From assembly GCA_030530525.1 (NCBI GenBank), contig JAUMUT010000001.1, positions 114,896 through 178,895 on the forward strand: a stretch of DNA of 64,000 bases, written 5' to 3'. A program made the position numbers and the translations under genes. The DNA is from Capnocytophaga sp. (GTDB taxonomy: Bacteria; Bacteroidota; Bacteroidia; Flavobacteriales; Flavobacteriaceae). The notes below the pieces were generated by a model. That model had not been told where the DNA came from. It saw only the letters and a list, made by a program, of their open reading frames with translations, and searched no databases. Below are positions 1-64,000 of this stretch, piece after piece. Numbering within the stretch: the first letter of the stretch is position 1; each line of letters starts with the position of its first letter.

Positions 1-927
1 TTCATAGTCTTCCATTAAAGATTGGTGAGAGGCAGACATTAATTTCCCAAATTTTTCTATTTCGTTATTTCGGAGTGCTTTTTCACTTTCAAACACTCTG
101 TTATTTTCATAAACTACGTGTTTTACTCGTTTTTGCATTTCTTCGGTCAGAATATTTTTATTTTCTTCAAAATATTTAGGAGAAATACTACACAAATCGG
201 TAAAATTTTCTTTTTGGTTAAATAATTTTAAAGCTTCTTCGCAAGTTGCACGGCGCTCGTTATATTTAGAATCTGTCAGCTTTCTTTGCTTATTAGTATT
301 GATAATCAACAAAGTATGGTTTTCTAAAACAAAAGGAATATATTGGTAATCCAACGTTTGACAATTCAGGATAATAGCGTGGTCTTTCTTGCCCATTCCT
401 ATGGCAAATTGGTCCATTATTCCGCAATTCATTCCTACAAAATGGTTTTCCACTTTTTGGGAAATTTTAACTAACTCTATCGGATTTTTTCCTAAATTAA
501 ATAATGTATTTAACGCAAAAGTAGTTACCAACTCTATGGAAGCAGAAGACGAAAGCCCCGCTCCGTTAGGAATGTTTCCATAAAAAAGAAATTCTAATCC
601 TGAAAACGTAGCTCCTTCGCGAGTAAAATAATCCAAACAACCCAAAGGATAATTTATCCATAAACTCTCTTTTTTGTGGTAACCATTTGGGTTGATTTCT
701 ATTTTTTCAACAACATCAGGAAAGTTTAAACTCCTGAATGTAAAGTGATTGTCTTCAGTTTTACGAATTGCCAAATACGTTCCGTTGTCCAACGCACAAG
801 GCATTACCAAACCGCCGTTGTAGTCAATATGCTCGCCAATAAGATTAACACGAGCTGGCGCAAAAAATACGTTTTCTGCTGGTTGCGAATAGAATTTCAA
901 AAATTCTTGTTCCAAAAAATTTTTCAT
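1..927 (-). CDS. galK: galactokinase GalK (partial; C-terminus lies outside the window)
   Basis: Reverse-strand translation starting at the ATG at 927..925 gives MKNFLEQEFLKFYSQPAENVFFAPARVNLIGEHIDYNGG..., which carries the galactokinase signature PxRVNLIGEHxDY. The ORF runs off the window start. Its start overlaps the upstream galM stop by 1 nt (TAATG). Confidence 0.85.
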   Translation of the reverse strand, partial: MKNFLEQEFLKFYSQPAENVFFAPARVNLIGEHIDYNGGLVMPCALDNGTYLAIRKTEDNHFTFRSLNFPDVVEKIEINPNGYHKKESLWINYPLGCLDYFTREGATFSGLEFLFYGNIPNGAGLSSSASIELVTTFALNTLFNLGKNPIELVKISQKVENHFVGMNCGIMDQFAIGMGKKDHAIILNCQTLDYQYIPFVLENHTLLIINTNKQRKLTDSKYNERRATCEEALKLFNQKENFTDLCSISPKYFEENKNILTEEMQKRVKHVVYENNRVFESEKALRNNEIEKFGKLMSASHQSLMEDYE

Positions 928-1973
928 TAAAAAGTAAATTTAAATATGGTAAAAAATTGATATTTTTCTTCTGGATTTAGCTGAGTACTAACAAATTGTG
1001 GATAATTTAATGCATCTGCATAGCCTTGTGCTTCAAAGCATATTCCTGCATTTTGCCCCGTCTTGGTTCGCTCTTTGGAAGAAAATTCTGGTACATAATA
1101 TCCTGCATAAATATGCAACACAGGGTGAGAGGTTTTCACTTCCATTCGGATATTAGTTTCTTTACAAAAAAGAGAACCAACTACATCATTTTCAGATACT
1201 TGTCTCGGAAAAGCATTATCAATATCTTGATGTACAACATTTGGCTTACGATAATCCAAGTACGTGCCTTCTACGTCCAAAATTTCGCCCGTAGGGGAAT
1301 AATCTGGGTGCAAAGGAACGTATTTATCTCCATTTATTTGCAAATAATGATTTAACATATTATACGAATTTTTGTTAAAATTAAAATACGAATGCTGTGT
1401 TAAATTAACAATGGTTGGCTTATCTGTTTGGGCTTCATAATCTACTCGCAACTCATTCTCTTGGGTAAGAGTATAGGTTACCAATGTAGTCAAATTACCA
1501 GGGAAACCTTCTTCGCCATCTACGGAAAAATAACGCAATTTTACAGACGGATTTTCTTTATCTTCTACTGCAACCACTTCCCAAACTTTGCTATCAAAAC
1601 CTTGCACTCCGCCGTGTAGTTGCGTTCCGTTATGGTTGATGGTTAGTTGCAAATCTTTCCCGTTCAGTGGGCATTTTCCGCCTTTTATTCGCCCTGCATT
1701 TCGCCCGATAATTGCCCCAAAATACGGATAATTCTCTCTATATTCTTTGCTCAAATATTCTTCTAAAGTATTGAAACCCAGCACACATTCTACCTCTCCT
1801 CCCAAAGAAGGTACTTGTACAGACTGGATAATTCCTCCAAAATTAGAAATACTCACTTGCATTCCGTTTTTGTTGGTTAGAGTAAAAAGAAAAACTTCCT
1901 TATTTTCTATTTTTCCCCACAATTTTTGTGTTATATAACTCATACGCTTTATTTGAATTAAAATTTTGTCCAA
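927..1973 (-). CDS. galM: aldose 1-epimerase (galactose mutarotase)
   Basis: 348-aa ORF with mutarotase-like sequence (NGMQVSISNFGGIIQS, HGG, FCKETNIRMEVKTSHPVLHIYAGYY). It lies immediately upstream of, and is translationally coupled to, galK. Confidence 0.85.
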   Translation of the reverse strand: MDKILIQIKRMSYITQKLWGKIENKEVFLFTLTNKNGMQVSISNFGGIIQSVQVPSLGGEVECVLGFNTLEEYLSKEYRENYPYFGAIIGRNAGRIKGGKCPLNGKDLQLTINHNGTQLHGGVQGFDSKVWEVVAVEDKENPSVKLRYFSVDGEEGFPGNLTTLVTYTLTQENELRVDYEAQTDKPTIVNLTQHSYFNFNKNSYNMLNHYLQINGDKYVPLHPDYSPTGEILDVEGTYLDYRKPNVVHQDIDNAFPRQVSENDVVGSLFCKETNIRMEVKTSHPVLHIYAGYYVPEFSSKERTKTGQNAGICFEAQGYADALNYPQFVSTQLNPEEKYQFFTIFKFTF

Positions 1974-2219
1974 AATTACAATTTTTTTATAACATAAAAT
2001 ATGATTTTTAGATAAAATTAGTCTTTTACATTCTTCCTTACTTTTCTTTTTATCTCTATTTTTATTCTTTTTAGCAGAAAAAAAATTATTTAGAATTAAT
2101 ATTTTTTTATTTTCATATAATTGATAATCATATTTTTACAAAAAAAATCTTTTCAAAAATAAATTATAGATTGTCAATTCAAAAAAAAGATGTAATTTTG
2201 ACCGCTAAAAACATTAATT

Positions 2220-2405
2220 ATGCAAGTAGATTTTTCTTTTCAAGAATATTTGGGCTTTTTAGCCTTTTTAGGAATCGCTACAATGGGCTTTTGGCTAATG
2301 ATTTTCTTGCTTACTTATGTAGTTCCGTATTGGGTTTTTGGTGCTGCTATTGAGCGTTTTAAAGAAAATCGGGAAGCAAAAAGGCTAAGAAAACAGCAAC
2401 AATAA
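2220..2405 (+). CDS. hypothetical small membrane protein (61 aa: two hydrophobic segments plus a basic C-tail)
   Basis: ORF-track ORF in an otherwise empty 460-bp gap between galM and the yihY-like gene. It has hydrophobic helices and a K/R-rich tail. There is no homology basis for the call. Confidence 0.25.
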   Translation: MQVDFSFQEYLGFLAFLGIATMGFWLMIFLLTYVVPYWVFGAAIERFKENREAKRLRKQQQ

Positions 2406-2490
2406 TCGTTTGCTAAAATAAAATATTACACTTTTGCAAAGAATATTTTTTTGCAAAAGGTTTTTCGTATATATACCCAACCTGAGAATA

Positions 2491-3426
2491 ATGACAAAAG
2501 AACCAGAAAAAGCATTGGAAAATCCTTTAAAAAAAAGGTTAAAGAAATTTCCTATAATACGAAAGCTTATAAAATTACTAAAAAGTATTCCGCTTGGGAA
2601 AGGTTCTTTTACGCTTTATGATTTACTAAAAAAATATACTATCGGGATTATTGAAGGTGCGCTAACTTACAGAGCCAGTGCTATTTCGTATAGCTTTTTT
2701 GTGGCTATTTTCCCATTTTTATTAGTGGTACTTAATCTTATTCCGTATATCCCGATTGAGAATTTCCAAGAAGATTTTTGGGTTTTTATTGATAATTTGC
2801 TTCCGCCTGGTACGCACGATTTTTTTAAAGATATTTTCTTTGACATTGCAGGAAAAAAACGCGCGGGCTTACTTTCTTCTGTTTTTGTACTTTCTATCTT
2901 CTTGACTACCAACGGAATAAATGCTATTTTTGGAGGATTTGATACTTCTTATCATATTACAGTTACTCGTGGCGTGATAAAACAATATTTTATCTCAATG
3001 GGAGTGGCTTTGTTATTGATTTTCTTATTATTAGCTTCGGTTATTTTGTGGCTTGCCTTTGAATATATTCGTAGTTTAGGCGTTTTTATAGAAAATAGCT
3101 CTGTTATTGGGCTTATAAAACAAGGATATTTTGGTTTTGTTGCCTTTATTTCTATTTCTATTTTATATTATTACGGAACACCAAAACGCGGGGTGGGCTT
3201 TTTCTCGCCAGGGGCTTTCTTTACATTGCTTTTATTTATACTAACTACTTATGGTTATGGCGTTTATATAGAACATTTTGCACAATATAACCAACTTTAT
3301 GGCTCTATTGGTGCGCTTTTAATTTTTTTACTTTATATTTGGCTAAATGCTACTATTCTCCTATTAGGATTTGAGCTAAATGCCTCTGTGTTAGACCTTA
3401 AAACTTCCAACGAATGTACTTCGTAG
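2491..3426 (+). CDS. YihY/BrkB (virulence factor BrkB / RNase BN-like) family inner-membrane protein
   Basis: Multi-TM protein with a YihY-like N-region (LKKIPIIRKLIKLLKSIP..., YRASAISYSFFVAIFPFLLVVLNLIPYIP). The start was moved to the internal ATG at 2491, which sits about 45 nt downstream of a TAnnTTTG-like box (cacttttgcaaag at 2430-2442). The ORF-track start is 2434. Confidence 0.75.
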   Translation: MTKEPEKALENPLKKRLKKFPIIRKLIKLLKSIPLGKGSFTLYDLLKKYTIGIIEGALTYRASAISYSFFVAIFPFLLVVLNLIPYIPIENFQEDFWVFIDNLLPPGTHDFFKDIFFDIAGKKRAGLLSSVFVLSIFLTTNGINAIFGGFDTSYHITVTRGVIKQYFISMGVALLLIFLLLASVILWLAFEYIRSLGVFIENSSVIGLIKQGYFGFVAFISISILYYYGTPKRGVGFFSPGAFFTLLLFILTTYGYGVYIEHFAQYNQLYGSIGALLIFLLYIWLNATILLLGFELNASVLDLKTSNECTS

Positions 3427-5864
3427 ATGTTGCCTTGCCTTTGCCTCTTCGGCAGAATTTCACTTACCAAATACGAGAAGAAGAAGCTACGTATTTACAA
3501 GCAGGAATGCGTGTGGTTGTACCTTTCGGGAAATCAAAGATTTACACCGCTATTGTTCTTCGGGTGCATCAGCAAAAACCATTGTATGAAACCAAAGAAA
3601 TAGAATTTATTTTAGATGAAAATATATTAATCACTCCAAGCCAAATAGCTCTTTTCCAATGGGTTAGCACTTATTATATGAGCACACTTGGTGAGGTCAT
3701 AAAAATAGGATTGCCTCCTGCTTTTTTGTTAGAAAGTGAAACTATTATTGAAAAAACGGAAGAAATTACAGACACAAAAACGCTTACCAACGACGAATTT
3801 CTAATTTATGAAGCATTAAATAGTGCCCATTCATTAACCACCAAAGAAGCAAGCAAAATTATTCAGAAAAAAAATGCTATTTCTGTATTAAAATCTCTTT
3901 TAGAGAAAAATAGTATCCGAATAACAGAAAAAATTTATGAAAAATATACTCCAAAACTTATAAAATACATTCGTTTTACTGAAAAATATCAAAATTTTGA
4001 TAATTTAAAAGATTTATTAGACGGAAAACTGCTAAAAACAGAACAACAAAAACGGCTGGTAATTTCTTATATAACGCTACAATCTCAGAAAAAAAATAAT
4101 ATTCAGGCTTCGGATTTGTTAGAAAAAGCAGAAGTAACCTCTTCGGTACTGAAAAAATTAATTTCTAACGAAATTTTTGAAGAATATTATTTACAAACCG
4201 ACCGTGTTTCTTTCTCTGAAAATGTAGAAAACACAAACGAACTTACTGAAAAACAACAAATTGCATTTGATGAAATAAAAGATCTATTTACGCAAAAAAA
4301 TACAATTTTATTGCACGGCGTTTCTTCTTCTGGCAAAACAGAAATATATATTAAACTGATAGAAGAATATTTATCGCAAGGCAAACAAGTGCTTTATCTC
4401 TTGCCTGAAATAGGAATTACCACACAACTTATCCAAAGATTAGAACGATTTTTTGGAGATAAAATGAGCGTCTATCACTCCAAATATTCCTCTAACGAAC
4501 GTGTAGAAGTATGGCATAACATACTGAATAACAGAGAGAAAGCCCAACTTATTGTAGGAGTAAGGTCGGCTGTTTTTTTACCTTTTGTTAATTTAGGCTT
4601 GGTTATTATTGATGAGGAACACGATATTTCTTATAAACAAAATGAATCTTCGCCACGCTTCCAAGCACGCGATGTAGCTCTTGTTTTAGCACATCAGCAC
4701 AAGGCTCACTCGCTTTTGGGCTCTGCCACGCCCTCTACGGAAAGTTTCTATAACGCACAAATACAAAAGTACGGATATGTAACGTTAGAAGAACGCTTTG
4801 GCAATATATTACCTCCTGAAATTCAACTCATTAACCTAAAAGATAAGAGCAAACGAAAACAAATGACCGGGCATTTTTCTGATGCTCTTATAGAAGCTAT
4901 TGAGCAAACGCTAAATGATAAAAAACAAGTAATTCTTCTGCAAAATCGTAGAGGCTATTCTCCTTATTTGCAGTGCCAAACTTGCGATACTATACAACAA
5001 TGCCCTAATTGTGATGTTTCGCTCACCTACCACCAAGCCCAACGCCAATTGCGTTGCCATTATTGCGGATATACTTCTGCCAAGCCTGAAAGTTGCGTCG
5101 CTTGTGGAAGTTCGCTCTTGCAAATGAAAGGTTTTGGAACAGAACAAGTAGAAGAAGAAATTCTTAAAATATTTCCATCGGCTCGTATTGACAGAATGGA
5201 CCAAGACACCACTCGTGGCAAATATAATTATGAAAAAATTATTCATAAATTAGAACACCAACAAACAGATATTCTGATAGGAACACAAATGGTAAGCAAA
5301 GGGCTTGATTTTGAAAATGTTACATTGGTAGGGATAATGAATGCCGATTTATTCCTTCATCAGCCTGACTTTCGCTCTATGGAGCGTGGTTTTCAGCTAC
5401 TTACACAAATTTCAGGAAGAGCAGGAAGGCGCAACCAGCAAGGGAAAGTTATTATACAAACGTATAACCCCAGCCAAATTATTTTGCAAGAAGTAGTTCA
5501 GTATCAATATCTTAAAATGATTAATGAACAACTACACGAACGAAAAGATTTTCATTATCCACCTTTTTACAAAATAATTCGTATCACTTTGAAAGACAGA
5601 GATTTAAACAAAATAAACGCTGCTGGCGAGTGGTTTGCTCAATCGTTACGACAAGGATTTTCTCAAACAGCAATAGAGGTTTTAGGAGCTGAATTTCCCG
5701 CTATTTCTCGTATAAGAAATGAGTACATTAAACATATTTTGGTAAAAATTCCGCAACATACTTCTGCTACTGATGTAAAAAAATATATCCTCAGGATAGA
5801 ACAAAGTTTCTTTTCCATTGGTGCATACCGAAGCGTACATCTATCGTATAATGTGGATTTGTAG
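3414..5864 (+). CDS. priA: primosomal protein N' (replication restart helicase PriA)
   Basis: 816 aa. N-terminus VDVALPLPLRQNFTY. Walker A LLHGVSSSGKTE and DEEH box (VIIDEEHD). Zinc-ribbon CxxC pairs (CQTCDTIQQCPNCD...CHYCGY...CVACGS). Helicase C motifs (QISGRAGR). Confidence 0.95.
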   Translation: MYFVDVALPLPLRQNFTYQIREEEATYLQAGMRVVVPFGKSKIYTAIVLRVHQQKPLYETKEIEFILDENILITPSQIALFQWVSTYYMSTLGEVIKIGLPPAFLLESETIIEKTEEITDTKTLTNDEFLIYEALNSAHSLTTKEASKIIQKKNAISVLKSLLEKNSIRITEKIYEKYTPKLIKYIRFTEKYQNFDNLKDLLDGKLLKTEQQKRLVISYITLQSQKKNNIQASDLLEKAEVTSSVLKKLISNEIFEEYYLQTDRVSFSENVENTNELTEKQQIAFDEIKDLFTQKNTILLHGVSSSGKTEIYIKLIEEYLSQGKQVLYLLPEIGITTQLIQRLERFFGDKMSVYHSKYSSNERVEVWHNILNNREKAQLIVGVRSAVFLPFVNLGLVIIDEEHDISYKQNESSPRFQARDVALVLAHQHKAHSLLGSATPSTESFYNAQIQKYGYVTLEERFGNILPPEIQLINLKDKSKRKQMTGHFSDALIEAIEQTLNDKKQVILLQNRRGYSPYLQCQTCDTIQQCPNCDVSLTYHQAQRQLRCHYCGYTSAKPESCVACGSSLLQMKGFGTEQVEEEILKIFPSARIDRMDQDTTRGKYNYEKIIHKLEHQQTDILIGTQMVSKGLDFENVTLVGIMNADLFLHQPDFRSMERGFQLLTQISGRAGRRNQQGKVIIQTYNPSQIILQEVVQYQYLKMINEQLHERKDFHYPPFYKIIRITLKDRDLNKINAAGEWFAQSLRQGFSQTAIEVLGAEFPAISRIRNEYIKHILVKIPQHTSATDVKKYILRIEQSFFSIGAYRSVHLSYNVDL

Positions 5865-5867
5865 ATT

Positions 5868-6986
5868 TTACCAATCTGGAAATTCAAATCTTAACTGAAT
5901 ATATTTCAGCGTTTTACGTTCAATAGGCTGATTTATATTCAAATTAGAAACAGAAATTCCTAAAAGCCTTACCGATTTTTCTACTTTTTTCTGGAATAAA
6001 AGTTCTTCTACTATACTGAAAATCAATTTTTTATCAGAAATAAAATAAGGAAATGTTTTGCTTCGGGTTTGGGTTACAAAATCATTATATTTTAGCTTTA
6101 AAGTAAGCGTTTTGCCTGATAATCTTTTTCGGTTTAGCCTTTCGGATAGCTCTTCGCTGATGATTTTTAACTTTTCCAACATAAAAATTTCACTTGGAAT
6201 ATCTTCTTCAAACGTATGCTCCACTCCCACCGATTTTGGTGAATGAAAAGGCTTCACTGGGCTATTATGAATACCACGAGCTATCTGGTAAAAATAAGAT
6301 CCATTATTTCCAAAATATTCTTGTAAGAAATCCAAATCTTTGGAAAGCAAATCCTCTCCTGTAAAAATTCCTTTTTCATACATTTTTTGAGCCGTTTTCT
6401 TCCCTATTCCATAAAATTTCCGAATATCCAATTTTTCTAAAAAAGGAATTATTTTCTCTTGGGTAATCGTTGTTTGTCCATTTGGCTTGTTAAAATCACT
6501 GGCTATTTTGGCTACAAATTTATTAACGGAAATACCCGCAGATGCTGTAAGCCCTGTTTTTTCTAATATTTTCTGTCGGATTTCTTGTGCTATGAGTGTA
6601 GCCGAAGGATTGTTTTTTTTATTAATTGTAACATCAAGATACGCTTCATCAAGAGAGAGAGGCTCAACAAGGTCTGTATATTCAAAGAAAATTTCACGAA
6701 TTTGCAACGATATTTCACGATAACGCGCAAACCGAAGCGGAACAAAAATCAAATCAGGACAAAGCCGTTTCGCTACGATACCGCTCATTGCACTACGCAC
6801 ACCATATTTCCGTGCCTCATAGCTTGCCGTACAGACTACGCCTCGAACTTCATTTCCGCCTACTGCAATGGGTTTTCCTTGTAATTCTGGATAGTCGTGC
6901 TGCTCAATGGAAGCATAGAAAGCGTCCATATCAATATGGATTATTTTCCTAACGTGCATTGTTTCATTTAAAAATAAAAAAAGCAC
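5868..6986 (-). CDS. dinB: DNA polymerase IV (Y-family translesion polymerase)
   Basis: N-terminus IIHIDMDAFYASIEQ, the canonical Y-family polymerase start, followed by SYEARKYGVRSAM. 372 aa. Convergent with priA, with a 3-nt gap. Confidence 0.92.
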   Translation of the reverse strand: MLFLFLNETMHVRKIIHIDMDAFYASIEQHDYPELQGKPIAVGGNEVRGVVCTASYEARKYGVRSAMSGIVAKRLCPDLIFVPLRFARYREISLQIREIFFEYTDLVEPLSLDEAYLDVTINKKNNPSATLIAQEIRQKILEKTGLTASAGISVNKFVAKIASDFNKPNGQTTITQEKIIPFLEKLDIRKFYGIGKKTAQKMYEKGIFTGEDLLSKDLDFLQEYFGNNGSYFYQIARGIHNSPVKPFHSPKSVGVEHTFEEDIPSEIFMLEKLKIISEELSERLNRKRLSGKTLTLKLKYNDFVTQTRSKTFPYFISDKKLIFSIVEELLFQKKVEKSVRLLGISVSNLNINQPIERKTLKYIQLRFEFPDW

Positions 6987-7013
6987 TCACAAAATATCTG
7001 TAAGTGCTTTTTG

Positions 7014-7088
7014 TGGGCCCTACTGGATTCGAACCAGTGACCCCCTGCTTGTAAGGCAGGTGCTCTGAACCAGCTGAGCTAAGAGCCC
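7014..7088 (-). tRNA. tRNA-Val (anticodon TAC)
   Basis: Reverse complement reads GGGCTCTTAGCTCAGCTGGTTCAGAGCACCTGCCTTACAAGCAGGGGGTCACTGGTTCGAATCCAGTAGGGCCCA. Cloverleaf has a 7-bp acceptor stem, anticodon loop cTTACAa and T-loop GGTTCGAATCC. No CCA is encoded. Confidence 0.9.
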
Positions 7089-7121
7089 CTAAATAAATAT
7101 AAATCAAAATTTCTAAAAGAG

Positions 7122-7196
7122 TGGGTCCTACTGGATTCGAACCAGTGACCCCCTGCTTGTAAGGCAGGTGCTCTGAACCAGCTGAGCTAAGAACCC
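7122..7196 (-). tRNA. tRNA-Val (anticodon TAC), tandem second copy
   Basis: Near-identical to the copy at 7014..7088. It differs only at acceptor-stem positions, GGGTTCT...AGGACCCA. The spacer between the two copies is 33 nt. Confidence 0.9.
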
Positions 7197-7311
7197 CTTT
7201 CTTATTACGGGTGCAAAAGTACAACCTTTTTCTATTATATGCAAGTGTTTTTATATTTATTTTTTTACTTATATACAAAGCATTGATTTTTAATATTTTG
7301 TAAATTATATT

Positions 7312-7977
7312 TTATCCAAAATATACATTTTTTAAGTAAAAAGGCTCAAAATATGCTACATTTTCCAACTGATTTTGCCTAAATTTTTCAAAAGCTAAGA
7401 CATTCATTTTGGTTGCTGACGGAAATTCATTCTTCAAAAAATAAGCATTTGGGTGCGTACAAATCTCTGAAAATTTATCACTTCCGTTACCTAAAAATAA
7501 GGTTTTCCCTTTGGAAAGGTATTCTTCCAACGAAGAAGAAGTTAAAATTTCGGCTTGTGTATCTCGGATTTGTTTTTTTTGATGATCAAAAACAGCAGAA
7601 AATACTTCCATTCTACGAGCATCTAACATTGGTATAATATACTGATAATCATTTATTTGCGAAACATTTTCTACTAAAATAGAAAGTGTTGGCACAGCAA
7701 TAAGTGGAATATTAAGAGCAAAACAAAGCCCCTTTGCCGAAGAGACTCCAATACGAAGCCCCGTGTAAGAGCCTGGTCCTGAACTAATTGCAACAGCTTG
7801 CAAATCCAATGGTTTTAAAGATGCCTTTTGTAAAACTTCTTCAATAAAAATATGTAAATTTTCAGAATGAGAAAATTCCGAAGTATTTAATTCTTTAAAA
7901 GAAATTACTTCCTGATTTTTGGTAATTGCTACGGAACAATTCGTCCCTGAGGTTTCCAAACAAAGTAAATACGCCAT
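7312..7977 (-). CDS. tsaB: tRNA threonylcarbamoyladenosine biosynthesis protein TsaB (YeaZ)
   Basis: Starts MAYLLCLETSGTNCSVAI (the TsaB/YeaZ N-terminus ILxLETS). Contains SSGPGSYTGLRIG. 221 aa. Confidence 0.88.
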   Translation of the reverse strand: MAYLLCLETSGTNCSVAITKNQEVISFKELNTSEFSHSENLHIFIEEVLQKASLKPLDLQAVAISSGPGSYTGLRIGVSSAKGLCFALNIPLIAVPTLSILVENVSQINDYQYIIPMLDARRMEVFSAVFDHQKKQIRDTQAEILTSSSLEEYLSKGKTLFLGNGSDKFSEICTHPNAYFLKNEFPSATKMNVLAFEKFRQNQLENVAYFEPFYLKNVYFG

Positions 7978-7979
7978 TT

Positions 7980-8597
7980 TTACATCAATTTTTTAATATC
8001 TTCAATAAGAAAATCTACTTGTTGCTTATCCAATCCGTTATAATAAATGATAGGATTTCCGTTGGCATCGGTGCGCGATACTATATATCCGTTTTGGTCA
8101 ATAAGAGCAAACAAGCCCGAATGTTCAAAACTTTCAGGAGTATTTCCTTGTTTTGCATAAATATTAAATCCGTCATTAGCAAGTTTATAAACATCTGTTT
8201 CTGAGCCTGTTAGAAAATGCCAATTGGGGTTGGTTACTCCGTAGCGTTTTGCATATTCTTTCAGGATTTCTGGGCTATCTTGCTCAGGATCAATACTAAA
8301 CGAAGCTATCCCGATATTATTTTTAGGAAAAGCATTTTGTACCATCACCATATTGGACGACATTATAGGGCAAATGGAAGGGCAAGAAGTAAAGAAAAAA
8401 TCTACTACGTAAATTTTTCCTTTAAATGCCTGATTAGTAATATTTTGTCCATTTTGATTAACAAAAGAAAACGAAGGAGCTTTCCCGATGATTATCAATC
8501 CGTTATGATTTTTTTCACGAAAAAAAGCAAATAGCCAAACCAACCCTAAAAGGATACAAAATATAAAAATAACGGAAAAAATAGTTTTTATTTTCAT
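7980..8597 (-). CDS. SCO1/SenC family copper chaperone (thioredoxin-like)
   Basis: Signal/TM N-terminus. CxxxC motif in FFFTSCPSICP, typical of SCO1/SenC. 205 aa. Confidence 0.8.
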   Translation of the reverse strand: MKIKTIFSVIFIFCILLGLVWLFAFFREKNHNGLIIIGKAPSFSFVNQNGQNITNQAFKGKIYVVDFFFTSCPSICPIMSSNMVMVQNAFPKNNIGIASFSIDPEQDSPEILKEYAKRYGVTNPNWHFLTGSETDVYKLANDGFNIYAKQGNTPESFEHSGLFALIDQNGYIVSRTDANGNPIIYYNGLDKQQVDFLIEDIKKLM

Positions 8598-8629
8598 TTG
8601 TAATCTATTGAAAATAAATTAATTATATT

Positions 8630-9940
8630 TTAAGAAACTCGAATGATTTTCGCTCCGATAGCCGATAGCCTTTCGTCAATATTTTCATAACCTCTATCAA
8701 TTTGTTCTATGTTATGAATGGTAGAAGTTCCTTTGGCAGACAATGCCGCAATAAGCAAGGCAATCCCCGCACGAATATCGGGTGAAGTCATTGTTGTAGC
8801 GCGCAAAGACGATTTAAAATTATGCCCAATAACTACGGCGCGATGTGGGTCGCATAGGATAATTTTTGCTCCCATATCAATTAATTTATCCACGAAGAAA
8901 AGACGACTTTCAAACATTTTTTGATGAATAAGCACTTCTCCCCTTGCTTGAATGGCAGTTACTAAAATAATACTCAATAAATCGGGCGTAAAGCCAGGCC
9001 AAGGCGCATCGGCAACGGTTAAGATAGAACCATCTATAAAGTTCTGAATTTCATAACCTTCGGTATGAGCAGGAATATAAATATCATCGCCTCTGCGTTC
9101 TATTTTTATTCCTAAACGAGAGAAAACATCAGGAATCATTCCGAGATTGTCATAGCTTGTATTTTTGATAGTAATTTCGCTTTTCGTCATCGCTGCTAAG
9201 CCTATCCAGCTTCCTATTTCTATCATATCAGGGAGAATGGTGTGGGTACAACCGCCCAATTTTTCAACTCCTTTTATTTTAAGAAGATTTGAGCCAATTC
9301 CTTGAATATCAGCACCCATTGCATTTAGCATTTTACAAATTTGCTGTACATAAGGCTCGCAGGCGGCGTTGTAAATAGTGGTTTCGCCTTCGGCTAAAAC
9401 GGCTGCCATAATAATATTAGACGTTCCTGTTACCGAAGCCTCATCCAGCAACATAGAATTTCCTTTTAAGCGATTGGCTTTTACGGAATAATAATGTTTT
9501 TCTTTGCAGTATTCAAATGTTGCTCCAAGTTTTATAAATCCTTCAAAATGAGTATCTAAGCGTCTTCTTCCTATTTTATCTCCGCCTGGCTTAGGAATAT
9601 ATCCATAACCAAAACGAGCCAAAAGAGGACCTACAATAAGGATAGACCCGCGTAGGCTTTGGCTTTCTTGGGCAAATTGTGTAGTAGAGAGATAATCCAA
9701 ATGAATTTCATCTGCTTGAAAACTGTATGAACTTTTTCCTAACTTTTGGATTTTTACTCCCAAATTTCCTAATAAAGTAATGAGTTTATTCACATCTAAA
9801 ATATCAGGAATGTTATGTATGGTTACTTTTTCTTCGGTTAATAATACGGCACAAAGTACTTGAAGCGCCTCATTTTTAGCACCTTGTGGAGTTATTTCTC
9901 CTTTAAGAGCGTGCCCACCTTCTATTTTAAAACTTCCCAT
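8630..9940 (-). CDS. murA: UDP-N-acetylglucosamine 1-carboxyvinyltransferase
   Basis: MGSFKIEGGHALKGEITPQGAKNEALQ is the classic MurA N-terminus. 436 aa. Confidence 0.95.
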   Translation of the reverse strand: MGSFKIEGGHALKGEITPQGAKNEALQVLCAVLLTEEKVTIHNIPDILDVNKLITLLGNLGVKIQKLGKSSYSFQADEIHLDYLSTTQFAQESQSLRGSILIVGPLLARFGYGYIPKPGGDKIGRRRLDTHFEGFIKLGATFEYCKEKHYYSVKANRLKGNSMLLDEASVTGTSNIIMAAVLAEGETTIYNAACEPYVQQICKMLNAMGADIQGIGSNLLKIKGVEKLGGCTHTILPDMIEIGSWIGLAAMTKSEITIKNTSYDNLGMIPDVFSRLGIKIERRGDDIYIPAHTEGYEIQNFIDGSILTVADAPWPGFTPDLLSIILVTAIQARGEVLIHQKMFESRLFFVDKLIDMGAKIILCDPHRAVVIGHNFKSSLRATTMTSPDIRAGIALLIAALSAKGTSTIHNIEQIDRGYENIDERLSAIGAKIIRVS

Positions 9941-9946
9941 AAATAT

Positions 9947-10576
9947 TTATTTTTTCTTGTTGTTTTGTGTGTTTTGGTTATTTTTTTTGTTTGTAAATTT
10001 CTTTTGAAAATTATTCCGTTGTCTGTTATTATTGAGGTTTTGTTCTGATTTTTTCAAATCAATTTTTCCTTTGCTAAGCTCGTATAAATGCTCAAAAATT
10101 ACATCATCTTCTACAGATTCTTTGTTCCACGCCAAGAAGCATTTTTTCATATGGTTGGCAATGGAAAGTTGCAAGGCACTTTTGAGTTCGCCTTCTTCCC
10201 AAAGGTTGCAAACTTCAATTAATCTTAAAATATTATTTCCGTAGAAACGATATTTTGGGTGTTTTTGAGGGTATTGCATTCGTTCTGGATGCGGAGTAAT
10301 AGTTTCGGGAGTTGGCTTTTCAAAAGGAGAATCTACATCTATTTGAAAATTAGACATTTTAAAAAGTTGATCCCATAGTTTGTGCTGAAAATCAGGCACA
10401 TCTCGCAAATGCGGATTTTGGTTTCCCATTATGGCGATAATTGCTTTTGCCATATTATTTCGTAGCGCTCGGTCTTCGGTTTTGGTTGCTTTTTCTACCA
10501 TTTTCTGGATATGTCGCCCATATTCTGGTATAACAAGCGGATTACGAAGCGTATTGTATTCAAGATTTTGTTCCAA
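9947..10576 (-). CDS. DUF4290-like protein with N/K-rich basic C-terminal tail
   Basis: 209 aa. It sits directly upstream of murA, as DUF4290 proteins do in Bacteroidetes. The C-terminal 35 aa are low complexity (NNNRQRNNFQKKFTNKKNNQNTQNNKKK). Confidence 0.6.
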   Translation of the reverse strand: MEQNLEYNTLRNPLVIPEYGRHIQKMVEKATKTEDRALRNNMAKAIIAIMGNQNPHLRDVPDFQHKLWDQLFKMSNFQIDVDSPFEKPTPETITPHPERMQYPQKHPKYRFYGNNILRLIEVCNLWEEGELKSALQLSIANHMKKCFLAWNKESVEDDVIFEHLYELSKGKIDLKKSEQNLNNNRQRNNFQKKFTNKKNNQNTQNNKKK

Positions 10577-10786
10577 TTTTATAATTTAAAAATTTGATAA
10601 TCAATAAGGTAAGTTATTTTTCTTTTTCTAAAAGAAAGATTTTTTGTAGAAAGCAAAAATAAATATATTTTCTTAAATGACGAATTATTTTTTTATTTTT
10701 CTGAATTTAAATTATTTTCTCTTTGTTTCAAGGAAATATTTTAACGAAAAATAATATCTTTGCAACGTTTTTTTTAATATTTTTTT

Positions 10787-11311
10787 ATGGCAATTATTCG
10801 TGAATTACAAGGTAAAAAACCTTCGTTTGGAGAAAATATTTTCATTGCAGAAACCGCCGTTATCATAGGAGATGTTTCTATGGGAGAAAATTGTAGCGTG
10901 TGGTATAATGCCGTTCTTCGGGGCGATGTTCATTTTATAAAAATAGGAAATAACGTAAATATTCAGGACAATGTAATGGTGCATTGTACTTACCAAAAAT
11001 CGCCAACCGTAATAGGAAATAATGTTTCTGTGGGGCATAATGCCATCATTCACGGTTGTACGATTAAAGATAATGTCCTTATAGGAATGGGGGCTATTGT
11101 GCTGGATAATTGCGTGGTAGAAAGTAATTCTATCGTGGCGGCTGGGGCTGTGGTAACCAAAGGCACACACATTGGCTCAGGGGAAGTTTGGGGTGGTATT
11201 CCTGCAAAAAAAATCAAAGACATTTCTAAGGAACTTACAGAAAATGAAATACATAGAATAGCCAAAAGTTATATAAAATATGCTTCGTGGTATAAAGAGG
11301 ATAAAGAATAA
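10787..11311 (+). CDS. gamma-class carbonic anhydrase-like / hexapeptide-repeat (left-handed beta-helix) protein
   Basis: Hexapeptide repeats (IIGDVSMGENCSVWYNAVLRGDV...IGNNVNIQDNVMVH...IGNNVSVGHNAIIHG). 174 aa. A -7 box ATCTTTGC lies about 20 nt upstream. Confidence 0.8.
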   Translation: MAIIRELQGKKPSFGENIFIAETAVIIGDVSMGENCSVWYNAVLRGDVHFIKIGNNVNIQDNVMVHCTYQKSPTVIGNNVSVGHNAIIHGCTIKDNVLIGMGAIVLDNCVVESNSIVAAGAVVTKGTHIGSGEVWGGIPAKKIKDISKELTENEIHRIAKSYIKYASWYKEDKE

Positions 11312-11413
11312 AAACTCATTTTATTAATTCATTTTTTTTTTTTAACTTTGCCCCAATTAATAATGCATAATAAAAGGGTAGCAAGGTGTTACACTTTTTA
11401 ATATTTTTAGTTT

Positions 11414-12841
11414 ATGAGTATTAAAGAATTATTCCTAAAAGGGAAAAATATACAAGAGGAAATCACTCTTAGAGGTTGGGTACGAACTTTCCGAAGCAAT
11501 CGTTTTATTGCACTCAATGATGGCTCCACGCTTGAGAATTTGCAAATTGTGGTAGATTTTGAAAATACCAAAGAAGATATTCTAAAACGTATAACCACAG
11601 GTGCAGCAATAGAAGTACAAGGAAAAGTAGTAGAAAGCCAAGGGAAAGGACAATCTATTGAAATACAAGCTACTAATGTTATTATTTTAGGCGATTCTAA
11701 CCCAGAAGAATACCCTATACAACCCAAAAAACATTCTTTAGAATTTTTAAGAGAAAATGCTCATTTGCGTATTCGTACCAATGTTTTTGGAGCTATTATG
11801 CGGGTTCGTTCTACTTTGGCTTATGCGGTGCATAAATACTTCCAAGATAACGGATTTTTCTATGTAAATACGCCTATTATTACAGGAAGTGATGCCGAAG
11901 GCGCAGGCGAAATGTTTCGGGTTACTACCTTAGATGCTAAAAATCCGCCACTTAACGAAGCAGGCGAGGTAGATTATAAAAAAGATTTCTTTGGTAGAGA
12001 AACCAATCTTACCGTATCAGGACAATTAGAAGGCGAAACATATGCAATGGCTTTAGGGAAAATTTATACTTTCGGACCTACTTTCCGTGCAGAAAACTCC
12101 AACACGTCCAGACATCTTGCGGAATTTTGGATGATAGAACCCGAAATGGCTTTCTTTGACCTTATTGATAATATGAATCTTGCCGAAGATTTTATAAAAT
12201 ATGTACTAAAATACACCTTAGAAACACGCCGTGAGGACATTGAATTTCTCAATCAACGATTTTTAGAAGAAGAAAAAACAAAACCTCAAAACGAACGTAG
12301 CGCAATGTCTCTTTTAGAAAAATTAGAGTTTGTTATTAACAATAATTTTAAACGAGTAAGCTACACCGAAGCCATAGAAATACTCAAAAATTGTAACCAT
12401 AACAAGAAAAAGAAATTCCAATATCTTGTAGAGGAATGGGGGGTAGATTTGCAAAGCGAACACGAACGCTATTTAGTAGAAAAACACTTTGAGTGTCCTG
12501 TTATTCTTTATGATTATCCAGCGAAAATCAAGGCATTTTATATGCGCCTAAATGATGATGGCAAAACCGTTCGGGCTATGGATATTCTCTTCCCTGGCAT
12601 CGGCGAAATGGTTGGAGGCTCACAACGAGAAGAACGCTATGATGTTCTTATACAAAAAATAAAAGATTTAGGCATAAAAGAAGAAGACCTTTGGTGGTAC
12701 TTAGACCTTCGTAAGTTTGGTACTGCTGTACATAGTGGATTTGGCTTGGGCTTTGAGCGTTTGGTACTTTTCACCACAGGAATGACCAATATTCGGGATG
12801 TTATTCCTTATCCACGCACTCCACAAAGTGCTGAGTTTTAA
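11414..12841 (+). CDS. asnS: asparagine--tRNA ligase
   Basis: 475 aa. N-terminal OB domain ([22 protein letters not shown]). Class II aaRS motifs ([40 protein letters not shown]). Confidence 0.95.
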
Positions 12842-12867
12842 TATTTTTGATTATTTCTTAATATAAA

Positions 12868-12900
12868 ATCATCTCATTTATTAGTGAGGTGATTTTTTTA
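12868..12900 (+). terminator. rho-independent terminator after asnS
   Basis: Hairpin atcatctcat / gtgaggtgat (10 bp including G-U pairs) followed by TTTTTTT. It could also terminate the convergent gene on the other strand. Confidence 0.55.
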
Positions 12901-12910
12901 TTTCTTTTTA

Positions 12911-13813
12911 TCAAAAATGGAAAGTTGCTTGGTAAAAGATAAGCTGCACATAAGGTGAATGCAAAGACAAATATCGCGTATAAGAAGGGTAAAGAATATT
13001 CGTATTAAAAATACCCGAAATAGAAATCGCCCAATCATCTTTGGTATAAACAATTGCCATTTTACTTAAATTGGTTGGATAAATTTTTAAATGATATTTC
13101 TTTAAATTATCTGCTTCGTTACCAAAATTTAATCCTGCACTGAAAAATCCAGATAGCAACCAACGTTTGTTAATCACAAAAGAATGCGCATAACCAATAT
13201 TTACTCCTATTTGTCCGTTTTCAAAAGTCTCTTTTATTATAGATTCTTGGCTATCGTCAGGAACTATCCGATGCCAATAAAAACCTCCTCCTACGGAAAA
13301 ACTTCCAGCCGATTTTATCTGTAACTCACTCTGTTCATAAGCGGCACGCGCCGAATATTTTTCACCATTAAACAAATACGTCAGCTCCACTCCTGTTTGT
13401 TTAATTCGCATTGTCGGGAACAAAAGAAATTTTTTAGAAGTATCTTCTCTAAAAAAACCTTTATAATCTTGGTAATAAACATCTACCAAGAGCTTCCTGC
13501 CGTACATATGCATCTGAAAATCTGTTATTTCAGAAGAAACTCCGCTATCATTTCGCATCGGGAAAATACTATGCGTAGCGTACAAATTTATCCCGATAAT
13601 TTTACGCAACCCAAGCCCTACCCCAGCATTTAAAGGAATATTCGGGATATAACGCTCATCGCCCTGCCGTAAAGTTATGAATTTTATAGGAATAACGGGC
13701 TTTATCCACATTCTTTGCGGATAAGGCTTTATATAAATAGTATCTATTTCTTGCGAGAAAATTTTAGGCAAAAAAAGAATAAAATAGAGATTAAAAAAAA
13801 TAATTTTCTTCAT
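12911..13813 (-). CDS. hypothetical outer-membrane/secreted protein (signal peptide, beta-rich)
   Basis: 300 aa. N-terminal signal peptide MKKIIFFNLYFILFLPKIFSQ. Aromatic-rich alternating pattern and a C-terminal F residue typical of OM beta-barrels. No family recognised. Confidence 0.6.
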   Translation of the reverse strand: MKKIIFFNLYFILFLPKIFSQEIDTIYIKPYPQRMWIKPVIPIKFITLRQGDERYIPNIPLNAGVGLGLRKIIGINLYATHSIFPMRNDSGVSSEITDFQMHMYGRKLLVDVYYQDYKGFFREDTSKKFLLFPTMRIKQTGVELTYLFNGEKYSARAAYEQSELQIKSAGSFSVGGGFYWHRIVPDDSQESIIKETFENGQIGVNIGYAHSFVINKRWLLSGFFSAGLNFGNEADNLKKYHLKIYPTNLSKMAIVYTKDDWAISISGIFNTNILYPSYTRYLSLHSPYVQLIFYQATFHF

Positions 13814-13859
13814 TTTTTTAAGATAAAAAAACAGGCAAAAGTACTATTTTTTATGAAAA

Positions 13860-14153
13860 TTATCTTTTTCCTATCATTCTACGAAACATTTTCTTCTCAA
13901 ATTCCCAAAAAAAACGAAATTGTCCTAAAAGGCTTCCTATGATAAGCAATAATATTTGATAAATTGGTAAAATAATTATCAGCCGTAATATCCACGCAAA
14001 AAAAGGATTTAATTCATTGAAATCCAATCCTATATATTGGCAAAAAGGTTTTGCTATCCGTGCAGAAAACGAGCCTGTTACCGCAAAAACTACCAAAATA
14101 ATAGCCAACTGAACATTGGATGTTATTTGCCATTTCTCTTTTAATCGTTTCAT
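13860..14153 (-). CDS. hypothetical small membrane protein (97 aa, two TM helices)
   Basis: Hydrophobic helices (LAIILVVFAVTGSF, ILRLIIILPIYQILLLIIGSLLG) with a basic tail. No motif recognised. Confidence 0.45.
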   Translation of the reverse strand: MKRLKEKWQITSNVQLAIILVVFAVTGSFSARIAKPFCQYIGLDFNELNPFFAWILRLIIILPIYQILLLIIGSLLGQFRFFWEFEKKMFRRMIGKR

Positions 14154-14260
14154 TTTTTCATTTTGGGCAAAGATATAAATTATTCTTCTAAAAATAAAAT
14201 TATATATTTTATCGGTAAGTTTGTATTAATATTTTTTTTACCTTTGCAAAAAATATTTTT

Positions 14261-15172
14261 ATGAACCAAAATAGAAGTTCTAGAAAGTCTGGCAAACGGG
14301 GAAGTAGCCGTAATGAATCTCCAAAATTTGCCCAAAAACGAGATAATAAAAAAACTCCTACTACTGAAAAAGCCTACCAAAAATATAAAAAATATACCCC
14401 AGAGGAGAGTTTTACTTACAAAAAATCTTTCCGAAAAAGAGAAACTGAAAATTCTGACGATAAAGGTATTAGGCTAAATAAATACATCGCCAACGCTGGT
14501 ATTTGTGCGCGCCGCGATGCCGATACATATATCGTTGCGGGCAATGTTGAAATTAACGGAAAAATAATGACTCAGCTCGGCTACCGAGTACAACCTTCTG
14601 ATATTGTGAAGTTTGACGGAAAAGTTATTTCTTCTGAAAAAAAAGAATATATTTTACTGAACAAACCCAAAGGCTTCATCACAACCACCGATGACGAAAA
14701 AGGAAGAAAAACCGTTATGGAGCTTATCGTAGGAGCTACTTCTGCCAAAGTAAAACCCGTTGGGCGTTTAGACCGACCTACAACAGGTCTTTTGTTATTT
14801 ACAAACGATGGCGACTTAATGAAGAAGCTTACTCACCCCTCGCACGGAGTTCGGAAAATATATCACGTTGTTCTTAACAGAAAACTGGAACTATCTGATT
14901 TTCATAAAATTCAAGACGGAATAACGCTAGAAGATGGGTTCATTCAAGTAGATGAAATCAGCTTTGTGGATAACGCTCCGCACAATGAAGTAGGCATAAA
15001 AATCCATAGCGGGCGCAATCGTATCGTTCGCCGTATTTTTCAACATTTAGGCTATGAAGTAGAAAAATTGGACAGAGTAGTTTTTGCAGGACTTACCAAA
15101 AAAGACCTTCCGCGTGGGCATTGGCGACACTTAACACCACAAGAGGTAATTAATTTAAAAAATATTCGTTAA
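14261..15172 (+). CDS. rluB: rRNA pseudouridine synthase (RsuA/RluB family) with K/R-rich N-terminal extension
   Basis: S4 domain (IRLNKYIANAGICARRDADTYIVAGNVEING). Catalytic motif GRLDRPTTGLLLFTNDG. 303 aa. A TACCTTTG -7 box sits just upstream. Confidence 0.88.
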   Translation: MNQNRSSRKSGKRGSSRNESPKFAQKRDNKKTPTTEKAYQKYKKYTPEESFTYKKSFRKRETENSDDKGIRLNKYIANAGICARRDADTYIVAGNVEINGKIMTQLGYRVQPSDIVKFDGKVISSEKKEYILLNKPKGFITTTDDEKGRKTVMELIVGATSAKVKPVGRLDRPTTGLLLFTNDGDLMKKLTHPSHGVRKIYHVVLNRKLELSDFHKIQDGITLEDGFIQVDEISFVDNAPHNEVGIKIHSGRNRIVRRIFQHLGYEVEKLDRVVFAGLTKKDLPRGHWRHLTPQEVINLKNIR

Positions 15173-15189
15173 TTTTAATTTATAAATAA

Positions 15190-15558
15190 ATGAGAAAATT
15201 TTTATTTTTAGGAACTTTTGTAATCCTTTTAGTTTTAGGAGGTTATATTTATTTTCAATACTTTTTTGTATTCGGGCAAGGCGTAAAATCTGGCTATTTA
15301 AACTATGCCGTTTATAAAGGAAATGTTTTCAAAACTTATGAAGGAAAACTCATTCAAGAAGGTTTTGCACGAACCAAATTGGGCAGTGGCGTACAAAGCA
15401 ACGAATTTGAATTTTCTATACAAAACGAAAAGATTTTCAGAGAGTTAGAAACCAATTCGGGTAAATATTTTGACCTTCATTATAAAGAATACCACAACGC
15501 TCTTCCTTGGCGCGGAAACACAGTTTATGTAGTGGATAGCATTGTGAGTATGCGTTAA
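15190..15558 (+). CDS. hypothetical membrane-anchored protein (122 aa)
   Basis: N-terminal TM helix (FLFLGTFVILLVLGGYIYF). It follows the rluB-like gene after an 18-nt gap. Confidence 0.5.
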   Translation: MRKFLFLGTFVILLVLGGYIYFQYFFVFGQGVKSGYLNYAVYKGNVFKTYEGKLIQEGFARTKLGSGVQSNEFEFSIQNEKIFRELETNSGKYFDLHYKEYHNALPWRGNTVYVVDSIVSMR

Positions 15559-16205
15559 AAATTATTAAATTTTTTTGATAATAATATATTTAAATTTTCT
15601 ACCGAAAAACCTGTTAATTCTGAGGCTTTTTGGTAGATTTTTTGTATAGAAACAGAAGCATTATCTGTTTCTAAGAAAAAATCATTTATGCTGATTTTAG
15701 TTAATATTTTTTGTAATTTCTCCTCTTTCAAAAGAGCCTCCCCAAAAGAAATTTTTATATTATTTTGAAGCAATGCATTTGCTATTTGCTCATTTTTCCG
15801 AAATCCGTGCAAAACCCAAAGCTGGCTGGGGCGAGTTTCTTTTTTTAAAGAAATTATTTCGCTAAAACTTTTCACACAATGAATAAGTAAAGGTTTCTTA
15901 ACTTGTTCAGACAGAGCTATGTGCGCCTTAAAAATTTCTTTTTGTAAAGAAAAATTGGTCTTTACATTTTTATCCAAACCACATTCCCCTATGGCTTTGC
16001 AATTTTCTAAAACACTATATTTCAATACATTATCCATTTGTTTTTGCCAATTTTCCTCAATATACCAAGGGTGTATCCCTACGGAAAAAGGATTTTTTTC
16101 TGGTATGTCTTCAGGATAATAATTTTGTATTTCTCGCTGATTTTGAGCAAAATGCGTATGAATATTAAATAACATTTCTATAAAATAAAAAGCAAATTTA
16201 CACAT
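15555..16205 (-). CDS. TatD-family metal-dependent hydrolase (DNase)
   Basis: MLFNIHTHF (HxH metal site), GECGLD, LLIHC and VLHGF are TatD motifs. 216 aa. Confidence 0.82.
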   Translation of the reverse strand: MCKFAFYFIEMLFNIHTHFAQNQREIQNYYPEDIPEKNPFSVGIHPWYIEENWQKQMDNVLKYSVLENCKAIGECGLDKNVKTNFSLQKEIFKAHIALSEQVKKPLLIHCVKSFSEIISLKKETRPSQLWVLHGFRKNEQIANALLQNNIKISFGEALLKEEKLQKILTKISINDFFLETDNASVSIQKIYQKASELTGFSVENLNILLSKKFNNF

Positions 16206-16312
16206 TTTTTTAATATTTTATAAAGTATTGATATTTAATAATTTATATTCCAAATAAATTTTATGAAAAATAAAAAATATATTTTATCTTTGCACTCTTT
16301 AAAATAAAACAA

Positions 16313-17074
16313 ATGAAAATAATTTCTTACAACGTAAATGGAATACGTGCTGCAATGACCAAAGGATTTGCAGAATGGCTCGGGCAGGCTTCTCCCGATG
16401 TTATTTGCCTTCAAGAAATAAAAGCCCTTGAAAATCAAATAGATAAACAACCTCTTTTGGATTTGGGTTATACTTATAATTATTGGCATAGCGCCCAAAA
16501 GAAAGGATATAGTGGTGTAGCGATATTAAGCAAAACCGAGCCAAAACACGTTGAATATGGCACGGGAATAGATTATATAGACCACGAAGGGCGAGTTATT
16601 CGTACTGATTTTCAAGACGTTTCAGTAATTAGTTTATATCTTCCTTCGGGAACAAATATAGACCGCCTTGACCATAAATTTCAGTTTATGGCTGATTTTC
16701 AAGATTATATAAATGAACTAAAAAAGACCTTGCCCAATCTTGTCATCTGTGGTGATTATAATATTTGCCACCAAGCTATTGATATTCACGACCCTATCCG
16801 AAATGCGAATGTTTCTGGTTTTTTGCCCGCAGAGCGAGAATGGATAGATAATTTTATGAAAAGTGGTTTTATTGATAGTTTCCGGTATTTTAATTCTGAG
16901 CCTCATAATTATTCGTGGTGGAGCTACCGAGCAAATGCGCGTAATAATAATAAAGGCTGGCGGATTGATTACTGCTTGGTTTCCAATACGTTAGAAAATC
17001 GTTTAGAACGAGCTGTAATATTACCCGAAGCCAAACATAGCGACCATTGCCCTATTTTAGTAGAAATAAAATAA
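16313..17074 (+). CDS. xth: exodeoxyribonuclease III (AP endonuclease)
   Basis: MKIISYNVNGIRAA...CLQEIK...DHCPILVEI, Xth/APE1 family. 253 aa. An ATCTTTGC -7 box lies upstream. Confidence 0.93.
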   Translation: MKIISYNVNGIRAAMTKGFAEWLGQASPDVICLQEIKALENQIDKQPLLDLGYTYNYWHSAQKKGYSGVAILSKTEPKHVEYGTGIDYIDHEGRVIRTDFQDVSVISLYLPSGTNIDRLDHKFQFMADFQDYINELKKTLPNLVICGDYNICHQAIDIHDPIRNANVSGFLPAEREWIDNFMKSGFIDSFRYFNSEPHNYSWWSYRANARNNNKGWRIDYCLVSNTLENRLERAVILPEAKHSDHCPILVEIK

Positions 17075-17157
17075 ATTTTAATTTACTGATTTTTAATATT
17101 TTAAAAAAAATAGAATAAGTTTTTTAAAAAAATATTTGTCAAATAAAAAAAAAGTTG

Positions 17158-17165
17158 TACTTTTG
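17158..17165 (+). promoter_or_regulatory. Bacteroidetes sigma-A -7 box (TACTTTTG, extended TACTTTTGCACC) for the tRNA-Gly/tRNA-Leu operon
   Basis: TTTG at 17135-17138 is about 19 nt upstream of TACTTTTG. The tRNA-Gly 5' end lies about 20 nt downstream. Confidence 0.5.
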
Positions 17166-17185
17166 CACCACAAAAATAAGGGAAT

Positions 17186-17258
17186 GCGAAAATAGCTCAG
17201 TTGGTAGAGCGCAACCTTGCCAAGGTTGAGGTCGCGGGTTCGAACCCCGTTTTTCGCT
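17186..17258 (+). tRNA. tRNA-Gly (anticodon GCC)
   Basis: GCGAAAATAGCTCAGTTGGTAGAGCGCAACCTTGCCAAGGTTGAGGTCGCGGGTTCGAACCCCGTTTTTCGCT. Anticodon loop cTTGCCAa. 7-bp acceptor stem GCGAAAA/TTTTCGC. Confidence 0.9.
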
Positions 17259-17280
17259 CTTTTTTATGTCTATCATAAAG

Positions 17281-17366
17281 GCTCGGATGGTGGAATCGGT
17301 AGACACGCTGGACTTAAAATCCAGTGGGCAGCAATGCCTGTGCGGGTTCAAGTCCCGCTCCGAGTA
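17281..17366 (+). tRNA. tRNA-Leu (anticodon TAA), class II with long variable arm
   Basis: GCTCGGATGGTGGAATCGGTAGACACGCTGGACTTAAAATCCAGTGGGCAGCAATGCCTGTGCGGGTTCAAGTCCCGCTCCGAGTA. Anticodon loop cTTAAAa. Variable stem-loop GTGGGCAGCAATGCCTGTGC. Confidence 0.9.
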
Positions 17367-17376
17367 CAAACTAAAA

Positions 17377-17407
17377 ATCACTATCTACTAAGATAGTGAT
17401 TTTTTTG
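17377..17407 (+). terminator. rho-independent terminator of the tRNA operon
   Basis: Perfect 10-bp stem ATCACTATCT / AGATAGTGAT with loop ACTA, followed by TTTTTTT. Confidence 0.8.
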
Positions 17408-17596
17408 CTTTTATGTAACCCTTAAAAATATTTGGCTATGAAAACAGCAGTAACATTTGCTACCTCTGATGTAGATAAGCTAAATTCAATAAAAGAATTT
17501 ATAAGGTCTTTAAACACTTTATCTAATAAAAATTCCATTTTAATACAATTATAAAAACAAAAATCCCTCTTTACAAGGGATTTTTATATTTCTACA

Positions 17597-17818
17597 TCAA
17601 TTATTATTTTTTTTAGGGTCAAATTTACAACTATTTATTCCGAAAAGGGCATACAATGGGCAAAAATTAATCAGTGAAGTAACTAAAAATATAATAGAAA
17701 CTGCTCCCAAAACAGATGCCACCCAGCCTGAAATTATTCCGTTTATCCCTAAAATAGCAATAATAATGACAATAGACAAACGTATTAATTTATCTATTTT
17801 CCCTACATTTCTTTTCAT
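17597..17818 (-). CDS. DUF2892 (YgaP-like) small inner-membrane protein
   Basis: MKRNVGKIDKLIRLSIVIIIAILG...CPLYALFGINSC is typical DUF2892. The start was moved to the internal ATG; the ORF-track start is 17851. A bidirectional hairpin terminator lies at 17562-17583. Confidence 0.7.
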   Translation of the reverse strand: MKRNVGKIDKLIRLSIVIIIAILGINGIISGWVASVLGAVSIIFLVTSLINFCPLYALFGINSCKFDPKKNNN

Positions 17819-17987
17819 AATGATTTTTTTTATTTTACAGCAAAAGTACAACTTTTTTTTATTTTGTATCCTTTCTTTTTATAGATTTTTTTGATGCTAC
17901 AAATAATTTTTAAAAATAGAATTTATATTTTTTATAGTAAAATAAACAAAAATTAGTATCTTTGTAAGATAATTCCCTTTTCATAAA

Positions 17988-18671
17988 ATGAATTTAGCCG
18001 ATAAAATTATTGATTTTAACAAAAATCTATCTTATAAAGAAGAATTACCTAAAAATTTTTCTGTTCTAAATCCTTATTTGGATAACCCTGAAACTCTGCA
18101 AGTTATGAGTGAATTTTATCATAAATTTTATAACGATACACATAAGCGAAAATTTATTATCGGGATAAATCCGTCTCGGCACGGCGCAGGAGTTACAGGT
18201 GTGCCTTTTACCGATACCAAACGATTGGAAACCGAATGCGGTATTGTTATGCAATCTGCTCATACTCACGAAGTTTCCTCTGTTTTTATGTATAATATGA
18301 TAAAAGAATTTGGAGGAGTGCAAGCGTTTTATCAAACATTTTATATTAACTCACCTTTTCCGTTAGCCATCATAAGGCAAACCGCTGATAATAAATGGGT
18401 TAATGCAAATTACTATGATGATTTTGCTATTTTTGAAAAAGTAAAACCTTTTATGATTGAAACTTTAAAAAAACATATTCAGTTAGGGTTAAATACGGAA
18501 AAAGTTTTTGTTTTAGGAAAGAAAAATGCTACATTCTTACAAAAACTCAATAAAGAAGCGTCTCTTTTTAACGAAATGGTAATTTTAGAGCATCCTCGCT
18601 ATATTCAACAATATAAATCTAAAGAGCAAACATTATATATTGATAAATTTCTGACCGAATTTCTCCAATAA
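17988..18671 (+). CDS. uracil-DNA glycosylase superfamily protein (SMUG-like; DUF4918-like)
   Basis: GINPSRHGAGVTGVPFTD resembles the SMUG1 motif GMNPGPFG (water-activating loop). HPRY near the C-terminus resembles UDG motif B (HPSPL). 227 aa. Confidence 0.5.
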   Translation: MNLADKIIDFNKNLSYKEELPKNFSVLNPYLDNPETLQVMSEFYHKFYNDTHKRKFIIGINPSRHGAGVTGVPFTDTKRLETECGIVMQSAHTHEVSSVFMYNMIKEFGGVQAFYQTFYINSPFPLAIIRQTADNKWVNANYYDDFAIFEKVKPFMIETLKKHIQLGLNTEKVFVLGKKNATFLQKLNKEASLFNEMVILEHPRYIQQYKSKEQTLYIDKFLTEFLQ

Positions 18672-18843
18672 TTACCAAAAAATAAAAGAGGGCATAAAGC
18701 CCTCCTTTACCAATTCTAACCACAAAATCTAATATATGAAAAACAATTTATATTCTCATTTTTTCTGATGCAAAGATACAACAATTTTTCTATATATCAA
18801 TATTTTTGTATAATTTTTTTCTATATATATACATAGAATAAAA

Positions 18844-19959
18844 CTATAATTGATTGGTGATGTCAAATATTTTGCCTGGTAATGGGCGTATAACTCCTTT
18901 CATTTCCATTTGGAAGAGCAAATTAGAGAGCTTATAAACAGGTATATTACAATCTCTTGCTATAATGTCAATAATTTGTTTTCCATTGGTTTTCAAGTAA
19001 TTGTATATTTTTTCTTCCTCAGGACTCAAATCTGTAAATAATGGAGGCTGAAAATATTTTGGCTTTTGCGGAAGCGTATCCCAACCCATATAATAAATAA
19101 CATCTGCTGCATTGTTGATAAGCCGAGCTTTGTCAGTCTTTATCAGGAAGTTACAACCTTGGCTATACACATCAGAAGCTCTTCCAGGAACGGCAAAAAC
19201 ATCACGATTGTAACCAAAAGCCATATCGGCAGTAACCAAACTGCCTCCTTTTATGGCAGATTCTATAACGATAGTGGCATCGGAAAGCCCTGCAATAATT
19301 CGGTTTCGGCTAAGAAAATTTTTTCGATCAAATTTACTTTTATGCCAAAAATCGGTAATAAATCCTCCATTTTCCAGCATTTGTGAATAATATTTTTTGT
19401 GCGATGCAGGGTAAATAGTATCTAGCCCGTGCGCCAAACAAGCGATAGTTGGAATGTTGTATTCCATTGCAAGTTTGTGAGCGGTAATATCTACACCATA
19501 AGCAAATCCGCTAATAATTACCAAATCTTCCAAAACGGATAATTCTTCTATAAATTTCTCACAAAACGCTGTACCATAAGAAGTTATCTGCCGAGTCCCT
19601 ACAATACTAATACATTTTTTGTCCTTTAAATTTATGTTTCCATTACAGAAGAAAATAATAGGAGCATCAATTATTTGCTTTAAATTTGTAGGATAATCGT
19701 CATCTAAAAAAGTATAAAATTGAATATTATTTTGGTTAATATATTCCCATTCTGCTTCGGCTTCTTTTCGGTATTTTGGGTTAGAAATATGAGACAAAAT
19801 CACCGAGCCTATTCCGTCAATTTTAGATAATTTATGAGATTTTTCGTTAAATACTTGCGTTGCGCTTCCGCAATGTGCTATAAGCCTTTTAGCGGTTACA
19901 TCGCCAATATTTGGTGTGTTTTTTAAAGCTAATAAAGCTATTATTTCTTCTGCTGACAT
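18844..19959 (-). CDS. dprA: DNA processing protein DprA (Smf)
   Basis: N-terminal SAM-like domain (LALKNTPNIGDVTAKRLI). Rossmann domain (VISGFAYGVDITAHKLAMEY...TIACLAHGLDTIYP). 371 aa. Confidence 0.9.
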   Translation of the reverse strand: MSAEEIIALLALKNTPNIGDVTAKRLIAHCGSATQVFNEKSHKLSKIDGIGSVILSHISNPKYRKEAEAEWEYINQNNIQFYTFLDDDYPTNLKQIIDAPIIFFCNGNINLKDKKCISIVGTRQITSYGTAFCEKFIEELSVLEDLVIISGFAYGVDITAHKLAMEYNIPTIACLAHGLDTIYPASHKKYYSQMLENGGFITDFWHKSKFDRKNFLSRNRIIAGLSDATIVIESAIKGGSLVTADMAFGYNRDVFAVPGRASDVYSQGCNFLIKTDKARLINNAADVIYYMGWDTLPQKPKYFQPPLFTDLSPEEEKIYNYLKTNGKQIIDIIARDCNIPVYKLSNLLFQMEMKGVIRPLPGKIFDITNQL

Positions 19960-19976
19960 AAAACTTTAACAATGAA

Positions 19977-20717
19977 CTAATTAGGGATATTTACTTCATA
20001 AAAATCGTGTATAATTTCTCCATTTTTATTATATTCAAAAACAAAATAATTATCTTTTTTGAAGAAAATTCCGTTAATACTATCTTCCTTACGAACGGCT
20101 TGAAATACGTTTTCTAATGAAGTTTTTTGTAAAGAAAAAATTTCTTCTTTTTTATCGTTTAACAATAAAATTTTATTATTACTTTCTTGAAAAGTAAGTA
20201 ACCTAAAACGAAGGCTTGAAGATTCTTGTATTTGCACTCTATCTAATGGATTATCAGGTATTTTCACTGTTTTTTCATCTTCTTTTTCTTCATTTTTTAT
20301 TACTTTTTTTATAGAAGAAAGATTAATGTTTGCCAAGGCTTCGCGTAAGGCTTCATTATATCCTTTTTTAAAGTCTTTTTCTCTGCTTTGTCCCTCTGGT
20401 GAAGTATAAACGATATTTCCTTTGCAATCGCTTAGCGTTGCTATTACTTTGGTTTTAAATAAGTTAGATTTATTTATTACATTAAAACGTAATCCATCAC
20501 AAATGGCAAAGTTTTCAGGTATTTTATCGTCCCAAACGCATTGCAAATTCTTTTTTTCTAATAAAAATTTTGACAAAGTATTGATATTGTACTGATTTAC
20601 TTCCTTTTGAAAATTAAATTGTTTTGGCAATATAATATACTGATAATCTGTGTTTTGTTGTGAAAAACAAAAACTTGAAAAGCCCCAAAAAGAGCATAAA
20701 AATATAAATGTTTTCAT
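19977..20717 (-). CDS. hypothetical secreted protein (246 aa)
   Basis: Signal peptide MKTFIFLCSFWGFSSFCFSQ. No recognisable motif. Tightly packed between the deacetylase-like gene (3-nt gap) and dprA (17-nt gap). Confidence 0.55.
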   Translation of the reverse strand: MKTFIFLCSFWGFSSFCFSQQNTDYQYIILPKQFNFQKEVNQYNINTLSKFLLEKKNLQCVWDDKIPENFAICDGLRFNVINKSNLFKTKVIATLSDCKGNIVYTSPEGQSREKDFKKGYNEALREALANINLSSIKKVIKNEEKEDEKTVKIPDNPLDRVQIQESSSLRFRLLTFQESNNKILLLNDKKEEIFSLQKTSLENVFQAVRKEDSINGIFFKKDNYFVFEYNKNGEIIHDFYEVNIPN

Positions 20718-20720
20718 AAA

Positions 20721-21992
20721 TTAAAGATTTATTATTTGTTTGTAAAAATTAAAATTATCATTAGCAATATACTCATTAGAAAACACAGGAATAAAATATC
20801 CTTTTACGTTTTTTATATGTTGTTTAAGCGTGTTAATTTTTTTTATAATAAGTTTATCTTTTTGTTTCTCAATTACTTGGCTATGAATACAAAAACTATG
20901 AACCAAAACAGGGAGCTCTACTTCCAAGCCAATATCATAGAAAAAATAAGGCGTACAAGTACCCGAACGGAACCCAATATGTGTGGTATATCCCATAGTA
21001 TAATCTTCTTTATACTCGCATTCTGTTAATTTTCTATAAATATCAGGTAATGGTAGAATATTATTATTTGCTCTAAATCTACTAATATTACGATTAAGAA
21101 TAGCATTCATTCGTTTTTGTTCATTTTTCATTTCGTCCATATTAAAAACAGCAAAGAAAGATGATAGCACAGAAACGATAGAATAATCGCCCATTTGTTT
21201 TATTAAGTACTTGTATTTCATACTGTTATAAGAAATACCCTTATCGTGAATACTATAATTAGCTAAAAGGAAAAAGAAAATACTTCGGGTGTTATTTTCT
21301 TTATGAAAATCCACTAATTGTTCGTAAATGTCAAAAGGGTCGTTTATCTTGCCAGAAATTACTTTCAGTCTTGTAACAAAATTCCGAATATTAAAAGTAA
21401 AAATATCCACCATTGCACGGCTTACGCTTCTTACAATTCCTTTGTGTTTATAACGGAAGGCTTTGGCTATTTCAATGATGGAAATTTCTGTATATTCGTT
21501 AGGCGAAAAAAGTAAATCCGGATACTTTTCTTGCAGGGCTTTTTTAAACTTTTGTACCCAAATATCTACAATAGGTATTTCTAAAAAATGATACTTATAG
21601 GCAAGGCTTTTCGTTGCGGGGAAGTCTTCATATTTTTCGGTGGTGTGGCATCTATATTCCTCATAACGAGATAGTAAGAAAAACGAAGCCGAAAAAATAT
21701 CAAACGGAAAACTTCCTTTTTTAGCAGAGAAAAAATAAGGAATATTATCTTCCAAGTATTCTATAAAAATATCTATTTTTCGGAATCCTTTTTCGTAAAG
21801 AAGCCCGAAATTTTTCACAAAAAACTCATTACCTATTGCGGATTTGGCATAAGAAAGTTTATAACTATCCGACTTGATAAAACATTCCAAATCGGTAGTT
21901 ATTTTAATTTCCAGCCCCAACATTCGCTGAAAAATTTGTTTTATGATAAAAGAAAATCTGGGGCTAAGTTGCTCTGTATAAATAAGTAACAT
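20721..21992 (-). CDS. hypothetical cytoplasmic protein, possibly polysaccharide-deacetylase-like
   Basis: 423 aa. No signal peptide. Directly downstream of the sialidase (25-nt gap). The deacetylase assignment is only a vague recollection of a Bacteroidetes family starting MxxxYTEQxSPR and is unverified. Confidence 0.35.
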   Translation of the reverse strand: MLLIYTEQLSPRFSFIIKQIFQRMLGLEIKITTDLECFIKSDSYKLSYAKSAIGNEFFVKNFGLLYEKGFRKIDIFIEYLEDNIPYFFSAKKGSFPFDIFSASFFLLSRYEEYRCHTTEKYEDFPATKSLAYKYHFLEIPIVDIWVQKFKKALQEKYPDLLFSPNEYTEISIIEIAKAFRYKHKGIVRSVSRAMVDIFTFNIRNFVTRLKVISGKINDPFDIYEQLVDFHKENNTRSIFFFLLANYSIHDKGISYNSMKYKYLIKQMGDYSIVSVLSSFFAVFNMDEMKNEQKRMNAILNRNISRFRANNNILPLPDIYRKLTECEYKEDYTMGYTTHIGFRSGTCTPYFFYDIGLEVELPVLVHSFCIHSQVIEKQKDKLIIKKINTLKQHIKNVKGYFIPVFSNEYIANDNFNFYKQIINL

Positions 21993-22017
21993 ATTTTTTA
22001 GAAATACCTACAATATT

Positions 22018-23628
22018 TTATTTTATAAATTCACTAATTGCTATTTTTTGGAAATACAAATCGCCATTGCCTTCGTATAAAATCCCAATGTATTGATTAT
22101 CAATGATTGACATACAAGAATATCCAAAATTAGCATCGGAATAAAGGAGTTTTTGTGGTAATTTGTTCCAAGTTTGTCCGTCATCATCGCTGGCTTTGAT
22201 GGTTATATTAATTCGGTCTTTGGTATCGGCAGGGTTAGAAAAGAATAAATATCTTTTTCCGTTAGGATGTTCATAAGAAATAATACTTGCCATACAATTA
22301 GGTTCAACAAGAGCCTTGCGAGATGTTGGGTGTTCTGTCCAAGATGCTCCGAAGTTTTTGGTAGTAAAAACCGAGCGACCGCCAAGATTGTCAGAAATGA
22401 AATAATTTTGTCGGTTGCGGTCATCACGAGCATTAAGCATAATAGAACCGTCAGAAAGTTCTACTACTTGCGCCTCTGTGGTGTGCGATTGTGCGCCTAT
22501 TCCTCTTTTCCAAGTTTTGCCGTGGTCAGCACTATAAATTAGAGTTGAAAAAGGCACTTGGTTAGAGTTTTTGTATTGCGCTGCAAAAACTAATTTGCCA
22601 TCTTTAAGAGAAATTCCGCTTCCTGGACCATTGAAGAATAAATACCATTGTTGGTCTTTTACTTGCTCTGTTATGTTAATAGGTTCGCTCCACGTAAGCC
22701 CATCGTCATCACTTTTTGTTAAAACCAATTGTCCTGTTTCGTTGGGCGACATTCCAGGTTTAGACTCCCACCACGCCATTTTATCCACAGATGAGCCGTG
22801 TAACCAAAGTGCTGCTACCCAAATAGTTCCTGTTTGTTTATCTACCAAAATAGCAGGGTCGCCTACGCCATTGAGTTCATTAGGCAAACCTCCCCATTCT
22901 TTCATATCTAAAATTTCTTTCATAGGCTCCCACGTTTGCCCGCCATCTGTGCTTCGGCTCATTCCTATGTTAATATCTTCTTGTAAATCTTTACAATTAT
23001 TATAACGATTATCATAAACCGCAATAAGCGTGCCGCTATTGGTAGTTACCAAGCCAGGAATACGATAACATTCTATTCCGTCTTGTTTTTGGGTACGTAA
23101 TGAAATACCGAAACGTTGTGCGTCTCCTTTGCTTTCTACTATAAAATGTTTGCTAATAGGCAAAACTAATTCTACTGACGAAACTTTTATGGTGTTTAAA
23201 AGATTGGGCTTTTCTGTAGTTTTTGCCATTACCCAAGCATAATTAACATCTTTTGTGATATTTTTATCTCCTTTTACAGAAATAGTATTCCCCATTTGGG
23301 AAGTTTTGCCAAAGAGAGTAGCTTTTTTTACATCGTTTTCTTGGCTTACATACACCGAAATTTCTTCTAAATCTAAATTTTTCAAAGAAGATTTTAACCT
23401 AATTTTAATTTCCGAAAAAGAATGATCTCCTTCTTTGGAAAAAGTAATTTTGTTTAAAAGATTTTCTTTACCTGTCAGTAAAGGCATTTTGGGTTGTTCT
23501 GCCACAAAAGATTTTTCAGACATACGCTCTTTTATGGATTTTGCTTGGCTTTGTATTGCGGTTTTTGGCGCAGAACAAGACAATGACATTGCTATAAAAA
23601 TAGCTGGAAAATAATACAATGATTTCAT
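22018..23628 (-). CDS. nanH: exo-alpha-sialidase (neuraminidase), lipoprotein
   Basis: FRIP-type motif YRIPGLVTT. Four Asp boxes (STDGGQTW, SDDDGLTW, SADHGKTW, SDDDGQTW). Lipoprotein signal MKSLYYFPAIFIAMSLSCSA. 536 aa. Confidence 0.93.
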   Translation of the reverse strand: MKSLYYFPAIFIAMSLSCSAPKTAIQSQAKSIKERMSEKSFVAEQPKMPLLTGKENLLNKITFSKEGDHSFSEIKIRLKSSLKNLDLEEISVYVSQENDVKKATLFGKTSQMGNTISVKGDKNITKDVNYAWVMAKTTEKPNLLNTIKVSSVELVLPISKHFIVESKGDAQRFGISLRTQKQDGIECYRIPGLVTTNSGTLIAVYDNRYNNCKDLQEDINIGMSRSTDGGQTWEPMKEILDMKEWGGLPNELNGVGDPAILVDKQTGTIWVAALWLHGSSVDKMAWWESKPGMSPNETGQLVLTKSDDDGLTWSEPINITEQVKDQQWYLFFNGPGSGISLKDGKLVFAAQYKNSNQVPFSTLIYSADHGKTWKRGIGAQSHTTEAQVVELSDGSIMLNARDDRNRQNYFISDNLGGRSVFTTKNFGASWTEHPTSRKALVEPNCMASIISYEHPNGKRYLFFSNPADTKDRINITIKASDDDGQTWNKLPQKLLYSDANFGYSCMSIIDNQYIGILYEGNGDLYFQKIAISEFIK

Positions 23629-23683
23629 ATGAATTAGTATATAGAAATTTTAACTGCAAAGATATGAAAAAAATAAATTTTAA

Positions 23684-23716
23684 TGTTTGACATAAAAAGA
23701 TTTTTTTATAACTTTG
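23684..23716 (+). promoter_or_regulatory. candidate GntR/FadR-type operator (TGTttgACA) overlapping the gntR promoter (-7 box TAACTTTG)
   Basis: Palindrome TGT-N3-ACA at 23684-23692 matches the FadR-subfamily consensus t.GT...AC.a. TAACTTTG at 23709-23716 lies 38 nt upstream of the regulator ATG. The 126-bp region is the divergent promoter region shared with the sialidase operon. Confidence 0.4.
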
Positions 23717-23754
23717 CATCAGAATTTATTTTAACTAAAAAAACACCAATACAA

Positions 23755-24483
23755 ATGAAACACTTAGATGATAAAATCAAACCCTTAGAGAATATTTCTT
23801 TGGTTGATAGGGTAGAGAAACGCATCATTAATTATATAAAGGAAAACGGACTAAAAGTGGGCGATGCCTTACCGAAAGAAATGGAGTTTGCTGAGTCTCT
23901 CGGGGTAAGCCGTACTGCCGTGCGCGAAGCTATGTTACGACTACGAACTTTGGGCTTGGTAGAGTCTAAAAAACATAGAGGAATGGTGCTTTTAGAGCCA
24001 GATTTGGTAAGTAATTTTGAAAAAATGTTAGACCCCGCTATCATTGATTTGAGAATGCTTTCCAACCTTTTTGAACTTCGGCTAATGTTAGAGCTTGGAA
24101 TGGTGGATTTCCTTTTTGCAAGAAGAACGCCAAAACAAATGAAAGAATTAGAAGATATTGTAAATAATTCTGATGAGCAACGTTGTGATAATCAGAACTT
24201 TTACTTGGAAAGCGAAATACAATTCCATAGCAAACTCTATGAAATGTCTGGCAATGAAATTCTAAGAAAATTCCAACGTGTTTTGCTCCCTATTTTTGAA
24301 TACGTACACGATTTAAATCGTTACCAAACCAGTTGTATCATTTCCGAAGGCGGAAAACGAGTTACCCACCGCGACCTTTTGGAAGAGCTAAAACACGGTA
24401 CTCCTGCTTCTTTCCGTGAAAAGATGAGAGAACACCTCAACGCTCACTATACTAAGGCGTTAGGCGGAATGAATATGAGTTAG
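23755..24483 (+). CDS. GntR-family transcriptional regulator, FadR/FCD subfamily
   Basis: wHTH (LPKEMEFAESLGVSRTAVREAMLRLRTLGLVESKKHRG) and an all-helical FCD-like C-domain. Divergent to the sialidase. The start was placed at the internal ATG at 23755; the ORF-track start is 23683. Confidence 0.85.
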   Translation: MKHLDDKIKPLENISLVDRVEKRIINYIKENGLKVGDALPKEMEFAESLGVSRTAVREAMLRLRTLGLVESKKHRGMVLLEPDLVSNFEKMLDPAIIDLRMLSNLFELRLMLELGMVDFLFARRTPKQMKELEDIVNNSDEQRCDNQNFYLESEIQFHSKLYEMSGNEILRKFQRVLLPIFEYVHDLNRYQTSCIISEGGKRVTHRDLLEELKHGTPASFREKMREHLNAHYTKALGGMNMS

Positions 24484-24579
24484 AACATATCTAAAATTTA
24501 TCATAAAATTAAAGTACTACCTTGTCGTGAGGTAGTTTTTTTTCTTTAAAAACCATATGTATTCAAAAAAATAGTATTT

Positions 24580-24987
24580 TTGCAGAAAAAAATTATGGCA
24601 ACAGTAACCGCTACCTTAAAAAAAGAAAAATATACCACTACCATCACCACCGAAAACCATACTTTTCTGGTAGATGAACCCACGCAAGTAGGCGGAGCAG
24701 ACCAAGCCGCTTCCCCTTTGGAGTATTTGGCAAGTGCATTGGCTTCTTGTACCGCTATTACTATAAAAATGTATGCCGAACGTAAAGAATGGAACTTGCA
24801 AGAGGTTTCTGTAAAAGTAGATTTTACAAGAAATATTCAAGAAAACACCGCTTCGGCAAAGAAAGAAATTACCCTAAACGGAAATCTTTCCGAAGAGCAA
24901 AAAGAACGACTTTTAACCATCGGGAAACAATGCCCAATACATAAAATACTCACCAACCCTGTGGAAATAGAAAGTTTTTTAGTTTAA
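24580..24987 (+). CDS. OsmC/Ohr family peroxiredoxin-like protein
   Basis: SPLEYLASALASCTAITIKMYAERK and the C-terminal QCPIHKIL carry the two conserved Cys of OsmC. 135 aa. Confidence 0.85.
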   Translation: MQKKIMATVTATLKKEKYTTTITTENHTFLVDEPTQVGGADQAASPLEYLASALASCTAITIKMYAERKEWNLQEVSVKVDFTRNIQENTASAKKEITLNGNLSEEQKERLLTIGKQCPIHKILTNPVEIESFLV

Positions 24988-24999
24988 AATCTTCTAAAA

Positions 25000-25716
25000 A
25001 TGGATTTAGCCAGTATAAAACTCTCCAACGTACTTTTTTTGGATATTGAGACCGTGCCTCTGTATCCAGATTTTGAAAACGTACCCGAAGAAGAACGATT
25101 TCTTTGGGAAGAAAAAACACGTAACCAACGAGGCGAAAAGCCTGCGGAAGAGTTTTATGAACGAGCAGGAATATGGGCTGAATTTGGTAAAATAGTCTGT
25201 ATTTCTGTTGGTTATTTTTTGGTAAAAGATGCAGGAAGACAATTCCGAGTGAGGTCTTTCACAGGAGAAGAAAAGAAAATTTTGGAAGATTTTTCTTATC
25301 TTGTTGGTCATCATTTTCATAAAAAACACCACTTATTGGCTGCCCATAACGGAAAAGAATTTGATTTTCCATTTATTGCCAGACGTATGATTATCAATGA
25401 ATTACCTTTACCAAACATTTTAAATTTATACGGAAAAAAACCTTGGGAATTTCAGTACTTAGATACGCTTGACCTTTGGAAATTTGGTGATTATAAAAAT
25501 TACACTTCGCTTAGGCTTTTGGCTTATATATTAAAAATTCCTTCCCCAAAAGAAGATATTAACGGAAGCGAAGTCCGTTCTGTTTTTTATGAAGAAAAAA
25601 ACATACAACGCATTGCAGATTATTGCCAAAAAGATACGATAACCGTAGCACAAATTATCTTAAAACTTCGTAACGAGCCATTGCTTTCAGAAAAAGAAAT
25701 TCATTATGTTTCATAA
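25000..25716 (+). CDS. predicted 3'-5' exonuclease (PolB-exonuclease-like, RNase H fold)
   Basis: FLDIETVPLYPDF (Exo I-like DxE), LLAAHNGKEFDFPFIARR (Exo II-like) and YCQKD (Exo III-like YxxxD). 238 aa. The following ABC gene overlaps its end by 11 nt. Confidence 0.6.
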   Translation: MDLASIKLSNVLFLDIETVPLYPDFENVPEEERFLWEEKTRNQRGEKPAEEFYERAGIWAEFGKIVCISVGYFLVKDAGRQFRVRSFTGEEKKILEDFSYLVGHHFHKKHHLLAAHNGKEFDFPFIARRMIINELPLPNILNLYGKKPWEFQYLDTLDLWKFGDYKNYTSLRLLAYILKIPSPKEDINGSEVRSVFYEEKNIQRIADYCQKDTITVAQIILKLRNEPLLSEKEIHYVS

Positions 25717-27280
25717 AACGATTCTTTCGGTAGAAAATCTTTCTGTTTCCTTTGATAATCAAGAAGTTGTACATTCTATTTCTTTTTCTGTTTCCGAAAA
25801 TCAAATAGTAGGTATCGTTGGAGAGTCTGGGAGTGGCAAGTCTATTTCTTCACTTGCTATCACTGGTTTATTACCCAAAAAAGCTAAAATTTCAGGAGAA
25901 ATTATTTTTGATAATAAAAAAATTTCTTCCTTTACCAACAAAGATTGGCAACAAATACGCGGGAAAGAAATAGGCTTTGTTTTCCAAGAACCAATGAGCT
26001 CTTTGAACCCAACAATGAAGTGCGGAAAACAAGTAGCCGAAGTGTTAGCCCTACATACTTCATTATCCAAAAAAGAAATAAAAAAGGAAGTTTTACGGCT
26101 TTTTGAGCGTGTGAAAATAGACCCCGAAAGGAGCTATCAATCGTATCCGCACCAGCTTTCGGGCGGACAAAAACAACGCGTAATGATAGCTATGGCAATG
26201 GCTTGCAAGCCCAAATTATTAATCGCCGATGAGCCTACCACAGCTCTCGATGCTTCTGTACAAGAAGAAATTATTTCTTTACTGAAAGAAATTCAGCAAG
26301 AGAATAAAATGGCTGTTCTCTTTATTTCGCACGATTTGGCTTTGGTTTCCAAAATTAGCGACCAAATTATCGTAATGTATCAAGGCGATATTGTAGAAAA
26401 AGGCGATACGGCAACTATTTTCCATTCGCCTAAACATCTCTATACGAAGGCTTTACTATCTTCTCGCCCAAAGGCAGAAGAACGATTGCGAAGGCTTCCT
26501 ACTATCTATGATTTTGTAAATCAGTCTTTTACAAAAGAAATTATCCTTGAAGAAGAAAAACAACAACGACTAAATAAAATATACGAAAAAGAACCTATTC
26601 TTTCCATTGAAAATTTGAATAAAGAATACTTTTTAAATTCTTCTTTTTTCTATAAAAGAAAGACAATCAAGGTTTTACAAAATTTTTCTTTACAAATATA
26701 TGAAGGCGAAACTATTGGGTTAATTGGTGCAAGTGGTAGCGGAAAAACTACACTTGGCAGAGCCATCGTTCAGTTAGAAAAAGCTACTTCAGGGAGAATT
26801 ATATATAAAGGACAAAATATCAATCAATTGAATAACAGAGAATTACAAAAAATACGAAAAGATATTCAATTCATTTTCCAAGACCCTTATTCTTCTCTCA
26901 ATCCTATAAAAAAAGTAGGCGAAGCCATTCTGGAACCAATGCAAGTGCATCAATTGTACGCCAATTATAACCAAAGAAAACAGAAAGTTATAGAAATTTT
27001 GGAGCGTGTAGGGCTTAAAGCAAGTGATTTTGATAAATACCCGAATGAATTTTCGGGAGGGCAACGACAACGCATCGGGATAGCGCGGGCTTTGGTACTT
27101 CAACCGAAAATTATTATTTGTGATGAAGTTGTTTCGGCATTGGATATTTCTGCTCAGGCTCAGGCACTTAACCTCCTTAATGACCTAAAAGAAACCTTTC
27201 AACTTACTTATATTTTCATTTCGCACGATAAAGAAGTGGTAGATTATATGAGTGATAGAAAAATCTATTTAGAAACTTAA
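25706..27280 (+). CDS. ABC transporter ATP-binding protein with two fused nucleotide-binding domains (DppD/DppF or YejF-like)
   Basis: Two Walker A motifs ([16 protein letters not shown]). Two signature motifs ([16 protein letters not shown]). Walker [13 protein letters not shown] and the divergent [13 protein letters not shown]-loops ISHD. No permease gene is adjacent. Confidence 0.88.
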
Positions 27281-27433
27281 AAAATGTTTTTATTTTTATT
27301 TATAGAAAATTTTTCTTTGTTTTATATTGTTTATTAATAAATAATTCTGTTATACAAAAATTGTTAATAACATCTTTTGTATTTCTCTTCCCTTTTGGCT
27401 AAAAAGTCGTAATTTCGCACCAAATTTTCTGAT

Positions 27434-27709
27434 ATGAAAATTAGATTTTTTAAATTAGATAAAAACAAACAATTTCACTACAAACCGCGTTATTATCAAG
27501 ACGTGGAAGAGAGTGAAAACGGCAAATTTAGCATCCGAAAGAAAAATTCAAGACAATCCATAGGAGACCAATGGCGAGAGGCACGACAAGGCTCTCGAAA
27601 TCGTAAAAATGGAGGATTTAGCTCTACTTTTCTTATCGTTTTGATAGTGCTTATCCTTTTGGTTTTGTATGTTTTTGATTTTGATTTGTCTATTTTTTTT
27701 GGTAAATAA
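27434..27709 (+). CDS. hypothetical small protein with basic N-region and C-terminal TM helix (91 aa)
   Basis: ORF stop overlaps the mutL start (ATGTCT... at 27709). C-terminus FLIVLIVLILLVLYVF. No homology basis. Confidence 0.4.
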   Translation: MKIRFFKLDKNKQFHYKPRYYQDVEESENGKFSIRKKNSRQSIGDQWREARQGSRNRKNGGFSSTFLIVLIVLILLVLYVFDFDLSIFFGK

Positions 27710-29559
27710 TGTCTGATATCATTCAACTTTTGCCTGATTATGTAGCGAACCAAATAGCCGCAGGAGAAGTAATTCAACGACCGGCTTCGGCAGTGAAAGA
27801 GCTTTTGGAAAACGCTATTGACGCTAAGGCAACAGAAATAAAACTTATTATAAAAGACGCAGGGCGAACGCTTATTCAAGTTATTGATAACGGAATAGGA
27901 ATGTCGCCCACCGATGCCCGATTGGCTTTTGAACGGCACGCTACTTCCAAAATTCGCGTAGCCGATGACCTTTTTCATCTTCATACCAAAGGTTTTCGGG
28001 GTGAAGCTCTTGCCTCCATTGCCGCCGTTGCACAAGTAGAACTTACTACCGCACAACAAGCCGAAGAAGTTGGTACTGAGTTAGTTATAGAAGGAAATAA
28101 AATTATTCGTCAGCAACCTTCGGTAGTGAGCAAAGGTACTTCCATAGCTATGAAAAATTTGTTTTTCAACGTTCCTGCAAGGCGAAAATTTCTAAAAGCG
28201 GATAATGTAGAATTTCGACATATTTTGGACGAATTTCACCGAGTGGCTTTGGCGCACCCAGATATTCATTTTTATTTGTACAACAACGGAAGCGAGCTGT
28301 ACAATCTTCCTTCCGCACCATTGCGCAAACGAATTGTTCAGATTTTTGGAAGTAAATTAGACGAACGTTTAGTGCCTGTAAAAGAGCAAACGGATATTCT
28401 TAACATTTATGGTTTTATCTGTAAAAATTCTTTCAAAAAAAATAAATCTTTACAGTATCTGATTGTAAATCAACGTTTTATAAAAAGTCCTTATTTGCAT
28501 AATGCTATCAAAAATGCGTATGAAGGTTTATTAAAAGAAAATGAACAGCCAGAATATTTTTTGTATTTGGAACTTTCGCCAGAGCTTATTGATATCAATA
28601 TTCATCCTACCAAAACGGAAATAAAATTTGAAAATGACCATATTATTTACGCTTTGGTGCGTTCGGCGGTGAAGCATAGTTTGGGGCAATTTCAGGTTTT
28701 TCCTGCCATTGATTTTGAACTAAGCGAAGAGAACGAAGTGCCTTATTCGTACAAAGATAAAGAAGCGAAACAGCCTACGTATCAAGTAGATAGAAATTTT
28801 AATCCGTTTCAGATGGACTTGGATTCGCCTTCTTATAAAAAAGAAAAATCGTATTCTCCAAAATCATTTGACTATAAGAAAAATTCACCCAGTTGGGAAA
28901 ATCTTTACACAGGAATTCCTTCCAAAGTTAATGATTTTCAAGGAATTAAAGAAGATGTAGCCTTGCCATCTCTTCCGTTAGAGCCTTTTTCGTTTGAGGC
29001 ATCCAAACAAGCAATTCTTTATTTTCAGAAAAAATATTTAATTACTTATTTGAAAGATAAAGTACTGATAATCAATGCAAGTCGAGCACATCAGCAAATA
29101 TTATATGAACGATTTTTAAAAAATATCCGAACAGGAATAAGCGTCAGTGAGCAATTGCTTTTCCCTTTGGAATTTGAATTTTCTCCAACGGAAATCCTTA
29201 GCTTGGTTTCGCTTCGTGCCACTTTGGAAACAATGGGCTTTCTTTTTGAAACAGAAAATAATTTGATACGCATTTTAGGGTTGCCCACAATGGTAAAAGA
29301 AAGTCAGGCTTTAGAAATATTTAAAGACTTGATAGCTAACAATTTAGAAGATATTCCGCAAGATGATTTTTCTCAAAAAGAACTTTTAGCAAAAAATTTA
29401 GCAAAAACGTTGGCTATCCGTACGGGGCAACCTCTTAGTGTGGAAGAACAAGAGCAACTCATAGCCGATCTGTTTTCGTGTAAAGAATTTAACATTTCTC
29501 CATTTAGTAAAAAAATTTACATAGAACAATCTGTAAATGAAATAGATAACAAATTTTAA
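27709..29559 (+). CDS. mutL: DNA mismatch repair protein MutL
   Basis: N-terminus IQLLPDYVANQIAAGEVIQRPASAVKELLENAIDA (GHKL ATPase motifs). DNGIGM. 616 aa. Confidence 0.95.
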   Translation: MSDIIQLLPDYVANQIAAGEVIQRPASAVKELLENAIDAKATEIKLIIKDAGRTLIQVIDNGIGMSPTDARLAFERHATSKIRVADDLFHLHTKGFRGEALASIAAVAQVELTTAQQAEEVGTELVIEGNKIIRQQPSVVSKGTSIAMKNLFFNVPARRKFLKADNVEFRHILDEFHRVALAHPDIHFYLYNNGSELYNLPSAPLRKRIVQIFGSKLDERLVPVKEQTDILNIYGFICKNSFKKNKSLQYLIVNQRFIKSPYLHNAIKNAYEGLLKENEQPEYFLYLELSPELIDINIHPTKTEIKFENDHIIYALVRSAVKHSLGQFQVFPAIDFELSEENEVPYSYKDKEAKQPTYQVDRNFNPFQMDLDSPSYKKEKSYSPKSFDYKKNSPSWENLYTGIPSKVNDFQGIKEDVALPSLPLEPFSFEASKQAILYFQKKYLITYLKDKVLIINASRAHQQILYERFLKNIRTGISVSEQLLFPLEFEFSPTEILSLVSLRATLETMGFLFETENNLIRILGLPTMVKESQALEIFKDLIANNLEDIPQDDFSQKELLAKNLAKTLAIRTGQPLSVEEQEQLIADLFSCKEFNISPFSKKIYIEQSVNEIDNKF

Positions 29560-29731
29560 GTTTAACAAAAGGCTGTCTAACCCGTTTAGATGGCTTTTTT
29601 TATTTTAGAAAATTTATGATTTATTAACAGACATTTTTAACAGAATACATTCTATTTTTCTGACTTTTTGTCAGTTTGCAAGAATCGGTATAATCTTTGC
29701 TAAAAGTAGAAACAAAAAAATAGAACATAAA

Positions 29732-31615
29732 ATGAAAGGACAAATAAATGTTTCTGTGGAAAATATTTTTCCACTCATTAAAAAATTCTTATACAGCGAC
29801 CACGAAATTTTCCTTCGTGAGCTGATTTCCAATGCTACTGATGCAACTCTCAAACTGAAACATCTTTGCCAAATAGGTGAAGCCAAAGTACCTTATGGCA
29901 ACCCAATGATTGAGGTAAAAGTGGATAAGGAAGGAAAAAAAATCCACATCATAGACCAAGGAATTGGTATGACTGAGGAAGAAGTGGAAAAATACATCAA
30001 CCAAATTGCTTTCTCTGGTGCGGAAGAATTTTTAAATAAATATAAAGATTCTGCAAAAGATACGGGTATTATTGGGCATTTCGGGTTGGGATTCTACTCT
30101 GCTTTTATGGTTGCTGACAAAGTGGAAATCCTTACAAAATCTTACCAAGAAGGCACGCAAGCTGTCCGCTGGGAATGCGATGGCTCTCCTGCTTATAGCA
30201 TAGAACCGATTGAAAAAGAAGGACACGGAACGGAAATTATCCTGCACATTGCTGAGGATTCTGCTGAATTTTTAGAAGAAAGTAAAATACGCCAGCTCCT
30301 TGTGAAGTATAACAAATTTATGCCAATTCCTATCAAATTAGGAATGCGTAAAGAAGCTCTTCCACGTCCTGAAAATGCGCCAGAAGATTACCAAACAGAG
30401 TACAAAGAAGTAGATAATATTATCAACAATCCTACTCCTGCTTGGACAAAACAGCCTTCGGAACTTACAGACGAGGATTATAAGGCTTTCTATCACGAGT
30501 TATATCCAACTCAATTTGAAGATCCAATGTTCAGCATTCACCTAAATGTAGATTATCCTTTCCACCTAACAGGAATCTTGTATTTCCCTAAGCTTAGCAA
30601 TGATCTTCAATTACAAAAAGATAAAATACAACTTTATCAAAATCAAGTATTTGTAACGGATAATGTAGAGGGAATTGTACCTGAATTTCTTACGCTTTTG
30701 CGTGGAGTGATTGATTCTCCTGATATTCCGTTAAACGTATCTCGTTCCTACTTGCAAGCCGATGGCAATGTTAAAAAAATATCCAGCTATGTAACTCGTA
30801 AAGTAGCCGACAAACTACAATCTCTCTTTAAAGAAAATAGAGAAGATTTTGAGAAAAAATGGAATGATATTAAAATTGTTATCGAATACGGAATGCTCTC
30901 TGAAGAAAAATTCTATGAAAAAGCACAGAAATTCGCACTCTACCCCACTGTAGAGGACAAGTATTTCACTTTTGAAGAACTTTTAGAGAAAATCAAGCCT
31001 TTACAAACGGATAAAGACGAAAAAATTGTTATTCTTTACGCTAATAACAAAGAAGCGCAACATAGCTACATTATAGACGCACAAGCAAAAGGTTATGAAG
31101 TCCTTCTGCTGGATTCTCCGATAGTGCCTCACCTTATCCAAAAATTGGAAGGAGCTAATGAAAAAGTTACTTTTGCTCGTGTAGATGCTGATTCTATTGA
31201 GAACCTCATTAAGAAAGAAGATACCCAAATATCCAAACTTTCCGAAGAGGAAACCGAAAAACTCAAAGATTTTGTAACTTCTGCCATTGACAATACCGCT
31301 TATACCATACAGCCAGAGGCTTTGGATAGTGATGCCACACCTTTCCGCATCACTCAGCCAGAATTTATACGCCGTATGAAGGAAATGCAATCCGTAGGCG
31401 GAGGAATGATGGGCTTCGGTGCATTCCCTGAAATGTATAATTTAGTGGTAAATACCAATAGCCCATTAGCAAGTCAAATTCTCGCAACGGAAAACGAAGC
31501 CACTCGCAAGGCTCTCATTAGCCAATCTTTTGACTTGGCGCGCCTCTCACAAGGCTTACTAAAAGGAGAAGCTTTGACAGAATTTGTTAAACGAAGTTTT
31601 AGCTTGTTAAAGTAA
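29732..31615 (+). CDS. htpG: molecular chaperone HtpG (Hsp90)
   Basis: ELISNATDA, IDQGIGMT and GHFGLGFYSAF are Hsp90 GHKL motifs. 627 aa. Confidence 0.95.
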   Translation: MKGQINVSVENIFPLIKKFLYSDHEIFLRELISNATDATLKLKHLCQIGEAKVPYGNPMIEVKVDKEGKKIHIIDQGIGMTEEEVEKYINQIAFSGAEEFLNKYKDSAKDTGIIGHFGLGFYSAFMVADKVEILTKSYQEGTQAVRWECDGSPAYSIEPIEKEGHGTEIILHIAEDSAEFLEESKIRQLLVKYNKFMPIPIKLGMRKEALPRPENAPEDYQTEYKEVDNIINNPTPAWTKQPSELTDEDYKAFYHELYPTQFEDPMFSIHLNVDYPFHLTGILYFPKLSNDLQLQKDKIQLYQNQVFVTDNVEGIVPEFLTLLRGVIDSPDIPLNVSRSYLQADGNVKKISSYVTRKVADKLQSLFKENREDFEKKWNDIKIVIEYGMLSEEKFYEKAQKFALYPTVEDKYFTFEELLEKIKPLQTDKDEKIVILYANNKEAQHSYIIDAQAKGYEVLLLDSPIVPHLIQKLEGANEKVTFARVDADSIENLIKKEDTQISKLSEEETEKLKDFVTSAIDNTAYTIQPEALDSDATPFRITQPEFIRRMKEMQSVGGGMMGFGAFPEMYNLVVNTNSPLASQILATENEATRKALISQSFDLARLSQGLLKGEALTEFVKRSFSLLK

Positions 31616-31734
31616 ATTATACATAATATTTTTATATGTTTCTTTGTTAGACAAAAAAATAATAGTTTTTTTGCTTTTTTTAAAAAAAATATTGTATCTT
31701 TGCAACATCATTTAAATTAAAAAAAATTAGAATA

Positions 31735-32421
31735 ATGAAAAAAATCTTTTTATCAGTAGCAGCAATTTTTGCATTTGGTTTTGCAAACGCTCAGAATTTA
31801 ACTTCTTCAAAAGGAGAAAATTACTTACCACAAGAAGGAGATTGGTCAATTGGGTTTAGTGCTAACAGCGCATTGAGCTATATCGGAAATGCTTTCAATA
31901 ACACTCAAAATAATAGTGTGAATTTTGACAGCAACAGCAATGTTAAACTTCCAGGATTTGGCAATTCTATCACTTTCTTAGGAAAAAAATTCACTGCCGA
32001 TAACAAAGCAGACCGCTACACTGCTAACCTTTTGTTTTCTTACTCTAAAACAAAAGATCAAGATGCTAGTACTGCTTTTGGGCTTTTAGCAGGTTATGGT
32101 AAAGAATGGAGAAAAGGCTCTACTCGCCTTCAAGGATTCTATGGAGCTGATGCTTTAGTAGGTTTTGGTATCCCAGAAAAAGATACTTTTAACTTCCTTA
32201 TTGGCGCACAAGCATTCGTAGGTGCAGAATATTTCATCTTCCCTAAAGTTGGTTTAGGTGCTCAATATTCTTTCCCTGTTGCTATTTCTTATCAATCTAA
32301 TAAAGCAAACGGAGCTGATACAAACACTTTCGGATTTACTCTTGGTAGCTCAGAGGTTAATGGAGCAAGTACAAAATCTGGTTTCGGAACAGCATCTGTA
32401 TTATTAAACCTTTATTTCTAA
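31735..32421 (+). CDS. small outer-membrane beta-barrel protein (OMP_b-brl-like)
   Basis: Signal peptide MKKIFLSVAAIFAFGFANAQ. Alternating aromatic/G-rich strands. C-terminal LNLYF. The -7 box TATCTTTG is upstream. A paralogue of similar style is at 37510..38043. Confidence 0.75.
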   Translation: MKKIFLSVAAIFAFGFANAQNLTSSKGENYLPQEGDWSIGFSANSALSYIGNAFNNTQNNSVNFDSNSNVKLPGFGNSITFLGKKFTADNKADRYTANLLFSYSKTKDQDASTAFGLLAGYGKEWRKGSTRLQGFYGADALVGFGIPEKDTFNFLIGAQAFVGAEYFIFPKVGLGAQYSFPVAISYQSNKANGADTNTFGFTLGSSEVNGASTKSGFGTASVLLNLYF

Positions 32422-32527
32422 GATAAAAATTAAAGTAATTACCTAAATAAAAGGGCATCTTTTTAGATGCTCTTTTTTTGTATAGATAAAATCTATTATT
32501 TTTTTTCTGTAAAATCTAAAAAATGAT

Positions 32528-32535
32528 TACTTTTG
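32528..32535 (+). promoter_or_regulatory. Bacteroidetes -7 box TACTTTTG (extended TACTTTTGCACCA)
   Basis: 20 nt upstream of the ATG at 32555. The extended sequence is identical to the tRNA-operon box at 17158 and to the rnr box at 50612. Confidence 0.45.
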
Positions 32536-32554
32536 CACCAAAATACTAAAAAAT

Positions 32555-33001
32555 ATGACTTTTTACGGAATCCTTAAAAGCGTACATTCTTTAATGGCGT
32601 ATGTAGTGCTTTTTGCTGTTCTTTTTGCAACCATAAACGCAATTTTGGGCTTTTTCCAAAAACGAGAATACAAAAAAACAGATTTAAAAATTAGTTTGTA
32701 TGGGCTTATTTTTACTCATCTTCAAATAGTTATGGGGCTTATTTTGTATTTCGTTTCGCCACTTTTCCAGAGTTGGAAAAACTTAGGAGCGGGCGTTATG
32801 AAAGATGCTTTTTTACGAAAAATGTTGGTGGAACACCCTTTTGGAGTAATTGTAGGCGTTACGCTTATTACCATTGGTTGGTCGTTGCACAAAAAGCAAA
32901 AAACTTCACAACGTGCTTTTGGCAAAATAGCTCTTTTCTACGGATTGGGCTTAGTAATGATTTTGGCGGTTATCCCTTGGAAAACTTGGAGTGCTTTTTA
33001 G
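32555..33001 (+). CDS. hypothetical integral membrane protein (4 predicted TM helices, 148 aa)
   Basis: Hydrophobic helices throughout. Followed by the hairpin terminator at 33024-33067. Confidence 0.6.
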   Translation: MTFYGILKSVHSLMAYVVLFAVLFATINAILGFFQKREYKKTDLKISLYGLIFTHLQIVMGLILYFVSPLFQSWKNLGAGVMKDAFLRKMLVEHPFGVIVGVTLITIGWSLHKKQKTSQRAFGKIALFYGLGLVMILAVIPWKTWSAF

Positions 33002-33023
33002 AAAGATTTTTTGACCATAGGAA

Positions 33024-33067
33024 ATCCCTCAATAAGGTTCGCTTTATTGGGGGATATTATTTTTTAT
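33024..33067 (+). terminator. rho-independent terminator
   Basis: atccctcaataa / ttattgggggat stem (one G-U pair) followed by a T-rich run. Confidence 0.55.
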
Positions 33068-33167
33068 AAAATCAAAATAAAATATAAAATTTGTTATTTT
33101 TACTTAAAAAAATAGTTGTGTTCTAATATTTTTTTTAATTTTACGCAATTTTCTAAATTTTAATGCC

Positions 33168-34046
33168 GTGAGCAATTCTTTGGAACGATACAATCGTAGA
33201 AAACTTATTTCCTCTTATTTTTCTGTAACGTTAAGTATTACGCTTGTCCTTTTCCTTTTCGGAATTTTAGGATTCTTAGTGCTTAATACTCACAACATTA
33301 CGACCAATTTTAAGGAAGAAATGATGATTTCTGTATTCTTAAAAACAGATGCAAAAGAAGCAGATATTCAGCAATTGCAAAAGACACTTTCCACCGCAGA
33401 ATATTCCAAATTGGTAGTGTATGTATCCAAAGAAGAAGCTGCAAAGGCGTATTGTGAGCAACTTGGTGAAGATTTTGTGAGTTTTATTGGCTACAATCCG
33501 TTGCAAAATTCATTTGATTTGAAGCTAAAAGCCGATTTTGTAACTCCTGAAAAAACAGCCATAATCAAAGAAGAAATAGAACAAAATCCTTCGGTTTCAG
33601 AAGTTTTTTATGATAAAAATTTGGTAGCTGAAGTACATCAGAATATGAATCAAATAAGTATGATTATTTTGAGTATTTCTATTATTTTCACTATCGTGGC
33701 AATGCTTTTGATAAATTCGTCTATACGGCTTTCGGTTTATTCTAAACGATTCATTATCAAGACAATGCAACTTGTTGGAGCTACGAAACAATTTATCCGT
33801 CGCCCATTTGTGATGACTAATATTTTACTTGGTTTGCTCGGAGCGGTGTTGGCTTGCGTGGGGCTATTGATTTGTTTGTATTACATTAACCAAGCGCGTC
33901 CTGAGCTTCAATTATTTAGCCATATAGAATATTTTGTAATTGTTTTTGGAGCTATTTTTGCCATTGGCATTTTTATAAGTTGGATAAGTACTTATTTTGC
34001 AGCACAACGATTTTTGAATTTGCATACAGACGATTTATATTATTAA
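33168..34046 (+). CDS. ftsX: cell division permease-like protein FtsX
   Basis: 292 aa. N-terminal TM, large periplasmic loop, three C-terminal TM helices (FtsX topology). It lies in the conserved ftsX-DUF3098-uppP arrangement. Confidence 0.85.
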   Translation: MSNSLERYNRRKLISSYFSVTLSITLVLFLFGILGFLVLNTHNITTNFKEEMMISVFLKTDAKEADIQQLQKTLSTAEYSKLVVYVSKEEAAKAYCEQLGEDFVSFIGYNPLQNSFDLKLKADFVTPEKTAIIKEEIEQNPSVSEVFYDKNLVAEVHQNMNQISMIILSISIIFTIVAMLLINSSIRLSVYSKRFIIKTMQLVGATKQFIRRPFVMTNILLGLLGAVLACVGLLICLYYINQARPELQLFSHIEYFVIVFGAIFAIGIFISWISTYFAAQRFLNLHTDDLYY

Positions 34047-34081
34047 CATAAAATATTGATTTACAATAATTATTTAACATA

Positions 34082-34315
34082 ATGAAAGATAACGGATTTA
34101 TTTTCAAAAAGAAGAATTTTATTTTTATGTTTATCGGCTTTGGGTTGATAGCCTTAGGCTTTATCCTGATGAGTGGTGGAGGAAGTGATAACCCTAATGT
34201 TTTCAATCCTGAAATATTTAATTTTCAACGAATTAGCTTAGCTCCTACTTTGGTTTTATTAGGATTTGGAGTAGAAATTTATGCAATTCTTTTGACCGAT
34301 AAAAGCGAAAAATAA
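34082..34315 (+). CDS. DUF3098-like small membrane protein
   Basis: 77 aa with two TM helices, between ftsX and uppP as DUF3098 proteins are in Bacteroidetes. Its stop overlaps the uppP start. Confidence 0.65.
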   Translation: MKDNGFIFKKKNFIFMFIGFGLIALGFILMSGGGSDNPNVFNPEIFNFQRISLAPTLVLLGFGVEIYAILLTDKSEK

Positions 34316-35130
34316 TGGACACACTGCACGCTATTCTCATTGCCATTGTAGAAGGATTAACCGAATATTTGCCTATTTCTTCCACAGCACATATGATTTT
34401 TACCCAACAACTTTTGGGTATTCCTGATGATAATTTCTTCAAGATTTTTGCACTTTGCATTCAGTTTGGAGCTATTTTGGCAGTAGTTTTCTTGTATTGG
34501 CGTAAGTTTTTTGATTTTTCTAAGTGGCAATTCTATATAAAATTAGCTTTTGCAGTTGTTCCTGCGCTTATTTTAGGATATTTATTTGATGATTATATAG
34601 ATAATGTGCTTGAAAAACCTATTCCGATAGCTATTATGCTCATTATTGGTGGAGTAATTTTACTTTTTATTGATAAATTTTTCCAAAATCCAACTATTTT
34701 TAAAGAAAAAGATATTTCTATAAAATCTGCTGTTCTTATTGGTTTTTGGCAATGTTTGGCAATGATGCCTGGCACAAGTCGTTCAGCAGCTTCCATCATT
34801 GGCGGAATGCAACAGAAACTATCACGAGAAGTTGCCGCCGAATTTTCATTTTTCTTGGCTGTCCCCACAATGCTTGCCGTTTCTGTATATTCTATTTTTG
34901 TTAAAACTTGGGATAAAGAAACCAACCCAATGAAGGGCTATGACCTTATTTTATCTTCCTCTGAGCATACTTTTTTATTCCTTCTTGGTAATATTATTGC
35001 GTTTGTAGTGGCGATTATCGCTATAAAAGGTTTTGTTAATTTAATAAAAAAATACGGCTTCAAGCCTTGGGGATTTTATCGTATTTTTGCAGGAATTGCA
35101 TTACTTATTTACTTTTCAGTAAAAGACTAA
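34315..35130 (+). CDS. uppP: undecaprenyl-diphosphatase (BacA/UppP)
   Basis: IVEGLTEYLPISSTAHMI and PGTSRSAASIIGG are UppP signature motifs. 271 aa. Confidence 0.93.
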   Translation: MDTLHAILIAIVEGLTEYLPISSTAHMIFTQQLLGIPDDNFFKIFALCIQFGAILAVVFLYWRKFFDFSKWQFYIKLAFAVVPALILGYLFDDYIDNVLEKPIPIAIMLIIGGVILLFIDKFFQNPTIFKEKDISIKSAVLIGFWQCLAMMPGTSRSAASIIGGMQQKLSREVAAEFSFFLAVPTMLAVSVYSIFVKTWDKETNPMKGYDLILSSSEHTFLFLLGNIIAFVVAIIAIKGFVNLIKKYGFKPWGFYRIFAGIALLIYFSVKD

Positions 35131-35147
35131 CTATTAATATCTAAATA

Positions 35148-35963
35148 ATGAAAAAATTTAATTTATTTTTCTACGCTCTTACGCTTATTTTTATTTCTTG
35201 CGGAAGTCAAAAAAATCTTGGCAAATATCCGGAGAATTCTATTATCAATAACGGGAAATTATTTGCTTCCTTTTACCACCAACAAGTTGCTGAGTATGAA
35301 GCTCTTAGCTTACAAGCCTATAATATAGCTCGTTTTCGTTTGGCTTTGGCAATTGCCGAAAATAATAGCGAAAAACCACTTACTATTGTTACGGATATTG
35401 ACGAAACGTTTTTGAATAACTCTTATTACATCGCTTATTGTGCTAACCGAAAAATAGATTTTACCCTATCGTCTTGGGAAGAATGGACAGGCAAAGGCGA
35501 AGCTACTCCGCTATCTGGTGCGCTTGATTTTTTTAAATACGCAGAGAAAAACGGCGTACAAATTTTCTACATTACTAACCGAGGCGAAGCCGAAAGAAAA
35601 GGAACGGAACTTAACCTAAGACGGCTTGGTTTTCCTTTGCAAAATGAAAATCATTTGATTTTTAAAACTACCGAAGGAAGCAAAGAAAACCGCCGACAAG
35701 CCATCGCTAAAAACTATAATATTGTTTTACTTTTGGGCGATAATTTAGCCGATTTTTCCAAAGATTTTGATGACAAATCTTCCGAAGAACGATCCAAAGC
35801 TGTACAAAAAAACGCTTCCGAATTTGGAAAAAAATTTATTATTTTGCCCAATTTTACTTACGGAGATTGGGAAAAAGCCACTTATGCCAAAGACCGAAAA
35901 TTGCCTTATAAAAAACGAGACGCCATTATTTCTCCTTTAATAGAAGAAAATCCTAAAAAATAA
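35148..35963 (+). CDS. class C acid phosphatase / 5'-nucleotidase, lipoprotein e(P4) family (HAD)
   Basis: Lipoprotein signal (LTLIFISCGS). HAD motif I (IVTDIDETFL). Motif IV (LLLGDNLADF). 271 aa. Confidence 0.85.
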   Translation: MKKFNLFFYALTLIFISCGSQKNLGKYPENSIINNGKLFASFYHQQVAEYEALSLQAYNIARFRLALAIAENNSEKPLTIVTDIDETFLNNSYYIAYCANRKIDFTLSSWEEWTGKGEATPLSGALDFFKYAEKNGVQIFYITNRGEAERKGTELNLRRLGFPLQNENHLIFKTTEGSKENRRQAIAKNYNIVLLLGDNLADFSKDFDDKSSEERSKAVQKNASEFGKKFIILPNFTYGDWEKATYAKDRKLPYKKRDAIISPLIEENPKK

Positions 35964-35984
35964 TTTAGTAATTAATTAACAAAA

Positions 35985-36713
35985 ATGAGAACCCTCGTTA
36001 TTGGAGATATTCACGGAGCGTACAAAGCCCTTTTGCAAGTGTTAGAAAAAGCAAAAGTAACACCCGATGATTTTTTGATTTTTTTAGGAGATATTGCCGA
36101 CCGATGGAGCGAAACCCCAAAAGTGTATGACTTGCTTATAGAAATGCAAAAAACACACAAAATACTAATGATAAAAGGCAACCACGATGACCTTTGTTAT
36201 CAGTTTTTGAGCAAAAAGCCAATGGACAGCAAGTGGCTCATACACGGCGGAGACGCCACCCAAAAAGCGTATGAAAACATACCTAATGAGGTAAAACAAA
36301 AACATATGGATTTCATTCATTCAATGAAAAATTATGTAGTAGATGGGCAAAATAGACTTTTCTTGCACGGAGGTTTTACCAACCTTCGCGGGGTAGAGTT
36401 TGAGTATTGGGTACCCAATTTTTTCTGGGACAGAACTCTCTGGGAATTAGCAATTTCCACTCCCGAAGATATGCCAAAAGAGGATATTTTTTACCCAAAA
36501 CGGCTAAAATTATACAAAGAAATATACATCGGGCATACTCCGCTTACTCGCTTTAATACCGACCAACCAATGATGCGACACAACGTTTGGAATATAGACA
36601 CAGGCGCAGGCTTCCACGGGCGAATCACCATTTTAGATGTGGATACCAAAGAATATTGGCAGAGCGACCCCGTGCCTTCTTTTTATCCTAACGAAAAGGT
36701 AAGAGATTGTTAA
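35985..36713 (+). CDS. metallophosphoesterase (calcineurin-like Ser/Thr phosphatase family)
   Basis: GDIHG, GDIADRW, GNHD and HGG are the PPP-family metal-ligand motifs. 242 aa. Confidence 0.85.
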   Translation: MRTLVIGDIHGAYKALLQVLEKAKVTPDDFLIFLGDIADRWSETPKVYDLLIEMQKTHKILMIKGNHDDLCYQFLSKKPMDSKWLIHGGDATQKAYENIPNEVKQKHMDFIHSMKNYVVDGQNRLFLHGGFTNLRGVEFEYWVPNFFWDRTLWELAISTPEDMPKEDIFYPKRLKLYKEIYIGHTPLTRFNTDQPMMRHNVWNIDTGAGFHGRITILDVDTKEYWQSDPVPSFYPNEKVRDC

Positions 36714-36986
36714 AAAAAGATAATATATAAGATAAAAAAACTACACCAATATAAAAATTTGTAATTTTATAAAGAATGTATTATCTTTGCCCAATTCTTT
36801 TTTCTTTTACAGAAAAATAAATCCTATATTTATTTTTATATTCTATTGAAAATTACTATTTTATAAAAATAATATAACCTAAAATTAATACAAATACTAT
36901 TCTTTTTCTCATAGAAAAATAAAACAAAAATCTACTTGAAAAAAGGAATTAATGAATTCAAAAATTGTTAAATAAATATTAAGATA

Positions 36987-37229
36987 ATGAATAATAATCC
37001 AGAATTAATAGCAAAAGTAGAAGCTGCTTTGGCAGAAATTCGCCCATTTTTACAGAGTGATGGTGGCGATATTTCGCTTCTTGGTATAGAAGATAATAAA
37101 ATTGTAAAAGTACATTTGGAAGGAAATTGCCTTAGTTGTAGCATCAACCAAATGACACTTCGTAGTGGTGTGGAAATGACTATAAAACAATATGCTCCTG
37201 AAATAGAAAAAGTTATAAATGTAGAATAG
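36987..37229 (+). CDS. NifU-like (Nfu C-terminal domain) Fe-S cluster protein
   Basis: 80 aa. IRPFLQSDGGDISLLGIEDNKIVKVHLEGNCLSCS carries the Nfu CxxC motif. Confidence 0.85.
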   Translation: MNNNPELIAKVEAALAEIRPFLQSDGGDISLLGIEDNKIVKVHLEGNCLSCSINQMTLRSGVEMTIKQYAPEIEKVINVE

Positions 37230-37509
37230 TTAAATTTAGAATTAATAATAAAAGAGATTATCCCGTAAAGATAATCTCTTTTTGTTTAATTATTTTTATT
37301 GCATAAATTTACAATAGATGATATTATCGATACTACCAAAGAAATGGTAGTTAGCAAAGAAAATTCATAAAAAATTTGTGTTAATAACAACAAAATAGCA
37401 ACTATAAGTATAAACCAAAAAATATTTTTATTCATTTTTAATTTTTTATAAAATAAAAGCTACCCAAAAATTAGGTAGCTCTTAAATATCAATAAATTAT
37501 AACTATTTT

Positions 37510-38043
37510 CTAAAAGAATAAAGCAACGCCTATACCTACACCAAGTTTTCCAATATTGGTAGTGCTACTTGCGCCACTTGCTTTTAAATTTCTTTGGTCA
37601 TAATCCACAGAACCTGTAATAGCTACTGCTTCATTAACAAAATAAGCTACCCCACCAGCAAAGTTAAATGCTACCCCGCTAACAGAATTTCCACTTGTTG
37701 ATTGTGTTGCGTAACCAACTCCAGCGCGTACGAAAGGAGCTATTTCGCCACCCAATTTGAAGAAATACGTAGCATTTGGTCGGATAATAAAACTATTAGT
37801 AGCATCTCCGCCTTTTGGTTTGACATTTTCATAAGATAAGCCCAAACCAACTGCTAAATTGTCAATTACAAAATAGTTTAAACTTGGCGTAACTTTGAAT
37901 ACAGAATTTGCTTGATTTCCATCTACACTATTAGAAGTGTAAGACAGCCCAAGGTCAGACTCTACAAACCAATCTCCTTTTTGTGTTTGCCCGTAAGAAA
38001 CACCTGCAAAAACTACTGCGATAAGTAATAAAATTTTCTTCAT
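37510..38043 (-). CDS. small outer-membrane beta-barrel protein (OMP_b-brl-like)
   Basis: The start was moved to the internal ATG giving signal peptide MKKILLLIAVVFAGVSYGQ; the ORF-track start is 38148. G/aromatic-rich strands. C-terminal F. Confidence 0.75.
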   Translation of the reverse strand: MKKILLLIAVVFAGVSYGQTQKGDWFVESDLGLSYTSNSVDGNQANSVFKVTPSLNYFVIDNLAVGLGLSYENVKPKGGDATNSFIIRPNATYFFKLGGEIAPFVRAGVGYATQSTSGNSVSGVAFNFAGGVAYFVNEAVAITGSVDYDQRNLKASGASSTTNIGKLGVGIGVALFF

Positions 38044-38119
38044 CTTTAAATTTTTTATAATTAAACTAAGGCAAAGGTAGTGTTTTTTTATATATTTAAT
38101 GTTAATAAAATGATAAAAA

Positions 38120-39658
38120 TTAATTACCAAACCAGCCTTCTCTGTCAAGGCTTCGGTATTGGATAGCTTCGCCTATGTGGTGTTCTTTTATGTCGTTACT
38201 TTGGTCAAGGTCTGCAATGGTTCGGGCTACTTTTAGTATTCTGTCGTAGGCACGAGCCGAAAGATTTAGCCTTTCCATTGCATTTTTGAGTAAAGCTAAG
38301 GAAGGTTCGTTCAGTTTGCAATATTTCCGTATTTGTTTGGTATTCATTTGTGCATTATAATGAATATGCGGATATTCTGTAAAACGTTCTGTTTGAATAT
38401 TCCGAGCGAGAATGACGCGTTCGCGAATATCTTTACTACTTTCCGCTTTATTTTCGTCAGATAATTTCTCAAACGGAACAGGATTTACTTCAATGTGAAT
38501 ATCTATTCTGTCCAAAAGAGGGCCTGATATTTTGCTAAGATATCGTTGCATTTCGGCAGGAGTACTAACAACAGGCGCATCTGGGTCGTTAAAATAACCG
38601 CTTGGGCTAGGGTTCATACTTGCGACCAACATAAAAGAAGAAGGGTAAGTGATAGTAAATTTTGCCCGAGAAATGGTAACTTCTCTATCTTCCAAAGGCT
38701 GTCGCATTACTTCCAGAACGCTACGTTTAAATTCTGGTAATTCATCTAAAAAAAGAACGCCATTGTGTGCTAAGGAAATTTCGCCAGGCTGTGGATAGCC
38801 CCCGCCTCCTACTAAGGCAACATCCGAAATGGTGTGGTGTGGGCTACGAAACGGACGCTGACAAATCAGTCCATTATCTTTTACCCTACCAACAACGCTA
38901 TGTATTTTGGTTGTTTCTAAGGCTTCTTGTAAGGTCATAGGCGGAAGAATACCCGCCAAACGCTTGGCAAGCATCGTTTTTCCTGAACCAGGTGGCCCAA
39001 TAAGGATAATATTATGCCCACCTGCGGCAGCTATTTCCATACAACGTTTTACGGATTCTTGCCCTTTTACATCAGAAAAATCAAAATCGGGAGTGTCAAA
39101 ATGCTTAAAAAATTCTTCCCGAGTGTTAATTTCTGTTTTTGGTAAAGAAATATCTCCGTTAAGAAAATCAATAACCTGTTTAATATTTTCTACTCCATAA
39201 ACTTCCAAATTATTAACAATTGCAGCTTCTTTGGCGTTTTGGTGAGGCAAAATAAATCCTTTGAAACCTTCGTTTCTGGCTTGTATAGCGATAGGTAAAG
39301 CCCCTTTTATGGGTTGCAAACTTCCGTCTAAGGAAAGTTCTCCCATTATGATATATTGGTCAATTTCAGGACATTGTATTTGCCCATTGGCAGCCAAAAT
39401 ACCGATGGCAAAACTCAAATCATAAGCAGAGCCTTCTTTGCGCATATCGGCAGGTGCCATATTAATGGTTATTTTTTTGCCTGGTATCTTATAATTATTA
39501 TTTTGTAAAGCGGCTGCAATTCTATAATTACTTTCTTTAATAGCATTATCTGGCAAGCCAACTAAGTGATAACCAACCCCTTTGTCAATATTCACTTCAA
39601 TGGTAATGGTGGTGGCTTCTACCCCAAAAACAGCACTTCCATATATTTTCACTAACAT
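38120..39658 (-). CDS. comM: YifB/ComM family Mg-chelatase-like AAA+ ATPase
   Basis: N-terminal Lon-like domain. Walker A GPPGSGKT. Walker [11 protein letters not shown]. 512 aa. Confidence 0.92.
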
Positions 39659-39698
39659 AAAAAAATAATTTTAATAAGGTTATAACATATAATTTTTT

Positions 39699-40493
39699 TT
39701 AATTTTTACTTGCCAGAAATAAAAATTTTTTCTCTTCGTGAGTAAGACTTTCGTAGCCACTTTTGCTTATTTTATCCAAAATAGTGTTTATTTTCTCTTC
39801 TTTTTCCTTATCTTGTAAGCGAGTTAATCTATTATCCTGAGATTTTTTCTTTTTTTTAGGTGATTTTCGTTGAAAAATTCCTTTTTTTATAGAAAAAGCA
39901 TAGCAAAAACCGAAAAAAGCTCCTCCAAGATGAGAAATATGCCCGCCTGAGTTGGAAATTGGAATACTTGCCAAGTCAATACACACCATCAATAAGCCAA
40001 AAACCCACAAAGGAAGAGAAAATACGCCAAATAAAAATACTTTGTACTGAGGCGTATAAGTTGCCAGAAAAATAAGTACAGCCATCACTCCTGCCGATGC
40101 CCCAATGAGAATGTCATTTCTATCATAAAAAACAGGAAAAATATTGAAAGACAGCACAAAAAGTATTCCCCCGAAAATGATTCCTAATAAGTATAAGAAT
40201 AAAAACCGCTTCGGGTTAAAAAGATTCATAAAAATAATACCCACAAAATACAACAAAATCATATTAAAAAGTAAATGCAAAAAAGTATTATGCAGGAAAC
40301 CATAAGTAATAAATGTCCAAAATTTTATAAAAAATACGGAAAAAAGCGGAGAAAGTCCTAAATTTTTATAAAAAAATGAAAATTCCGTTTGCCATAGAAA
40401 AGAAATCAAAGAAGGGAAAATAAAACCTATCAGATTGATTGCTATTAAAATATAAACTACGGATAATGAGTGCTTTGCAAATATTCTTTTCAT
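39699..40493 (-). CDS. rhomboid family intramembrane serine protease (with charged C-terminal tail)
   Basis: GASAGVMAVL (GxSG catalytic Ser) and GHISHLGGAFFGF (catalytic His) are rhomboid motifs. A 60-aa cytoplasmic K/E-rich tail follows. 264 aa. Confidence 0.88.
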   Translation of the reverse strand: MKRIFAKHSLSVVYILIAINLIGFIFPSLISFLWQTEFSFFYKNLGLSPLFSVFFIKFWTFITYGFLHNTFLHLLFNMILLYFVGIIFMNLFNPKRFLFLYLLGIIFGGILFVLSFNIFPVFYDRNDILIGASAGVMAVLIFLATYTPQYKVFLFGVFSLPLWVFGLLMVCIDLASIPISNSGGHISHLGGAFFGFCYAFSIKKGIFQRKSPKKKKKSQDNRLTRLQDKEKEEKINTILDKISKSGYESLTHEEKKFLFLASKN

Positions 40494-40509
40494 TTGGTAT
40501 TATTTTTTG

Positions 40510-41256
40510 TTAATAAATTCTTCGGTCGTTGAAAGAATTTTTTCGCCAAATCCACATCAGGATAAATCCAATAATCGCCCCTCCAATATGAGCAAAATGG
40601 GCAATATTTTGTCCGAAAATAGAAAAACCTGTAACGCCAGAGAACAAATCTAACAAAATAAGCACAGGAATAAAATATTTTGCTTTTATAGGAATAGGCA
40701 AGAAAATAAGCATTAATTCTGCATTTGGGAACAACATTCCGAAGGCAACTAAAATACCATAAATAGCCCCAGAAGCTCCCACAGCAGGAGTGAAATAAGC
40801 TGAAAATAAGTTATTTATATCTTCATCTGACAAAATTTCTTTCCAATTGGTGAATATTTGTCCTTTATTAACCACTTCTGTTATTTGTTCATAAGTATAG
40901 CCTTTTTCTAAAAGAATATTCACATAATGATGAAATTCGTAATAATTCACCGCTGTGTGCAAAGTCGCAGCCCCCAGCCCACAAGCAAAATAAAATAAGA
41001 AAAAACGATTACTCCCGAAATAACTTTCCAAAGGCGAACCGAAAGAATACAAAGCAAACATATTAAACAAAATATGCATTTCACTTCCGTGCATAAACAT
41101 ATGAGAAAAAATTTGCCACCAATGGAACTGAGGATTTTCAAAATAATAAAGAGCAGTTTGCGACTTAAAATCGGGGATAATTAAAGCTATTATAAAGAAA
41201 ATAACATTAGCAATAATAAGATGTTTTACGGCACGAGTAATATTCATTCTGTACAA
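40510..41256 (-). CDS. rhomboid family intramembrane serine protease (tandem paralogue)
   Basis: GASGAIYGILVAF and AHFAHIGGAIIGF are rhomboid motifs. 248 aa. 17 nt upstream of the other rhomboid gene. Confidence 0.88.
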   Translation of the reverse strand: MYRMNITRAVKHLIIANVIFFIIALIIPDFKSQTALYYFENPQFHWWQIFSHMFMHGSEMHILFNMFALYSFGSPLESYFGSNRFFLFYFACGLGAATLHTAVNYYEFHHYVNILLEKGYTYEQITEVVNKGQIFTNWKEILSDEDINNLFSAYFTPAVGASGAIYGILVAFGMLFPNAELMLIFLPIPIKAKYFIPVLILLDLFSGVTGFSIFGQNIAHFAHIGGAIIGFILMWIWRKNSFNDRRIY

Positions 41257-41454
41257 AATTAATTAGCAAATGTAGTAAAAAATAAATAAAAACTATAATA
41301 ACAAGATGTTTTTTAACATTTTTAAAGAATTTTACATTTATAATTCTAAAAAAATAACATTTTTATAAAAAATAAAAATACCTGAAAAATAACAAACTAT
41401 TAACAATAATAGAATAAAAATGCGTTTATCTTTGCGCTCTTTTAATCAAAAATA

Positions 41455-42603
41455 ATGTTACGAAAATTATTTCCGCTGGCTATTGGAGGGCTGGCTTTGG
41501 GTTCTACAGAATTTATCTTGATGGGGCTTCTGCGCAATATAGGTAGTAGTATGCAACTTTCAGACGCACAAACAGGACATTTTATAGCAGCTTATGCCCT
41601 TGGTGTGGTGTTTGGAGCTCCTACTTTGGTAGCACTAAGTTCCAAATACAATCCTAAAAAAATATTAATGGGATTGATGTTGCTATTCACTATTTTTAAC
41701 GGACTTTCGGCGGTAATGCCCGATTATTATTCGTTTTTGGTAGCGAGGTTTTTCTCTGGTTTGCCACACGGAGCATTTTTTGGAGTAGGAGCAATTATCG
41801 CAAAACAATTAGCCCCAAAAGGGAAAGAAGCTATTGCTATTTCGGTAATGTTCGGGGGGCTTACTTTTGCTATTCTGTTAATGGTTCCTTTGCTTACATT
41901 TTTCGGAAATATGATACACTGGCGTTGGGCAATGGGCATTGTGGCGTCGTTAGGTTTGCTTACATTTTTCTCTATTTTATTCTTTTTGCCAAATGTAGAA
42001 AGAGAAGGAAAATTAGGCATAAAGAAAGAAATTATTACATTTTTCGGAACAAAATCGGTTTTAGTGTTAATAATCACTATTTTTGGTTGTAGTGGGCTTT
42101 TTGCGTGGTTCAGCTACATACAACCGCTAATGCTGGAATATGGACACATCAGCGAAGGGAATACCCATATTGTAATGATGGTGGCAGGTGTTGGAATGGT
42201 AGTTGGAAATTTCTTCGGGGGTTGGCTTGCCGATAAAATTCGCCCTATACGAGCAAGTATTATCATTTTAACATTAATGGTACTTGTGCTTACTTTGGTT
42301 TTTATTTTTGCAAAAGATACTCTAATGGCTTGGGTACTAACGTTTTTCTGCGGAATAATGGCTATGTCACTTGGTTCGCCACTGAATATTATAATGTTTC
42401 GTGCAGCACCTCACTCTCAAATGATGGGAGCAGCCTTTATGCAAGCCGCCTTCAATACGGCTAATTCCATAGGAGCATACTTCGGAGGAATACCATTAAA
42501 ATATGGTGCGAATTATCCTTCCTTAGTGGGTGCAGGAATGGCTTTCACAGGTTTATTATTCTGTTTGTATATGTCTAAAAAATACGGAAAATCATTTATT
42601 TAG
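41455..42603 (+). CDS. MFS transporter
   Basis: 382 aa. 12 predicted TM helices. MFS-like loop motifs (GxLaDrxGrr-like: GGWLADKIRP). ATCTTTGC box upstream. Hairpin terminator at 42666-42690. Confidence 0.85.
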   Translation: MLRKLFPLAIGGLALGSTEFILMGLLRNIGSSMQLSDAQTGHFIAAYALGVVFGAPTLVALSSKYNPKKILMGLMLLFTIFNGLSAVMPDYYSFLVARFFSGLPHGAFFGVGAIIAKQLAPKGKEAIAISVMFGGLTFAILLMVPLLTFFGNMIHWRWAMGIVASLGLLTFFSILFFLPNVEREGKLGIKKEIITFFGTKSVLVLIITIFGCSGLFAWFSYIQPLMLEYGHISEGNTHIVMMVAGVGMVVGNFFGGWLADKIRPIRASIIILTLMVLVLTLVFIFAKDTLMAWVLTFFCGIMAMSLGSPLNIIMFRAAPHSQMMGAAFMQAAFNTANSIGAYFGGIPLKYGANYPSLVGAGMAFTGLLFCLYMSKKYGKSFI

Positions 42604-42984
42604 ATGAAAAAAGTATCTTTTATATAAATTAAAAAATATTCATTTAATATTGCGTCAAAAAACAAAAGGCTACAATTTAGTAGCCTTTTCTCATTAAATT
42701 AAAAAATATTGTATTAGAATTATTTTACAAAGAATTTTCATCAAAAAAAAATTTCTAAAACAGCACCTAATTCTCTCTTGTACTTATAAATAAACTCTAT
42801 ATTACTCTTCTCCAAATCAAGAGCAGTAACCGAAGAAAATCCCCTATCAGAAATTTGGTACAAAGATAAGAAATAAATTTATTTTTATATTATTTTTAAC
42901 TTAATATTAAACTATTTTATATTTTAAATCAAAATAATTCTAATTTTTATTGTAATTTTATATTAAAAAATAGTTTTAAATATA

Positions 42985-43018
42985 CAAAAAAAAGGAATTG
43001 TAAATACAACAACTCCTT
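42985..43018 (-). terminator. rho-independent terminator after purB
   Basis: Minus strand reads aaggagttgt-loop-acaattcctt followed by TTTTTTTT, immediately after the purB stop. Confidence 0.55.
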
Positions 43019-43046
43019 TTTATAATTTCATTTTTTTATAATTTAT

Positions 43047-44390
43047 TTACAAATATTCTCCTCCTGTATAATTTTGTGGAGTAATGGCTTTTAACTCTTC
43101 TTTCACAGAAGCTGATATTTCTAAATTACTTACAAAATTAGAAATGCTTTCGGCATTAATTTTTTCATTCGTTCTGGTAAGTGTTTTTAAGGCTTCATAT
43201 GGGTTGGGGTAGCCTTCTCGTCTTAAAATAGTTTGAATAGCTTCGGCTACAACCGCCCAATTTTCTTCCAAATCATTATGTATTTTTTCAGGATTTAAAA
43301 TAAGTTTGTCCAAGCCTTTAAGCGTTGATTGTAAAGCAATTAAAATATGCCCGAAAGGCACACCAACATTGCGCAAAACCGTGCTATCGGTAAGGTCGCG
43401 TTGCAAGCGAGAAATAGGTAATTTTGCCGAAAGATGCTCCAAAATAGCATTGGCAATTCCTAAATTTCCTTCCGAATTTTCAAAATCAATAGGATTTACT
43501 TTATGTGGCATCGCCGAAGAACCTACTTCGCCTGCTTTTATTTTTTGCTTAAAATAATCCATAGAAATATACGTCCAAATATCTCTATTGAGGTCTATCA
43601 AAATAGTATTTATGCGTTTTAGAAAATCAAAAAGCGAAGCTAAATTATCATAATGTTCTATCTGAGTAGTTGGAAATGAATGACTTAGACCTAAATATTT
43701 TTCTACAAAATTTGTTCCAAAATCTTTCCAATGGATAAACGGATAGGCTACTTTATGCGCATTATAATTGCCCGTAGCACCGCCAAATTTCGCCGAATAC
43801 GGAATGTTTTTCTGTTGCTTGCACTGCTCTTTTATCCGAGTGGAAAATACCAAAATTTCTTTACCTAACCGAGTTGGCGAAGCAGGTTGCCCGTGCGTAC
43901 GCGCCAAAAGCGGAATAGCTTTCCATTCGTTAGCAAAAAAATCTAATTTTTCTATAACTTTCTGTAATTCAGGTAAATAAACCTCTTCCATTGCTTCTTT
44001 AATAGATAACGGAATGGCTGTATTGTTAATATCTTGTGAAGTAAGCCCAAAATGAATAAATTCTTTATACTTATCCAAGCCCAAGCGGTCAAACTCTTGT
44101 TTTATAAAATATTCTACCGCTTTTACATCGTGGTTGGTAGTTTGTTCTATTTCTTTGATTTTCAAAGCATTTTCATTAGAAAAATGAAGATAAATATCTC
44201 TTAATTTTTGAAAATTTTCTTTGTTAAAATCAGCAAGTTGTGGTAAAGGAATTTCGCATAATGCGATAAAATATTCCACTTCCACACGCACCCGATATTT
44301 TATCAAGGCTTGTTCTGAGAAAAAGGCTTGCAAAGCCTTTGTTTTGCTGGCATAACGACCATCAATAGGAGAAATAGCTATTAAAGACAT
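43047..44390 (-). CDS. purB: adenylosuccinate lyase
   Basis: 447 aa. MSLIAISPIDGRYASKT is the PurB N-terminus (SPIDGRY). Fumarase/aspartase-family signature GSSAMPHKVNP. Confidence 0.95.
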   Translation of the reverse strand: MSLIAISPIDGRYASKTKALQAFFSEQALIKYRVRVEVEYFIALCEIPLPQLADFNKENFQKLRDIYLHFSNENALKIKEIEQTTNHDVKAVEYFIKQEFDRLGLDKYKEFIHFGLTSQDINNTAIPLSIKEAMEEVYLPELQKVIEKLDFFANEWKAIPLLARTHGQPASPTRLGKEILVFSTRIKEQCKQQKNIPYSAKFGGATGNYNAHKVAYPFIHWKDFGTNFVEKYLGLSHSFPTTQIEHYDNLASLFDFLKRINTILIDLNRDIWTYISMDYFKQKIKAGEVGSSAMPHKVNPIDFENSEGNLGIANAILEHLSAKLPISRLQRDLTDSTVLRNVGVPFGHILIALQSTLKGLDKLILNPEKIHNDLEENWAVVAEAIQTILRREGYPNPYEALKTLTRTNEKINAESISNFVSNLEISASVKEELKAITPQNYTGGEYL

Positions 44391-44425
44391 CTTTTAACGA
44401 TTTAAAAAGGCAAAGATAAGAAAAA

Positions 44426-45112
44426 TTATAGACTTTTTATTAAATTTATATTCATTTTTGCAGAAAGTTCGCCCGCTTTTTCTACAAAAGTATCATAAGA
44501 AACGGTATCACCTTCGCCTGCATTGTCTGAAATAGCTCGAAGCACCAAGAAAGGCGTTTGTAAAAGATAACACGTTTGCGCTATGGCTGCCGCTTCCATT
44601 TCTACGGCAAGTGCCGAAGGGAAATTCTGTTCTATCCAAAGTTTTTTTTCAGGATTGTGAATAAAACTATCTCCACTAACTATTGGCGCACAATGTAATT
44701 GATTTGTAAATTGAAGACAATTTTGTTTTGCTTTTTCTAACCATTGATTATCAGTAATATATGAAACAGGCATTTGTGCTTGTTGCCCCAATTGATAGCC
44801 AAAAGCAGTTACATCTACATCGTAATATGCCACTTCGGTAGCTAAAATAAGGTCATACACTCGTGAGGTTTGTAGCCCACCCGCTGTGCCTGTATTGATA
44901 ACCAAATCGGGCGAAAAAGTATGAATAAGCAAAGCTGTCCCCACCGAAGCACTCACCTTCCCTATTCCTGAAAGTAAAATAACCACTTGGTGATTTCCTA
45001 TTTTTCCTTCATAGAAAGAAAACCGAGATATTTTTGTTTCTTTTGCATCTTTCAAATGTTCTCTAAGCAATTGAATTTCAATATCCATTGCTCCAATAAT
45101 TCCTATTTTCAT
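44426..45112 (-). CDS. mtnN: 5'-methylthioadenosine/S-adenosylhomocysteine nucleosidase
   Basis: MKIGIIGAMDIEI is the Pfs/MtnN N-terminus, followed by VEMEAAAIAQ. 228 aa. Confidence 0.9.
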   Translation of the reverse strand: MKIGIIGAMDIEIQLLREHLKDAKETKISRFSFYEGKIGNHQVVILLSGIGKVSASVGTALLIHTFSPDLVINTGTAGGLQTSRVYDLILATEVAYYDVDVTAFGYQLGQQAQMPVSYITDNQWLEKAKQNCLQFTNQLHCAPIVSGDSFIHNPEKKLWIEQNFPSALAVEMEAAAIAQTCYLLQTPFLVLRAISDNAGEGDTVSYDTFVEKAGELSAKMNINLIKSL

Positions 45113-45564
45113 TATTCTTTATTTTTGGTATCTATAAAAATGGTAACAGGCCCATCGTTGGTAAGATTTATTTTCATATCAGCTCCGAAAACTCCTGTTT
45201 TTATCTTTTCATTAAAATTTTTCTTTATAAAAAGAATAAATTGTTCGTAAATAGGAATAGAAACTTCTGGTTTGGCAGCTCGTATATAAGAAGGTCTGTT
45301 TCCTTTTTTGGTAGAAGCGTGTAGAGTAAATTGACTAACAATCATTATTTCTCCTTGTATATCTTCCACAGAAAGGTTCATAACTCCCTGATTATCATCA
45401 AATATTCTCATTTTAAGAATTTTATTTGCCAGCCATTCTATATCTTCTTGTGTGTCCGTATCTTCTATTCCCAAAAGCACAACAAGTCCTTTTTCTATTT
45501 GAGAATATATATTTTGTTCAATAGTAAGGCTGGCTTGGGAAACGCGCTGTATAATAGCTCTCAT
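45112..45564 (-). CDS. dtd: D-aminoacyl-tRNA deacylase
   Basis: MRAIIQRVSQASLTI...SQFTL..GNRPS are Dtd motifs. 150 aa. Its stop overlaps the mtnN start. Confidence 0.92.
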   Translation of the reverse strand: MRAIIQRVSQASLTIEQNIYSQIEKGLVVLLGIEDTDTQEDIEWLANKILKMRIFDDNQGVMNLSVEDIQGEIMIVSQFTLHASTKKGNRPSYIRAAKPEVSIPIYEQFILFIKKNFNEKIKTGVFGADMKINLTNDGPVTIFIDTKNKE

Positions 45565-45597
45565 TTGTAAATAATTGAAAATCTGTTATTTATATCT

Positions 45598-47706
45598 TTA
45601 AAAAATAAGTGTTCCGCCTTGCATTATTTCTTTGTAAAGAATAAATTTTCTATCCAAAGGTTTTCCGTTAAGCGAAGGAATGGTATTGGCAGAATTTTTT
45701 TGTTTAATTATGGTAAAACTATTTCCGTTTTCCAGATGTAAAATAGTTTTATCAAAAAAAGGTTTTCCAAAATAAAATTTGCCATCGGCGGGGTTAATAG
45801 GGTAAAAACCTAAGGCACTAAGTACGTACCAAGAAGACATTTGCCCACAATCTTCGTTGCCACAATGCCCATCGGGAGTGTTTTTATATTGTGTTTGCAT
45901 AATTTGTTGTATGCGTTCTTGGGCTTTTTCTGGCTTGGAAGTGAAATTGTATAAATAGGCAACGTGGTGACTGGGTTCATTGCCTTGCACATACTGCCCT
46001 ATCATTCCTGTACTGAAAATAGGCAATTTTTCATCGGGAGTAGAAGCAAGAGAAAACATAGAGTCCAACTTTATTTCCAAAGCATCTTTTCCGCCCATTT
46101 TCTCTATCATTCCTTCTATATTTTGAGGAACAAAAAAGCGATAATGCCAAGCGTTACTTTCGCAGAAATAAGGAGTGTAATCTTTTGGATTAAAGTTAGT
46201 TATAAAATTTCCTTTACTATCTTTCGGGCGGAAGAACATTGTATTTTCATCGAATAAATTTCGCCAATTTTCTGATCTATTTTTAAAATACAAAGCATCT
46301 TCGGTTTTGCCTAAGGCTTGGGCAAACTCAGCTATACACCAATCATCATAAGCATATTCTAAGGTTTTGGAAACAGACCAATTTTCTCCTGATTTGTCCA
46401 AATCATACGGAATGTAGCCATATTTTTTATACAAATCTATTTCTCGTTCTTCTACCATTGCACTGGCTTTACAAGCATCATAAGCAAGCTCTGTATCCAT
46501 TGGTATTCCTTTAAAATAAGCATCTACGATAATAGACACAGCGTGGTAGCCTATCATCATATTCGTTTCGCCTCCTTGCATACTCCACACGGGCAAAGTA
46601 CCTGTTTTGTTATAATGAATTAAGAAACTTTTTATAAAATCTTTACTAATCTTGGGGTGCAAAATAGTATATAACGGATGTGCCGCTCGGAAGGTATCCC
46701 AAAGGGAAAAAGTATCGTATCTGTCCGTATCATTAGCATCGCTTAACAGATTTGGAGCAAGCATTGACTGATACAACATTGTGTAAAATATTATTTTTTC
46801 ATCTTTTGTACCACCTTCTATGGTTATTTTTTGTAATTCATTTTGCCAAAGTTTTTTTGCATTTTTTTTATATTCTTCAAAATTAAAATGAGTAGCTTCG
46901 GTATGCATATTTTTATAAGCACCTTCTATATTTGTCATAGAAAGTGCGGTTTTTATAATAATTTTTTCATTATCCGAAGTTTTATAATGAAGAGTAATTT
47001 TGGAATTATTCGTTTTATCGCCTGTATTTTCTTCGGAAAGAGAATAATTTTCAAAAGGTTTGGAAAATTGCGCTACAAAATACACTTTTTGGTTTCTTGC
47101 CCATCCTGTAGAAAAACGATAACCTTCTATGGTAGTGTCATTTACTACTTTGATGTGAGTTTCGGTAGTTTTATCCCAATTTATAGAATAAGATAAATCA
47201 ATGGTAATCAATGAATTATCATCTTTCGGGAAAGTATATTGTTGTATGCCAACACGAGGGGTTGTGGTTAGTTCTGCTTTTATTCCGTAACTGAGCAAAT
47301 CTACGGAATAATAACCTGCTGTTGCCGTTTCGTGCTGATGGTTAAAATAAGAAAAAGGCTTATAGTTGTTGGTTTCTATTCGTTTATCAAAACGGCTATT
47401 GGTGGGCATTATCAGCACATCATAAAGGTCGCCTGCACCTGTACCCGAAAGGTGTGTGTGTGAAAATCCTGTGATGATACTATCTTGATAAAAGTATCCT
47501 GAAATTCTGTCCCAGCCCGCTATGCCAATATCTGGGCTAAGCTGTACCATTCCGAAAGGGGTCATTGCTCCTGGATAAGTGTTCCCTGTTCCGTCCGTTC
47601 CTATAAACGGATTCACATAAGAAGTTAAATCAGAGATAGAGAGGGTTACTTCTTCTTTTTTGCAAGAAAAAGATAATAATGCTAAAATAAACAAAGACTT
47701 TTTCAT
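45598..47706 (-). CDS. glycoside hydrolase family 92 (alpha-1,2-mannosidase-like) lipoprotein
   Basis: NPFIGTDGTGNTYPGAMTPFGMVQLSPD is the GH92 N-terminal signature. Lipoprotein signal MKKSLFILALLSFSC. About 700 aa. The ORF-track start at 47715 is 3 codons further upstream. Confidence 0.88.
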   Translation of the reverse strand: MKKSLFILALLSFSCKKEEVTLSISDLTSYVNPFIGTDGTGNTYPGAMTPFGMVQLSPDIGIAGWDRISGYFYQDSIITGFSHTHLSGTGAGDLYDVLIMPTNSRFDKRIETNNYKPFSYFNHQHETATAGYYSVDLLSYGIKAELTTTPRVGIQQYTFPKDDNSLITIDLSYSINWDKTTETHIKVVNDTTIEGYRFSTGWARNQKVYFVAQFSKPFENYSLSEENTGDKTNNSKITLHYKTSDNEKIIIKTALSMTNIEGAYKNMHTEATHFNFEEYKKNAKKLWQNELQKITIEGGTKDEKIIFYTMLYQSMLAPNLLSDANDTDRYDTFSLWDTFRAAHPLYTILHPKISKDFIKSFLIHYNKTGTLPVWSMQGGETNMMIGYHAVSIIVDAYFKGIPMDTELAYDACKASAMVEEREIDLYKKYGYIPYDLDKSGENWSVSKTLEYAYDDWCIAEFAQALGKTEDALYFKNRSENWRNLFDENTMFFRPKDSKGNFITNFNPKDYTPYFCESNAWHYRFFVPQNIEGMIEKMGGKDALEIKLDSMFSLASTPDEKLPIFSTGMIGQYVQGNEPSHHVAYLYNFTSKPEKAQERIQQIMQTQYKNTPDGHCGNEDCGQMSSWYVLSALGFYPINPADGKFYFGKPFFDKTILHLENGNSFTIIKQKNSANTIPSLNGKPLDRKFILYKEIMQGGTLIF

Positions 47707-47758
47707 ATTTACCAATGTAAAATATTTGCAAATATACGATTTTTTATCCTAATATTAG

Positions 47759-48535
47759 TTAAAAATTCTCTTGTTTTACTTCTATTGGTATTCCCTTTGG
47801 CATAAATAGTTTCAAAATTTCAGGATTTTTATTCGTAAGCCATTTATGTTTACCTTCTTTACCCAAAGAAGATAATAGATTATTTTGTTCTAAAATATGT
47901 TTCGTTTGCCTTGCGACAGCCTCGCCAGAGTCTATTATTTTTATATTTTTAGGGATAATTTGTTGTATTTGTTCTAAAAGATAAGGATAATGTGTGCAAC
48001 CCAATACCAAATAATCTATATTTTTGGCTACCATCGGGGTAAGGTATTTCTCTAATAAATTGTATATTTGTGCAGAATTGTGTTTTCCTTCTTCTATAAG
48101 TTCTACCAGCCCCTCGCCTATTTGTTCTATAATTGTTACCCCAGATTGGATAAAATTTTGACTTGTTCGTGCAAAAAGTTCGCTACTTAATGTGCCTTTT
48201 GTAGCCAAAACACCTATTTTTTTTGTTTTACTATTCAGGCTTGCAGGTTTTATAGCAGGTTCTATACCTATGAAAGGTACTTTGTATTTTGTTCTAAGGT
48301 GAGAAATGGCATTGGTTGTGGCTGTATTACAAGCAACTACAATGATTTTACAATGATTCTCTAATAGAAATTCTACATTTTTCTCACAAAGTGAAATTAT
48401 TTTATCTTTTCCTTTTATTCCGTAAGGAGCATTGGCACTATCTGCCAAGAAAATAGTACTTTCGTAAGGCAAAGTATGCACTATTTCTCGCCAAATACTT
48501 GTTCCTCCAATTCCTGAATCAAATAAACCTATCAT
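47759..48535 (-). CDS. murI: glutamate racemase
   Basis: MIGLFDSGIGGTS, ACNTAT and GCTHYP are MurI catalytic motifs. 258 aa. Confidence 0.93.
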   Translation of the reverse strand: MIGLFDSGIGGTSIWREIVHTLPYESTIFLADSANAPYGIKGKDKIISLCEKNVEFLLENHCKIIVVACNTATTNAISHLRTKYKVPFIGIEPAIKPASLNSKTKKIGVLATKGTLSSELFARTSQNFIQSGVTIIEQIGEGLVELIEEGKHNSAQIYNLLEKYLTPMVAKNIDYLVLGCTHYPYLLEQIQQIIPKNIKIIDSGEAVARQTKHILEQNNLLSSLGKEGKHKWLTNKNPEILKLFMPKGIPIEVKQENF

Positions 48536-48597
48536 AATACTAAAAAAAGTGCCTCCTAAGAAGCACTTTTCAACAATTTAATTTTTAAACATTATGA

Positions 48598-49125
48598 CTA
48601 AAAACCTAATTCTTTTTTAACACTGCTATAAAGGTCTTCTCCGTCAGCTACAATAACTCCTGACCCTTGTGTAGAGTCCAAAACGTATTGTATTCCTTTT
48701 GCTTTTGCTACCTTTTCTACAGCTTTTTTAGCTTTTTCCATTATAGGAGCGATAAGAGTTTCTCTTTTCTTTTGCAAATCTTCGGCAGCAGTTTGTTGTG
48801 CTTGGCGAATGTTGTTTTGCATAGTTTCCAAAGTTCTGCTTTCTTTTTCAAGGTCAGATTGTTGTGCTTTTAGCTGCGCTTCGGTAAGTGCGCTAATTTT
48901 CTTTTGGAAAGCCTCTGCTTTGGTTTGGTATTCTTTGAAAGAAGCCTGCAAATCATTAGTATAAGTTTGTTCCAATTTTTGTAATTGTGATTGTGCAGAT
49001 TTCATTTCAGGCATTTCATTTAGTAGTTTTTGAGAATCAATATGTGCTACTTTACTTTGTGCCATTACAGAACCACTCAACATAAGAGCAGCTACTATCA
49101 CCCAATTTCTGATGTTTTTTACCAT
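48598..49125 (-). CDS. OmpH/Skp family periplasmic chaperone
   Basis: Signal peptide followed by a coiled-coil Skp-like sequence. 175 aa. Lies in the conserved ompH-ompH-murI arrangement. Confidence 0.85.
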   Translation of the reverse strand: MVKNIRNWVIVAALMLSGSVMAQSKVAHIDSQKLLNEMPEMKSAQSQLQKLEQTYTNDLQASFKEYQTKAEAFQKKISALTEAQLKAQQSDLEKESRTLETMQNNIRQAQQTAAEDLQKKRETLIAPIMEKAKKAVEKVAKAKGIQYVLDSTQGSGVIVADGEDLYSSVKKELGF

Positions 49126-49151
49126 TTGCTTATTGTATTAATTAATTTTAT

Positions 49152-49946
49152 TTATTTTTGACTTTTATTTTTCTCTTGTTTGAGTTTTTCTCGTTCGGCT
49201 TGCTTTGCTTTGTTAGCCTCTTCTCTTTCTTTTTGTCGTTTTAGTCGTTCTTCGGCTTGTTGTCGTTTGAGTTTTTCTCGTTCGGCTTGTCGTTTAGCAA
49301 GGTCGTCAGCTTTTTGTTTTTCGTATGCTTCTTTTCGTTTTGTTTTTTCGTCTTTTAGCTCATAGTTATAATTATTTTCTTTGAGCAATTGACTGATTTC
49401 TTTATTTCTGTCCTCCGCATTATCTTTTCTTTTTAACAACCGAAGTACCAATTTGGTAATATCATATTTTTCTTCTGCAAAAACTGCGCTGGCATCTTCT
49501 TTGGTAAAAATATAATCATATCTTTTTGTTTTTCCTATTTCTTGAACGATGTTAAATATTTGGTCTTGAATAGGTTGTGCCAACTTCCAGCGTTGTTCTA
49601 TATAATCGCCTTTTTCGGTACCGAATCTTTTTTGTTGATATGCTTCTAAGTTGCGCTCCAAGAGGTCAATTTCTTCTTCTCGGTCTTTAAGCATTTCGGC
49701 AGTTAGCAAAGGTTTTTCGGCTTCTAATTTATCTTTGCGAGCTTGTATTTCGGCTTGTTTTGTATCAATTTCTCTTTGCCATTGGGCTACTTTTTCATTG
49801 AGTTGTTCGCTGGCTACCTTGTATTCGTCAAGCTGAGAGAGGATATAATCCATATCCAAATAGGCAATTCGCGTGCTTTTCTGAGCAAAAGTACAAAAAT
49901 TCACCAAAAATACCAAAAGCGCAAAATGTATCTTTTTTGGTTTCAT
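49152..49946 (-). CDS. OmpH/Skp family chaperone with K/E/R-rich repetitive C-terminal tail
   Basis: Signal peptide. Skp-like coiled coil. The C-terminal ~70 aa are low-complexity charged repeats (KRQAEREKLKRQQAEERLKRQKEREEANKAKQAEREKLKQEKNKSQK). 264 aa. Confidence 0.82.
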   Translation of the reverse strand: MKPKKIHFALLVFLVNFCTFAQKSTRIAYLDMDYILSQLDEYKVASEQLNEKVAQWQREIDTKQAEIQARKDKLEAEKPLLTAEMLKDREEEIDLLERNLEAYQQKRFGTEKGDYIEQRWKLAQPIQDQIFNIVQEIGKTKRYDYIFTKEDASAVFAEEKYDITKLVLRLLKRKDNAEDRNKEISQLLKENNYNYELKDEKTKRKEAYEKQKADDLAKRQAEREKLKRQQAEERLKRQKEREEANKAKQAEREKLKQEKNKSQK

Positions 49947-50611
49947 AATTTCAGTATAGAAAATATCGTGCCAAAGTTATAACTTTTTTCGCAAACAGAA
50001 AAATTATTTTTGTTTTATTTATAAAAAAACTATTTTTACGCTTATAAAAAGGCATCAGCAAAAGGAAAAATTTAGTAAAAAAAGAAATAAAAAAGCATTA
50101 TTCACAGCCAAAATACGATATGAACAATATTGTTTATTATTTTTTTAATAATGCTCATTATCAAAACATTAGTTTTTGGATAAATAGTGGATATTTTTTC
50201 TGTAAAAAGTAAATAAAAAATTTGATTTTTTCCAATTCTTGTATATAGGAGAAGTGTTTTGGATAAAACAAATTTATTTTTAATATAGTTATCAACAAGT
50301 AAAATGGAGTTTTTTAATATAAAAAGAAATGATTTTTGAAAAGAAAAAGGTAATTAACGGAAAGAAATTTCTTTTGTTAATAAGTGATTTTATTTTCTGT
50401 TTTTCAAACATTTAAATAGCGTATTTTGTGTTAATAACTATGGAAAAAGTAGGGTTTTCCATACTTACAAGAGTTTTTTTAAGTTTTTTTTACCTAAACT
50501 AACAACGTATTATCATCATCATTTTTTATTTTTTTAAATAAATATTTTATTTTATGAATAATAAATGGTGGATAAAGTTTTTGAAAATTTAATTTTTTAG
50601 AAAAAAAATAG

Positions 50612-50619
50612 TACTTTTG
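50612..50619 (+). promoter_or_regulatory. Bacteroidetes -7 box TACTTTTG (extended TACTTTTGCACAA) upstream of rnr
   Basis: 43 nt upstream of the rnr ATG. Followed by a short palindrome TTTAGCgttgtGCTAAA at 50627-50643 in the 5' leader. Confidence 0.45.
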
Positions 50620-50661
50620 CACAAATCGTTTAGCGTTGTGCTAAAAAATATTAGATAACTT

Positions 50662-52860
50662 ATGGCAAGAAAAAAAATAAAACAGAAAAAGAAAAAAAAT
50701 AAAGATTACAGCAAGGATATATTAACTATTTTGCAAAAAAATAGTGGAAAAAGTTTTTCTTGGAAGCAAATAGCAGAAAAATTAAAAGCAACTTCTACAG
50801 AAATGCGGAACGACCTTATCCACTCTTTGGCTAAGTTAGTAAAGCAATCTCATATCAATGAAATAGACAAAGGGCAATACCAAGCCTTAGAAGCTACTTA
50901 CTACCACCAAGGAATAGTGGATATGGCTTCTAATGGGAATGCTTATGTAATATGTGAGGATTTGGAACAGGATGTTTTTGTGCCTAATAACTTGCTGAAT
51001 AAAGCCCTCCACGGCGATGTAGTGGAAGTGTATGTATTTCCTCGCCGTAGGGAAAAGTTAGAAGGGGAAATTACCCAAGTGATAGAACGTAAGCGTACAA
51101 CCTTTGTAGGAGTGGTACAAATGCAGAAAAATTTCGCTTTTGTAGTGCCTACCGACCGTAGGATGTATACGGATATTTTCGTTCCAAAAAATGACTGTAA
51201 TGGAGCGCAGGACGGCGATAAAGTATTAGTACGCATCACGCAATGGACTTCTAGTGCTAACTCACCTTATGGAGTAGTGGAAAAAATTCTTGGTAAGCCT
51301 GGCAAACATCATACAGAAATACACGCTATTCTTGCAGAATATGGCTTACCTAACGAATTTCCTAAGGAAGTGGAGGCATATGCACAAGAATTGGATACAA
51401 CTATTAAGGAAGAAGAAATAGTACGGCGCAGAGATATGCGTGAGGTACTTACTTTTACTATTGACCCTCGCGATGCTAAGGATTTTGATGATGCACTGTC
51501 CTTCCAAGTGCTTGAAAATGGTAATTTTGAAATAGGGGTGCATATAGCCGATGTCTCCCACTATGTACAGCCGAATACTATTTTGGACGATGAGGCTTAT
51601 CAGCGAGCAACTTCCGTATACTTAGTGGATAGGGTAGTGCCTATGCTTCCTGAAGTACTTTCTAACTTTGCCTGCTCCTTGCGTCCTGAGGAGGAGAAAT
51701 ATACTTTTTCAGCTATTTTTGAACTCTCCCCGAAGGCGGAAATTCGTAATACTTGGCTGGGTCGTACGGTAATTCGCTCCGATGTGCGCTTTGCCTATGA
51801 GGAAGCACAGGCAGTAATTGAGGCTTTTGATACGCCTTATGGAGAGATATTGACAGATTTTACAATGCCTGAGGAGATTTCTATTCGCCCAGAAGGAAGC
51901 TATACTGTTTCTAAAGAAATAGTAGAAGCTATTCTTTCACTGAATGCCTTGGCGGAAATTCTTCGTGCCAAACGTATGAAGTCAGGAGCTATTTCCTTTG
52001 ATAAGTTGGAAGTGAAATTCCTTTTAGATGAAAATAACAATCCACTTGGCGTTTATACAAAGGAAAGTAAAGAAGCGAATAAGCTTATAGAGGAATTTAT
52101 GCTCTTAGCTAACCGAAAAGTAGCTGAATATGTTTCTAAATTAAAAAAGACTTTTGTATATCGCATTCACGATCAGCCTGATGAAGAGAAGCTCTTACAG
52201 ATGCAGGGGGTTATTTCTCGCTTTGGCTATAAGCTCAATCTTAAAGATAAAAATTCTATTGCCCACTCTATCAATAACTTATTAGAAGCAGTACACGGAA
52301 AGAAAGAACAGAACTTAGTGGATACTTTGGCTATCCGTAGTATGAGTAAGGCTGCTTATTCTACCCATAATATAGGACATTACGGTTTGGCTTTTGATGA
52401 TTATACGCACTTTACCTCCCCTATTCGTCGTTATCCTGATGTGATGGTACATCGCCTGTTGCAGTGGTATTTGGATAAGGGAGCTTCTGCTAATGAAGCC
52501 GAGTATGAAGAAAAATGTAAGCACTCCTCCCAAATGGAAAATTTGGCGACTTCTGCCGAGCGTGATTCTATTAAGTATATGCAAATCAAGTATATGGAAG
52601 AGCATAAGAATCAGGAATTTTTAGGAGTGATTTCAGGAGTTACCGAATTTGGAATTTATGTAGAAATTATTGAAAATAAATGTGAAGGGATGATTCGCGC
52701 TCGTGATATAAAGGACGATTATTATATATTTGATGAAAAAGCATATGCCCTTATAGGCGAAGTGAACAAGCAACGCTATACCTTAGGTGATGAGGTAAGA
52801 ATACGTGTAAAGAATACGGATTTGGCTAAGAGGCATTTAGACTTTGAATTGGTAAAATAA
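50662..52860 (+). CDS. rnr: ribonuclease R
   Basis: 732 aa. K-rich N-terminus. Cold-shock/OB domains. RNB catalytic domain (FTIDPRDAKDFDDAL, HYGLAFDDYTHFTSPIRRYPD). C-terminal S1 domain. Confidence 0.95.
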   Translation: MARKKIKQKKKKNKDYSKDILTILQKNSGKSFSWKQIAEKLKATSTEMRNDLIHSLAKLVKQSHINEIDKGQYQALEATYYHQGIVDMASNGNAYVICEDLEQDVFVPNNLLNKALHGDVVEVYVFPRRREKLEGEITQVIERKRTTFVGVVQMQKNFAFVVPTDRRMYTDIFVPKNDCNGAQDGDKVLVRITQWTSSANSPYGVVEKILGKPGKHHTEIHAILAEYGLPNEFPKEVEAYAQELDTTIKEEEIVRRRDMREVLTFTIDPRDAKDFDDALSFQVLENGNFEIGVHIADVSHYVQPNTILDDEAYQRATSVYLVDRVVPMLPEVLSNFACSLRPEEEKYTFSAIFELSPKAEIRNTWLGRTVIRSDVRFAYEEAQAVIEAFDTPYGEILTDFTMPEEISIRPEGSYTVSKEIVEAILSLNALAEILRAKRMKSGAISFDKLEVKFLLDENNNPLGVYTKESKEANKLIEEFMLLANRKVAEYVSKLKKTFVYRIHDQPDEEKLLQMQGVISRFGYKLNLKDKNSIAHSINNLLEAVHGKKEQNLVDTLAIRSMSKAAYSTHNIGHYGLAFDDYTHFTSPIRRYPDVMVHRLLQWYLDKGASANEAEYEEKCKHSSQMENLATSAERDSIKYMQIKYMEEHKNQEFLGVISGVTEFGIYVEIIENKCEGMIRARDIKDDYYIFDEKAYALIGEVNKQRYTLGDEVRIRVKNTDLAKRHLDFELVK

Positions 52861-52933
52861 CCTTTTCATTTTTCGTACAAATTTATTATTTACCATATAA
52901 AAAATTGCTATTTTTGTAGCTTAATTATTACGA

Positions 52934-53590
52934 ATGATACAAGATATTATTAGTGCCATTCCTTTTGGAATATTTTTGGCATTTACCATTGGGCCTGTAT
53001 TTTTTATTTTATTAGAAACGAGTATAACAAGAGGCTTCCGAGCGGCACTTTTTTTTGATTTTGGTGCTTTACTTGGCGATGCTTTTTTTATAATTTTAGC
53101 TTATTGGAGTACGAGTAAGCTCTCTGATTATATAAAAAATAATCCCAATTTATTCATTTATGGAGGAATTATTATCATACTTTATGGGCTTTTTTCTTAT
53201 TTTTCCCAACGAAAGAATAAAAAAAACATAACCACCAACAGAATAATAGAAATCAAAGAAAAGAATTATTTTTCTCTTTTCTATAAAGGATTTTTATTAA
53301 ATATCATCAATGTTGGGGTTTTCGCCTATTGGCTTGCTGTTATTATGAGTTTTTCTAAACAAGGCAATATTACTTCTACTCGTGTAATTACTTTTTTATC
53401 AGCTATTTTACTAACTTATTTATTAGTAGATATTATAAAAATATTGATAGCCAAGCGATTAAGAAATAAACTTACTCCTATGAATATTCATAAAATAAAG
53501 CAAGGCATCAATATTTTCTTAGTAATATTTGGTTTATTTCTTATTTTTCAAGGTATTTTTCCTACTAATTTCAATGCAGTTATAGAATAA
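52934..53590 (+). CDS. LysE/RhtB family amino-acid efflux translocator
   Basis: 218 aa. Six TM helices. N-terminal motif AIPFGIFLAFTIGPVFFILLETSITRG (LysE-type). A basic cytoplasmic loop is present. Confidence 0.8.
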   Translation: MIQDIISAIPFGIFLAFTIGPVFFILLETSITRGFRAALFFDFGALLGDAFFIILAYWSTSKLSDYIKNNPNLFIYGGIIIILYGLFSYFSQRKNKKNITTNRIIEIKEKNYFSLFYKGFLLNIINVGVFAYWLAVIMSFSKQGNITSTRVITFLSAILLTYLLVDIIKILIAKRLRNKLTPMNIHKIKQGINIFLVIFGLFLIFQGIFPTNFNAVIE

Positions 53591-53593
53591 AAT

Positions 53594-53607
53594 GTTCCAC
53601 GTGGAAC
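53594..53607. repeat. palindromic repeat GTTCCACGTGGAAC, copy 1 of 4
   Basis: Perfect 14-bp palindrome, 4 nt after the lysE-family stop. Flank aatGTTCCACGTGGAACgtttt is shared with the other copies. Confidence 0.8.
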
Positions 53608-53696
53608 GTTTTCTGTTTTACATTAAGTTATTAACAATAAATAAGATTTATAAACTTTATTTTTTATGTAAATAATTTAAAATGAATGTATTACCA

Positions 53697-53734
53697 TACA
53701 AAAAAAGTGATTATCTAAGTAGATAATCACTTTT
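53697..53734 (-). terminator. rho-independent terminator after the OmpH-like lipoprotein gene
   Basis: Perfect 11-bp stem AGTGATTATCT/AGATAATCACT with loop AAGT, followed on the minus strand by T7. Confidence 0.7.
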
Positions 53735-53737
53735 AAT

Positions 53738-54238
53738 TTATTTCTTTTCGTTTAATTCTTTTATTAATTCTTGGGTAATATCTTTATCTTCTTTCCCATA
53801 ATGTACGCTTCCTCCATCATTTGCTCCAAGAATAAAATCATAATTATGTTTTTTACCATATTCTTTTACAAAAGTTTTCACTTTTTTAAGCAAAGTATCC
53901 ATTTTTGTACGACTTTCTTCCTGAATAGCCTGCTGTTCTTCCATTAAATGCTGTTGAAGAATTTGACTTTCTTGCATTAATTCATTTTGTTTTTCTTGTA
54001 TTGCAGCTTGTGATAAATTTTTTGCTTGTGATTCAAAATTTTGTACTTTTAATTGAAAAGCTCTGGAAATACTATCTCGCTTGCGGTCATATTTATCTAT
54101 TTTTCCTTGCAGTAACGATTCTAAGTCTTTCTTTTCCTGATACTCATCTAACAACTTGCTATTATCTACATAGCCTATTTTGTGTTGGCAAGCAGTAAGA
54201 GACGCAATTAATAATCCTCCGAAAATTATTTTATTCAT
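53738..54238 (-). CDS. OmpH/Skp-like periplasmic lipoprotein
   Basis: Lipoprotein signal (LIASLTAC). Q/E-rich coiled coil resembling Skp. 166 aa. First gene of the repeat-punctuated array. Confidence 0.7.
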   Translation of the reverse strand: MNKIIFGGLLIASLTACQHKIGYVDNSKLLDEYQEKKDLESLLQGKIDKYDRKRDSISRAFQLKVQNFESQAKNLSQAAIQEKQNELMQESQILQQHLMEEQQAIQEESRTKMDTLLKKVKTFVKEYGKKHNYDFILGANDGGSVHYGKEDKDITQELIKELNEKK

Positions 54239-54313
54239 AACACTAAATTTAAATTTTTTACAAAGTTACGAATTTTTTTCTTATAATATTTCTATTTTAA
54301 CAAATTAATATTA

Positions 54314-54432
54314 TTTTTGAAAATAGATAAAAAATCAGCTTTCAGAAATCTATTAAATTTTTATTTTCTTTTAATTTTGATATAATATTACATTTATTAT
54401 CAAAATAATTAAAAAAACAACATTTAAAATCG
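54314..54432. repeat. conserved ~110-bp AT-rich intergenic module, copy U1 (no adjacent palindrome)
   Basis: tttttgaaaatagataaaaaatcaGCtttcagaaa...ttttcttttaattttgatataatattacatttattatcaaaataattaaaaaaacaacatttaaaa. About 75-80% identical to U2 and U3. Confidence 0.7.
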
Positions 54433-54492
54433 TTTTTCTATTTTTTTTAAAGCTAAAAAATATTACATTTAGTAAAATTTCTGTGAGAAATA

Positions 54493-55308
54493 TTATTTTT
54501 CCTTTTTCAGAATATAAATCAAAGAAGAATATTCTCCTGTTCGTAAAGCTGACCAATTGGAAAGAAATCCGTTGAAAATTCCTTTAATAAAATTAATTTT
54601 TCCTGTTTTATATTTTTCAGAAAGAAGACTTACATAAAAGGCATCTAACCACATAGGTTTTATTTTTATAAGCTGAAATCCTTTTTCTTTAAAAAGTAAA
54701 TGAATACTTGTTTTAGAAAAATGCCAAAGATGTCGTGGTACATCATAAGCTGCCCAATATTTTCCGTATATTTTAGCATCTTTACTTTTAAAATTGGGTA
54801 CGGCAATAACTACAATTCCGTTTTCAGAAAGATGATTATCCAGAAACTGAATTTGTTTTTCCGTATCAGGGATATGCTCTAAAACGTGCCACATCGTGAT
54901 AGCGTCATATTTTTCGTTTATATGATTTTGATTTTCTTCTAAAAAAATACCCTTCTCCTCTGCTCTACTACGTGCTTTTGCTTCAGGTTCTACTCCTGCT
55001 ATTTGCCATTTTTTTTCTTTTGCTACCCGAAGAAAATCTCCTGTTCCTGCTCCAATATCCAATATTTTTCCTTTTTGTGGAATATATTTTTCTATTAAAG
55101 AAATTTTCTGTTGTAACATATATTTTTTTGCAACCTGATATATTTTTTCAAAAAAACTCTTTTTAGAATCGGTATGCGAAATATAATTATTACTTTGGTA
55201 ATAAAAGCTCAAATTTTCTGGTACAGGTTCGGTTTGATACAAATCATATTTTTCATTATATTTTAAATAAAAAATTTCTTTGCTAACACTATAATCTTCT
55301 ATTTGCAT
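54493..55308 (-). CDS. class I SAM-dependent methyltransferase
   Basis: Motif I ILDIGAGTGDF, acidic motif II (IAGVEPE) and motif III (YDAITMWHVLEHIPD). 271 aa. There is no DNA-methyltransferase (D/N)PP(Y/F) motif. Confidence 0.85.
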   Translation of the reverse strand: MQIEDYSVSKEIFYLKYNEKYDLYQTEPVPENLSFYYQSNNYISHTDSKKSFFEKIYQVAKKYMLQQKISLIEKYIPQKGKILDIGAGTGDFLRVAKEKKWQIAGVEPEAKARSRAEEKGIFLEENQNHINEKYDAITMWHVLEHIPDTEKQIQFLDNHLSENGIVVIAVPNFKSKDAKIYGKYWAAYDVPRHLWHFSKTSIHLLFKEKGFQLIKIKPMWLDAFYVSLLSEKYKTGKINFIKGIFNGFLSNWSALRTGEYSSLIYILKKEK

Positions 55309-55317
55309 AATTTATTT

Positions 55318-55470
55318 GTTCCACGTGGAACATATTTTTTAATAAAAATCATATTTTTTTAGAAAATAGTAAAAAATCAACCCTTAGAAAATGGTTAAAT
55401 TTCTATTTTCTTTTTATTTTGATATAATATTATATTTAATAATAAAATAATTAAAAAAACACCTATTTAA
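55318..55470. repeat. modular intergenic repeat E2: palindrome GTTCCACGTGGAAC (55318-55331) plus conserved module U2 (55355-55470)
   Basis: The palindrome lies 9 nt upstream of the methyltransferase ATG (55308, minus strand). It is followed by tttttagaaaatagtaaaaaatcaaCCcttagaaaa...ttttctttttattttgatataatattatattt...aataattaaaaaaacacctatttaa. Confidence 0.75.
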
Positions 55471-55485
55471 TAAAGAATTTAAAAG

Positions 55486-55675
55486 TGAAAGCTACAAAAC
55501 AGCACGCAGTTGATGGCAAAACCCAAGCCGAAGACCTCTATATCCTCAAAGGTAAAAATAATGATAAAGTTATAATTATACAAGGTATAGCGTTCCTTTT
55601 ATTATAAAATATATGGATATAGAGCGAAATGTACCATAATGGTGGCTATCCATTAAAAAACTGTTTGTAGCTTTC
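55486..55675. repeat. 190-bp element bounded by 16-bp terminal inverted repeats (TGAAAGCTACAAAACAG ... CTGTTTGTAGCTTTC)
   Basis: Inverted repeats at 55486-55502 and 55661-55675 match at 15/16 positions. The interior is locally GC-richer (gcacgcagttgatggcaaaacccaagccgaagacctc) and has no ORF longer than 25 aa. It lies between module U2 and the stop of the coiled-coil gene. Confidence 0.5.
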
Positions 55676-55704
55676 TAAATTCATCTTTTACAAATAATTA
55701 TAGG

Positions 55705-56574
55705 TCAATTATTTTGTGTAGATGAAACCTTTAATAAATTTTCAATTTCGGATTTGTAACTATTTGGTATTACAATTCGGTAGTTTGCTATTTCTTCTTT
55801 TATTTTGCTAAGATCCGAAGTTTTTTCTAATACCAATTCATTTATTTTATTTTGTCGTTCTTCGTACAATCTTTTTTGTTCTTTTTCGTATTCAACTCTT
55901 TTATTATTTTCAAATTCCCGAAACTTAGTTTTATAAAAATTCACTTGACTTTCAAACTCTCTGTGTTGTGCAAGTAGCTGTTCTTGAAGGTTTTGCAGTT
56001 CATTTAAATTATACAAAGGTGTATTTTTTATTTTAAAAACTTGCTCTCCTACTTGTTTAAAACTAATAAGTTCTTTTTTAGTAAGATTTTTCCGAATTTC
56101 ATCAAAGTTATGAATATATTTACCAATATGCGCTGCTTTTGCTTCACTTTCTTTGTATTTAATCACTTCTTCTAACGGAAGTGTTTTCAAATAATCATCT
56201 ATGGTTACGTTTTTGAAAGTTTCCAAATATTCATAATCCATAGGTTTCACCTCTTGTTCTACTTCATTAAAAACATTTTTCAGTTGATTATTAATTAACT
56301 CTATTCGTTTATCTTTTTCTTTTATAGCAGTACGCAAGTAGGCAGAAATAGCGTATAAAGTACCAATTTGTAGTAATTTTTCGTCTATATTCTCTACTTT
56401 TGTATTAATATCCAACGCTTCTCCGTCTATACTTGCGGTGTGTGTAGGAATATCCGTAACAAGGTCTTGAATAGGTTTTACACGTTCTTTAATTCGTTCG
56501 CATACATAATTTGCTTCTGAGGAAGTAAGCCCAGAAACATTTAAATAAGGATTTTTAGTTTTTAAATTTTCCAT
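55705..56574 (-). CDS. hypothetical coiled-coil protein (289 aa), no recognisable domain
   Basis: Long heptad-like K/E-rich segments (LQNLQEQLLAQHREFESQVNFYKTKFREFENNKRVEYEKEQKRLYEERQNKINELVLEK). No signal peptide or TM helix. Flanked on both sides by the modular repeat. Confidence 0.65.
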   Translation of the reverse strand: MENLKTKNPYLNVSGLTSSEANYVCERIKERVKPIQDLVTDIPTHTASIDGEALDINTKVENIDEKLLQIGTLYAISAYLRTAIKEKDKRIELINNQLKNVFNEVEQEVKPMDYEYLETFKNVTIDDYLKTLPLEEVIKYKESEAKAAHIGKYIHNFDEIRKNLTKKELISFKQVGEQVFKIKNTPLYNLNELQNLQEQLLAQHREFESQVNFYKTKFREFENNKRVEYEKEQKRLYEERQNKINELVLEKTSDLSKIKEEIANYRIVIPNSYKSEIENLLKVSSTQNN

Positions 56575-56592
56575 TTTCTATTTTTTACAAAT

Positions 56593-56745
56593 GTTCCACG
56601 TGGAACATTTTTTAGTTTTTATTATTTTATCAAAAAAACACAAAAAATCCACTTTCAGAAAGTATTTATTTTTGTATTTTCTTTTTATTTTAATATAGAA
56701 TTACATTTTATAAAGAAATAATTGAAATTTACCTATTTAAAATAA
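56593..56745. repeat. modular intergenic repeat E3: palindrome GTTCCACGTGGAAC (56593-56606) plus module U3 (56625-56745)
   Basis: The palindrome lies 19 nt upstream of the coiled-coil gene ATG (56574, minus strand). The module ...caaaaaatccaCtttcagaaagtatttatttttgtattttctttttattttaatatagaattacattt... matches U1 and U2. Confidence 0.75.
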
Positions 56746-56771
56746 TTTTCTTCTAAAAAAATAGAGATAAA

Positions 56772-57941
56772 TTAATATTTTTCATAAATATATTTTAAGA
56801 TTTCTTTATCTTCGTTGCTTAGTGTTTTATTTCTGCGAAGCATAACACGTTCGGCTAATTTATAGGCTTCTTCTAACAAAAAGCGTTCTTCTCCCATAAC
56901 GCCTCCCCAACTGAAATTATCTACATATTTTGGTAAGAAACCTTCTTTGAAAATATTTGCAAAAACGCCTACGGTAGTTCCTGTGTTTAATTGTGTATTT
57001 ATAGCTGTTTTGGAATGATCGCCCATTAATAATCCACAGAATTGTAGCCCACTATCTTCAAAATGTTTTCTTTTGTAGCTCCATAAGTTGATATTAGTAT
57101 AAGTATTTTTTAGGTTGGAAGAGTTAGTATCTGCACCAATATTACACCACTCTCCTACTACCGAATTACCTAAAAAACCATCGTGAGCTTTGTTGGTATA
57201 ACCAAAAACGATAAGATTATTCACTTCGCCACCTATTTTAGAATAAGGACCAATGGTAGTTGCTCCGTAAATTTTTGCTCCCATATTAAAAATAGAATGC
57301 TCGCCAAGAGCAATAGCTCCACGAAGGTTACAGCCTTCCATTACTTCTGCATCACGACCAATGTATATTTTTCCCTTAGAAGAGTTGAGTGTTGCATATT
57401 CTACTACTGCGCCTTCTTCCAAGAAAATATGTTCGGGATTGCCAAGTATTCCGTTGGTTTTTGAGATAGGTTGAGAAGTTTTTCCTTTGGTGAGTAGTTC
57501 AAAATCAAAGTCTATTGCTTGTGTATTTTTCAAAAATAATTCGGGTAATTTGTTAAAAAACAAAACTTCTTCGGTTATTTCGGTTCTTTTTTGTAATTTT
57601 TCCAAAGGAAATTCAGAATTTTCTACCCGAGCTACGATAATTTCATTTCTATATACTAACCCCTCACCTACTTTTAGATCTTTTATTTTTTTTAATAAAT
57701 CTTCGTTTGGGATAAAATTCGGAACGATAAATAATGCTTCTTCGCTGCTTTTTTTAGGATATTTATGCTGTAAATAATCTTCGGTGAGGAAAGAAACAGC
57801 TTCTGTATTCAATAATCGTTGCCATCTTTCTCTAAAAGTAAGTATTCCGCAACGTAATTCTGCTACGGGACGAGTAAAAGTAAGTGGTAAAAAAGCCTCC
57901 CAATGTTGGCTATCGGATAAAATTAATTGGAAATTTGCCAT
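56772..57941 (-). CDS. GlmU-like sugar nucleotidyltransferase / left-handed beta-helix acyltransferase-like protein (Bacteroidetes DUF4954-like)
   Basis: 389 aa. Nucleotidyltransferase-like N-half. The C-half has hexapeptide repeats (GATTIGPYSKIGGEVNNLIVFGYTNKAHDGFLGNSVVGEWCNIGADTNSSN). Confidence 0.65.
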   Translation of the reverse strand: MANFQLILSDSQHWEAFLPLTFTRPVAELRCGILTFRERWQRLLNTEAVSFLTEDYLQHKYPKKSSEEALFIVPNFIPNEDLLKKIKDLKVGEGLVYRNEIIVARVENSEFPLEKLQKRTEITEEVLFFNKLPELFLKNTQAIDFDFELLTKGKTSQPISKTNGILGNPEHIFLEEGAVVEYATLNSSKGKIYIGRDAEVMEGCNLRGAIALGEHSIFNMGAKIYGATTIGPYSKIGGEVNNLIVFGYTNKAHDGFLGNSVVGEWCNIGADTNSSNLKNTYTNINLWSYKRKHFEDSGLQFCGLLMGDHSKTAINTQLNTGTTVGVFANIFKEGFLPKYVDNFSWGGVMGEERFLLEEAYKLAERVMLRRNKTLSNEDKEILKYIYEKY

Positions 57942-58048
57942 TGTATAACATTTTAAAAATATGACAAATGTAATAAAAAATACCCAATCTTTTATCTTTT
58001 ACTTGTTAATTTTATTTTAAATAAATGTAATTAATTATTTTATTATAT

Positions 58049-58062
58049 GTTCCACGTGGAAC
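58049..58062. repeat. palindromic repeat GTTCCACGTGGAAC, copy 4, followed by a degenerate module (tgtattttctttttatt)
   Basis: Perfect palindrome 107 nt upstream of the nucleotidyltransferase ATG (57941, minus strand). The flank tatGTTCCACGTGGAACgttttt is shared with the other copies. Confidence 0.8.
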
Positions 58063-58350
58063 GTTTTTGTTTGTATTTTCTTTTTATTAGAAATAATAAA
58101 TAGAAATATAGCATCTTGGGTATTAAAAAATCTATCTGAAAACTTAAAAAAAATATATAAAAATATGTTTTTTCTATCTATCTCTTACTCTATTTTAGGT
58201 ATCTCCTGATAAAAAATAGCTTTAAAAAACTATTTTTATGCTTATAAGTTAAATAAAATAGATAGAAAATGATACTTTTTATCTGCAAAATAAGAAAAAC
58301 TATCTTGTTTTTAGTATTTTCTATCTAAGAAATAAAAAAATCTATCTGGT

Positions 58351-58412
58351 AAAAATAAAAAACCATCTGGAATATTACATTTCCTATATAGGTTATGCAA
58401 TATTCCAGATGG
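58351..58412 (-). terminator. rho-independent terminator after tilS
   Basis: Perfect 14-bp inverted repeat CCATCTGGAATATT / AATATTCCAGATGG with a 22-nt loop, followed on the minus strand by a T-rich run (plus-strand aaaaataaaaaa). Confidence 0.65.
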
Positions 58413-58429
58413 TAAATGAAGTTTTCTAT

Positions 58430-59740
58430 CTATAAAATTTCTATTTTCAGTATATTTTTTGTATTTTCTGTTACTTTATAACGTTCATCAAGGCGTTTTT
58501 TTATTATCCATATAATAGAATCTTCATTATCGGTTAATATCCACTGATTTTCTTTATCAATAATAGAATATTTTTCATCTTTAAAGAATTTACTAAGGAG
58601 CTTTTTTTGATATTTCATTCCGATAGGATAAAAATAATCTGCTTCTTTTCGTTTTCTTAGCTGTAAAGGGAAAGTTACTTTATCTTTATTTATATAAATA
58701 ACGTTTGGATTGAAATTTTCTACCTTTTCTACCTCTGTAATATGCATTCGGAAAGGATTTTCTATCTGTGAAATATTTTCTTCTATAAGGAAAATAAAAT
58801 TTTCTTTCTCGGAATGAAGAGGAACTACCTCCCACTTTCCGTGATGTTGAATAATTCGGTGAGTATCAGAATATATTTGTTTTCCCGAAGGTGCGGAAAC
58901 AAATTTATCTAATTCGTCAGCGTTTTTGAAATTATATTTTTTAAATAATTCTAATAAAATATATCTTCTGTGAGGATTATTTTTTATTTTTTCTACTAAA
59001 AAAATAGTTTTATCTTCATAAATAAAACATTCTTTTGCTATATTTTCTAATACGGAATGAAGAAAAGATTGTGTTTGTGCTAAGTTTTCTTGCGTACGTA
59101 GAAAGTTTTGTAAAAAATGAGAATGAATTTCTTTTAAAATAGGGGAAATATGATGTCTTATTTTATTACGAACATAGTGGTCAGTAGCGTTAGAGCTATC
59201 TTCACGCCATTTTATATTATTTTCTATTGCAAAATGACATATTTCATCTCTGGAAAAAGGTAAAAGAGGACGAATAATGTTTCCGTTACGTTCAGGAATA
59301 GATAATAAACCTTGCAAACCTGACCCACGAGAAAGGTTAATTAAAAATGTTTCTACCATATCGTCTGCGTGATGTGCTACGGCTATATAATCACATTGTT
59401 TTTCTTTACATACTTCTGCAAACCATTGATAACGAAGTTGGCGAGCGGCTAATTGAGTATTTAACTTATGTTCTTTTGCATATTTTTTTGTTTCAAAACG
59501 AGTAAAATACAATGGAAGAGCTTGTTTATTAGCAAAATCTTTTACAAAAAGTTCATCGCCATCACTCTCCTCTCCTCTCAATTGAAAATTACAATGTGCC
59601 AGATGTAGAGAAACGTTTATTTGTTTTAGTAAAATAGCTAAAACAACACTATCTATTCCTCCGCTAATAGCTAAAAGGATTTTTTTATCTTGGATATCCG
59701 AAAAGTGAGCTGCAAAATGTTTTTTGAAACGAGAAATCAT
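58430..59740 (-). CDS. tilS: tRNA(Ile)-lysidine synthetase
   Basis: PP-loop SGGIDSVVL. 436 aa, with the long C-terminal substrate-binding domain typical of TilS. Its start overlaps the upstream gene stop (ATGA). Confidence 0.9.
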   Translation of the reverse strand: MISRFKKHFAAHFSDIQDKKILLAISGGIDSVVLAILLKQINVSLHLAHCNFQLRGEESDGDELFVKDFANKQALPLYFTRFETKKYAKEHKLNTQLAARQLRYQWFAEVCKEKQCDYIAVAHHADDMVETFLINLSRGSGLQGLLSIPERNGNIIRPLLPFSRDEICHFAIENNIKWREDSSNATDHYVRNKIRHHISPILKEIHSHFLQNFLRTQENLAQTQSFLHSVLENIAKECFIYEDKTIFLVEKIKNNPHRRYILLELFKKYNFKNADELDKFVSAPSGKQIYSDTHRIIQHHGKWEVVPLHSEKENFIFLIEENISQIENPFRMHITEVEKVENFNPNVIYINKDKVTFPLQLRKRKEADYFYPIGMKYQKKLLSKFFKDEKYSIIDKENQWILTDNEDSIIWIIKKRLDERYKVTENTKNILKIEIL

Positions 59741-60333
59741 TCGTAGAAAGAATAAATAATTATTGGGAGATTAGAATTGTCAATATAAGAAGCTACTTTA
59801 TTAAAAAAAGCAGGTGAAAGAGTAGGACAACCCCACGAAAGACACAATTTTTTATCTGTTTCTTCGTCTGGCACACAAGAGAAAGCGTGTAAGACAATAT
59901 ATCTTTTCTCTGTATTACTATTAGTTTTGTCTAATCCTTTTAGTTTATAAGCTTTTCCAAATTGTCCGTAATAACTTTTACCTATGGCACACTTTCCGAG
60001 AGAACTTTGGAGAGAGTTTTCAGTATTGCTAAACACTAAACCATCTTTCCCTTTTACTTCGGAACCTTCTCCGTGCAGTACAAGACCTTGTTCTAAGATT
60101 TTCTTATCTTGGAGATCATATATATAAAAACGAAACTTCCCGACAGGCTTATGAAAGTCTATCAGGAAAGCTATTTTTTGATTATATTTTTTATTTTTTA
60201 CAAAATCGGCAACGTGTTTTGCTTTGTTTTGTAGTCGTTGTGCGTATGTTTCCTCTTTCAAAACTCTTTTTCCTTGTGCGGAAATAGAAAACCAAGAAAG
60301 GAATACGCATAGAATAGAAAGGAATAATTTCAT
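59737..60333 (-). CDS. secreted L,D-transpeptidase catalytic-domain-like protein (YkuD_2-like)
   Basis: Signal peptide MKLFLSILCVFLSWFSISAQ. Conserved HAFSC...SWGCP (His/Cys pair resembling the L,D-transpeptidase active site). 198 aa. Confidence 0.55.
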   Translation of the reverse strand: MKLFLSILCVFLSWFSISAQGKRVLKEETYAQRLQNKAKHVADFVKNKKYNQKIAFLIDFHKPVGKFRFYIYDLQDKKILEQGLVLHGEGSEVKGKDGLVFSNTENSLQSSLGKCAIGKSYYGQFGKAYKLKGLDKTNSNTEKRYIVLHAFSCVPDEETDKKLCLSWGCPTLSPAFFNKVASYIDNSNLPIIIYSFYE

Positions 60334-60371
60334 TTCAGTAAGGAATTTTATAAAATGATGTTACAGAAAGA

Positions 60372-61592
60372 TTATAGAAGCATTCTTTTGGCTTTTTGTA
60401 GCCCTTCTATAAGCATATCTATCTCTTGAAAAGTATTATACACAGCAAAACTTGCTCTTACCGTGCCGGGAATTTGATAATAATCCATAATGGGCTGTGC
60501 GCAATGGTGTCCTGTACGAACAGCGATGCCCATTTTGTCTAAAATCGTCCCGACATCGTAAGGATGAACGTTGTTTATATTAAAAGAAAGCACGCCAGCC
60601 TTTTTAGTAAGGTCAGAAGTTCCGTAAATGGTAATATTTCCTAAAGAAAGTATCTTCTCGGTGGCATATTCTAAGAGTTTATGCTCGTGTTCTGCTATAA
60701 AATTCATTCCCAAAGATTGGATATAATCTATGGCATATCCGAAAGCGATTCCACCACATATGTTAGGCGTTCCTGCTTCAAATTTATAAGGTAAATCAGC
60801 ATACGTACTCTCTTGGAAACATACGGTTTTTATCATCTCTCCTCCTCCTTGGTATGGCGGAAGTTGTTGTAACCATTTTTCTTTTCCGTATAAAAATCCT
60901 ACACCTGTTGGGCCATACATTTTATGTGCGGAAGCCACGTAGAAATCTGCATCAAGGGCTTGTACATCTATGGAAAAGTGTGGAGCAGCTTGTGCGCCGT
61001 CTATGATAGTAATTGCGCCCACTGCCTTTGCTTTTTGAATGATTTCTTGTATTGGGTGAATATTCCCCAAAGCATTGGAAACGTGTTGGCAACTAACAAT
61101 TTTGGTTTTCTCAGAAAGAAGTTTTTCCAATTCAGGAAGAATAATCATTCCTTCATTATCAATAGGAATAGGACGAAGTATAGCTCCTGTGCGCTCAGAG
61201 AGGAATTGCCAAGGGACAATATTGCTATGATGCTCGGTAGTTAGCACCAAAATTTCGTCATTTTTTTTAAGGAAATTCGTTAAAGAAGATGCAATTAGGT
61301 TAATTCCTTCTGTGGTTCCGCTTGTAAAAATAACTTCGTGAGCTTGTTGGGCATTGATGTGTTTTTGTATTTTTTGCCGAGCTTCTTCATACGTATTGGT
61401 AGCTTCTTGGCTGAGGGTATGCACGCCTCGGTGAATGTTTGCATTATAAGAAGAATAATACTCTACAATGCTGTCAATGACTATTTTAGGTTTTTGAGAA
61501 GTAGCTCCGTTGTCAAAATATACCAAAGGTTTTCCATTTATTTTCCTTTCCAGAATAGGAAAATCTGCACGAATATTTAGAATAGTTTTCAT
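60372..61592 (-). CDS. sufS: cysteine desulfurase (SufS-type class V aminotransferase)
   Basis: 406 aa. PLP-lysine region SAHKMYGPTGVGFLYG. C-terminal catalytic-Cys loop RTGHHCAQP. N-terminus NIRADFPIL, as in SufS/CsdA. Confidence 0.9.
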   Translation of the reverse strand: MKTILNIRADFPILERKINGKPLVYFDNGATSQKPKIVIDSIVEYYSSYNANIHRGVHTLSQEATNTYEEARQKIQKHINAQQAHEVIFTSGTTEGINLIASSLTNFLKKNDEILVLTTEHHSNIVPWQFLSERTGAILRPIPIDNEGMIILPELEKLLSEKTKIVSCQHVSNALGNIHPIQEIIQKAKAVGAITIIDGAQAAPHFSIDVQALDADFYVASAHKMYGPTGVGFLYGKEKWLQQLPPYQGGGEMIKTVCFQESTYADLPYKFEAGTPNICGGIAFGYAIDYIQSLGMNFIAEHEHKLLEYATEKILSLGNITIYGTSDLTKKAGVLSFNINNVHPYDVGTILDKMGIAVRTGHHCAQPIMDYYQIPGTVRASFAVYNTFQEIDMLIEGLQKAKRMLL

Positions 61593-61932
61593 TAATATTT
61601 TTTTTGCAAAATTACAATTTTTTGAATAAATGAAACTTTTCTTTTTATTATATTTTAAAATATAGAATGAAAATCCTTTTTTATTAGCAATAAAAAGATA
61701 AAAAATACTAAAAAAAGAGAAAAATAAAACGAAATAACTATAATTATTTGCTAAAATATTTTGTAGATGCTTCTGCTAATAATTTCATTTTTATTATAAA
61801 ACATAGAAATTATTATTAGAAAAAACATATAATTGTTAATTTTATGTAGATATTTCACATAAAATCTTTATATTTTTATAAAAAAATATATAAAAACATT
61901 TTAAACTTTATTTAGTTTGTTTAAAAATAATT

Positions 61933-61940
61933 TATTACCT
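61933..61940 (+). promoter_or_regulatory. Bacteroidetes -7 box TACCTTTG upstream of the Ig-repeat lipoprotein gene
   Basis: 85 nt upstream of the ATG at 62025. An 8-bp inverted repeat TTTTATGT-N9-ACATAAAA at 61840-61868 lies further upstream. Confidence 0.4.
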
Positions 61941-62024
61941 TTGCCCTGTTTTTATAATGTTTTATAAATTATAGAAAAAAATATCTATTTAATTATTAAT
62001 TATCACACTAAATATTCTAATTTT

Positions 62025-64000
62025 ATGCAAAAAATTAATCTATTTTATGCGTTTATGGCTTTTATAGCCTTTTTTGGAGCTTGCAAAAAGGAAGACGACA
62101 AGCCCGAAGAAATTATTAATAATCTTTCTTTAGAGAAAACCGCTATAACCTTGAAGGTAGAAGAAACACAAAGTGTTGCCATTTTGACAGGAAATGGTAG
62201 CTATTCCGTAAAATCTTCTGATGAAAGCAAAGCAACTGCTACGATTGAAAAATCTTCTGTAAAAGTGGTAGCAAAAGCCGAAGGAGAAGCTACCCTAACC
62301 CTATCCGACGCCAAAGGGAAACAAGCAGAACTGAGAGTAACGGTGATAAACTTGGTAGTTCCTGGCGAAGAAATGACGATAGAAAAAGGCGCAACGCACG
62401 AGCATACGCTTACTTTTGGTAGTAATTACGAAGTTACTTCTGCTGACGAAAAAATAGCCACTGCTTCTGTAAAAGATAATACTTTAACCATTACCGCAGT
62501 AGAAAAAGGAACTACAAAAATATCGGTAAAAGACCCAAAAACCGAGAAAGTACAAGAATTTAGCGTAACGGTAAATGCCTTTACTCTAAGTGTTGAAAAA
62601 ACAGAAATTACTATAAAAGTTAATGAAACACAAAGTATTGCCATACAGAAAGGAAACGGAAATTATTCCGTAAAATCTTCTGATGAAAGTAAAGCTACTG
62701 CCATTATTGAAGAAAATAATGTAAAAATAACCGCAAAAGCCGAAGGAGAAATTACATTGACCATTACCGATACCGAAGAAAAACAAGTAGAAATAAAAGT
62801 AACGGTGATAAACTTGGTAGTTCCTGGCGAAGAAGTAACGCTCGGAGAAGGCAAAACAAAAACGCATACGCTTACATTCGGTAGTAATTACGAAGTTTCT
62901 TCTTCCGATGCGAAAATAGCTACCGCTTCTGTAAATAATAATATTTTGACCATTACAGGAGTAAAAGAAGGAACTACAAAAATATCAGTAAAAGACCCAA
63001 AAACCGAGAAAGTACAAGAATTTAGCGTAACGGTGATAAATTTGGTAGTTCCTGGCGAAGAAGTAACTCTTGGAGAAGGCAAAACAAAAACACATACGCT
63101 TACATTCGGTAGTAATTACCAAGTTTCTTCTTCTGATGCGAAAATAGCTACCGCTTCTGTAAATAATAATATTTTGACCATTACAGCGGTTAAAAAAGGA
63201 ACTGCAAAAATATCAGTAAAAGACCCAAAAACCGAGAAAGTACAAGAATTTAGCGTAACAGTAGTAGGCGTATTTTCCGTAGAAACAAAAAAATTAACCA
63301 TAAAGTATGGCGAACAAGGAAATGTTAAATTAATAAACGGAAATGGCAATTACGATTTTAAAGTTGAGCCAGAAGAAGCCGTATTGGTAATGGCACATAC
63401 CAATGATATTCTTAAAGTACAAGGACAAAAAGTAGGAAAAGCTACCGTAACAGTTACCGATAAAGAAACTGGTAAAAAAGATACATTTGCTGTGGAAGTA
63501 ACAGGTTTTCCTTTCACTATTGAAAAAAATAGTATTACCTTAGAGGAAGGAAACTACGAACAAATACGCATTACTAGCGGAAATCCTAATTATACGATAA
63601 AATATACTTTGCCAAACATAGTACAAACGCAAATTTCGGATAATATGATCTATGTAAGAGCCCTAAAAGCAGGAAAAGTACAAATTATTATTACCGATAC
63701 AGCAGGCGAAACACAAAGAATAGCCGTAACGGTAAATGCCACTTCTGGTTCAGAAGATATTTTTGAAATTGAAAATTATGAAAATGATGACGAAGACTCC
63801 GATGGCGAAGAAATAGCATTCGTATCTCTTAAATCTGGCGTGATAGCCAAAGGGCGAATTACCATTCCTGCCGAAGGAGTTAAGCTAATGGACGAAATAT
63901 TTTCTGGTAATAGAGAAATTACAGAAGTAGATTTGAATAATATAGAATATATAGGCGAAGGTGCTTTCTATGATACGAAAAACCTTACAAAAGTAACAAT
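62025..64000 (+). CDS. cell-surface lipoprotein with about seven tandem Ig-like (Big_2-type) domains followed by the start of a BspA-type leucine-rich repeat region (3'-partial)
   Basis: Translated by hand; absent from the ORF track because it runs off the window end. Starts MQKINLFYAFMAFIAFFGAC (lipoprotein box). Then alternating 76-78-aa repeats (TAITLKVEETQSVAILTGNGSYSVKSSDESKATATI...VTVI / NLVVPGEEVTLGEGKTKTHTLTFGSNYEVSSSDAKIATASVNNNILTITGVKEGTTKISVKDPKTEKVQEFSVTV). An acidic linker (ENYENDDEDSDGEE) follows. The sequence ends IPAEGVKLMDEIFSGNREITEVDLNNIEYIGEGAFYDTKNLTKV. Confidence 0.85.
   Translation, partial: MQKINLFYAFMAFIAFFGACKKEDDKPEEIINNLSLEKTAITLKVEETQSVAILTGNGSYSVKSSDESKATATIEKSSVKVVAKAEGEATLTLSDAKGKQAELRVTVINLVVPGEEMTIEKGATHEHTLTFGSNYEVTSADEKIATASVKDNTLTITAVEKGTTKISVKDPKTEKVQEFSVTVNAFTLSVEKTEITIKVNETQSIAIQKGNGNYSVKSSDESKATAIIEENNVKITAKAEGEITLTITDTEEKQVEIKVTVINLVVPGEEVTLGEGKTKTHTLTFGSNYEVSSSDAKIATASVNNNILTITGVKEGTTKISVKDPKTEKVQEFSVTVINLVVPGEEVTLGEGKTKTHTLTFGSNYQVSSSDAKIATASVNNNILTITAVKKGTAKISVKDPKTEKVQEFSVTVVGVFSVETKKLTIKYGEQGNVKLINGNGNYDFKVEPEEAVLVMAHTNDILKVQGQKVGKATVTVTDKETGKKDTFAVEVTGFPFTIEKNSITLEEGNYEQIRITSGNPNYTIKYTLPNIVQTQISDNMIYVRALKAGKVQIIITDTAGETQRIAVTVNATSGSEDIFEIENYENDDEDSDGEEIAFVSLKSGVIAKGRITIPAEGVKLMDEIFSGNREITEVDLNNIEYIGEGAFYDTKNLTKVT
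62805..63260 (+). repeat. two near-identical (~96%) 228-bp tandem repeats inside the Ig-repeat lipoprotein gene (62805-63032 and 63033-63260); a diverged third copy lies at 62343-62575
   Basis: Direct nucleotide comparison: both copies start gtgataaa(c/t)ttggtagttcctggcgaagaagtaac. Only about 10 substitutions separate them. The period is 228 bp, i.e. 76 aa, so copy-number change stays in frame. Confidence 0.85.

Follow-up and report, generated by a model that had tools for sequence, protein, structure and literature searches.

Four clustered palindromes in a Capnocytophaga contig are very probably chromosomal parS sites and surround an inserted gene-RNA cassette

What does a short perfect palindrome do when it recurs between the genes of one small region of a bacterial chromosome? 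In the 64-kb stretch of Capnocytophaga DNA analysed here (the window), GTTCCACGTGGAAC occurs exactly four times, at 53594, 55318, 56593 and 58049, against a chance expectation of 0.07 ± 0.26 in shuffles of the window. An exact search agrees with the initial annotation that all four copies are intergenic. They lie inside 4.5 kb with none elsewhere in the 64 kb; the window contains no further copy of GTTCCACGTGGAAC with up to two mismatches and no other match to TGTTNCACGTGNAACA with up to three. With one flanking base included on each side, two copies read TGTTCCACGTGGAACA and two read TGTTCCACGTGGAACG, which match the inverted repeat tGTTNCACGTGNAACa at 16 of 16 and 15 of 16 positions, respectively. 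Four genes on the minus strand accompany them, and their earlier assignments all agree with the present analysis: an OmpH/Skp-like chaperone (53738..54238), a SAM methyltransferase of the Methyltransf_23 family (54493..55308), a 289-aa all-helical protein without a family (55705..56574) and a GlmU-like sugar nucleotidyltransferase/acetyltransferase (56772..57941; TIGR03991, NTP_transf_4/hexapeptide). Site 1 (53593..53608, TGTTCCACGTGGAACG, with one mismatch to the perfect palindrome at its last base) is located 3 nt past the LysE stop codon, between the ends of the convergent LysE and OmpH genes. At site 2 (55317..55332) the 16-bp palindrome TGTTCCACGTGGAACA is perfect and lies 9 nt ahead of the ATG of the methyltransferase gene. 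Site 3 (56592..56607) is also a perfect TGTTCCACGTGGAACA and precedes the ATG of the 289-aa gene by 18 nt, not the 19 nt given earlier, while the other two distances stand. Site 4 (58048..58063, TGTTCCACGTGGAACG) lies 107 nt upstream of the ATG of the GlmU-like gene.

The four palindromes are, with high confidence from their sequence, chromosomal parS centromere sites, that is, predicted loading sites for ParB. They are letter-for-letter equal to published Pseudomonas and Myxococcus chromosomal parS, the binding site of ParB/Spo0J: Table 1 of PMC7022226 gives TGTTCCACGTGGAACA as parS of P. aeruginosa and P. putida, TGTTCCACGTGGAACG as that of M. xanthus and TGTTNCACGTGAAACA as that of B. subtilis. 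Site 1 is identical to the M. xanthus consensus and site 2 to parS2 and parS3 of P. aeruginosa. A scan of 185,579 species genomes with the pattern TGTTCCACGTGGAACRTTTT returned at least 120 loci where about 2 are expected by chance, and the matches listed come from Bacteroidota, Firmicutes, Acidobacteriota, Proteobacteria, Patescibacteria, Verrucomicrobiota, Nitrospirota and other phyla. Among these listed matches, 71 of 120 loci have at least two copies of the motif within 8 kb, 30 of 120 have an open reading frame with the ParB arginine-patch motif no more than 2.5 kb from the motif, and 29 of 120 have one with a ParA-type Walker A motif. All ten ParB-motif frames tested by Pfam contain ParB_N and HTH_ParB (E = 1e-25 to 1e-40). 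In Bacteroidetes, ParABS homologues and clustered parS that mark the origin domain have been reported (PMC10197239). Because motif and ParB profile searches found neither parB nor parA in the 64-kb window or in the retrieved loci of relatives, a cognate ParB is assumed for the Capnocytophaga genome. The window has no DnaA-box cluster and no clear GC-skew turn.

Comparison with relatives shows how the sites behave over time. In the relative L128-L130, whose GlmU-like protein is 84-85% identical, all four parS are kept at orthologous positions. Of the 64 positions in these sites, the window and L128 share 60, whereas identity in the intergenic DNA around them falls to 62-75%; the sole change in the core is a G to A at the N position of the consensus, and site 1 in L128 reads TGTTCCACGTGAAACA. 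On this comparison, the parS sites appear to be under purifying selection while their flanks drift. At greater distance, orthologous sites in related families flank gidA/mnmG, which classically belongs to the origin region. Two such loci, from Olleya and Salinimicrobium, were examined; in both, a parS pair flanks gidA/mnmG and is followed by the Methyltransf_23 and OmpH genes. In at least ten other loci, among them more Flavobacteriaceae and one Bacteroidales MAG, parS adjoins Methyltransf_23. Site 2 is the ancestral position, common to other Flavobacteriaceae and one Bacteroidales genome. The parS-methyltransferase-OmpH neighbourhood, conserved across Bacteroidota, offers a simple landmark for the phylum.

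By identity with studied systems, the following mechanism may be proposed. ParB (Spo0J) dimers would recognise each 16-bp site via their helix-turn-helix domains, and ParB bound to parS would close as a CTP-dependent clamp and slide onto the DNA alongside, as described in PMC8299390, PMC8357417 and bioRxiv 10.1101/2021.05.05.442573. Since the clamp slides onto flanking DNA, adjacent sites would jointly build one large partition complex across the region of ~5 kb. ParA would then move this complex, and the origin-proximal DNA with it, apart after replication, and the same ParB complex would load the condensin-type machinery that organises the origin domain. Several sites would provide redundancy and a higher local ParB load. 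Any influence on nearby genes would be a side effect of ParB occupancy and not the purpose of the sites; candidates for such an effect include the methyltransferase and 289-aa genes, which have no -7 box of their own and whose starts lie 9 and 18 nt after a parS.

The initial annotation had proposed instead an operator, at which an undescribed dimeric protein recognising the CACGTG-centred palindrome co-regulates the four flanking genes, with the accompanying module in place of their promoters. The dimeric DNA-binding protein is borne out in so far as the sequence would match ParB at parS, but the site is then a textbook parS and the protein the universal chromosome-partition protein, not an undescribed regulator. 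That a dedicated transcription factor is at work here is highly unlikely. Three start codons closely preceded by perfect palindromes do suggest it, as do the missing TAnnTTTG boxes of the methyltransferase and 289-aa genes, and ParB itself affects transcription near parS in some species (PMC5961200; PMC4368675). However, the claim that all four genes lack this -7 box holds for those two genes only. OmpH has a canonical box, TAACTTTG (54261..54268, reverse complement, minus strand), 23 nt upstream of its ATG, and the GlmU-like gene has TACATTTG (57964..57971, reverse complement, minus strand) 24 nt upstream; both boxes are kept in L128 and their distances are typical of the other genes of the window. 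With two of the four genes carrying standard boxes at the standard distance, the proposal that modules replace the standard promoter fails. The sites stand 9, 18 and 107 nt from three of the start codons and, in one case, between two converging genes; in other Bacteroidota, parS is anywhere from ~20 to 140 nt away from the orthologous methyltransferase. The same 16-mer is found in many phyla beside unrelated genes, often beside parB. The neighbours include no regulator gene, and the four genes are functionally unrelated, one of them being a recent insertion. The fixed geometry, linked regulator and lineage-restricted motif of a small regulon are all missing from this locus.

Less probable still is that the palindromes are primarily intrinsic, possibly bidirectional, transcription terminators or attenuators. 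All four fit a weak hairpin-plus-T-run pattern on the plus strand (11 such sites against 1.5 expected), site 1 follows the LysE gene closely, and in other genomes the motif often forms part of a longer inverted repeat with A and T runs on either side. Yet terminators are not conserved in sequence, whereas this 14-16-mer stays the same from phylum to phylum and between two species with diverged flanks. The stem is short, with 5-6 pairs poor in G/C, no gene lies on the strand that three of the four T-runs face (only site 1 follows a plus-strand gene), and the real OmpH terminator is a separate 14-bp hairpin at 53703-53734. Because all four sites fit the plus-strand pattern, they may have a secondary role.

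The second element of the initial annotation, a conserved module, was verified in three copies by profile search (E = 5e-15 to 8e-16), with nothing else convincing in the window. The module is ~100-115 nt long, with 72-80% identity between copies. Copy 1 (54314..54428, minus strand), which has no parS, lies in the methyltransferase-OmpH spacer, copy 2 spans 55356-55470 and copy 3 spans 56627-56741. A partial copy (58072..58090, minus strand), 19 nt identical to copy 3, abuts site 4. Copies 2 and 3 belong to two larger direct repeats on the minus strand. Repeat A (56592..56740, ~149 nt), just upstream of the 289-aa gene, consists of copy 3 and site 3; repeat B (55317..55470, ~154 nt), just downstream of the 289-aa gene and its RNA, consists of copy 2 and site 2. 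Their local alignment (score 75) ends exactly at parS, and L128 has the same arrangement. Profile matches are confined to these three copies and their three orthologues in L128. The module is no widespread element: it is absent from all 120 other parS loci among the matches listed, and Olleya and Salinimicrobium have neither it nor an analogous internal repeat. Special constraint was also rejected, the identity between orthologous copies (62-69%) equalling that of neighbouring non-module spacers (62-75%). As a promoter, the module has no TAnnTTTG box, and sigma-70-type consensus matches are at the shuffle level (29 versus 30.5 expected). By these comparisons, the module appears to be a lineage-specific local duplication, no more conserved than neighbouring intergenic DNA. 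It would lie outside the recognition site, as the remnant of local duplication of an intergenic stretch with a parS; the inserted cassette of the 289-aa gene and its RNA is flanked by at least one such duplication, which probably gave rise to one of the four parS copies. The locus illustrates how parS copy number can grow through local spacer duplication.

That palindrome and module together form a small non-autonomous mobile repeat of the MITE or REP kind, colonising intergenic space as the initial annotation had alternatively suggested, is scarcely credible. The repeats are indeed intergenic, modular and similar to one another, and a direct repeat of ~150 nt flanks the inserted gene. However, neither element is found in the 64 kb outside the 4.5-kb cluster, the copies occupy identical positions in a related species, and the module is bounded by neither terminal inverted repeats nor target duplications. 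Other Flavobacteriaceae have parS sites without any module, and its absence from the 120 listed parS loci means that palindrome and module are not one mobile unit. The likeness to an integron gene-cassette array is dismissed, as no integrase or recombinase is present among the neighbours and the palindrome, as read from its sequence, has no attC core (RYYYAAC/GTTRRRY).

With the sites read as parS, the most novel part of the locus is the insertion between sites 2 and 3. The 289-aa gene is one half of this cassette; the other half is a structured RNA (55487..55714, minus strand), made of a 5' hairpin with the loop GACCUAU (55692-55714), which overlaps the 289-aa stop codon, and a core (55487-55675) closed by a 16-bp helix. 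The stop codon of the 289-aa gene is always followed by a covarying structured RNA of ~220 nt; the protein family comprises 645 clusters at 50% identity without domain annotation. Neither protein nor RNA has a match in Pfam, Rfam or PADLOC, and Rfam searches (the whole window at gathering thresholds; 53.3-58.5 kb at E ≤ 5) returned four tRNAs only. The cassette is common to Capnocytophaga and Moraxella at ~60% identity, with distant relatives on phage contigs. A link to RtcR/RNA ligase is true only for some Moraxella loci, and a target-site duplication by the cassette in other genomes was rejected, as no flanking repeats occur in L123-L126. A tentative reading, plausible but a little short of probable, is that the gene and RNA form an undescribed, horizontally mobile protein-RNA cassette, at whose insertion the ~150-nt parS-bearing segment was duplicated and therefore one extra centromere site was created. 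If this is true, the modular repeat is partly a footprint of the insertion, and the cassette is a new ribonucleoprotein system with candidate roles in defence, mobility or RNA metabolism.

The cluster is real, but with textbook parS sites it is ordinary and reveals no new regulator and no new repeat element. Few bacterial DNA-protein systems are studied as well as ParB/parS, and its sequence here is canonical; the parS finding itself adds little that is new. For an uncultured oral bacterium resembling Capnocytophaga, the cluster points to where the origin-proximal centromere probably lies and helps to orient the chromosome. The cassette is more novel: its protein family and the tightly linked structured RNA, which Rfam does not contain, are a concrete candidate for a new RNA-protein system and could matter more than the parS cluster.

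Among known systems, parS1-parS4 of P. aeruginosa (Jecz et al. 2015, PMC4368675) are very similar to the sites described here. They form an oriC-proximal cluster of four, intergenic or gene-proximal and all ParB-bound in vitro, with the identical 16-mer TGTTCCACGTGGAACA at two perfect palindromes and two further sites that differ only at the last base. The mismatched base is C in Pseudomonas and G here, and the present sites, known from sequence alone, belong to a Flavobacteriaceae MAG with parAB not nearby. B. subtilis Spo0J/parS has the same consensus, and TGTTCCACGTGAAACA of the relative fits the B. subtilis form, but its sites are spread over a large origin-proximal region whereas the four here lie in 4.5 kb. 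The M. xanthus array is tightly clustered like the present one, with 22 sites instead of four; in both B. subtilis and M. xanthus multiple sites nucleate one ParB complex (reviewed in PMC7022226). Within the phylum, Bacteroides caecimuris and Muribaculum intestinale have the same parS consensus in clusters that mark the origin domain in Hi-C (PMC10197239), although those sites were located on complete genomes with contact maps and the present ones on 64 kb. Within the family there is the gidA-flanking parS pair of Olleya, Salinimicrobium and other Flavobacteriaceae, whose ancestral order of parS, Methyltransf_23 and OmpH is retained in the window. Between its sites, however, the window has the GlmU-like gene and the inserted gene-RNA cassette in place of gidA, and its parS-bearing spacer has been duplicated, giving the module.

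Four copies of the palindrome GTTCCACGTGGAAC are present in the 64-kb window, at 53594, 55318, 56593 and 58049 (parS 1–4), in each case between open reading frames. These are the four intergenic positions reported in the initial annotation; dinucleotide-preserving shuffles give a chance expectation of 0.07 matches, and a search of the window allowing up to two mismatches found no further copy. With one base added per side, the 16-nt sites read, in order, TGTTCCACGTGGAACG, TGTTCCACGTGGAACA, TGTTCCACGTGGAACA and TGTTCCACGTGGAACG, so that two of the sites are perfect and the other two near-perfect. Table 1 of PMC7022226 gives TGTTCCACGTGGAACA as the parS of P. aeruginosa and P. putida, TGTTCCACGTGGAACG as that of Myxococcus xanthus and TGTTNCACGTGAAACA as that of B. 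subtilis. Judged by their sequence, the four sites are canonical chromosomal parS, the binding site of ParB/Spo0J, both clustered and conserved.

A scan for TGTTCCACGTGGAACRTTTT in one genome per species, covering 185,579 species, matched at least 120 loci, compared with about 2 matches expected by chance. The matched loci have a G+C content of 28–67% and belong to Bacteroidota, Firmicutes, Acidobacteriota, Alpha- and Gammaproteobacteria, Bdellovibrionota, Patescibacteria, Verrucomicrobiota, Nitrospirota and others. In 71 of the 120 loci listed, between two and eight exact copies lie within 8 kb of each other. An open reading frame with the ParB arginine-patch motif is found no more than 2.5 kb from the site in 30 of these 120, and one with a ParA-type Walker A motif in 29; all ten ParB candidates tested by Pfam proved to contain ParB_N and HTH_ParB. 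The invariance of the motif across phyla, its clustering and its enrichment beside parB are as expected of parS; an operator confined to one lineage, a terminator or a mobile repeat would look different. No ParB gene was found in the 64-kb window or in the loci fetched from relatives. Dense arrays of parS with repeated flanks, with up to eight sites in 800 bp, were seen in genomes of Patescibacteria, Methylococcaceae and Ruminococcus (loci L041, 7009–7812; L086, 860–1043; L037; L067; L050), so that units bearing a parS seem often to be amplified locally.

The genes around the sites are as first assigned: an OmpH/Skp-like gene, a methyltransferase gene (Methyltransf_23), the gene for a 289-aa protein of no family and a gene for a GlmU-like transferase (TIGR03991, 56772–57941), all on the minus strand, with a plus-strand LysE gene at the flank of the cluster and the TilS gene beyond the GlmU-like gene. 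The order GlmU-like, 289-aa, methyltransferase, OmpH, LysE is retained in metagenomic contigs of a related species, whose GlmU-like protein is 84–85% identical to that of the window. In one of these contigs (L128, hereafter the relative), all four parS occupy orthologous intergenic positions, and the sole change within the 14-nt core is a G to A at the consensus N position, giving TGTTCCACGTGAAACA; identity between window and relative is 62–75% in the intergenic DNA around the sites and 79% in coding DNA. The closest named GlmU-like homologues, at about 65%, come from Weeksellaceae (Riemerella, Soonwooa, Chryseobacterium) and not from named Capnocytophaga species. By its best protein matches, the window belongs to a MAG labelled Capnocytophaga sp.; together with the low G+C content of the window (about 28–35%), the Weeksellaceae homologues indicate that this label may cover a rather divergent lineage.

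Beyond these close relatives, a parS lies beside the orthologous methyltransferase gene in at least ten loci, including further Flavobacteriaceae (Muriicola, Kordia and Tamlana among others) and a Bacteroidales MAG, at a spacing of about 20 to 140 nt, implying that a parS before this gene is ancestral. In loci L007, L016, L019, L035, L036, L055, L088, L092 and L102 of other genomes, the site is directly upstream of Methyltransf_23, usually with OmpH following. In Olleya and Salinimicrobium, gidA/mnmG, a classic origin-region gene, lies between two parS and is followed by Methyltransf_23 and OmpH as in the window; the parS on the far side of gidA/mnmG implies that the methyltransferase holds the place of gidB/rsmG in other phyla. 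In the relative (L128, 10414–10430), the ATG called for the methyltransferase is made up of the base before the parS and the first two of the site (aATGTTCCACG...). As called, the protein has 279 aa there and 271 aa in the window, so that this start overlapping the parS is probably mis-called.

A role as terminators is one rival reading. All four sites have a weak hairpin-plus-T-run pattern on the plus strand, and parS 1 is only 3 nt behind LysE; however, sequence invariance is atypical of terminators, and OmpH is served by a separate strong hairpin at 53703–53734. The initial annotation had proposed that the palindrome is the operator of a dimeric regulator and that the modules beside it replace the promoters of four genes devoid of a TAnnTTTG box. 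The spread of the motif over many phyla, the variable geometry between site and gene and the presence of normal promoters contradict such a dedicated operator. A TAnnTTTG scan located TAACTTTG 23 nt before the OmpH start and TACATTTG 24 nt before the GlmU-like start, within the 11–43 nt that separate box and start in most other genes of the window, and both boxes are kept in the relative. Among the four genes, the scan found the box missing for the methyltransferase and 289-aa genes only, which may be transcribed by read-through from the GlmU-like promoter. ParB occupancy may still dampen nearby transcription, as reported in Pseudomonas. The other proposal, a mobile repeat family colonising the spacers, is excluded, since no other copy was found in the window and the positions are conserved in the relative.

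The spacer from parS 4 to the TilS stop codon (58100–58430) contains several short repeats with TCTATCT(G/A), as at 58133–58180 versus 58280–58327 and also at 58317 and 58422. It also holds a near-perfect hairpin with 26-nt arms (58362–58413), which is probably the TilS terminator. Elsewhere in the window, two tRNA-Val(TAC) genes stand in tandem on the minus strand, 33 nt apart (7013–7196).

The intergenic module itself is real, with three full copies of about 115 nt at 54314, 55356 and 56627, which are 72–79% identical to each other, and one 19-nt fragment adjoining parS 4. A profile search of the window returned the three copies at E values of about 1e-15 and one weak match at 42.8 kb (E = 0.14). 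The same three positions are filled in the relative; the module was absent from the 120 listed parS loci of other genomes, and the Olleya and Salinimicrobium loci have no analogous internal repeat. Orthologous modules are 62–69% identical versus 62–75% for the neighbouring non-module spacer, giving no sign of special constraint on the module. In the comparison by profile, the window copies are more similar to each other (75–80%) than to their orthologues (66–69%), and those within the relative are 61–66% alike. This pattern of identities is consistent with a duplication that is old and was followed, in the lineage of the window, by some homogenisation. The 289-aa gene and its RNA are bracketed by direct repeats of about 150 nt, each consisting of a module and ending exactly at a parS, both in the window (55317–55470 and 56592–56740) and in the relative (8994–9127 and 10290–10430); none were found at the insertions of this cassette in other species. 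We infer that the module is the residue of local duplication of a parS-bearing spacer and that one such event added a parS copy. The data suggest that this duplication was linked to the cassette insertion.

The cassette (55487–56574, minus strand) consists of the 289-aa gene and, invariably behind it, the box TTGACCTATAA and a structured RNA about 220 nt long, and was also found in loci L123, L124, L125, L126, L128 and L133–L178 of other genomes. In other Capnocytophaga species and in Moraxella (homologues 58–60% identical), the gene has unrelated chromosomal surroundings, and its protein family comprises 645 clusters at 50% identity; two of the distant homologues, which are 24–31% identical, are on viral contigs. 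The protein is all-helical, with no match for its family in Pfam, PADLOC or NCBIfam and no informative structural neighbours. Folded individually, each RNA has a 5' hairpin with the loop GACCUAU and a closing helix of 15–18 bp, whose sequence is lineage-specific while its pairing is kept. From ten Capnocytophaga-type sequences, RNAalifold recovered the closing helix and, inside it, a helix of 10 bp. Of the cells, 93.8% are paired. Covariation is strong: both sides have changed in 14 of 29 pairs, versus 6.5 ± 1.6 in shuffles (none of 500 reached 14) and 2–5 pairs in slid controls. The G-U pairs show that the RNA lies on the same strand as the gene. In the distant relatives, an analogous fold lies downstream of the gene, with repeated CUUUG-type motifs in common, and no Rfam family matched the RNA. 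It is this gene-plus-RNA cassette, lying inside a parS cluster, that merits further work.

At the four sites, ParB dimers would bind the 16-bp sequence, close into a sliding clamp that depends on CTP and then spread outward, the behaviour described in PMC8299390, PMC8357417 and bioRxiv 10.1101/2021.05.05.442573; spreading from parS would form a partition complex segregated by ParA. Clusters of parS serve in SMC recruitment and in shaping the origin domain; in Bacteroidetes they are present together with ParABS homologues (PMC10197239). The cluster of P. aeruginosa, near oriC, likewise has four sites, two of them perfect palindromes and two with a mismatch at the last base; ParB binds each of the four in vitro, and any single one suffices for segregation (PMC4368675). 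The window resembles it in its two perfect and two near-perfect sites, and the parS cluster is an already known kind of feature, here in a new host.
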